A stretch of DNA of 64,000 nt from Zootoca vivipara (Eukaryota). The position numbers and the translations under genes were made by a program. The notes beneath the pieces are model-generated. The model did not search any database and was not told the DNA's origin. It saw only the letters and a program-made list of their open reading frames with translations. Of the stretch, positions 1 through 64,000 are shown piece by piece. The DNA lies in the NCBI RefSeq assembly GCF_963506605.1, contig NC_083277.1, positions 7,936,001 through 8,000,000 of the forward strand, given 5' to 3'. Numbering within the stretch: position 1 is the stretch's first letter; each line of letters starts with the position of its first letter.

Positions 1-624
1 GAAGGACGTGTGGATCCAGAATTGGCCTCCACAGTCACTTACAGATTCACTGTTAAGAATGTCAGGCTCTGCAACCTGCCAGACCTTATATTATTGGAAT
101 TCTTCCCAGGACACACACCTCTCACAACGGTCCTGATTTGCACCCCACAGGTTTGTGCCCAGCTAGAATGTGTCCTTGATGTCTGACAATGCTTTTTTCC
201 CTTGGCTGGACAGAGGATAAGAGCAGCGTGTGCAAAAAGCATGAGGGTCTGTGGTGACCAGGAGTGGCCGCCGAGACCATATAACATTGGTCCTGAAAGA
301 CCTACAATGGCTCCCAGTACGTTTCCGAGCACAATTCAAAGTATTGGTGCTGACCTTGAAAGCCCTAAAGGGCCTCAAGTATACCTGAAGGAGCGTCTCC
401 ACCCCCATCGTTCTGCCCGGACACTGAGGTCCAGCGCTGAGGGCCTTCTGACGGTTCCCTCACTGCGAGAAGCCAAGTTACAGGGAACCAGGCAGAGGGC
501 CTTCTCAGTAGTGGCTCCCGCCCTGTGGGGCACCCTCCCATCAGATGTCAAAGAAATGAACAACTATCTGACTTTTAGAAGACATCTGAAGGCAGCCCTG
601 TTTAGGGAATTCTTAATGTTCGAT

Positions 625-785
625 NNNNNNNNNNNNNNNNNNNNNNNNNNNNNNNNNNNNNNNNNNNNNNNNNNNNNNNNNNNNNNNNNNNNNNNNNNNN
701 NNNNNNNNNNNNNNNNNNNNNNNNNNNNNNNNNNNNNNNNNNNNNNNNNNNNNNNNNNNNNNNNNNNNNNNNNNNNNNNNNNNNN
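625..785. other. Assembly gap (N run)
   Basis: 161 N bases. Confidence 0.99.
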
Positions 786-1006
786 CTGCTTTATCACTAC
801 CCGAAGGAGTCTCAAAGCAGCTAATATTCTCCTTTCCCTTCCTCAACCACAACAAACGCTTTGTGAGGTGAGTGAGGCTGAAAGACTTCAAAGAAGTGTG
901 ACTAGCCCAAGGTCACCCAGCAGCTGCATGTGGAGGAGTGGAGACACGAACCCGGTTCCCCGATTACGAGTCTACCGCTCTTAACAACTACACCACACTG
1001 GCTCTC
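786..1006 (-). mobile_element. tRNA-derived MIR/CORE-type SINE (Squam3-like) inserted in the L2 tail
   Basis: Minus strand has a tRNA-like head (tggtgtagttgttaaga..gggttcgtgtctcc) and CORE motif gctgggtgaccttgggctagtcac. The same 3' part occurs at 32427-32583. Confidence 0.7.
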
Positions 1007-1075
1007 TAATATTTTGTTGGGAGCTGCCCAGAGTGGCTGGGGATACCCAGTCAGATGGGTAGGGTATAAATAATA

Positions 1076-1123
<48 letters not shown>

Positions 1124-2313
1124 AACCATGCCTTCAAACAGACAAAGCACCACTCATAGTCGGCGTCAGTCAGCTCCTCAGCTTCACTAGGGGAATCCCA
1201 ATAAGAGGGGAGGGCTCACTGTCTGTGCCAACCAGCTATTTGGAACCTGTGGGCAGAGGCTCCATGCCCCTGCTTTTTGGAGTTACGTTTCTACTCTATT
1301 TCTACCAGGCTGAGAGAATTTTATACGCTGCCTCAGAAAACACCAACTGATTAAACAAACGGAAAAAGCCACAGGAGGAGACCTCCAGACCCAATTACCT
1401 GAGCTGAGGGGAGGGCCATTCCTTCCACTTCATCCCAAAGAAGAGGGGACCTGCGGCACGTCGCTGGTGCTTTTCGACTACCTGCAAAAGTGGCATGGAA
1501 AAGGTAGCAGGAGAAAACATTTTGTTTTTCCCCTTCCAAATGTGTTTGCTCAACTCCTTTTTCAAGCTGGTTCTTGAACTGATTGGAAGCAGCTTGCCCA
1601 TTTTTCAAGCTGCCGAGGAAGGAATGTTTTACTCTGAAGCACATCTGAGTTCTTCGTTAAGTCGTTTTGGGTCCTTTTTATGAGTAAAGCAGATAATAAA
1701 TATAAATAGTTATGACTGAGCAACCACAGAGCAGCTCAGTGCTTGGGACGAACTAGATTGTTGTATGTTGGATATGCGATTGTAAAACTGTAATTTGAAA
1801 ATAATTACTTAATTAATTAATGGGAAACCAAAAAACCTCACAACAGGGAAGTGTTGCTGTTGTGCTCACAGCTCGTGGACTGCCCACAGGGATCTGCTTA
1901 GCCACCTCGAGAACAGGAAGCTGGGCTCGATGCACTTCCTGTGTCCTTTAGGCACCCACCTGCTTCTTTCTCCTGGACAAACTCCTCTTCCTCTTCTTCC
2001 AACCAGGAGATGAGGCGAGGTTGAGGAAACAGAGGCCCTTCTTTGAGGGAAAAGCAGAAGATACATCATTGTTAGGGGTATGTTTTCCGTGGCTCTCTAT
2101 TTAGAACCTGCCAATAAAAACATTCTTGTTTATGTCACTTTTTCCAGGCAAATAAGACAGTTGTCGTGTGTTTCAATCTGGTTTTTAGGGCAGTGTTGGT
2201 TTTAATCATTTTTGGAATGGTTTAAATAGTTGTTGTTTTTTTAGCTATTTTCCTGCTTTATTCTTTCTGTAAACTGCTTTGAGGTTCTTTTTCTTTAACA
2301 TTTCATGTGGTCA

Positions 2314-2514
<201 letters not shown>

Positions 2515-2553
2515 CTATCACACACACAAAATTGTGCGATGTAACATAAGCAG

Positions 2554-3059
2554 TCAAGTACAACACTGTGTGATTTTTTTAATGCAAGGTAAAGCAGCGA
2601 CTGCCACTGAAGCTCTTTCCACATTCGAAACATTTGTAAGGTTTCTCCCCTGCATGAATTCAGTAAGGGCACCGTTGCAACGGAAGCTCTTTCCACACTC
2701 CCAGCATTTATAAGGTTCGCCCCCTCTATGAGTTTGTTGGTGTCTAGTAAGCAGGCTGCTGCGAGTGAAGCTCTTTGCACATTCAAAGCATTTATAAGGT
2801 TTGTCCCCTGTGTGCACTCTTTGATGTGAAGTAAGAGTTGAGCGATAACCAAATCTACTTGCACACACTGTACATTCATACTTTTTCTTCTCTCTGTGAA
2901 TTTGATTTTCACCACCCAGAGACGTACCTGATTTATGTATCCCCTCTTGCCTGCTGCCTCCATCTTGAACCCTCAGCTTCCTTTGCTCCGCCTTCTCTTT
3001 GGATCCTTTTGGTGACACTTCTGATTGTTCCCCTTCTGCCAGCATCCCTTCAACATCTT
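2554..3059 (-). pseudogene. C2H2 zinc-finger exon A1 (2 intact fingers, then frameshift); paralog of A2
   Basis: Acceptor ttttattccatcag ends at 3060. Fingers YECTVCASRFGYRSTLTSHQRVH and YKCFECAKSFTRSSLLTRHQQTH. The third finger is broken by a deletion/frameshift. No KRAB exon was seen upstream. Confidence 0.75.
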
Positions 3060-3107
3060 CTGATGGAATAAAAAGGCAAACTGATAAAATGCTAAAGGAG
3101 CATCTTC

Positions 3108-3265
3108 ACCCCATCATTCAGCCTGGACCCTGAAGTCCAGCTCTGAGGGTCTTCTGGCAGTTCTCTCACTGCACAAAGTGAAGTTACAGAAAACCAAGCA
3201 GAGGGCCTTCTCGGTAGTGGCACCTGCCCTGTGGAACGCCCTCCCATCAGATGTCAAGGAAATAA
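3108..3265 (+). mobile_element. L2 LINE fragment
   Basis: KLQKTKQRAFSVVAPALWNALPSDVKEIN, same family as 250-625. Confidence 0.75.
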
Positions 3266-3867
3266 ATGAGGCCTCAGTCATACTGGACTTTAATGTGGAC
3301 CTGGATTTGTTTGTTTCTCTATTTTTTTTTAACCACTTTTGCCTAGAATGCTCTTGCAGAAACTGCTGTACTTAACAGAAACATTTTTTTTTTTGCCCTT
3401 GCAAGTGTAGCAGTTAGCAAAAGCAAAGTGCAGGAAAGAGAGGAAATCAAACAGCAGCCCTTGATGCAAGCGACTCCAAAATTTTGGTTTGGAGTGACAA
3501 ACATTCATATACAGAACGTTAAGCTTTTCTTTTGATTTGTTCTAGAGTGCCTTTGATTTTTGTATCATACTGTAGATTGCTTTGAGTTTAGTGACTAAAT
3601 GTAAATAGTAATAATAATAATACCGTAATAAACACCTGTCACTTTGGGATTAAGCATTGTATAAATCTCCTAAAGGCAGAAAATTGCAAACAGTACAAAG
3701 GAGGCCTTTTGTTTTTGGTCCCCCATGCGTAGTTGGAAGTGCATATAAATGCTCCCCACCCCTGTTCCCCCTGTCAGCGATTGCACATCAATTGAATGCA
3801 CCTAAGATGGTCACTGCTTGTCCCATGTCCCACGGACCATGTTTTACTCTGAACTATATTATAAGGA

Positions 3868-4220
3868 GGACCCAGGTGGCGCTGTGGGTTAAACCACTGA
3901 GCCTAGGGCTTGCTGATCAGAAGGTCAGCGGTTCGAATCCCTGTGACGGGGTGAGGTCCCGTTGCTTGGTCCCAGCTTCTGCCAACCTAGCAGTTCGAAA
4001 GCACATCAAAATGCAAGTAGATACAGTAAATAGGAACCGCTACAGCGGGAAGGTAAACGGTGTTTCCATGTGCTGCTCTGGTTTGCCAGAAGCAGCTTAG
4101 TCATGCTGGCCACATGACCTGGAAGCTATACGCCGGCTCCCTTGGCCAATAATGCGAGATGAGCGCGCAACCCCAGAGTCGGTCATGACTGGACCTAATG
4201 GTCAGGGGTCCCTTTACCTT
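3868..4220 (+). mobile_element. Sauria SINE, full length
   Basis: A box ggtggcgctgtggg, B box ggttcgaatcc, (ACCTTT) tail, and 13-bp TSD tatattataagga at 3855-3867 and 4221-4233. Confidence 0.9.
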
Positions 4221-4988
4221 TATATTATAAGGAAACATACTAAGAACATTAAGAATAATTGAAACAGACTGTGGGAGAAATGTCAAATTGCCAGCATCAA
4301 CTGCAGACTTCTGCTATTTATACAATAACAACGCAGAAATGAAGCTCAGAGTAAGCTTAAATGACAGTAAGACTAACGCTTTTGGAACATTGTGAGGAGT
4401 GAAGCAAGGCTGCATTCTGGCTTCCACTCATTTCCACTTCTATATTAATCATTTGGTTCCATGTTTAGGCAATGCAAACTCCCCATGTGCAGTAATTAGG
4501 AACAGAAATAACTCAATCTTGATGTATGCCGGTGATTTAGTATTCCGCTCACTTTTCTGATCGGGCCTCAAAAATAACTTGGAGGTGTCCAGCACATAGT
4601 GTAATCAAGAAAGTCTGCTGATAAATTAACATAAGGCCGAGATTATGATTTTCTAGCCAACAAGAGTATAAATGGTGCTTAGATCAGCAAGCTACAGAAC
4701 ACACTTGCTCATTTAGGTACCTTTATTGAAAGCCTCTCTTGGAACTGTCATGTGGAGGCAGTGAAAGTAAAAGCACATAAAACTACTGTGGCACAGAAAA
4801 CTGAAAAGGAATTTTGGCATGAAGATGTCTTAAATGTGCAGCTCTGGTTCTTTAAATGGCAAGTGTGCAAGTAATGGGGCTGGATATGTCTTAGCCCCAA
4901 ATAAGAGTGTTAAGACTGTCAAATCTGCAGTCAAGAGCAAAGGACATTCTGTGGCAGCCCTTCAAGTTCCCTAGGAAGGGAAACTTAC

Positions 4989-5340
4989 CATTTAAGGATG
5001 ATGCATTCAAGTCTCCCGCTTCCCCACCCAGGAGATGAAGACCTTTCCCCGTCGCCTCTTAGTTGGCCCCAGGAGGGACGTGGCTCCATCCCTTTTGTGA
5101 GCTCTTCCTCCCGTCGTGCCCCTCCCTCTTGCCCCCCAATTCCGCCCCTGGATTGGCCGACTCCCCCCAGTTACCCGCCTCCAGGGAGGACAGCCGCCGC
5201 CACGCCCAGCATCTCCCCGGGAAGTTGAACAGAAAGCGGAAGCTCCTCCTCTCTCGCCAGTCTTTCCTTCCGCTCTAGGAATCTAAGCTCTGTCGCCTCT
5301 GTTAACCGCTTCGGAGCCGCGCGGCAGGAGTCTCTGGAGG
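4989..5340 (-). promoter_or_regulatory. GC/CpG-rich putative promoter/first exon of ZNF A1; paralog of 14050-14370
   Basis: CpG-rich with GC box ccgccc and ETS-like gcggaag. Minus-strand donor G|gtaagt at 4988. Clearly similar to 14050-14370. Confidence 0.55.
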
Positions 5341-5726
5341 AGAGGAAGGAGAGGCGCCCGGCTGGTCTCTAGCTCTGAAGCAGGAGGGGGAAGCCCTGCA
5401 GGATCACCCCAGGGTAGCATCCTACCCTCCCGCAGGTGCTCCAAGCAGAATCCGAGTTCAAGAGCAGCTTTATCCTCACCTTTAGAATTATATTTATTTA
5501 TATCCCGCCTTTCCCCAAGACCTAGAGTCAAGGCGGCTTACAAAGGGATAGCCGTCGAATATAAATTCTAAAAGGCAAGCGGCATTAAGAGGGGAGGAAC
5601 TGCAAACGTTTCAAAGATCCTGGTTGAAATCAGAATTAGAAAAAAATTAAAAGATGCACTTTTTTGTGAAATCAGCTGAGAAGAGAGGTCCAGCGGCTGT
5701 AAAAAGATGTGTTCTTTTATTATTAT

Positions 5727-5757
<31 letters not shown>

Positions 5758-6469
5758 TACTTATACCCCGCCCAATACCTGACAGAATCTCAAGTTTGGA
5801 TCGGCTGTATTCGTACAGCTGTGTTTCGTACGTTCCCATCGATTTGATTGTTGTAATTGGTATTGATGTTAATGTAGTGTTCTAAGTCGCCTTGAATCGC
5901 TTTTGTGAGCAAGGTGACTAATTAATATGAATAATGATGGTGGTGATAATTAGAGATGTAAAATTTCCAGAAATTTTGAAGCCATGGGGGGGATCCCCCC
6001 CCCGTTTTTTTCCGGGGGAAATGAAAATTTTGGAAAAATTGGGAGAAAAGGTTCAGTGTGGAGTGCTTTCACAAATTGCATGAAACACAGTGTAAATATT
6101 ATGCTTTCAATAAAACAGGTAACCACCCCCCTTTCCCTCATAAGCAACCAAAAAAAAGCAAGAAACCATCAACATAAATAATAATCAGATTTGCCCCTTA
6201 GCACCAACAGCAAATAAAGTTGATGTTAAGGTTTATTCTATCTCATTTTCTGAACCACTACTATCATTTTCCATTTATTCTTCCTCTTCCTTTTTGTCAT
6301 TTTTCTAATGGACTTCTAAAAAATGGCTTTGGGGGGAACGGGTGTGTGTGAACCCTGCCCCCCCCATTATTCCAGTTTCCCCCCCAGGCCTTTCCATCTC
6401 TACTTGAGGACAGCCAGGGCAAAGCCACATCAATATTTAAGCTCCATAGAAGGTCTACAATTGGGTAGT

Positions 6470-8350
6470 GCTAAGAAAATCCCCTTCATGGACCACTGCC
6501 TTGTCGTGGCGAAGGGGCTTAAATAACTTAGAGAAGTTATGTTTTGACCAAACGTGATCCACCTGGAGAAGGAATTGGCAAGCCACTCCAGTATCCCTGC
6601 CAAGAAAACTCTATGGACAAAGACAACAGGCATATAAAAGTTATGACGCTGGAAGATGAGCCCCTCAGGTCGGAAGGCGTCCAACATGCTACTGAGGAAG
6701 AGCGGAGGACAAGTACAAGTAGATTCAGAGCTGATGAAGCGGCTGGGCCAAAGCCGAAAGGTCGCTCAGTTGCGGATATGCCTGGAAGCGAAAGGAAAGT
6801 CCGATGCTGTAAAGAAAAATATTGCATAGGAACCTGGAATGTAAGAACCATGAACCCTGGTAAGCTGGATGTGGTGAAAAATGAGAAAGTAGGAAAAACC
6901 ACAAATAGAAATAGAAGGGGAAGAAATGGAGGTAGTGATTTTACTTTCTTGGGCTCGTTGATCACTGCAGATGGTGACAGCAGTCACGAAATTAAAAGAC
7001 GCCTGCTTCTTGGGAGAAAAGTAATGACAAACCTAGACAGCATCTTAAAAAGCAGAGACATCACCTTGCCTACAAAGGTCCGTATAGTTAAAGCTATGGT
7101 TTTCCCAGTAGTGATGTATGGAAGTGAGAGTTGGACCATAAAGAAGGCTGATCGCCGAAGAATTGATGCTTTTGAATTATGGTGCTGGAGGAGACTCTTG
7201 AGAGTCCCATGGACTGCAAGAAGATCAAACCTATCCATTCTTCAGGAAATCAGCCCTGAGTGCTCACTGGAAGGACAGATCGTGAAGCTGAGGCTCCAAT
7301 ACTTTGGCCACCTCATGAGAAGAGAAGACTCCCTGGAAAAGACCCTGATGTTGGGAAAGATTGAGGGCACTAGGAGAAGGGGACGACAGAGGATGAGATG
7401 GTTGGACAGTGTTCTCGAAGCTACGGACATGAGTTTGACCAAACTGCGGGAGGCAGTGCAAGACAGGAGTGCCTGGCGTGCTATGGTCCATGGGGTCACG
7501 AAGAGTCGGACACGACTAAACGACTAAACAACAACAACAAAAGGAAAAACCACTGGGCCAGTAAGATACAATCTAAATCAAATCCCTTATGAATACACAG
7601 TGGAAGTGAGGAACAGGTTTAAGGATTTAGATTTGGTGGACAGAATGCCTGAAGAACTATGGATGGAGGCTCGTAACATTATACAGGAGGCAGCAACGAA
7701 AACCATCCCAAGGAAAAGGAAATGCAAGAAAGCAAAATGGCTGTCCAACGAGGCCTTACAAATAGCGGAGGAGAGGAGGCAAGCAAAATGCAAGGGAGAT
7801 AGGGAAAGATACAGGAAACTGAATGCAGATTTCCAAAAAATAGCAAGGAGAGACAAGAGGGTCTTCTTAAATGAGCAATGCAAAGAAATAGAGGAAAACA
7901 ATAGAATGGGGAAAACCAGAGATCTGTTCAAGAAAATTGGAGATATGAAAGGAACATTTCGTACAAAGATTACCATAATAAAGGACAAAAGTGGTAAGGA
8001 CCTAACAGAAGCAGAAGACATCAAGAAGAGGTGGCAAGAATACACAGAGGAATTATACCAGAAAGATATGGAGGTCTCGTACACCTCAGGTAGTGTGGTT
8101 GCTGACCTTGAGCCAGACATCTTGGAGAGTGAAGTCAAATGGGCCTTAGAAAGCATTGCTAATAACAAGGCCAGTGGAAGTGATGGTATTCCAGCTGAAC
8201 TATTTAAAATTTTAAAAGATGATGCTGTTAAGGTGCTACACCCAATATGCCAGCAAGCTTGGAAAACTCAGCAATGGCCAGAGGACTTGAGAAGATCAGT
8301 CCCATCACCTCCTGGCAAATAGAAGGGGAAGAAATGGAGGCAGTAAGAGA
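6470..8350 (+). mobile_element. BovB (RTE) LINE composite: internally deleted copy containing a 3'-end segment at 6903-7541
   Basis: 5' motif ggaccactgccttgtcgtggcgaagggg; endonuclease start IGTWNVRTMN; linker/RT segment (ORF 7600-8322); C-terminus ..VHGVTKSRTRLND + (CAA)n. Direct repeat aggaaaaaccac at 6891-6902 and 7542-7553. Confidence 0.92.
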
Positions 8351-8605
8351 GTAAAATACAGCATCTTTTATTTAAAAAAACCAGTATCAGCCTATATCAC
8401 ACACACGCACACAAAAGTTTTTATTTAGATTTTGGGGCAGCAACAGCAAATCTCATAACTTGGTGTCACAAATTTCTCAAACCAGACAATAAATATGTGA
8501 CTTTCAGCTGATCATCCGCATCAGGTATATTACATAACAAATCAAGGATAAACTTGGTTCAGAAAAGATGCTGTTCTGAAAGAATTTTTTAGTGTCCCTC
8601 TAAAT

Positions 8606-10078
8606 CAGGGGTGTCAAACTCAAATTCATCGGGTGCCGCATCAGCAGTTTGGTCACCCTCAAAGGGCTGGTTGTGTCTGTAGGACTATGTGTCCACTCTT
8701 TATTATCATAAATTATTGTCACTGCATTCAATTATTACTTTTTGTAATAATGTAAGCTCATTCCCGCCCCCACGCGGATCACATTCCTGCGTCGTGGCGC
8801 GTGTGTGGGAGGGGATGTAAACGAGGGAAATTTGAACAAAAGGTGGGGATCAACGGCTTCCGGGGGGGGGGGGCTCAACTAAACCTTCGGCAGGAAGGAG
8901 AAAGCCACTGCTGGGATTAAAAACCTGCAGATGGAAAGAGGGCTTCCCTCTCCCGCCCTGCGCACACCCAAACCCCGCTAGGCAGGATGCCACACGCTGC
9001 AACCCACCCCATGCTTTGGAGAGGGGCAGGAACATGCGGTGCAGCACCAACTCCCTGCTTTGCTTTTGCATCCTCCCTCCTCAGCGCCAGAGTCCCTTCC
9101 CCTCGCGCTGAGGGAGGGCAGCGGATTTCCTGAGGAGGAAGGCGGCGGCAGCCCCAGCGGACGTGCATCTTCGCCTCAGAGCTGCTCTTCCCCCCACCCG
9201 CGCTGTTGTCGTCTTCGCCGCCGCCTCTCCCTACCGGGACTGCAGGCAGAGGAGGCTTGAAAACCTCCCCCCCCAAAAAAAATTCCCCTCCCACCTACTC
9301 AAACCGCGAGGCGACTCCATCTGGAGCCCTACATCACGAGGGGCTGAGAGGAGGCGGCGACAGAGCGGGAAGAGCAGGAACCCGTGCCGTCGTTGCCGCC
9401 TCCCTCCCGGCCGCCCCCCAGGGAGCAGCTCCACCGGAACTGAGAAGCCAAAGGGCGGCTCGGGGGTGGGGGGCAGAGCAAAAGCCAGGCACCCTCCCGA
9501 GTGTCTATGAGGAGAAAACGGGGGAAGAGGGAAGAGAAACCCGGCTCCATCAAGAGAGCGACTGTTGCGCTTCGCCTACTTCCCCCTCAGGCTCACTCCG
9601 CGTCCCTTTCGCCCGCTCGCTCGCCCACCTCCCGGATGCAGCCGAGTAGAGAAAGGGAAGCGGCGGGCGGCGGCTCCCCAGTGCCGCCTCACTCGCTCTC
9701 GGAGACAACAGCAAAGCCTGCAAAAAAAAAATCCAGCGCTGCTCCGTCCCGGCACCAACTTTGCCGGCAGCGCCTGTAGGGCTTTCCTACCTCCTCGGCG
9801 GGCTTCCTCCTCCTCCTCCTGCATCTCACTTCCCCGTCTGGCCGCTGTGCCACCGCCTCCCTCAGCCTCATTCGAAATTGAAATTCCCTGGCCAAGGCAA
9901 TCAGCGCGGCTCCACCGCCCCGGCCTCCGCCTGCAGCCCCGCCCCCGGTTTTGACCCTCGGCCTATCGCAGGCTCCAGAACTACTGTCAGCGGTTATTGT
10001 CGGCGGCGGCTACGCAGGCCACATGACGAGGTCTGGCGGGCCGGATTAGGCCCCTGGGCCTTGTGTTTGACACCCGTG
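8606..10078. mobile_element. Non-autonomous hAT (Charlie-like) element, 1473 bp, with CpG-rich interior
   Basis: TIRs caggggtgtcaaac / gtttgacacccgtg; perfect 8-bp TSD ctctaaat at 8598-8605 and 10079-10086; no transposase ORF. Confidence 0.85.
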
Positions 10079-10269
10079 CTCTAAATATTCTGAGCATATA
10101 GTCTGAAAACAAGTCATAAATGCTTGACTAAATGAACATATTGGTAAATCAGAGAGAAAATCCTCAAGTTCATGTCTTATTTTAATTAAATACCAATGTG
10201 GGGCAGTGTTTGAAATTAGCCAGGCGCCAGACACATTTTGCACCTGGCTACTGGCGACTTATCACTAGA

Positions 10270-10502
<233 letters not shown>

Positions 10503-11542
10503 TTATAAGGATTCTCCCATGTGAATTCTATGATGCACGTTAAGAGAGTAGCTGCGAGTGAAGCTCTTTCCACACTCCATGCATTTATAAGGTTTCTCTC
10601 CTGTATGAGTTATCTGATGTCTAGTAAGGTGGCTTCTGCAGCTGAAGCTATTTCCACACTCCATGCATTTATAAGGTCTGTCCCCTGTGTGAATTCTCTT
10701 ATGTGCATGAACGGTGCTCTGGGAACTGAAGCTTTTTCCACATTCCAAACATTGATACGGTTTCTCCCCTGTATGAGTTCTTTGATGCACATTACGGGCG
10801 GCACTCTGACTGAAGCTCTTTCCACACTCCATGCATTTAAATGGTTTTTCCCCCGTGTGAATTCTTTGATGTTTAGTAAGGCTACTAGGGTCACATAAAC
10901 TCTTTCCACATTCAGAGCATTTATAAGGAGTCTCCCCTGTGTGAATTATATGATGCAAGTTAAGGGAGTGGCTGAACTTGAAGCTCATTCCACACTCAAA
11001 GCACTTATATGGCTTCTTTCCTGTGTGAATTATATGATGCATGTTAAGGGAGTTGCTGCAATTGAAGCTCTTTCCACACTCAAAGCACTTATGTGTCTTC
11101 TCCCCTGTGTGAATTCTATGATGCACATTAAGGTAGTAGCTGCTACTGAAACTTTTTCCACACTCCATGCATTTATAAGGTTTCTCCCTTGTATGAGTTA
11201 TCTGATGTCTAGTAAGGTGGCTTCTACAACTGAAGCTCTTTCCACACTCCATGCATTCATAAGGTTCTTCACCTGAGTGTAGTCTTTGATGTGCAGTAAG
11301 AGTTGAGCGTCTACAGAATCTCTTTCCGCACGTAGTACATTCATGTTTTTCCCCCACTCTGTGAATTTGATTTTCATCTACTTGAGAAGCACTGTGTTTA
11401 TCCCTTGGCTTCACTGTTTCTCTCCCCTCTTGTTTGTTGGCTCCATCTTGAATCTCCAATTTCCTTTCCTTCTCTTGTTCCTCGGCTCTTTCTGGCCAGA
11501 CTTCTGATGGTTCCTCCTCATCCAGGATCCCCCAAACATCTC
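10503..11542 (-). CDS. KRAB-ZNF gene A2, last exon, 10 C2H2 fingers
   Basis: Acceptor tttttattccatcag|GA, phase 1 and in frame with the KRAB exon. Ten CxxC..HxxxH fingers with TGEKPY-type linkers. The stop arises from a deletion inside the array. Confidence 0.85.
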
Positions 11543-12212
11543 CTGATGGAATAAAAATTAAAAAATAAAGGTTGATGCAGCTGTTTCTTTTTCAAAACTT
11601 AAGGGCTGGCACTATGTCAAAGGCGTTTTATATAAAAAAATATGGTGTTATACCTTGTTTTAATAAAATACCACCATTTAATCAATGGTTATTCATATCA
11701 GAAAAGTTCTGCTGAGCAGTCCTTAAGATTAACCAAGTCCGAGCCATAAATAACACAAATTACACCAGCAGACGATCAACATCAACAGAGCCAGCCTGCC
11801 TGCCTGCCTATGGGCCTGTGTGAGGCAGCTGCCTCAGGTGTCACTCCCAAAGGGGTGTCACTGCTCAGCTTTGCTGCTGGTCTCCCCGGCCTCCAGGGGC
11901 AAAGCTGGCAGCAAAGCTCTGTGGGTCCCCTCCCCTCCCGCCAGGTCCAGAAAAGAATCTTCCCCAAGAGGGCAGACATTCCACGACTCAGCTTTGTCAG
12001 GATAATACAGTATCTTAACTCAGAGCAGCTTGAAATGTCTAGATCTGCAGAGCTTGTTGAAAAACCAAAAGGAATAATAACAATAATAGCATTTATTTTA
12101 TTTATATCCTGCCCATCTGGCTGGGTTTCCCAAGCCACTCTGGGTGGTTTATAGCATATATAAAAATTCAACCAAGCATCAAACATTAAGAAACAGAATA
12201 CAATATCCTATA

Positions 12213-12506
12213 CAGTGGTCCCTCGACTTATGAACTACTCGACATCCGTATTTTTCGACTTACGAATGGAAAAAGTGGTCGCACGCTTACGAATTTTTCA
12301 AAATCCGAATGAAAACGGTTGGCGGTTTTAGATGCGGTTTCCTCAATTTACTAATTTTTAGATGCGGTTTCCTCGACTTACAAAATTTTCCGATTCCCCC
12401 TCCCCCCCGAAAACTGCTTCTCCCATGGCACTTTTCGACTTACGAATTTTTCGACCTACAACTGTGCATTCGGAACGGATTAAATTCGTAAGTCGAGGGA
12501 CCACTG
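12213..12506. mobile_element. Tigger/pogo-type MITE
   Basis: TIRs cagtggtccctcgactta / taagtcgagggaccactg with TA TSD; same family as 56605-56900. Confidence 0.88.
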
Positions 12507-13094
12507 TACATGCAACAAACAAACCAATACATCAATAGAAACCAATAACAATAACAAGTTACCAATAACAAGATACTCAAGTATTCTACAAATTAGGCTC
12601 CCCCACATAAAAGATTTTTAGTATGCTTTTTCTACCATTCTCCACGCTAGATTGCCACAATGCATGAAATATCGGGCTGCTTTAGAAGACCGTTCAGAAA
12701 CGAGAGTGCTGACCAGTACAAGATGCTCTGAGTATATGAAACCTTTTCTGGGTGACTGTCTTCAACTCAAGGTGCTGATTTTGACCTATGCAGCTCAATG
12801 ACTGCTTCTCATGAATCCACCTGGAGCCTGCATTCATCATCTGAGGTCCTTCTCACAGTGCCCTCTCCAATTGAGGTGCAAAGAGAGGCAATACAAGACT
12901 GGGTCTTTTAGTGCTGTCTCCCCACCTAAACAATAGTCTCCCCCAGGGAGGCAACCCAGAAGCCATCACTGGCCTTTAACTTGGGAGAAATACAGGCATT
13001 GCGACGTCCTTTAGCAAGCTGATGGAAGGCACTCCGAGCCACTGAAGTATCCACACCTTCCATAACTATTAATGAAGGTGAAAAGGATCCTTAC

Positions 13095-13209
13095 CCTGAG
13101 AGGTCACCATCTCATGAACCTCCACCATGACTTCCTTGTACAGAGCTCTCTGTAGGGCCCAGTTGTCGTCAGTGAAATGCAAGGACACCTCCTCAAAGCT
13201 CACTGATCC
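13095..13209 (-). CDS. KRAB-A exon of gene A2 (12-nt in-frame deletion)
   Basis: ttccag|GSVSFEEVSLHFTDDNWAL----QRALYKEVMVEVHEMVTSQ|gtaagg. 115 nt versus 127 nt for the intact copy at 55006-55132. Confidence 0.85.
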
Positions 13210-13624
13210 CTGGAAGGACAAAACAAATGCCTTTCTTAAAGACACTCCAAGGCAAGGTGTGGAAACCATCTCCCCTCAGCTCCCACTCTGATGACAAAAA
13301 GGGGCAACTGGAGATTTTACCTTCAGTGTTTGTTTTTTAATAAGACATTAAAATCTGGATAACTAAATCTAAGACTGGAAAAAACGAGTGTTTTGTCCCA
13401 CCCAACACTCCCTCCTTCCTCCCCTTTCTTAGGTTTGTAAAGACCAAAAATGCTGCCCAGGCTTTATGCATACTGGTTTCTAAATTGGTTTGTGAATTTT
13501 AGTTTTGTTCTAGCAACCATTGGATCACTGTGCCACTTAAGAGACCATTTCAATCAGGTGTTTAGAAATATTGAAAATAAAATTACTACAGCTGCAGATG
13601 GCCAGTTATATCCCCAGGGGCCCA

Positions 13625-13821
13625 CCTTTTTTAAAGCCCTAAACAGCCTTCTGGCAGCAGTTCCCTCCCTGCGAGAAGTGAGGTTAGAGGGAACCAGGCA
13701 AAGCTTTCTCTGTAGTGGCGCCCGCCCTTTGGAATGCCCTCCCACCAGGTGTCAAGGAAATAAACAACTATCTGACTTTTAGAAGACATCTGAAGGCAGC
13801 GTATGAATGAATGAATAAAAT

Positions 13822-13865
<44 letters not shown>
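13625..13865 (+). mobile_element. L2 LINE 3' fragment followed by (ATT)n
   Basis: TFFKALN..VPSLREVRLEGTRQ..ttttagaagacatctgaaggcagc. Confidence 0.7.
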
Positions 13866-13866
<1 letters not shown>

Positions 13867-14029
13867 CTCCTTCTCCCTGGCTGGCAGGAGACTCTCCTGA
13901 CTCTCTGATAACTCCCTGCCATTCCTCCCCATTTCCTCCCATGCGGCCTTTGCTGGGCGATACTTCTGGTTTCTCTGGACAGAGGAGCGTGAGAAAAGGC
14001 AGCAGGATGAGGCCAGAGGCCGGTGAAGG

Positions 14030-14420
14030 CCAGCGAGCAGCGTCGCTTCGGCCTCCCGCTTCCCCTCTCAGGAGAAGACGACATTTCCCTGTAACCTCTT
14101 AGTTCCCCCCAGGAGGGACGTGGCTCCATTCCTTTTGCGCCTCTTTCTACCGGCGTGACCCTCCCTCTCGCCCCCCAATTCCGCCCCTTGATCTGCCGAC
14201 TCCCCCCAGTTACCCGCCTCCAGTGAGGACAGCCGCCGGCAGGCCCAGCATCTCCCCGGGGAAACGGAACAGGAAGCGGAAGCTCCTCCTTTCCCGCCTG
14301 TCTTCCGTTCCGCTCTAGGAACGGCAGCCCCGTCGCTGCTGTTAACCGTTTCGGAGCCTCTTGGTTGCTCCGGGCAGAGAGCGAGCAGAGGCTCCCGTTT
14401 GTTCTCTTGGACTCCGAAGC
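14030..14420 (-). promoter_or_regulatory. CpG-rich putative promoter of A2
   Basis: High CpG, tandem ETS-like aggaagcggaag and a GC box. Lies upstream of the KRAB exon on the minus strand; paralogous to 5010-5330. Confidence 0.55.
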
Positions 14421-14503
14421 AACAAAAGGGCAAAAATATTGTTTAGAAAGAAATTAAACTTCGTATTCCAAAAAAACACATCGCCTATTTTTTATGTGTT
14501 GAG

Positions 14504-14543
<40 letters not shown>

Positions 14544-14677
14544 ACATCTGAAGGCAATCCTGTTTAGGAAAGTTTTTTTATGTTTTATCGTGTTTTTAAT
14601 TAATATTCTGTTGGGAGCCGCCCAGAGTGGCTGATGGGCGGGGTATAAATAAAAATGATGATGATGATGATGATGAT

Positions 14678-14883
14678 GCACGGCTCCAGCCAGTAGAGGG
14701 CAGGTGGGGAGACCGGCAGATCGCCCGTGGAAAAATGCGCTTTGCACTTTCCTTGGAATCCCACCAAAACTCCTCCTCTTCCTCCCTCCTTCCCTCCCTT
14801 TCTCTCTCAATCTCTCTCTTTTTATGCAAGATCCGTGGCGTAGGTATGAAATCTGCAGCCGTCCTTGCAAATATAAATAAACT
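14678..14883 (+). promoter_or_regulatory. Putative non-coding first exon/promoter of gene B; inverted paralog of 61244-61491
   Basis: Donor gtaagt at 14884. Sequence 14678-14990 matches the reverse complement of 61095-61491. A second donor, ACG|gtaaga, lies near 15623. Confidence 0.5.
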
Positions 14884-15118
14884 GTAAGTAAGGAGCCTCC
14901 CTCCCCCTTTTTCAATAGGGTCTCGCCGCGTTTTGACATTTGAATGGATGAGACAGAACTGGGGAACTGGGTGGATGCCGCTTCCAAATTTGAAACTCGG
15001 CTGCAAACCATCAACCAGCCAAGGATAAAACCTCAAGAATCTTGAGTTCAGACCATCGGTTACCCGTTCACCTCGCTCAGCGTTGCCTGCGCGGACTGGC
15101 AGCGGCTCTCCTGTATTT

Positions 15119-15170
<52 letters not shown>

Positions 15171-15749
15171 CCATGATCTGATCTGATCCTTTTGCATGCA
15201 AAGTTTGTCCCTCTTTGCCCATGATCTATGGTCTCTTCCGTTGCAAACGAAGCGAGATTCCCTCGGCGTTCAAAAGGGCGAGCTGCTTCAGTAGGAGCGG
15301 AGGAAACTGACTTCCACCCCTTGGCTCAACTAGTATTGGCTGCACTGGCCGGCAGGGGCTGTCCCAAACCCCCATTCAGCCGAGTGCAGAGTGCCTTTGA
15401 ATGCAAAGGAGATCCCCCCAACAGGAAGGAAGGAGGAGGAATGGAATGCAGAGCAGGGGAGGGGGCTTTGGGGTGGAAGAAAAATTCCCTATTTAGAGGG
15501 ATCATTTCTCTTGATACCTTGGCTTTCTCCTTCTCCTCCTTCTTCCCCTTTCATTATTATTATAATTATTCCTGGGCGAAGGTTTGAATTTGGTTTTAGA
15601 GGCCCTACCTGATTGGATTTACGGTAAGAAAAGAAGTTTAAAAAACTAAAGCCATTTCCAAGGTCTCTCCCCCTCCCTCACCGCCTTCCGCAGCAGAGAC
15701 TAAAAGGCTAAAAATAACTTTCTTCTTTGTCGAAAAATATTTAAATAAT

Positions 15750-15860
15750 TGTTCAGTAGCACCTTAGAGACCAACGACCAGCTAAGTTTGTTAGTTGGTC
15801 TCTAAGGTGCTACTGGACATTTAAAAAAAATTTTTTTTACTACATCAGACCAACAGAATC
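15750..15860. mobile_element. Penelope-like inverted terminal remnant
   Basis: cagtagcaccttagagaccaac ... gttggtctctaaggtgctactg palindrome, shared with 21250, 33434, 55490 and 62320. Confidence 0.65.
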
Positions 15861-16613
15861 TTTCTTCTTTGGTGGAAAGCTGTAATTGCATCTTTGAATT
15901 TTTATTTTTCATTTTTGAATTTTTAATTTTTTTTGGGGGGGGGGTAAGAAGGGAGAAAATAAAGACATAGGAAAAATTATGTTTGAGGGGGGGATTTTTT
16001 TAAAAAGGAATGCCAACAGGCACTGGCTTTAAGTGAAAAATTATGCCCTTATTAATACAAACATCTGGAAATCCCAAAGGGACTGCAAGGTTGTAGCTCC
16101 CAGATATGGTATTTTATACCCCCTGAACTAACATATATTCATGAGCTAATCGGTCACATAATTACAACACCTTTTCCCACAACAGTCACAACCCACCCAT
16201 ATGATTTCAACCAACTAGGAATTATTATTACTATTAATTAAATTTGTATACCCCCCTATAAGCGCAGGTCTCAGGGCAGAATCCGTTAGCTCTTCTTACA
16301 AACGCTCCCTAACTTCTCATTAATTACAGTATTATTATTATTTTAAGCTAATGTGCTGTTACCTATTTATTTTTCAGTGTCCTGTTTGTTATTTACTGTA
16401 TTCAGTTAGATGCATACCAACATTGCTTTCATTATCTGTGAATAGTATAGCAGTCATACTAGTGTCCTAAGCCGTTTTCGCGCAGTGAGGAAAGGGGAGA
16501 AAACTGAATTAAGGGAGGCAGCTAATTAGCCTTTATCCCTAACATGATCCTTGATTTCTGGTTCAAACTCCTGATGTGGTGTTTTGTTTTGTTTTTTTAA
16601 TCCTTCTATGCAG

Positions 16614-16907
16614 TGGATGGGCAGGAGAGTGAGAATTATCAGGAGCTGCTGCTTTGGGAAGAAGCAAGTATAACATGAAGAAACAAATATTTAAAAATCA
16701 GCAGGAATTAAAAGAGGAGTGGAATACATTTTGTGCTCCACAGAAAGGAGAACACCATATAAATGAGAAGATCGAAGGAGGAGCTTCAGTTGCAGTCCTG
16801 CCCTAAGGATAGTAAGAGTTTCCACACTGGAAGAATGCTTATAAATGCATGAATGGTGCAAAGAGTTTCAGTTGTAGTGAAAACCATACTTCACATCAAA
16901 CTGTAGA
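16614..16907 (+). pseudogene. Decayed internal ZNF exon (linker + degenerate fingers) upstream of gene B
   Basis: Acceptor ttctatgcag; remnants ttccacactggaaga..tataaatgcatgaatggtgcaaagagtttcagttg; contains stop codons; gtaagg donor-like end. Confidence 0.45.
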
Positions 16908-17050
16908 GTAAGGGAAGAAAGAGGAATCTTTACTTCCTTTTTGAAATCTTTGAACTCCTAGGATACCCACCTTCTTTTCGTTTTTCCCATAGCAGCTGAT
17001 TTCTGACATTCTTCTGAAGTGACATTGCGGAAAAACAGGTCGGAAGAGAG

Positions 17051-18859
17051 ATGGCTGGGAAAAAAAGGGGTCGAAAGAGGAACGAGGGAAACCAGGGGAA
17101 GAAAACCTCTACTTCTCAGAGCACCGATGTCCGCAAACTCCCTTTTCCACAAGGCCACAAAGGAAGAAGGGAAAAGTGCCCAGACTGTGGGAAGACATTC
17201 AGATCTAAATCACATTTAAATAGACACTGCAAAATCCACACAAGGGGGGAGATATATAAATGTGAGGAGTGTGGAAAGAGCTTCAGTGAAAGGGGAGACC
17301 TTACTTCACATCGGAGAACTCACAGACGTGAGAAGCGATATGAATGTGTGGAGTGTGAAAAGAGCTTCAATTGTATCAAAACCCTCACTGTACATCAAAG
17401 AACTCACACAGGGGAGAAGCCATATCAATGTTTGGAGTGTGGAAAGAGCTTCAGTCAAACAGGAGCCCTTACCAGCCATCAAAGAACCCACACAGGGGAG
17501 AAGCCATATGATTGTATGGAGTGCGGGAAGAGCTTCAGAGATACTGGAAAACTTGCTGTGCACCTAAGAACCCACACAGGGCTGAAGCCATATGAATGTA
17601 TGGAGTGTGGAAAATGCTTCTGTCAGAAAGGAGGCCTTACTGTCCATCAAAGAACACACACAGGGGAGAAACCATATGAATGCCTGGTGTGTGGAAAGTG
17701 CTTCTGTCAGAAAGGAGGCCTTACTGTCCATCAAAGAACACACACAGGGGAGAAACCATATGAATGCATGGAGTGTGGGAAGAGCTTCAGTCAACAGGGA
17801 CACTTTATTTCACATCAAAGAACACACAAGGGGGAGAAACCATATAAATGTAAGGAATGTGGAAAGAGCTTCTCTCATACTTTAGGACTTAACAGACATC
17901 AAATAATCCATACAGCAGCAAATCCCTGTGAATGTGTGGAGTGTGGAAAGAAGTTCAGAAACAGTAGCTATCTAACTAGACATTTAAGAACACACACAGG
18001 GCTAAAACCATATAAATGTTTGGAATGTGGAAAGAATTTCGGCCATAGTGGAAGCCTTGTTCTCCATCAAAGAATCCATACAGGGGAGAAACCATATAAA
18101 TGTATGGAGTGTGGGAAGAACTTCCGTTGTAGTGGAAGCCTTACTTCCCATCAGAGAAGTCATACAGGGGAGAAGCCGTATGTGTGTGTGGTATGCAGAA
18201 AGAGGTTCAAGTGTAGTGGCCATCTTTTTCAGCATAAAATAGTTCACGCAGGTTTGAAGCCATATGAATGCGATAAGTGTGGGAAATGCTTCACTCAGAG
18301 AGGAAGCCTTAATGTACATCAAAGAAGCCACACAGGGGAGAAACCTTATGAATGCACACAGTGTGGAAAGAGCTTCAGTGAGAGAAAATATCTTACTGTA
18401 CATCTAAGAATCCACACAGGGGAGAAACCATATAAATGTGTTGAGTGTGGAAGGAGCTTTAGAGTTAGCGGCTCACTTTCTCTGCATCGAAGAACCCACA
18501 CAGGGGAGAAGCCATTTAAATGTGAGGAGTGTGGAAAGAGCTTCACTATGAAAGGAAACCTAACTACGCATGAAAGAATCCATGCAGGCGTGAAACCATT
18601 TCAATGTGTGGAATGTGGAAGGTGCTTCGGTTGTAGCGGAAGCCTTACTAAGCATCAAAGAACTCACACAGGGGAGAAGCCATATCAGTGTATGGAGTGT
18701 GGAAAGCGCTTCATTCAATCAGGAGCCCTTACCACCCATCAAAGCATCCACACAGGGGAGAAGCCGTATGAATGCAAGGAGTGTGGAAAGAGCTTTTGTT
18801 TTAAATCAAACCTTACTCAACATCAAAGAAACCACGAAGGGAAGAAACTATTTACATGA
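17051..18859 (+). CDS. C2H2 zinc-finger protein B, 602 aa, 20 fingers, apparently KRAB-less
   Basis: Uninterrupted ORF with 20 canonical fingers. ATG in good Kozak context (gagATGG). NAGNAG acceptor at 16990-16995, but the linker upstream has TGA and is out of frame. Confidence 0.9.
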
Positions 18860-18899
18860 GAGTGTGATTAAATCCCTTTCTTATTAAGGCCTCTTTTTT

Positions 18900-19475
18900 T
18901 TTAAAAAAAAGTATTTTTATTAAAGCTTTAAAAAAGAGATACAAAGATTAGTATCCAATTATCTTTTTAAAATACAAAAAGGCAAAAGAAATAGGAAAAG
19001 GGAGGGATTCTAATTCCTTGCTTGTCAGCTATATCTAAACAATTATTCAAAACTTTCACTCCAAGGTAAACACCTGGTATATTTTCCATAAACGCGTATA
19101 CTGTACTGTTCAATCTCCAAACCTAGATATCACAAGTTCATCCACCCCCCCACAAAAAGCCCATAAGGGGTTTCCAATAATTATTAATTAACAATGATTT
19201 TTCTGTGATTAAGTACGTCAGCTTCGCCATCTCAGCCAAGTCCAGTAATTTCCACAACACTTCCTCCATAGCAAGTAATGTTAAATATTTCCATCTTTCT
19301 GTATAATAAAAGTCTTGCCGCCATATTCATGTATTCAAATAATCGTCCACAATCATTTTCTAATTGCATATCCGTTAGTCCTGAAAGGAAAAGATCTTGC
19401 TTCAATTGAACATTAGCTTTTTAAATCTTCTGCATCAATTTACTGTATATATTTGTATTTCTTAGCTTTTGTACA
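18900..19475 (-). mobile_element. L1 LINE 3' remnant
   Basis: Minus strand encodes ..LDLAEMAKLTYL.. (squamate L1 ORF2 C-terminus) followed by a T-rich 3' UTR. Confidence 0.6.
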
Positions 19476-19499
19476 TTTTGTTAGGGGGGGAACCAAGAG

Positions 19500-20800
19500 A
19501 CTAAGTCTTACAGCAACGCTTTGATACTAGGCTGAAAATGGTCAATACAGATGTAATTGTGCTGAAAGAGATTCCCCTGAAGATATTGACTAATTATTTT
19601 TACAGGTAAACTGAAGCAGAAAGGAATCTAGCTTAGATGGGACATACCAGAGGGAGTAATTTTTACTTTTGAAGAACAAATATTTACAGACAAATTTACT
19701 GTAAATCTGAAATTGAATAAACACAAATACAAAAGAGACAATACAAGATGGGGTCAGAAAATCACAGCAATCACAACAGAAAGTGGAGGTTGAAGATACA
19801 AAGTTGGGTGATAAAGAAACACGGGAAAAGGTATAAACTATTTGAATAAAAAAGAACCTAGGTGAGGACTAACAGGACTGAAGAAAAGAGAGTGAGCTGT
19901 TTTATATATATATTCTCAACTCTGTTGAAACTTTCTGGTGAACAAGGTAAGTATGTTGGACAAACTTTGGTTGTAGACCTCCATGCCCCAAATGAAGAAA
20001 AAACAGCATTTTATTAATGTGTTGCTTTACTTTGGTTTACTTTGGCTACTGGGGTTGATAAGGTTGAAATATTACCTTAGATTTTTTTCAGATCACAATC
20101 CAGTTATACTGACTTTTAAAAAGAAAAAATGGTTTCTTTAGATGGTGACTCAATGAAATGTAGCTGCAACAGGAAAAGGTTGTATAGGACTGCAAACAGA
20201 AGCTAAAATAATTATTTGAGAATAATTCAGGTATAAGGATACAAATGGTTGGGGATGCAAGCAAACTTTTTGTACAGCACAATTTTTTACTCGAAAGATG
20301 AGAAAATTATAAAGATTTAAAATGGAACTTTCAAGCTGCATACCTTTGCTGATGCTCATTATGCAGTGACAGACTGGCTTCAATTAAAATTAAATGTTTA
20401 ATTTAGATAGGCAAAATGGTTTTATGAACCAGAGTTCACAATTTGAAAGGGATCTGATAGAAAAGGCGGATAAAAAGACAGTATAGACCAAAGAACGGCA
20501 GACAATAAGCATGTTGTTGCAAAACTGTATAAGCATTTGTTGAAATCTGAAACTCAAGAAGAAGTTAAATAAGGCATGCATGATTAAATGGGCAAAAGAT
20601 TGTTATAATATACAGGTGGAACAGGGGCAACATGTGGACCAAAGGATCAAAATTCACACTGTATTCTGATCTTAAAAGAGAAATTTTATAAAATGAGGTT
20701 TTGGAAGTTAGAAAGGAGTTCCAAATGTTTGTTGGAAGTTTGAAAAATATGAAGTGACATTTTACTATGCTTGGTGGACATGCAAAAAAGCTTAATAAGA
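19500..20800 (+). mobile_element. Highly decayed L1 ORF1/ORF2 pieces
   Basis: A-rich remnants such as tatgcttggtggacatgcaaaaaagc (WWTC zinc-knuckle region) and tttgctgatg (RT F/YAD motif). Confidence 0.45.
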
Positions 20801-20814
20801 CTACTTTGAGCCAA

Positions 20815-21147
20815 TTTGGTGACCCTGCAGGGCTGTTGTGTTCAAGTCAGCAACAAAGGGGGTTGGAGAGCCAGGCTGTCCTAGGCTCCCCTCCTTCATG
20901 ACAGAAGCGAACGCAAACAGAGAGTAGCCAGACATTGTTATACTGCAGGGGACCCAGCAGTGGAAATCTTTTCGAGACAAAATTATTGGGAGGAGAGTGG
21001 CTGGGGGCACAAGTTTGCATAGGGGGCTCAAAACCTTGTGGAGTTGCCATGCTTGTAATTAATAAATGTCCACTTGTTATTAATAAAATTTTGATAGATC
21101 CTAAAGGGACGTATTCAGTGCTTTTTATCTGGGGGGACCCTTAAACA
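20815..21147 (+). mobile_element. Possible LTR fragment
   Basis: AATAAA signals followed by a U5-like stretch ending ..cccttaaaCA; 5' end and TSD not resolved. Confidence 0.3.
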
Positions 21148-21249
21148 TTTTGTGAATCTAAGTTTGGCCTCATTGAGGGGCAGTATTTCAACATGAGTAG
21201 GAAAATGAGACCAAAATAAAAATAAAAACTATTTTATTTCCAAAATAAA

Positions 21250-21335
21250 AACTTAGTTGGTCTTTAAGGTGCTACTGAAGGAATTTTTTTATTTTACTTC
21301 GATCCAGACCAACACGGCTACCTACCTGTAACCAG
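21250..21335. mobile_element. Penelope-like terminal remnant
   Basis: cttagttggtctttaaggtgctac..cagaccaacacggctacctacctgtaac. Confidence 0.6.
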
Positions 21336-21836
21336 GAAAATGAGAGTACTCCTTAACCTTTTTTTTGGGGGGGGGAGCAGTGGAAATATGTGCATGTATA
21401 AATGGAACACCATTGACTGAACAACTTGCCTTTTGCAAGTTTACTCCTGGATCTCTGAGCATATCAATTTTTCAAAGAACACTCTGCAAGTGTTACAATC
21501 CTTTCCGACCGGTACTATCATCTTAGGAGGTGACTCAAATGTTTGTTGCAATCGGGCCATGGGCAGCAGTGGCTGTTGTTCCTGAATCATCCAGCGAGAG
21601 TCAACTGAATGATCTGTCTTTGACCTCATGGACATGTGCTGAGTGCTACACCCCACAAAAGACTTTCCACACACACTCCGCACAAAGGTTCATAATTCTT
21701 ACTCTTGTATCGAGCATTATCTTTTACAGAAAGCATTATGGGAGAGAGTGCAAGATGAGGAACTAGATCTCATCATTGTATCTGAGCCTGCTCCAATCTC
21801 TTTTTTCTCTGTCAATTAAATATTTCACTAGAAGTA

Positions 21837-22190
21837 GGGATGCCAGTGGCCCTGTGGGGCTTGCCGATCAGAAGGTCAGTGGTTCAATCCCCACAACGGA
21901 GTGAGCTCCTGTTCTGTCCCTGCTCCTGCCAACCTAGCAGTTCGAAAGCATACCAGCGCAAGTAGATAAATAGGTGACGGGAAGGTAAATGTCGTTTCCA
22001 TACGCTCAGGTTTCCACTGTGGTGTTCTGTTGCACCAGAAGCGGTTTAGTCCTGCTGGCCACATGACCCAGAAAGATGTTTGGACAAACGCCGGCTGCCT
22101 TGGCCTGAAAGCGAGATGAGTGCCGCAACCTTATAGTCGCCATGGACTGGACTTGACCATTCAGGGGTCCTTTACCTTTACCTTTTTACT
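21837..22190 (+). mobile_element. Sauria SINE
   Basis: ctgccaacctagcagttcgaaagc core, ACCTTT tail, flanking actagaag repeats. Confidence 0.85.
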
Positions 22191-22481
22191 TATTTACTAG
22201 AAGCATTTGCCTGCCTAGAGAGGGGTTTTTATTATACTATACATAAGTCCAAGGTTCTGGACAAAGCATTTATGCGTTTAACTAAACACTTCTATTCGAG
22301 CTCATCAGAAATACTTCGTGTCAATGGCCATAATTTCACATTTAAAAAGAAAAACCAAAAAGCTCCACCTCTTTTGTGCAGAACTGCTCCTGCACCTCCA
22401 GCTGTATTGAAAATAAATTTAAAATTGCTATGGCAGGGAGAGGGGAAGAGAGGAAGCAGGAGTGTTTTAATACCGGTAGTT

Positions 22482-22521
<40 letters not shown>

Positions 22522-22790
22522 TATTTCTTTTTTTTATTCAAGTGACTCAAATCCTTGTCTGGCTTAAAGCTACACGCATATTTTTCAAATTTTTTGACTT
22601 CCGTTTTGGGCAAATCTAGAACATCACAAAACGTATTTCAAATAATAATTTTATAAAAAATTGCATGTGTGCAGTGAAACAAATCCCCACAACGGACCTA
22701 GGTTTCCTGGCTTACAGCGGCCCTGACACCTTCGTTTTTAAATGTCTGACTGCTCCTCCGTGCAAATCTGATACACAAGTATCTAGAAGA

Positions 22791-23900
22791 GCAATCCACT
22801 AAAATGAATGGTCCGGACTGAAGCAGAGCTCTCTCCCCCCCCCCCCCAGGAGGACCCGGGCTGCGCAATCCCAGACTCCCTGCTGGTTTGAGGTTGCGAT
22901 TGTTTCACTGATGATTTGTTAAATTATTTCATATGATTGATGTTGTATTTGGGATGTTCTATCTTGTTATTCAATGCTTGTAAGCAGCTTTGGGATTCGT
23001 TTGAATTGAAAGTGGCACAGAAATATAATTCAATCAAATGAATGAAATCCACCCCAAGGGAGCTTTGAATGGAAGCGGGAGCGCGGCGCCACCTGCAGGC
23101 TGGGAGCCGCCACTACAAGCAAGGAAGTAATAATACCGCCCTTCTTTCCCCTCCCCTTCCAGTCAGCGCGGAGCAGCTGGACGTTCCAAGTCCTCCCTTC
23201 GCGGTGGCTGCTGGGAGTCGTAGTTTCCTTCCTCCACCGGGACGGTGAGATTCCGTGGCAGCCGCGCTCGGCGGCACTGGCTTTCCCGTCATGCCTTGGG
23301 GCGAGAGCGAAAGAGGCGCGCAGGGCGTCGGACGAGAAGGACGACGGCCGAGCGGCGCTTGAGGTAGGCGCAGCCGGGTGGGGGGCGGAGGTTTCTGGAG
23401 GCCGCAAAGGGGGCCTTGGGGGCCACTCTGCCTTCATAGGGATGGTGATGGGGGTGAGAAGGGAGGGAGGAAAACCCCGTCGCTGAATCGGACCAGTGGT
23501 CCAGCTAGCTCAGTATTGCCTGCGTGGGCTGGCAGCAGCTCCCCCTGATGGCGGGCCCAGGGCTCTTCCCAGCCCAACAGGGGATGGAGCCCGGGACCTT
23601 CTGCATACCAAGCAGCTGCTCTGCCCGTGAGCTTCCTCCCTCCCCCCGAAGCGCAGGAATCTGCCTCCCACTGAATCTTGCAAAGGAGGCGACTAGAGTC
23701 GCACAAGGATTGGGATATGGAGGTTTTCACAAAGCTTCCTGCGCCTCAGTCCATTGTTCAGAGCAACAGTGTTGCCCACACGGACTGGCAGCGGCCCTCC
23801 AGGGTCTTCTTCCCCAGCAAAACCTGGAGGTGAACTCAGGACCTTCTGCATGCAAAGCAGGTGCTCTGCCACTGAGCCACTGCCCTCCCCCAAGATGCGC
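22791..23900 (+). repeat. Segmental duplicate (~1.1 kb), inverted copy of 45160-46273; carries the promoter of gene C
   Basis: Near-identical reverse-complement sequence; the ORF track shows matching peptides (23030..23437 - and 45638/45649 +). Confidence 0.92.
23070..23420 (+). promoter_or_regulatory. CpG-island promoter/first exon of gene C with a ZNF143-type motif
   Basis: Dense CpG. ctgggagtcgtagt (= ACTACGACTCCCAG) at ~23210-23224. Candidate donors CG|gtgaga (~23245) and GAG|gtaggc (23364). Confidence 0.65.
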
Positions 23901-24092
23901 AGATGTCCTGATTTATCTGGTTAAATATATTTTTAAAAAATGGTACACAGCTGCTGTAGGAGTGGACTTTAAAGAAAAGCAGAGCGTTTTCATTGTGGTG
24001 GCTCTTTTCTGCCCCTTTTTACCACTCTGCAGTATCCTCCTTGAGATGCAGGAGTCCGTGAGAGGAAGGCTCCTTCTTTTCTTGCTTTCGAG

Positions 24093-24221
24093 GTCCTGTG
24101 ATCTTTGTGGAGGTGGCTGTGCACTTTTCCACAGAGGAGGAGTGGGCTCTGCTTTATCCAGGCCAGAGGGCCCTGCACAGGGAAGTTATGGAGGAGAATT
24201 GTGGAAATATGGATTCTGTGG
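24093..24221 (+). CDS. KRAB-A exon of gene C (divergent)
   Basis: [42 protein letters not shown]|gtaagg; phase-1 end in frame with the exon at 26385; atypical cgag acceptor. Confidence 0.8.
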
Positions 24222-24428
24222 GTAAGGCTCCTTCTTTTTCTTGGCTGAGTTACTGAAAGCAGGGAAAATTGGTGATTTTAAAAATTATCTGTATGAAGAC
24301 CCTCCTGCAGCCATGCCACAATCCTTTCTGACTCAGGATTTAGAAAATCCTGAGGGGTAGGAAAAAGAGGGTAATTTATTGTCCATTATGTTCCAGACCA
24401 CCCTGACCTTTCTGTGTAACAAAGGACT

Positions 24429-24670
24429 TGTTGTTTAGTCGTTTAGTCATGTCCGACTCTTCGTGACCCCATGGACCAGAGTACGCCAGGCACTCCTGTC
24501 TTCCACTGTCTCCCACAGTTTGGTCAAACTCATGTTCGTAGCTTCGAGAACACTGTCCAACCATCTCGTCCTCTGTCTTCCCCTTCTCCTAGTGCCCTCC
24601 ATCTTTCCCAACATCAAGGTCTTTTCCAAGGATTCTTCTCTTCTCATGAGGTGGCCAAAGTATTGGAGCC
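24429..24670 (-). mobile_element. BovB 3' fragment (5'-truncated)
   Basis: MRREESLEKTLMLGK..VHGVTKSR; 11-bp TSD aacaaaggact. Confidence 0.92.
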
Positions 24671-25105
24671 AACAAAGGACTAGAGTGGTCCAAAATGGAT
24701 TGAATGATAAATTTTTCCTTTTTGCTGCTCTATGCTTTCTTTAAAACCCTTTCCCCAGTTGTTTAGGGTCCCCTGTTTTATTTGCACTACAGTCACTCCC
24801 TACCCCCTCTGCCTATCCGAAGGATTGTCAGAAGCCCAGAATTTCTCTTGCTTTCAGAGACCGCCTGTCACCTTTGATCCACTCTTGTTTGTAAGTTTTG
24901 CTTCCTCCAGGAAGTGCTGCTTCTTACACTCCCCCTGCCTTCCTTAACATAGGTTCCCTGACTTAAAAAATCCCTTCATTCAGCCTGTTCTTGAAGGTTT
25001 CCTGTCCCCCAGACCTCCCTCCCTTACCACCCCCTTTTAATTCTGTTTTCCTTCCTCTATGGGGTAAAACCAGTATGTTGTAGTGGTTGGAGTGTCTGAC
25101 TAGAA

Positions 25106-25241
25106 CAGGCACTGGCAACCTTGGCCCACCAGATGTTTTGGAACTACAATTCCCATCATCCCTGACCACTAGTCCTGTTAGCTCAGGATCATGGGAGTTG
25201 TAGTCCCAAAACACCTGGCGGGCCGAGGTTGCCTATACCTA
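25106..25241. mobile_element. Palindromic ~135-bp hAT MITE
   Basis: Perfect 8-bp TSD gactagaa; internal inverted ACTACAATTCCC / GGGAGTTGTAGT. Confidence 0.85.
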
Positions 25242-25296
25242 GACTAGAACCCGGGAGACCAGGGTTCAAATCACAACTCGGCCAGGAAACTCACTA

Positions 25297-25531
25297 CCAT
25301 GTTTTCCCCAAAATAAGACACTGTCTTATATTTATTTTTCCTCAAGAAGACCACTATGACTTATTTTCAGGGGATGTCTTTTTTTTTTATTACGCATCCA
25401 GCGTCGCCTCTTCCTTGGTGCCCTCCAGAACTCCGCCTATCACTGTGTCTTATTTTCAGGGTATGCGCAAATGCTTAGAAATCCTGCTACGGCTTATTTT
25501 ATGGGTATGTCTTATTTTCGGGGAAACAGGG
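25297..25531. mobile_element. Tc1/mariner-superfamily (Tc2/pogo-like) MITE
   Basis: TIRs ccatgttttccccaaaataagaca / tgtcttattttcggggaaacaggg, TA TSD. Confidence 0.8.
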
Positions 25532-25889
25532 TAGAATGAGTTTCTTGGGACTGTCTCTCATCACAGGGTTGTTGGGGTTAATTGAGGTCAGGAAGAGACG
25601 AGTATGGCACCTGGAACTCCATGAAGAAAAAGCTGGAAGAAAAATACAATAAATAAAGAAAAGCTTCCACCAGACTTTTCCTCTGCCATTCTCTGTCTCA
25701 CACTGCTCTCTCTTCCCCCTCTTCCTCTTGTCTCCTTCACCCTCTGTATTTTTCTCTTGCTGAATCTCTACTTTTCACCCTCTATGTTTCTAGCTCCCCT
25801 CTACTTGTTTTCTCTTAGTTGTGACACCCTTGGAAAGTGGAGCCAGCTGCTATTTTTTTATCCTGCTGTGAGTATTTCTCAGTTATGAC

Positions 25890-41174: not shown

Positions 41175-41547
41175 TTATAGAGCTTTGGAAGCTCAGAGTG
41201 AATTTGACATTCCACAAGACTTGCCATGTAAAACAACCTCCCATTTCCTAGTTCCCCCAGTCTGGGGTTCTCCCAGTCTGCCAGACCTGATCTAGAGGGG
41301 CACACAAGCGGAAGAGAGGAAGGAAATAGGCACATTGCACTCGTGGGATTTGTTTTACATTCCAGCATCTCAACTATTTAATTGTATCCAGCCATCATTA
41401 TGCATCAGGCCACATGTTTCATCCATAGCACCTCCAATCAACAGAGCTCAAAAGCAGCAGGAACAACTCTGAGACCATGTGTCGTGATCTTATGATGCTG
41501 TCCTGGGTGTGTGAGTAACTTTGGGCCAAGAGAAGAAGGAGACTTAC

Positions 41548-41673
41548 CCAGAGGGGCCGGATTTCTGTAATTCTCCTCCATGATGTAATTGTGCAAGGCC
41601 CTCTGGCTTGGATCCAGGAGGGCCCCTTCTCCTCTGTGACATGCACAGCCACCTCCTCAAAGAAAAGAAAACC
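41548..41673 (-). pseudogene. KRAB-A exon of gene D, frameshifted (126 nt); only MEENYRNPAPL is in frame with the fingers
   Basis: tttcag|GFLFFEEVAVHVTEE /1-nt deletion/ ALLDPSQRALHNYIMEENYRNPAPL|gtaagt. Confidence 0.8.
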
Positions 41674-41959
41674 CTGAAAGCAGAAAAAAAGGGAAGAGAT
41701 ATATCTCACAGGTAATTTAGCAATCCAAAGAGGTAGTTAAGGCAAGGTGACTTCAAGTTCCCCTGTGAACCATTCTATCTTTTTCGTTTTGTGATGCTTC
41801 CCCAAATTCCCACGTTATTAGAGCAACAAAAGAGGAACAAAAGAAACGAATAAACCAATATGTTTGTGGTATGAAAAATTATGAGATTACAGCAGGAAGG
41901 TATGAGAGCTGCAGTGATTGGGAATGAAACAGTATGGCTATGACTAGCTGAAGCTTTTG

Positions 41960-42375
41960 CAGGTGGAATTGTGTTTCACCCCTCTCTGCAGGATAGCACA
42001 GATTCCTGGACAAATGGCTGATGATGATGGACTATGCCGAAATGGCCAAATTGAGCAGGAAAATCAGAAACCAGGAAGAGAAGAAATTTAAGAAACAATG
42101 GGGGGAATTCACAATGTACTTAAGAGAACACTGTAAACAACTAAAAACTTTGGCAGGATTTGAGTAACATTTGTAATGTACTATAAACTAAGGTAAAATT
42201 GGATTATTTAAGAAAAATAGACAAAATAAGGGAAGCAGTGGAAAAAGATTGAAAATTGTAACCATGGAAGAGTGGAGGGGAGTCAAAGGATTCAGGGAAT
42301 CCTAAATGATGATGATGTTTATTGTTTTAGTTTAAATTTGCAATGTAAAATTCAATTAAAAAGAATAATAAAAAG
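41960..42375 (+). mobile_element. L1 LINE 3' end
   Basis: MMDYAEMAKLSRKIRNQEEKKFKKQWGEF then 3' UTR and A-rich tail. Confidence 0.75.
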
Positions 42376-43080
42376 TGGCATTCCCTACAGGGAATTGGGA
42401 AGAGGGAAGTTGTCTGGAAGTGAATGACATCAATAAAATACTGTTTGCATTGTGGGGGGGGGGGGAGGAGGAAAGCATCATTCAAGCCCTCAGTCTGGCT
42501 TGGAGGTCTATAGCTGATATCCACAGTAAGTTCACTGTTGTTTCCTACGGTATTCCTACAAGTTGAACCCATATGCTCTCAATCCACTTTCCATACTCCA
42601 AGCGTACACATCCTTTAAATAGAATGCTACTCCTTCTCCCTTCCGTTTTGATAAATTCCTTATGAACAGGTTGTTGATGGCATCTGTCTGTCTCGGGAGA
42701 CAATGGAAGAGTGTGCCTTCAGGGGTGAAGTCAACCCATTGGAGAGTTACAGCATCCACTGTGGCTTTGGAGACTGAAATGGGCAAGACATGTTCTGTTG
42801 CAGCTGGGGCGGATGAAGGAGTCCGGTTGTGCTGCTACAGATGCACCATGGCATTTTTTTACCTGTGCTCTTCACAACAAGTCAATCCTCCTCTGGTCAC
42901 TGCTGTGAAGTGACAGGTTGGAGTCCTCAATTTCTACATTCCAGTCTTGAGTCCTATCCCACTAGGTTCCAGTAATGCCTGTTAGGTCACATTTGCCACC
43001 CTGTATTAAGAGCTCACGTTTTAAAGAAAGCATTTAACAATATTTGTATGCCATTGAATATTTTTAAAAAATCTAAGCTG

Positions 43081-43681
43081 ATTTTACTTTCTTGGGTTCC
43101 ATGATCACTGCAGATGGTGACAGCAGTCACGAAATTAAAAGACGCCTGCTTCTTGGGAGAAAAGCAATGACAAACCTAGACAGCATCTTAAAAAGCAGAG
43201 ACATCACCTGGCCGACAAAGGTCCGTATAGTTAAAGCTATGGTTTTCCCAGTAGTGATGTATGGAAGTGAGAGCTGGACCATAAAGAAGGCTGATGGCCG
43301 AAGAATTGATGCTTTTGAATTATGGTGCTGGAGGAGACTCTTGAGAGTCCCATGGACTGCAAGAAGATCAAACCTATCCATTCTTAAGGAAATCAGCCCT
43401 GAGTGCTCACTGGAAGGACAGATCCTGAAGCTGAGGCTCCAATACTTTGGCCACCTCATGAGAAGAGAAGACTCCCTGGAAAGACCCTGATGTTGGGAAA
43501 GATGGAGGGCACAAGGAGAAGGGGACGACAGAGGATGAGATGGTTGGACAGTGTTCTCGAAGCTAAGAACATGAGTTTGACCAAACTGCGGGAGGCAGTG
43601 CAAGACAGGAGTGCCTGGCGTGCTCTGGTCCATGGGGTCACGAAGAGTCGGACACGACTAAATGACTAAACAACAACAACA
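43081..43681 (+). mobile_element. BovB 3' fragment
   Basis: FTFLGSMITADGDSSHEIKRR..TKSRTRLND + (CAA)n; aagctg flanking repeat. Confidence 0.92.
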
Positions 43682-45159
43682 AAGCTGTTTACATAAAACA
43701 TATTCACAGGGGAAAATTTGATAAAAATCAGCATATTAAAAATTAACCAAGAGCTTAACATGTGGGATGTTAGCATCCAAAATGCTTTTATGAAGGGTTA
43801 GCTGCAAGAGCTGTGGAACTCTTGTGACATCATACACTCTGTGGCAGTTATGGCAGTTATTTCAGTTATGGCAGTTAGTACTGAACAGTCTTAACAGAGC
43901 AGCAGGTATGTTATGTTGGTTGCACTGCTGTCTGTCTCAGAGTATCAGCTAGCATCTATTTAATCTGCAACTGCAAGCACACTAAGTTATATGCTATTTA
44001 AACTTTGAAAGGGAGTTTCTTGCATAGTTTTTACACGAAGGAAAAGAGAACTAATTAAAGGGTCAAACGACCCAGGGCTGCCTTCCGCATACTCCGCAAA
44101 CGGGAACGAGAATTCCCACATAACAGACTATAGTAGCCTTTCCGTCATGAGACAGTTTTATTAAGTTAAAAACCATCAAATATAGATCGAATCAAGCGGG
44201 TGTTGTTGTTGGGTTTTTTAAAAAAATACCAGTGTACATAAAAAAACAACAACACACATCTGGGTAGGCATCTCTAAACAAAAAAGTTTTTAGCAAGTGC
44301 CAAAATCAGTACAGTGAAGTACCTGGCTGATATCAACAGGCAGAGAATCTTTTCTTCCAACACGCACCTGAAAACTGACACAACAATGGCTCCATGGATC
44401 TCAGTTCAAGGAGTAGGGTTTCCCCCTCTTTCTAAGGGCCTCGCCCCATCTGCACACGCACACACACACACACACACACAGAGGGACTTTCCTCTATCCC
44501 ATTCCCACGATGGCTAATTCCCCAACCCAGATTTCAATCCTACATCTGCATTCCAACACAAACCTACAACTGGCATCCCAATCCAAAAGGGAGAGGCCTC
44601 AGGGATCTTAGAAGAGAAATGGAAACCCACCCTAACACACACGCTTTGTGTGAGTGCCATGGTGAAACTCTGCATGGATGGGAACACAGGAATTGGCCCA
44701 TTCAGCTTGATATTTCCTACACAAACCGGCAGCAGCTCTCTGGGGTTTCAGCCTTTTCCAGCCCTACCTGGAGACACCAGGACTGCAGGTGGTTACAGCC
44801 GGGGAAAGGAGTCTGCCACTGAGCTGGAAGGAAGAAATGTAAGAAAAGCCACCGTCCCCCAACAGCCCCACACTTGCCAGATTTGGCTCCAAAGGGAGCT
44901 GTGATGAGTGCAAAGGGCCTTTGGGTGCAGGGGTCTCCCAGAAACAGGGAGGCGGGTGGAAGGGAATCCCAAGGCAGGGGAAGGGGTTGGGAAGGGCCTC
45001 TAGGGGAGAGAAGAAATCCAGCCAGGGATGGCAGAGAACAAAAGGGAGGGAGGCAGCCAGAGCCTGGGAAGAGAATGAAAATTTGATTCCAACCAGCCCT
45101 ATTGGTGCCATCAAGACTTTTAGGCCCAGGCAGAGCGATCAGGAGGGCAGCAAACGATG

Positions 45160-46273
45160 GGCATCTAGGGGAAAGGGCGGTGGCTCCGTGGCAGAGCACC
45201 TGCTTTGCATGCAGAAGGTCCTAGATTCACCTCCAGGTAGGGCTGGGGAAGAAGACCCTGTGCCTGCCGTGGGGAAAGGCCGCTGCCAGTCTGTGTGGGC
45301 AACACCGTTGCCCTGAACAATGGACTGGGGCGCAGGGGGTTTGTAAAAACCTCCATATTCCAATCCTTGTGCGATTCGAGTCGCCTCCTTTGCAAGATTC
45401 AGTGGGAGGCAGATTCCTGCGCTTCGGGGGAAGGGAGGAGGCTCACAAGCAGAGCAGCTGCTTGGCATGCATAAGGTCCCAGGCTCCATCCCCAGTTGGG
45501 CTGGGAAGAGCCCCCTGGGCCCGCCATCAGGGGGAGCTGCTGCCAGCCCGCGCAGGCAATACTGAGCTAACTGGACCACTGGTCTGATTCAGCGACGAGG
45601 TTTTCCCTCCTCCCTTCCCTCCCCCATCACCATCCCAATGAAGGCAGAGTGGCCCCCAAGGCCCCCTTTGCGGCCTCCAGAAACCTCAGCCCCCCCCCGG
45701 CTGCGCCCACCTCAAACGCCGCTCGGCCGCCGTCCTTCTCCGCTGCCGCCCTCCGCGCCTCTCTCGCTCTCGCCCCAAGGGATGACGGGAAAGCCAATGC
45801 CGCCGAACGCGGCTGCCACGGAATCTCACCGTCCCGGTGGAGGAAGGAAACTACGACTCCCAGCAGCCACCGCGAAGGGAGGACTTGGAACGTCCAGCTG
45901 CTCCGCGCTGACTGGAAGGGGAGGGGAAAGAAGGGCGGTATTATTACTTCCTTGCTTGTAGTGGCGGCTCACAGCCTGCAGGTGGCGCCGCGCTCTCGCT
46001 TCCATTCAAAGGGTGGATTTCATTCATTTGATTGAATTATATTTCTATGCCACTTTCCATTCAAACGAATCCCAAAGCTGCTTACAAGCATTGAATAACA
46101 AGATAAAACATCCCAAATACAACATCAATCATATAAAATAATTTAACAAATCATCAGTGAAACAATCGCAACCTCAAACCAGCAGGGAGTCTGGGATTGT
46201 GCAGCCCGGGTCCTCGGGGGCGGGCGGAGGAAGAGCTCTGGTTCAGTCCGGACCATTCATTTTAGTGGATTGC
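45160..46273 (-). repeat. Inverted duplicate of 22791-23900; CpG promoter/first exon of gene D
   Basis: Reverse complement of the gene C promoter; ACTACGACTCCCAGCAGCC at 45850-45868. Confidence 0.9.
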
Positions 46274-46830
46274 GTTTAATTCCCACCAGGGACCGCCTGG
46301 CGCCATGCATGACTCTCCCCTTCCATCATGCACAACAACCTTGCGGGGAAGGCTGGCCAAAATGTGTGGGGATCTGAACAGATCTTACTGTGCATGCTCA
46401 GCAGTGGCCCATCTCCTGAGGAGTTACTTCATGGCTGGCTTCCTTCCCCCTCTTGCACAGCTGAAACACAGTGCCGGGTTACCAAATAGGCAGAGCAGGT
46501 CCCAGCCTACCGGTCCCACACCTTTTAGGGGCCCTGTGACAACGGATCCAAAGTAAATTGATTTGGTTTATTAAAATAGTTGATTGGTAAGATAAAAAAC
46601 GTTGTTAGGAGATAATCCCCCCCCCCCATTTTCAGCTGCCTATGTGCCTCCGCATGGTTTAATCCAGCCCTGCCGAAACATTTCCTTGGAGGAAGTCACT
46701 GTCAATATGTAATAAGAGATGAGCTATTCTGTCTCTTGCTCCCCAAACTTTATTTATGCTGTTGCCACTTCTGAACCTGTTTGCTATCCGTGCCCCTTTC
46801 TTCATGAATACCTGGTTTTAAAAATATATT

Positions 46831-48180
46831 TCATAGAATCATAGAGCTGGAAGAGACCACAATGGCCATCCAGTCCAACACCCTGCCAAGCAGGAAACAC
46901 CATCAAAGCATTCCTGACAGATGGCTGTCAAGCCTCTGCTTAAAGACCTCCAAAGAAGGAGACTCCACCACACTCCTTGGTAGCAAATTCCACTGCCGAA
47001 CAGCTCTTACTGTCAGGAAGTTCTTCCTAATGTTTAGGTGGAATATTCTTTCTTGTAGTTTGAATCCATTGCTCCGTGTCTGCTTCTCTGGAGCAGCAGA
47101 AAACAACCTTTCTCCCTCCTCTATATGACATCCTTTAATATTTTTGAACATGGCTATCATGTCACCCCTTAACCTTCTCTTCTCCAGGCTAAACATGCCC
47201 AGCTCCCTCAGCCGTTCCTCATAAGACATTGTTTCCAGGCCTTTGACCATTCTGGTTGCCCTCTTCTGGACACGTTCCAGCTTGTCAGTATCCTTCTTGA
47301 ACTGTGTTGCCCAGAACTGGACACAGTACTCCAGGTGAGGTCTGACCAGAGCAGAATACAGTGGTACTATTACTTCCCTTGATCTAGATGCTATACTCCT
47401 AATTGATGCAGCCCAGAATTGCATTGGCTTTTTTAGCTGCTGCATCACACTGCTGACTCATGTCAAGTTTGTGGTCTACCAAGACTCCTAGATCCTTTTC
47501 ACATGTACTGCTCTCAAGCCAGGTATCACCCATTCTGTATTTGTGCCTTTCATTTTTTTTTGCCCAAGTGTAGTACCTTACATTTCTCCCTGTTAAAATT
47601 CATCTTGTTTGCTTTGGCCCAGTTGTCTAATCTGTTAAGGTCATTTTGAAGTGTGATCCTGTCCTCTGGGGTATTAGCCACCCCTCCCAATTTGGTGTCA
47701 TCTGCAAACTTGCTCAGGATGCCCTCAAGCCCATCATCCAAGTCGTTTATAAAGATGTTGAATAAGACTGGGCCCAAGATAGAACCCTGTGGCACCCCAC
47801 TAGTCACTACTCTCCAGGATGAGGAGGAGCCATTGATGAGCACCCTTTAGGTTCAGTTAGCCAGCCAGTTACAAATCCATTGAATGGTAGCATTATCTAG
47901 CCCGCATTTTACCAGCTTCTTTACAAAAATATCATGGAACAGCTTGTCAAAGGCCTTGCTGAAATCAAGATATGCTACATCCACAGTGTTCCCTTCATCT
48001 ACCAGGCTTGTGACTCTGTCAAAAAATGAGATCAGATTAGTCTGACATGACCTATTTTTCAGAATCCCATGCTGACTTTTAGTGATCACAGAGTTTCTTT
48101 CTAGGTGCTCACAGACTGTTTGCTTAATGATCTGCTCTAGAATCTTTCCTGGTATTGATGTCAGGCTGACTGGGCGGTAG
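46831..48180 (-). mobile_element. CR1 LINE, 5'-truncated, frameshifted RT
   Basis: [60 protein letters not shown]; CTATGATT 3' repeat. Confidence 0.95.
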
Positions 48181-48534
48181 GAGCATTTCAGTAGCAGCAT
48201 GTGGCAGATGTCAATTTCAACTGTATCCCAATTGGCATGTGTTTCTGCCACTGGCTGACAATGGTTCATCACCCTGAAGTTCCCTCTGCTTCTTACTAGT
48301 TAGGATTGCCATATTTCAAAAAGGAAAAGATGCTGAGTTTTTCCTAGGAAGACCCAAATATTATTGAACTTTAAAAAAAACAACCCAAAGTTCACCCCCC
48401 AAAAACACCATGATTTTTCGGTTTGATTACTGAAGACCTGGAAATTTTCCCCAGACGTCACTTCTGCCTTTAAAATCCTGGAATTCAAATCAGTAATGAT
48501 TAGGTGGGACCCGAACATTGGTTATTCTATTCCA

Positions 48535-49500
48535 ATGAGTGATTGGGAAAACTTGTGGAAAACAAAGATGAAATTTACTGCTATAGGAAAATCTCATGAA
48601 GATGCAGTTCATGTGGTACCTAACGCTGTCAAAGATATCTAAGATGTACAAAAATATCCCGAGTACATGTTGGCTGTGCAGAGACAGAAGGAAATATGTA
48701 CAGTACATGTGGTGGCTTTGTAAAAAAATTAAAGAATTCTGGAATATCATATATAATGAAAATATACTTTCCAAAGAAACTGAGGTCTTCCTTCTCGGCA
48801 TTCTAGTTACAGAAATACCAAAAGCCCTAAAAGAAATTTTTCTGTATGCTACAGTGGCCGCAAGGATCCTGATTGCAATGAATTGGAAAGGGGACAGAGT
48901 TCCTTCTAAAACTGAGTGGTTAAACAAACTTCTAGAATATGTGGAGATGGCACAAATGACAAATAGACTGAGACAATTCAAATCAATGCTTTATTTAGAA
49001 ATAGGACAGGTTTAAAAAATATTTACAGAATTACCACCATGGTGTGGAAACTATGACAGCGTTTGAATGATCTATGTGTAAATAATATGATGTTAGAAGA
49101 AGTCATGTATAAAGATATGAAATATATACAAGAAGTCATGTATAAAGATATGAAATGTAGAATACAGTCATACCTCTTTGTGTTCACTTCATGTTGCGTC
49201 TTTTCGGGTAACTTCTGGGTTCGCCCCGCGCGCATGTGCAGAAGCGATCTGTGCACTTCGCGCACGCACAGAAGTGCTCTATCGCGCCACGCACGTGTGC
49301 AGAAGCGGTGCTCTAATTGCGGACTTGGAATGGAATGAGTCCACAACTAGAGGTACCACTGTAACAGAACAGAAGATGATCGATACTGTAGCAAACTGGA
49401 AAATTACGACTGTTTCCCCTTTTGTGGTCTATTCTGTTCTTTTCAAGTTGCTATGTAAACTTTATGTCATGTTTCTTTTTGAATTTACTAAATAAAGGAA
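48535..49500 (+). mobile_element. L1 LINE 3' fragment (zinc-knuckle region) with a nested Tigger MITE
   Basis: WYLT..CWLC..YMWWLCKKIKEFW..EYVEMA. Confidence 0.78.
49165..49361. mobile_element. Tigger-type MITE (degenerate)
   Basis: ta|cagtcatacctc ... gaggtaccactg|ta. Confidence 0.65.
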
Positions 49501-50525
49501 ATTTAAAAAGAACTTAATAAATAAATCCTGGACTAGTGTTCAATTGCTCAAAAACACGCTGGTCTTAGTTACCGGTATTTATAGGATGTTGCTTCAGTGT
49601 CAATCTTTTGACACGATCATTCCATGCTGCCAACATTCTTAGGATTCACTGGCTTAGCTCTCACATCATGCTAAGCTGTGGTTTATTACTGTCAAGGTGA
49701 ACTATAGTTAATAAGCCATGGCACTGGGCAGATGGTCACTTAACATAAGAGCAGCCTAACCTTGAAAACCAATTCCATTGTTGGCCTGTCTTCATTCACG
49801 GCTCTGTAGTTTTAGCAGTAAATCCCTGCATTCACATATAACACAAAACCCTGGCTAATGTCAAATGAGGATGACAAACTTTTGTTAACAAGTGACCTTT
49901 AATGATATTTAACAGACCATAGTTAAACTGCTGGGCTAGTTTCACAGATATCACCAAGCCACGGTTTAATAAAACATCATTTATAGAGAAAAGGCGAGCA
50001 AGAGATGACATGACAAACGTTTGCAAAACAATGCATGGCAGGAAGAAAGTAGAGGAAAGTTTTTATCCCTCTCTCACACTAGAACTTGTGGATATCTAAT
50101 GAAGCTGGAAAATTCAGGACAGCTAAAGGAAAGTACTTATTTTACATAAACTGTGGAACTTGCTCCAGCAGGAAACAGCGACGGCCACCAACTTGGATGG
50201 CTTTAAGAGAGGTTTAGAGAAATTAAAGGAGGATAAGTCCATCAATGGAGGAGGATGGAGGCTGTGCTATGAGCAATGTTCTGTCCCCACTTGCAGGAAA
50301 CCACAGGAGTGGACAGTACCCGTTTTCCTGATCCAGCAAGCTTTTCTTCCGTTAACCATGCTTTGGCGTTATGTGCAAAAGAGACTATGGTCTTTCCTGT
50401 GTAAGTTCTTTCCTTGTGACAGATACCACATCTGACTGAGGATTTAAATGACTTATTGCCTTGTGTGGATTTGGTGGTGATATGCAACCACTCTGCTCAC
50501 CTGAAAACTCTTTCCACGGCAACTA

Positions 50526-50788
50526 CAGTGGTACCTTGGTTGTCGAACCTAATCCGTTCCGGGAGTCCATTTGACTCCCCAAACTGTTCAAAAACCAAGG
50601 CACAGCTGCAGGAGCTTCCTGCGCTCAATCGGAAGCTGCGGAAGCCACGTCGGACGTTCGGCTTCCAAAAAACATTCGCAAACCACAACACTTACTTCCA
50701 GGTTTGCAGCGTTCAGAAGCCGATTTGTTTGGGACGCAAAAGCCAATTTGTTCGGGACGCAAGATATTCGAGAATCAAGGTACCACTG
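50526..50788. mobile_element. Tigger-type MITE
   Basis: TIRs cagtggtaccttggtt / aatcaaggtaccactg, TA TSD. Confidence 0.88.
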
Positions 50789-50910
50789 TATATGGTTCTT
50801 TTCTGGTGTGGACTCACTGATGGCAACTAAAGCCACCAACTTGGCTGAAGCTCTTTTCATTCAGTGGACCTTTATATGATTTCGCTCCTGTATGGGGTTT
50901 CTGATATACA

Positions 50911-51272
50911 CTAAAGGACCCCTGGATAGTTAAGTCCAGTCGAATTCAACTATGGGGGTGCAGCACTCATCTCCACTTTCAGGCCGAGGGAGCCGGTGTT
51001 TGTCTGCAGACAGCTTTTCTGCGCCATGAGGCCAGCATGACTAAACCATTTCTGGCACAACACATCACCGTGACGATTGCCAGAGCGCCCGGAAACAGCA
51101 TTTACCTTCCCACCGCAGTGGTACCTATTTATTTACTCACACTGGTATGCTTTCAAACTGCTAGGTTAGCAGGAGCTAGGATAGAGCAACGGGAGCTCAC
51201 CCCCATCAAGAGGATTCGAACTGCCAATCTGCAAGCTCAAGTGGCTCAGTGGTTTAGATCACAGCGCCACCC
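50911..51272 (-). mobile_element. Sauria SINE
   Basis: tttcaaactgctaggttagcagg core; head ggtggcgctgtg on the minus strand. Confidence 0.82.
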
Positions 51273-51770
51273 GAATTCCATACTAAGGCGTACCCTTCAA
51301 CTGAAGCCCTTTCCACATCCCAAACAATGATATTCTTCCTCTGCAAAATGGATTATTTTATGGTTAAAGAGGCTATCGCTTTGGCTGAGCTCTTTCCACT
51401 CTCTGGACGTTTATGCAGCTTCTCACCTGTATGGGCCCTTTGATAGTTAGTAACTTATGGTCAAAGTACTTTCCACACTCTGAACACGAAAATGCTTTCC
51501 TCCCTGTGTGTAAAGCAAGGGTTTGGCTACAATTGAAGCTCTTCCCAAACTCTGATAATTAAGGTGGTCACTATTCCGGCTGAACACTTTCCACAATTGG
51601 AACATTTATGTGGCTTCTATGTGGCTTTTCCTGATGGCTACTATGATCTCTTAAGCTTTTTCCACACACTGAGCATTTAAAGTGTTTCCCTCCTGAATGG
51701 ATTCTTTATTTAACAGCACACAGCTCTGAGTGAAGCTCTTTCCACACTCTAAGCATTTACAGTATATGGT

Positions 51771-52753
51771 TTATCCTGTGTGAATTCTTGCGTGTAAGGA
51801 AAGGTGTCTCCTGTACGCAAAGCTGCTTTTACACACTGAGCACTTATATCGTTTTTCTCCAGTGTGGATTTTTTGATGATCAAGAAGTTTGGAGCTCAGA
51901 CGGAAACACTTTTCGCACTCAGAACATTTAAATGGTCTCTCTCCTGAATGGACTTTTTGGTGAGAAAGAAGCGCAGAGCTCTGAGCAAAGCCCTTTCCAC
52001 ACTCTAAGCATTTATACGGTTTCTCCCCTGTGTGGATTCTTTGATGACTAAGAAGGTGACTGTAGCGGCTGAAGCAATTTCCGCAATTGGAACATTTATG
52101 TGGTTTCTCTCCTGTGTGGGTTCTCTGATGACGAGTAAGGCCACTACGGTCTGTGAAGCTCTTTCCACACTCTGAGCATTTATATGGTTTTTCTCCAGTG
52201 TGAATTCTTTGATGATTAAAAAGGTTGTAGGTCTGTCGGAAACACTTTCCGCACTCTGAACATTTATATGGTTTCCCTTCCGTGTGGATTCTTTCATGTT
52301 TAGACAGTTTCCTGCTATCAGTGAAGTTACTTCCACACACTGAGCACTTATATGTTTTCCCCCCAGTGTGGATTTGTTGGTGAGCAGGAAGCTTGGAGCT
52401 TAGACGGACACTCTTTCTGTTCTCTGAACATTTATACAGTTTCCCTTCTGTGTGGGTTCTTTCATGTAGATGAAGAAGTGACTTGTACTTGAAGCTCCTT
52501 CCACACTCTGAACATTGAAACAGTTTATCCCCATTATGTTTCCTTCCGAGGGTGCTAGGATTCAATATTCTAGCTGGGTTTCTTACACAAGGAGAGACGT
52601 TTTCCTGTTTCTTGCCTCTGTGATGTTTTTTCAGCATCGGAGTTTCATTGAAGTCAGCACCGTCTGGAACAACAGTGTCCTTCCTCAAATTCTCTTCTGC
52701 TTCAGTTTTAATTCTCTGGGGCTCATTCTCTTCACTGCTCTCCCTCCCATCAC
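51771..52753 (-). CDS. KRAB-ZNF gene E last exon, 8 intact + 1 degenerate fingers
   Basis: Acceptor gtattcctgcag|GT GAT GGG, in frame with the canonical KRAB exon; premature TAA in the linker (TG*). Confidence 0.85.
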
Positions 52754-53233
52754 CTGCAGGAATACAAAGAGAGACCTGATCAGGGAGGAACGGACACCAA
52801 AGTTCGAGAACGTCTGTGTGAAAAGCAGAAGGGGAAAGATAGTCATGGGACAGCCACTGTTGATGGGCACTAAGACTGAGGGCCGCGTTCACCCTTGATC
52901 AATGCTCCTGGGGGCCACAAAGTGAAGGCAAGTGTGGCCAAAGGTGAGCATGGCCACTCCACATTGTCTCTCTCACACATACACCCTTGCATGTACACAC
53001 ACAGCACACACACACACACAAGCACACAGCCCCCACCTCACACCTGAACTATGCATATCAGCTGGGCTGGGAGTTCTCAGATCAGTCTGAAAAGCAGGAA
53101 GGAGTACGGTAGAGTTTCATCCTCATCAGAGCATCCATCCATCTCTTTGCATCTGCTGCCAAAATGAGTGGCATCTTGGTAGGTCAGATAAATTTGCTTT
53201 GTAGATCAGATGCTCAAAATTGAAGGTTGTGTA

Positions 53234-54623
53234 CAGGGCGGTCTTAAGCATTTCCAGCGCCGTGGCACAAAGGTCCCTCCTGCGCCCTCCTCCCTTTCCC
53301 AAAAATTAGCCTGGGGGGCGGAGGGCACCGTTGGGGCTGCCTGACTACACCCACTGACGGCGCTCTCGCTGCTGCCCAGCGGCCCGAGGAGCAGGAGGAG
53401 GTTGCCACACCGCTGCCTGTGCCCTGGGAGTGGTGGTGGTGGGGCAGCGGGCAAATGAAATCAGAGCCACCTTCGCTTCCCAAGCGATGCCGCCCTCTTT
53501 CAAGCTCTTTTGAAAAGTTCTCGAGTTGCTCTCCTGCCTGACTTTGCCCTCTTGAGCCCAGCTGGAAGAGGTCCCCCAGAGCTTGGGTATTGTGCAGCGC
53601 CATGCGTAATAAAGACCTCTCACTCACTCACTCACTCTCTCTCTCATCTCCTCCCTCTCCCTGCCCTTCCATCTGTTGATAGCTGCCAATGCACCTTCCC
53701 AGAGTAGCTAACTAAGCAGAGGGAGAGAGGCTGTGTAAAAGAGTTGGGGGTGGGGGGGATGGCAGGGTACTTCTTCCCTAACTGGTTTAGACTCGCTGGC
53801 TGGTGGAGGGGGCGATGGGAGGCGTGAGTTCCTACTCCTAAAACAGCTACTAATTCTCAGCTGGAGATTAAACGTTTACTCGGGCAGGAAAGGAGCATGC
53901 TTGGAAGTTGATCATTCTTTAGCCTTGACCCACGAATGGGTTTTATTTAGTTTTCTTTTTTTGGGGGGTGGGGAGGCAGGGAGAAGGTGTTATAATTCAT
54001 AAATGCTTATTTCAGGTGAAACAGGAGCTTTTACGCACCCACGGAAGCGCAAGCGCGCACCCCCATTTCAAGTACCTCGCAGCAGATATGTGAGAGGTTT
54101 TGGGCTGGGTTGGCGGGGTGGGGAGGGGTTGTTAGCGCGGATCCAAATGCGGAGTTACTCCTGCTGTGTTGTTGGGCGCCCTGAAAGAGCGGCTGGGCTG
54201 CTGGGCTACCTGTAAGTAAAGACCCACCCACCCACCCCTGCTGAAGAATGTATGGAAAAGACCCACGTCCTGCCCCCTCCAACCATTGCAGGTAATACTC
54301 ACTGAATTTCCATGGGGATTTGTCTCTCCTCTGCCATTCCCTGAAGAAATCAGACCCCCACCCCTTGCAACTTCACTGGCCAAAAGCCAGCTCCAGAGAG
54401 TAACCATTTCCCAGGGCCCCAAGACCAACTGCAGAGAGAATACTAAAGGTTCGTCCCTCGGGAGCCGCTCCCACCACCGCCCTCAGGCGACAGCGGCTCG
54501 GCAGGCAGGGGAGGCGGCGGAGGAGCCATAGGGCTTAGTGGCTCATTGTGCCCCTGGGGCGCCCCTGAGAGGCCGGCGCCCTGGCGCAACAAGCCACTAG
54601 CCCCTATGGGAAGGACGCCTCTG
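53234..54623. mobile_element. Non-autonomous hAT element, 1390 bp, with GC-rich mosaic interior
   Basis: Perfect 8-bp TSD gttgtgta (53226-53233, 54624-54631); degenerate TIRs cagggcggtctt / aaggacgcctctg; absent from the paralogous intron of gene D. Confidence 0.8.
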
Positions 54624-55003
54624 GTTGTGTATTATACAGCTCTGGAAGCCCAGAGCAAATTTGACACCACATTTGCCAAGCAACAAAGTCTCCCCTCTCC
54701 TAATCCCCTCATGTTGTGCTTGAGGTTCTCCCAACTTGCCAGAACTGATTTGGAGGGGCACACAAGCAGAAGAGAGGAGAAAAATAGACCCACGGCACTT
54801 GTGGGGTTCATTTTACATCCCACTAGCATAACTATTTCGTTGTATCCAGCCCTCACTATGTATCAGGCCACATATTTAATCCTTAGCGCCTCTGTCAGCA
54901 GAGCTCAAAAGCAACAGGGACAACAACTGAGACCTTGTGCTATGATCTTATGATGCTGTCCTGGGTGGGTGGGGAACCTCAGGCTAAGAGGAGGTGGAGA
55001 CTA

Positions 55004-55174
<171 letters not shown>

Positions 55175-55487
55175 TTAGCAATCCAAAGAGGTAGTTAAGG
55201 CGAGGTGACCCAAAGCATATCAGAAGAGCCCAAAGCCCCAATGGGATTACAGCAAATGTAACTTCGGAATTATGGTTCCTCTGATCGTGGAGGTGGAACA
55301 CAGCCATTGTGGCTACTAGACAAGGTCAGTTTCTCCCTGGAGAAGCCGTCGTCACCCTTGCTGGAGAACATGTCAAGAGCTTTGCTGGATCAGGCCAATA
55401 GCCCATCTACTCCAGCTCCCTGTTTTCACAATGGCTACCTACATACTGTATGGGAAATGTACCCGGAAGACAAAAATGTATCGGGGA

Positions 55488-55720
55488 TCAGGTAGGTAGC
55501 CGTGTTGGTCTGAGAGTCAAAATAAATTTTAAAAATTTAACATTGTCCAGCACCTTAGAAACCGACTAAGTTTGTTCTGGGTGTAAGCTTTCGTGTGCAT
55601 GCACACTTCTTCAGATACCTGAAGAATCTGAAGAAGTGTGCATGCACACAAAAACTTATATCCAGAACAAACTTAGTTGGTCTCTAAGGTGCTAATGGAC
55701 AATTTTTTAATTTATTTTGA
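55488..55720. mobile_element. Penelope-like inverted pLTR remnant
   Basis: ggtaggtagccgtgttggtctg.. two oppositely oriented ctgaagaagtgtgcatgcacac units. Confidence 0.78.
55580..55619 (-). ncRNA. Minimal type I hammerhead ribozyme motif (Penelope-derived)
   Basis: GGUAU-CUGAAGA-A-[GUGUG CAUG CACAC]-GAAA-GC-UU-ACACC: core boxes, stem II hairpin, and stem I with 4/5 pairs. Confidence 0.6.
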
Positions 55721-56519
55721 ATGTACCGAGGAGTTAGTGATCTGACACGGTTACCCTTCCTGCCTCCGTTCCTTCCCCCTCCCTCGCTCTTGTTAAAGTT
55801 TTTTTGATGGCGTGGGAACAGTCTTTAATGTCCTGAAAATGTTGGGAGGAGGTAAAGCCCCCCCCCCCCACAGCTGCCGTAATCAGTTGGGAGGATAATG
55901 CTAGGTACCTTCTTTGATGTTGGACATTGTTTTTTAGAAAGTGAGGTATTGGGAGGGGGTGGCTAATGGATGATCTGCACGTAGCCAGTCGCCTAACAGG
56001 CTATCTATAAAATCAGATGGTTTGGGCTAGGTTTCTCTGAAGCTTGTGCACGGACTGATCGGCCGCAGATCCGTGCAAACTGAGGCTGCCTAGGGGAGTA
56101 GCTTCGCTGCTTTTTGAGGGCTTCCAAGTGGCAGATTGAAGTGTTTGCTTGGTCTGTATACATTGCTTGCTGTTTCAGGATGAAATATTTAATCTTCTCA
56201 TTCACTTGTGTATTTCACATTGCTTCTGAATCTCATTTTAAAAGAACCACCTTGCATTTGGCAAGACATAAATCTGTACAAAACCCTCAAGCAGCACCTG
56301 AGCGGAAGAGCCCTCTCCTCTCCTGTGGTTTTCAACAGAGACAAAGCACAACCGTCAGGGTTCATTGCAGCCAGTGGCCTCATCCTCTCTGAATTTGTTT
56401 AATCCTCTTTCAAAGCATCATTGGTAGTTAAGAAAGCTTTTCAAATGCGCTCTGAATACCACTTTTTGGGAAGGCTAGGGAGAGCAGCACTGTTGTGCTA
56501 ATTTTCTGCATTGGGACAT

Positions 56520-57228
56520 CTGGTTAATAATAATAATAATAATAATAATACCCCGCCCATCTGGCTGGATTTCCCCAGCCACTCTGGGCGGCTCCCAACA
56601 GATACAGTGGCGCCTCGACTTACGAATTTAATCCGTTCCGAAGGCACCTTCGTAGGTCGAAAAATTCGTAAGTCGAAAAGCGCCATTGGAAACGTGATTT
56701 CCCATAGGAATGCACTGGAAACGGAAAAATTCGTAAGTCGAAGCAACCCCATCTAAAAATTCGTAAGTCGAAAAAACCCTATCTAAAACCGCCACGGTTT
56801 CCGTTCGGATGTCGAGCAATTCGTAAGCGTGCGGCTATTTGCCCCACTCGTAAGTCGAAAAATTTGGTTGTCGAGTTGTTCGTAAGTCGATGTACCACTG
56901 TACTGAAAATAGAATAAAACATCAACCATTAAAAACTTCCCTAAACAGGGCTGTCTTCGGATGTCTTCTAAAAGTCAGATAATTGTTTATTTGTTTATTT
57001 CCTTGACATCTGATGGGAGGACGTTCCACAGGGCAGGCGCCACTACCAAGAAGGCCCTCTGCCTGGTTCCCTGTAACCTCACTTCTCGCAGGGAGGGAAC
57101 CGCCAGAAGGCCCTCGGAGTTGGACCTCAGTGTCCGGGCTGAATGATGGGGGTGGAGACGCTCCTTCAGGTATACAGGGCCGAGGCTTTAAAGGTCAGCA
57201 CCAACACTTTGAATTGTGCTCGGAAACT
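56520..57228 (-). mobile_element. L2 LINE 3' fragment with a nested Tigger MITE
   Basis: FRAQFKVLVLTFKA..RHPKTALF and tail + (AAT)n. Confidence 0.82.
56605..56900. mobile_element. Tigger-type MITE
   Basis: cagtggcgcctcgacttacgaa / ttcgtaagtcgatgtaccactg, TA TSD. Confidence 0.88.
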
Positions 57229-57444
57229 GCCACTGTGAGAACAGGATGCTGGACTAGATGGGCTCTTGGCTTGATCCAGTCGGCTCTTTGTATGTTCTTA
57301 CTGAAAGGAAATCCTAAAGATGTCAATGGGACTGAATACCAGGCGCTGGGAATCACAAGTGGGGAGAGCAAGGCTGTTGAGCTCATGTCTTGCTTGCAGG
57401 CTTCCCATTGTGGCATCTGGTTGGCCATTGGCCTGATCTTGCAG

Positions 57445-57887
57445 CTTACCTTCCAAGTTCCGGACTGCAGAATCCGGGACCGGCAGCCATTTGACAACGG
57501 AAGTTGCGTCGATGTAACTTCCGGCGTCGCTTTGCCTTTCTATGGGCACAAAAAATGGCCGCCGCCGGCTTCGAATGTCGCTAGTACGCATGTCAGGAAG
57601 TGCGCCGACGCAACTTCCGGTGTCGCTCCGCCCATCTATGGGCACCAAAAATGGCCGCCGCCAACACCGGAAGTTACGTCTATGCGGACATGCGTAGTTG
57701 CGACTTTTGAAGCTGGCGGCGGCCATTTTTGGTGCCCATAGAAGGGCAAATCGGAAAGAAAAAAAATGGCCGCCGGCAGGAGAAAATAATGGAGAAAAAC
57801 GGGAGACGAAGTGATACGGGGGACCACCGGGAAAAGGTAAGTAAAAAAGGGGTTTTCCTGGGGAAAACGGGAGACTTGGCAGCTATG
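57445..57887. mobile_element. hAT MITE (443 bp) with repeated YY1-like and ETS-like motifs
   Basis: TIR cttaccttccaagt / acttggcagctatg (11/14); TSD tcttgcag/tcttacag; related TIRs on the 90-bp element at 61689. Confidence 0.75.
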
Positions 57888-57973
57888 TCTTACAGCCAGG
57901 CTCTTCCAAAGTTCTTCTGCAGCTAAGGGAGAACATATTAGAGTTGCAAAAAGAAAACAGAAACTATGCAGAA

Positions 57974-58109
57974 CAGGCATAGGCAACCTTGGCCCTACAA
58001 GTGTTTTGGAACTACAATTCCCATCATCCCTGACCACTGGTCCTGTTAGCTAGGGATCATGGGAGTTGTAGTCCCCAAACATCTGGAGGGCTAAGGTTAC
58101 CTATGCCTG
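57974..58109. mobile_element. Palindromic ~135-bp hAT MITE
   Basis: caggcataggcaacctt / aaggttacctatgcctg. Confidence 0.82.
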
Positions 58110-58205
58110 CTGCACAGCATTCAAAGCCTGCACATTGGGCAACTGTACCAGAAGCCGAGGGGAAGGGGCAGATCCTGCACAGCTCTCTGTTCCTTCTTCC
58201 TGGAC

Positions 58206-58424
58206 CCGATTCAGCAGCTCTCCAGAAACAGTTTCTGCTCCACGCAGAGAAGGAGACGGTCTGGAAGAAAATGTCACCATCATTTTTGTAATGTGGCAGG
58301 GGATCTTGTCTGGGGGTGGCGGCCACAAGGCCAGGATTGTGATTCCTGTATCGCAGGGCGTCCGACTAGATGCCCCTTCTAATTCTCCAGTTCTATAATT
58401 CTGTGGTTCTGTTGTTTTCACCAT
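58206..58424 (-). CDS. Putative SCAN-KRAB linker exon of gene E
   Basis: Acceptor ttttgtctccctgcag|ATG; 219 nt open; C-terminal MMVTFSSRPSPSLRGAETVSGELLNR resembles pre-KRAB linker exons; weak donor gtccag. Confidence 0.35.
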
Positions 58425-59154
58425 CTGCAGGGAGACAAAAGAAGGGCATTTTAGACCTTTGCAACAGCGGGGGGCACCCCAAAGTTAAGAGTCACATTCA
58501 TTGCTCCACCCACTTTTTGCCTCTGCCTCCTCCCACCAGGGGGGGGTCATACACCCCCACCAAGGAGGCAGCAATGGCCACCAACTTTGATGGCTTTAAA
58601 AGAGGATTAGACAAATTATTGGAGGAGAGAGCTCTTGAAGGCCTCTAGCCATGATGGCCTACTCTTGGGTTTTATTCTTTTAAGGCTTACAGCAGAGTTT
58701 CTTTTTACAGAGAATATTATTTACAAAAAAAATACACTGGTCAAATAAAACAACACAATTCCTTCTCCTCTAGCCATCTGGCCAGAGATTCTATTACTGA
58801 CTCATTTACACTTCTTGTTCAATTACACACTGACTGACCTTTATTGACCTTAATAAAGGCACCTGTTGCTGGGGAGATTTTTCTGTTGCCTAGCAACCTG
58901 TCCATGACCAATCTTCAAGTTCTTTCTAGAATATTCCAACAGGTTTTAGGCGGGCATCTTGTTGGCCGCTGTGGGAACAGGATTGGAGAACTGGGCACAA
59001 GCTAACAAAATGAATTTCAATGGGGGCAAATGTAAGGTTCTGCACTTAGGCAGGAAGAACCAGATGCACAAATATAGGATGGGGGACACCTGGCTTACTA
59101 GCAGTATACCGTATGTGAAAAAGATCTAGGGCAAAGCTTTAAAATGCTTTAAAT

Positions 59155-59297
59155 CAGGCATCCCCAAACTGCGGCCCTCCAGATGTTTTGGCCTACAACT
59201 CCCATGATCCCTAGCTAAGAGGACCAGTGGTCAGGGATGATGGGAATTGTAGTCCCAAATCCAAAACATCTGGAGGGCCGAAGTTTGGGGATGCCTG
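59155..59297. mobile_element. Palindromic hAT MITE
   Basis: Perfect TSD ctttaaat; TIR caggcatccccaaact. Confidence 0.9.
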
Positions 59298-59844
59298 CTT
59301 TAAATATATTATGGGAATGTGGTTAAAGAATCAGGAGAAACAGTAAGCTCTGTGCAACCTGCCACCATGGGGAATTGTTTGGGTCCCCCAGTTACTTTTA
59401 TTGATTTTCCAACTTATTACAAATCTTGGCAAATTAATTCAATTTAATACAATTCTCCAAAACTGGCTTCCCACTCTCCTTATTAGGTACGTCCACAATA
59501 AACCCCTGTTGCTGCTCATAATCTCAATTTATCTCTAGATGCCATCCCCCCAATTTTTTTTATCCATCAGCTGTCCCTCTATATCCCTGTATAAAGCAAA
59601 AATCAAGTAAATCTTTATATATATATATTTATATATATGGTTTGTTTTTCCAGAGTCTGGTGTTGTTTCCCAGCTTCATATTCCATGTTCAAATCCAAAC
59701 TTTTTCAGGTTTAGCTGGAAATTCTCTGCTTGCTTCCAAGACCACTTCAGACATTCCTTCCCAAAGATAACAAAACCACAGCTAGTTCCAGAAGGGCGTG
59801 CCCCCTCCCTCCGTGGGGAATTGTTCCAATGCAAAAGTCTGTAT

Positions 59845-60195
59845 CGTCAGATAGTTGTTATTTCCTTGACATCTGATGGGAGGGAGTTCCCCGGGGCGGG
59901 TGCCACCACCGAGAAGGCCCTCTGCCTGGTTCCCTACAACCTCACTTCTCGCAGTGAGGGAACCGCCAGAAGGCCCTCGGAGCTGGACGATGGGGTAGAG
60001 ATGCTCCTTCAGGTATACTGGGCCGAGGCCGTTTAGGGCTTTAAAGGTCAGCATCAACACTCTGAATTGTGCTCGGAAACGTACTGGGAGCCAATGTTGG
60101 TCTTTCAGGACCGGTGTTATGTGGTCTTGGCGGCTATTCCCAGTCACCAGTCTAGCTGCCGCGTTCTGGATTAATTGCCGTTTCCGAGTCACCTG
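59845..60195 (-). mobile_element. L2 LINE fragment
   Basis: QLIQNAAARLVTG..DHITPVLKDQHWLPVRFRAQF. Confidence 0.85.
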
Positions 60196-60469
60196 AACTA
60201 GGTTCCACACATTCACAAAAAAAGAGCCACAAAAACGCAAAATAAATAGCAAAAACAGACAGACCTCAGCGTAACACTCAAAATGTAAGTGGGGCACTCA
60301 AAACGGAGCACGTTCAGCTTCCGAAAGAAGCTCACCAACCGAACACTTACTTCTGGGCTTCCAGTGTTTGGGTTCCAAGTTGTCTGAGTACCAAGGCGTT
60401 TGAGAACCAACCACTGTATTCCAAACCACTGACCTAAAGTGTAAGCACCTGGATGAAGCCATCTGTCAC

Positions 60470-60694
60470 CTGCTGTTCCTCCTCCTGCTTCATGTCCTCT
60501 GCCCAGCTCAGGTGGAAACCTTTGGCCAGGAAACTGGTCTCCTCTCTGCATCCCCTCACCCAGTTCTCCATCTCCGGGGGGAGGACAGCCAGGAACTGCT
60601 CCAGGATCGCCAGGTCCAGGATCTGAGTCTTGGTGTGTCGGTGTGTCTTTGGCTTCAGCTACTTGTGGCAAAGGTGATGGAGTCGGCTGCAAAC
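60470..60694 (-). pseudogene. Decayed SCAN-domain exon (upstream part of gene E)
   Basis: [61 protein letters not shown]|gtgaca. W->stop plus a short deletion; not shown in the ORF track frame. Confidence 0.85.
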
Positions 60695-60778
60695 ATAGAA
60701 GGGCAATCTTGCTCTAAGGAAGTGCTTCACTGAGTGGGTCCAGGAGCTCCTGGCTTAGCTAATGAAAGGAAAGCACAA

Positions 60779-60820
<42 letters not shown>

Positions 60821-61243
60821 TGGGTGTCAACCTTGCATGGTTGGATAATCTATACAACTCATCTGGGAATAGAGGAAGCTTTATGGAGACCAGTGGTCCG
60901 CCTAGCTCAATACTGTCCACACTGACAGACAGCAGCTGTCCAGGATTCTGGGCAGGGAGTGTCTCTCCCAGCCCTAACTGGAGATACCAGATTCCTTGGA
61001 GATCAGCTGCCAGTCTGCGCAGGCAACGCTGAGCGAGGTGAACAGATGGTCTGACTCAATATTCTTGGGTTTTTCATTAGTTGGCAGCTGGTTTGCAACG
61101 GTGTTAAAAACTTGGAAGCGGCATCCACCCCGTTCCCCAGTTCTGTCTCATCTACGCACCAACTAGCATTGCTGGAAATATCAAATAAAACGCGCCCTAT
61201 TGGAAAACCGGGGATGGGGGGGGGGAAGAGTCTCCTGACTTAC

Positions 61244-61491
61244 GGTTTATTTATATTTGCAAGGACGACTTCAGATTGCAAGCCTAAGCGCTGAACCACA
61301 TGGATCTTACATAAGAAAAGAAAGAGACAGAGAGAGTGTGTTTGTGAGAGAGAGGGAGAAATGGAGGGAAGGAAGAAGGGAGTGAGGAAGAGGAGGAGCC
61401 TTGGTAGGATTCCTGGGAAAGTACAAAGTGCATTTCCCCCGGGCGATCTGCCGATTTCCTCGCCTGCCCTCTGCTGGCTGGAGCCGTGCAA
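61244..61491 (-). promoter_or_regulatory. Putative promoter/first exon of gene E; inverted paralog of 14678-14883
   Basis: Donor gtaagt at 61243; homology to the 14.7-15.0 kb segment. Confidence 0.5.
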
Positions 61492-61688
61492 GGTTGATTG
61501 TCCCCACCAGCTCTTTTTGCAAGCTTTTTTTTTGCAGAGAAGACCCTCCCTGCCCCATTCTGACTTGCAGGTTCTCGAAATCCATCCCTTGGTAGCGCTT
61601 CGGTCAAGATATTTTATTTATTGCATTTATACCCCCCCTTTTTTCATTTCAAAGGAGCTCAACGCAGCGTACGCAGTTCTCTCCCTCC

Positions 61689-61778
61689 CATAGCTGCCAA
61701 GTTATCCCTTTTTTACAGGGATTTTCCCTTATGCTGAATAGGCTTCCTCGCAAGAAAAGGGAAAACTTGGCAGCTATG
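61689..61778. mobile_element. 90-bp hAT MITE
   Basis: Perfect 15-bp TIR catagctgccaagtt; perfect TSD ctccctcc. Confidence 0.9.
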
Positions 61779-62039
61779 CTCCCTCCTCGTTCCATCCCCG
61801 CAACAACCCTGCAAGGTAGGTTAGGCAGGAGAGTGCCGGTGCTCACCCAGTGAGCTTCATCATGGCTGATCTGATGTCCTCTGTGAAGAGGGATGGACAC
61901 CCAGAAAAACTTTCTGGCAGAGCTGTTCAGCAGTGGAAAGGATTCCCTCGGGAGGTGGTGAACTCTCCTTCCTTGGAGGTTGGGTGGCCATCTGTCATGC
62001 ATGCTTTAGCTGAGATTCCTGCATTGCAGGGGGTTGGGC

Positions 62040-62283
62040 TAGATGATCCCTGGGGTGCCTTCCAACTGCCCGTTTCTTTTAGATCAATCTTCCCCCTCCC
62101 AAAAAAAACAGAAAAAGGGGGGAGCAATACAGCTGTCAATGTCATACACGTCAAAGCAACAAACTTACACATCACAAGCAGCTGATAAAACTTTTAAAAA
62201 AGAAATGAATAGTAGTTTAAAGCAGGTGGTGATTTAAAACCAAAAACCAATAAATCAATATCCTTGCAGTGCATACAATTGTG
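62040..62283 (+). repeat. ~245-bp direct duplicate of 63533-63782
   Basis: gatgatccctggggtgccttccaactgccc..gcagtgcatacaat recurs about 1.5 kb downstream. Confidence 0.85.
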
Positions 62284-62319
62284 GGAAGGTTTACTTTAGC
62301 AGAGTTAAACAATCCCCTT

Positions 62320-62466
62320 TACAAAATAAAAAAAATTCCTTCCAGCAGCATCTTAAAGACCAACCAAGTTTTTATTTTGGTATGAGCTTTCGTGTGCATG
62401 CTACTGAAAGGAATTTTTTTTTTTTTTTGCCTCTACTCATACCAACATGGCTACCTACCTGTAACT
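62320..62466. mobile_element. Penelope-like terminal remnant
   Basis: ggtatgagctttcgtgtgcatgc..ggctacctacctgtaac. Confidence 0.65.
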
Positions 62467-62607
62467 AATCCCCTTTACAGTGTAAGTTTATGCAGGGATC
62501 AGCCGAGTTCTACTAATAAAGATGACTTCCTGGTTAAAAATCCCTTTGAATGCCTGTTAAAGAACACACACACCAATCTGATTCATGTTAACATAAAACT
62601 ATTTTAC

Positions 62608-63066
62608 ACCTTGCCGACAAAGGTCCGTATAGTTAAAGCTATGGTTTTCCCAGTAGTGATGTATGGAAGTGAGAGCTGGACTATACAGAAGGCTGATCAC
62701 CGAAGAATTGATGCTTTTCAATTATGGTGCTGGAGGAGACTCTTGAGACTGCAAGAAGATCAAACCTATTCTGAAGGAAATCAGCCCTGAGTGCTCACTG
62801 GAAGGACAGATCCTGAAGCTGAGGCTCCAATACTTTGGCCACCTGATGAGAAGACTCCCTGGAAAAGACCCTGATGTTGGGAAAGATGGAGGGCACAAGG
62901 AGAAGGGGACGACAGAGGACAAGATGGTTGGACAGTGTTCTCGAAGCTACGAACATGAGTTTGACCAAACTGCGGGAGGCAGTGCAAGACAGGAGTGCCT
63001 GGTGTGCTCTGGTCCATGGGGTCACGAAGAGTCGGACACGACTAAACGACTAAACAACAACAACAA
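62608..63066 (+). mobile_element. BovB 3' fragment
   Basis: TLPTKVRIVKAMVFPVVMYGSESW..; (CAA)n tail; attttac flanking repeat. Confidence 0.9.
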
Positions 63067-64000
63067 ATTTTACTCTCAGATTCATTCAGGTTTACAGAAC
63101 TGTACCTGAATGGAGGCTAAGGTTACATAACAAACAAATAAACTATACCAGAGGGAAGTTGGTCTTGAGGTGACTGCAACTGAGCAGCTACCTTTCAAAA
63201 CTACCAGCAACTGACAAACTGGTTGTCACAGCAACTGGTTAAAACATGGAGGCCGTTTTCAAAGAATATTTAAGAAACAATGGTATGACAGAAACACTTG
63301 TTTCTTTGAGTATAGTTTTTGATAATGATAATTGTTGAATGTTATTGTTTGTGTCTAATAATGGATATTGAAGATATTTGAGTATTGTATAGGAATTTGT
63401 TTATTATGTGTTTTGTGTGTTATTGTGTCTTATAATTTTAAACAATAAAGATTTTTTTTAAAAAAAAAGAACATGGAGGCCGTTAGTCATTTCTGTTGGA
63501 ATGTTGCACTTGACTACACCTTTACATCCCACAAGATGATCTCTGGGGCCCCTTCCAACTGCCCCTTTCTTTTCAGTCAATCTCTCTCTTTTTTAAAAAA
63601 ATTAAACAGAAAAAGGGTCAAAACAGCTGTCAAAACAATGTCATACACATCAAAGCAACAAACTGACACATCACAAGCAGCTGATAAAACTTTTTAAAAC
63701 GAAATAAATAGTAGATAAAAGCAGGTGGTGATTTAAAACCAAAAATCAATAAATCAATTATCCCTGCAGTGCATACAATATGCAAAACATATCAGTAGGG
63801 CCGGTATGTTTGTTATTCGTCTCTTTCTCAGGATGGATGAAGGATGAGTTCAAAGTCGAATTGCAAAATGTGCATATAAAAATTGAAACCTTTTTTTTTG
63901 CATGCATCGGAAAGGAAGGGCTACGTCACTCGCTGCCCTTCCTTTGAGAGACCGGCGAGGCCAAGTGCCTGCGGTGACGTGGTGCTGAAAGAGTTAATGT

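Follow-up and report, generated by a model that had tools for sequence, protein, structure and literature searches.

Plant Pack-MULEs are elements of the MULE superfamily with terminal inverted repeats (TIRs) that capture GC-rich 5′ fragments of genes; they have long TIRs and a target-site duplication (TSD) of 9–10 bp. Helitrons are not known to have TIRs or a TSD. In animals, the capture of host DNA by TIR elements has been described as mostly single-copy and independent of transposition, and the survey of 100 genomes by Tan et al. 2021 reports 370 animal Pack-TIRs, four of them multicopy (PMC8277862). One of the published examples, Pack-hAT-N8_XT, carries a piece of the CAPSL 5′ UTR in three copies, with a length of 291 bp (PMC8277862). 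Bat Helitrons, for example HelibatN3 with NUBPL, carry promoters and first exons and reach up to a thousand copies (Thomas et al. 2014, PMC4224331). In Anolis, hobo_AC and the non-autonomous families number tens to hundreds of copies each; the same work gives YARNG as the start of hAT TIRs and describes hAT-HT families with a NTCTAGAN-like TSD that has a central TA (Novick et al. 2011, PMC3014272). For maize, an epigenetic conflict that follows capture has been proposed by Muyle et al. (10.1101/777037).

The element described here, from the lizard Zootoca vivipara, is very probably a young hAT element without transposase, whose interior matches a single-copy CpG island upstream of EPB41L2 and which, moved as a unit, now occupies about 300 sites. 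Like Pack-hAT-N8_XT, it has hAT ends around a host 5′ fragment that was re-mobilised after capture, with its own TSDs and far from the parent, whereas its ~300 copies, its 1.25-kb cargo and the several subfamilies built on one pair of ends set it apart from that element; the copy number is about 100 times that of the published multicopy Pack-TIR example (PMC8277862). Bat Helitrons are closest in scale, since they likewise carry promoter, 5′ UTR, first exon and part of intron 1 at high copy and share the bias towards the 5′ ends of genes, but they move by a rolling circle, while the lizard element is a cut-and-paste element with TIRs and 8-bp TSDs (PMC4224331). The Anolis hobo families also combine common ends with differing middles from genomic DNA and show recombination between elements. 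However, hobo_AC has a TAGGCTTG-type TIR and another TSD, its filler is described as old TE fragments, and the main text of Novick et al. does not mention CpG and is not known to give a gene donor (PMC3014272). In a literature search neither this family nor any Pack-hAT of lacertids came up; the family may be catalogued in Repbase, in Dfam or in the supplements of PMC8277862, all outside that search. What is new here is a Pack-type hAT family of a lacertid that has reached high copy number and has captured serially. At least three different CpG islands of the host were taken up between one pair of hAT ends, and one of the resulting hybrids reached about 300 copies; cut-and-paste transposons thus repeatedly pick up and spread likely gene switches. 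Such families would also mask real promoters as repeats during annotation.

The window, that is, the whole stretch of DNA analysed, comprises 64,000 nt of the forward strand (NC_083277.1:7,936,001–8,000,000), and bare positions below count from its first letter; its sole run of N is at 625–785. The element is 1,473 bp long (8606–10078). As the original prediction had it, the element has TIRs, described there as Charlie-like, and a perfect 8-bp TSD: the TSD, CTCTAAAT, is identical at 8/8 positions on the left (8598–8605, + strand) and on the right (10079–10086, + strand), and the 14-bp TIRs, CAGGGGTGTCAAAC on the left and CACGGGTGTCAAAC on the right (read inward), are identical at 13/14. The predicted CpG-rich, non-coding interior without transposase was likewise found. 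From 8760 to 10015 the GC content is 0.64 with 94 CpGs and a CpG o/e of 0.74, compared with 0.46 and 0.40 for the whole window, and none of the nine long stop-free frames of the element (0/9) has a Pfam match at E≤0.01. The cargo was first placed at 8760–10040; its host-derived part ends at 9991, and 9992–10078 is an end of the element itself. In three paralogous ZNF 3′ flanks (C2:8.337, 8.371 and 8.373 Mb; four alignments) the empty site is present as one copy of CTCTAAAT without the CpG island. Chance can be excluded as the origin of the TIR/TSD structure because 27 of the 30 aligned window-type copies have a perfect 8-bp TSD of their own and because of these empty paralogous sites.

The 8-bp TSD, a hallmark of hAT elements, is seen in the window copy, in the copies of its subfamily, in a wider family sample and at the empty paralogous sites. 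The left TIR begins CAGGG, in agreement with YARNG, and the right one begins CACGG, which is off by one base in nearly all copies. A central TA in the TSD, characteristic of the Charlie/Buster group, is present in the family sample, with T at position 4 in 77/80 and A at position 5 in 77/80. From the TIR and TSD pattern, the element is presumably of the Charlie type. With a 14-bp TIR and an 8-bp TSD it is not a Pack-MULE, and the possession of TIRs and a TSD sets it apart from Helitrons. No autonomous element with these ends was found in the 1.5-kb flanks of 43 loci with hAT domains (13 with PF14291 and 30 of 74 with PF05699). One locus considered as a partner end, L237, proved to be a MITE beside an unrelated hAT fragment.

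A genome search with the element gave 655 candidates, 40 of which were scored; 39 of these 40 are full length, the window copy among them, and the others are 95–99% identical to it. Since only 40 candidates were scored in each DNA search, closer donors could hide behind the copies. The 20-base junction between the left end and the cargo has 298 exact matches in the genome (control 0), and the copies differ by about 1% from the subfamily consensus. The window-type subfamily is therefore a young non-autonomous hAT with about 300 near-identical copies. The decay of CpGs was followed in 12 window-type copies, picked by the left end only and compared with the consensus: 162 of 2,605 CpG sites have changed (149 by transition), 6.5 times the rate at the remaining sites (141 of 14,639). 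The window copy fits this pattern (13/224 CpG sites and 9/1,248 other sites). Of the two explanations first offered for the retained CpGs, recent insertion fits the young copies, while germline hypomethylation does not fit a CpG decay that is 6.5 times faster; the CpGs survive through the youth of the copies. It appears from this decay that the window-type copies are methylated, and they would be mostly silent. The family constitutes a natural, dated experiment on whether a CpG island stays unmethylated when moved, and here the answer is, on average, no. The same experiment bears on whether promoter cargo aids spread and on whether a donor gene bears a cost from being copied.

The left end of the element (8606–8756, + strand) consists of the 14-bp TIR and AT-rich subterminal DNA common to the sister subfamilies. 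Its first 21 bases have 1,680 exact matches in the genome (control 0), and it differs by a mean of 1.2% from 61 left ends of other subfamilies. The left end has an AATAAA on the minus strand at element position 94. The right end (9992–10078, + strand) is GC-rich, and its last 65 bp, including the 14-bp TIR, are common to all subfamilies. The family was sampled through 80 of the first 100 listed left-end matches, all on C1, with one known window-subfamily copy skipped and the last 19 left out. A TSD with at most one mismatch closes the element in 76/80, one has the TIR only, and three have no right end within 3.4 kb. The predicted copies with the same ends and different interiors are present among them: 56/80 are of a main type, 12/80 of the window type and 12/80 of other types, the last made up of eight elements that represent seven interiors (L043, L046 with L113, L054, L059, L060, L114 and L142) and four main-type elements with inserts or without a right end. 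CpGs are scarcest in the left third of each of the seven complete other interiors (7/7), of the window type and of two main-type copies; these cases are not all independent.

Several features of these subfamilies may be recorded. In every subfamily the CpG content is high beside the right end and lowest beside the AT-rich left end. The main type (L053, L067) is about 1.65 kb long, with purine-rich simple repeats followed by a GC-rich imperfect inverted duplication of 300 bp. The interiors of L054 and L114 are largely GC-rich tandem units (~48 bp in L114) amplified within the element. The L060-type copies L075, L076 and L077 have a second element inside the captured island, about 830 bp long and flanked by an 8-bp TSD of its own, which is carried along with the host element.

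The donor of the window type was recognised from RNA. RNA reads and one RNA-type contig that match the element have letters at 9823, 9828 and 9848 that are absent from every consensus, and a motif made from these RNA-only letters has one match in the genome, C3:56,662,954. At this locus the three blocks of the element that match it are contiguous over 486 bp. No family TIR with up to 3 mismatches was found in the 3 kb around it, its left flank is single copy (1/1 candidate), and its right flank has, besides itself, four old relatives at 75–82% identity (5/5 candidates scored). Coding exons with a FERM_N match lie 27 kb beyond the island on the same strand, and the first of them is 100% identical to a Zootoca vivipara protein named band 4.1-like protein 2. 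The match of the 1,845-nt contig is confined to 9878–9791 of the element on the minus strand and stops at a GT splice donor; donor-type reads from two raw runs have their first mates on the + strand. From its position, its strand and this one contig end, the C3 island is likely the EPB41L2 promoter with a non-coding first exon and the start of intron 1. Compared with the window, the contig has 5 differences and the assembly donor 6, and one letter is peculiar to the contig, which indicates that the donor locus is polymorphic.

The existence of this donor bears on the simplest alternative, that the element arose by ordinary internal deletion from an autonomous hAT whose own promoter was GC-rich, and contains no host DNA. 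A uniform high-copy consensus lacking any single-copy donor had been named beforehand as the observation that would speak against capture, and the interior is indeed uniform over about 300 copies. However, a unique TIR-free donor with a single-copy flank exists, unrelated interiors lie between the same ends and no transposase remnant is present; with the donor match, this derivation is extremely improbable and already refuted. The predicted single-copy donor at the 5′ end of a gene is matched by the C3 island upstream of EPB41L2, which is TIR-free and a likely 5′ end of that gene.

Within the element, the donor sequence runs on the minus strand and is interrupted twice. Donor block 1 (8758–8787), which would belong to intron 1, is identical at 30/30 positions to G000:C3:56662639-56662668. 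It is followed by segment A (8788–9398), missing in the present-day donor, and by donor block 2 (9399–9487; 86% identity), which adjoins block 1 in the donor. Segment B (9488–9611), also missing in the present-day donor, separates block 2 from donor block 3 (9612–9991; identity 85% for the window copy and 88% for the consensus), which would comprise the EPB41L2 promoter, the non-coding first exon and the start of intron 1. The captured 5′ splice site (9785–9791, minus strand) reads G/GTAAGA in the donor and G/GTAGGA in the element. The capture junctions show a microhomology of 3 bp on the right (AGC) and 0–1 bp on the left. In total, the present-day donor covers about 500 of the 1,255 interior bases (~40%) at 85–88% identity. 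The consensus differs from the donor by 6% at non-CpG sites, and CpGs kept on one side only number 5 and 6, so that for the window subfamily the direction of capture cannot be read from CpG decay.

The origin of segments A and B is illuminated by the four old relatives (L104–L107, at G000:C16:3.42 Mb, C16:1.96 Mb, C14:4.69 Mb and C1:134.07 Mb), which match the donor in parts of the island and over about 140 bp of its right flank. They differ by about 13% from the element consensus at non-CpG sites. Three of the four have segment B between blocks 2 and 3, and the fourth has part of it; L106 holds about 310 bp of segment A (about 9072–9382, at 71%) in donor order, and the copies with segment B or part of A run on into donor flank that the element lacks. 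The old relatives seem to represent an earlier, separate capture of the same EPB41L2 island by another family. Read in this way, segment B, which is likely ancestral donor DNA, and part of segment A belonged to the donor, and about 435 bp of the interior beyond the donor match recurs in old copies of the same locus. The notion that A and B are nested captures from a second donor was dropped, as B and part of A are present in these copies. The original prediction of a patchy cargo gathered from the 5′ ends of unrelated genes holds in that the cargo is likely host 5′ DNA, but most of it traces to one locus, with about 280 bp excepted.

These ~280 bp of segment A (~8788–9071) match only family copies among the 266 loci compared. 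They leave some room, at a rather low probability, for a true mosaic in which segment A, or this part of it, came from a second locus or an intermediate element instead of the ancestral EPB41L2 island. Mosaics do occur in the family: the sister elements L152 and L153 join L046-type with L142-type cargo, and cargo is common to elements with other TIRs. Such an origin is opposed by segment B and the 310 bp of segment A standing in donor order in old copies that reach the donor flank, and by a motif search with the start of segment A and another upstream base, a weak negative that gave only 2 matches, both chance 14-mers. With the old copy L106 as query, the only matches were L106 itself and young copies (14/39 others checked). 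A further candidate locus, C2:104.58 Mb, reached from the loose end of one DNA contig, has only a 37-bp low-complexity match.

The same old relatives could be taken in the opposite sense, with the C3 island as an exapted piece of the older transposon family (L104–L107) from which the young element took transposon DNA. The four are dispersed, they share parts of the island together with the ~140 bp of right flank, and three of the four have an A7-GCACTG-type end, which differs from the terminal motif of the young element. However, the 215-bp block with the exon and splice site is missing in 4/4; the similarity ends at a GTACCGG microhomology, beyond which the donor continues as unique CpG-rich DNA without the end of the old relatives; and the old relatives are CpG-depleted while the donor is not, which fits an earlier separate capture. 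The reversed direction is accordingly very unlikely, and capture from the EPB41L2 island is the preferred reading.

Under capture from this island, the 6% gap between consensus and donor calls for comment. At sites where element and donor differ, the old copies agree with the element in 19 cases and with the donor in 5, while 15 are uninformative (junction columns excluded; binomial p 0.007); under a stricter rule the counts are 12 and 2 (p 0.013) and unfiltered they are 24 and 9, all from an alignment of the old copies that is short and gappy. The donor therefore changed more than the element, which preserves an older version of a likely host promoter. A capture on a divergent allele or in another lacertid lineage, followed by introgression or horizontal transfer, would also explain the gap. 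It is favoured by the ends differing by only ~1.2% from the sister subfamilies while the cargo differs by 6% from the donor, by a consensus that lost almost no CpG and by the polymorphism of the donor locus. The lopsided changes, in that same short and gappy alignment, are unlike a plain lineage split, and this course of events is unlikely.

A more far-reaching reading, in which silenced promoter copies led the EPB41L2 island to escape from cross-silencing and a lacertid hAT network selectively takes and trades CpG islands, is quite improbable when taken as a whole. Its parts, improbable to the same degree jointly, are that, since capture, the EPB41L2 island lost 734 bp of the DNA in common with the element and evolved at about four times the rate of the element, and that the network includes several TIR types with the CpG-rich side of the cargo always at the same end. 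The evidence for donor escape is a single locus with 24 sites, and the same pattern would follow if promoters evolve fast at recombination hotspots or if the source allele was divergent. If true, the epigenetic conflict proposed for maize (10.1101/777037) would have a vertebrate counterpart.

Capture from the host is not confined to the window type. Donor searches covered six interiors (the window type, L060, L043, L142, L059 and L114), and the predicted lizard transposon family that captures and mobilises host CpG-island fragments is borne out by two further TIR-free donors besides the one upstream of EPB41L2, both belonging to interiors that differ from that of the window type. For the L060 type 7 loci were seen, the donor included; its cargo corresponds at 88–96% identity to a TIR-free island of 2 kb (C2:50.31 Mb), with an exon-intron-like boundary in the donor, a non-CpG difference of 1.3–1.9%, and CpGs kept only in the donor at 17–28 sites as against 2 only in the element. 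In the L043 type, 760 bp match a TIR-free island at C1:76.225 Mb at 90–91% with a 3.3% non-CpG difference; CpGs kept only in the donor number 5, those only in the element 0. Exon scans at these two donors gave no gene name. The loci checked for L142, L059 and L114 were family members or elements with other TIRs, and none was a TIR-free donor. The captured splice donors of the window type and the L060 type are oriented alike, pointing inward from the right end. The three donors, all CpG islands, suggest a capture bias towards such islands, possibly through open germ-line chromatin or through a need for CpG-rich DNA beside the right end.

Several loci considered as donors turned out to be elements: L152–L155 and L258–L266 are family members, L172 is an element with other TIRs in a DENND11 intron, and L086:5904-7515 is an element with other TIRs and its own TSD. 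The last two have CAG(G/T)GGCGTAGC-type ends; L086:5904-7515 lies in an EPB41L2 intron (G000:C3) and the L172 element at 2540-3510 of that locus (G000:C10). These elements share CpG-rich cargo with L046/L113/L152/L153 and with L059. Cargo common to elements with different ends implies that cargo passes between hAT families of different TIR type.

By the definition of Tan et al. 2021, a Pack-TIR is a single TIR element whose ends enclose 100–5,000 bp of host DNA, with a parent outside any TIR element or duplicated block and, when multicopy, with distinct TSDs after capture. The lizard element has such DNA between its ends, its parent has no family TIR in 3 kb and a single-copy left flank, and its copies have distinct TSDs. 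It would nevertheless be removed by the filters of the survey, which ask for a unique top hit, at least 90% identity and 80–120% of the length, as compared with 85–88% and 486 vs 1,255 bp here (PMC8277862). The element works like a multicopy Pack-TIR though it lies outside that operational set. Insertion of the hAT type, amplification after capture and repeated capture on one pair of ends are shown. As to mechanism, a family member would have lost its middle, with host DNA copied in during repair by gap repair or template switch; the hybrid would then have been mobilised in trans by a Charlie-type transposase, and the donor would afterwards have lost 610 and 124 bp still retained in the element. 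The capture occurred once, ahead of the burst, and not at the window site.

The insertion in the window lies, as predicted, between two ZNF paralogs, whose zinc-finger exons (~2.6–3.1 kb and 10.3–11.6 kb) align in the same orientation. The CpG islands at 5013–5382 and 14053–14421 are paralogous and 82% alike, and are likely the promoters of the two minus-strand ZNF genes that flank the element. The window copy was inserted about 190 bp beyond the end of a ZNF coding exon. Its captured putative promoter faces the next ZNF paralog, about 3.2 kb upstream of the island of that gene and on the same strand, and, going by this arrangement of the sequence, the copy could serve as an alternative first exon for it. 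It is most likely inert because its CpG decay is like that of other copies and its splice site is weaker than that of the donor; the RNA reads on the interior are thin and not attributable to the window copy, and thus have no bearing on its expression. The ZNF frame at 10506–11591 stops at 10506 while finger-like repeats run on to ~10270, and this paralog may be truncated. Just to the left of the insertion, 7500–8300 holds what we take to be a LINE fragment of reverse-transcriptase type, RTE/BovB-like. Pieces of 6936–7541 recur in the window at 43079, 62607, 35103 and 24428 with 92–97% identity.
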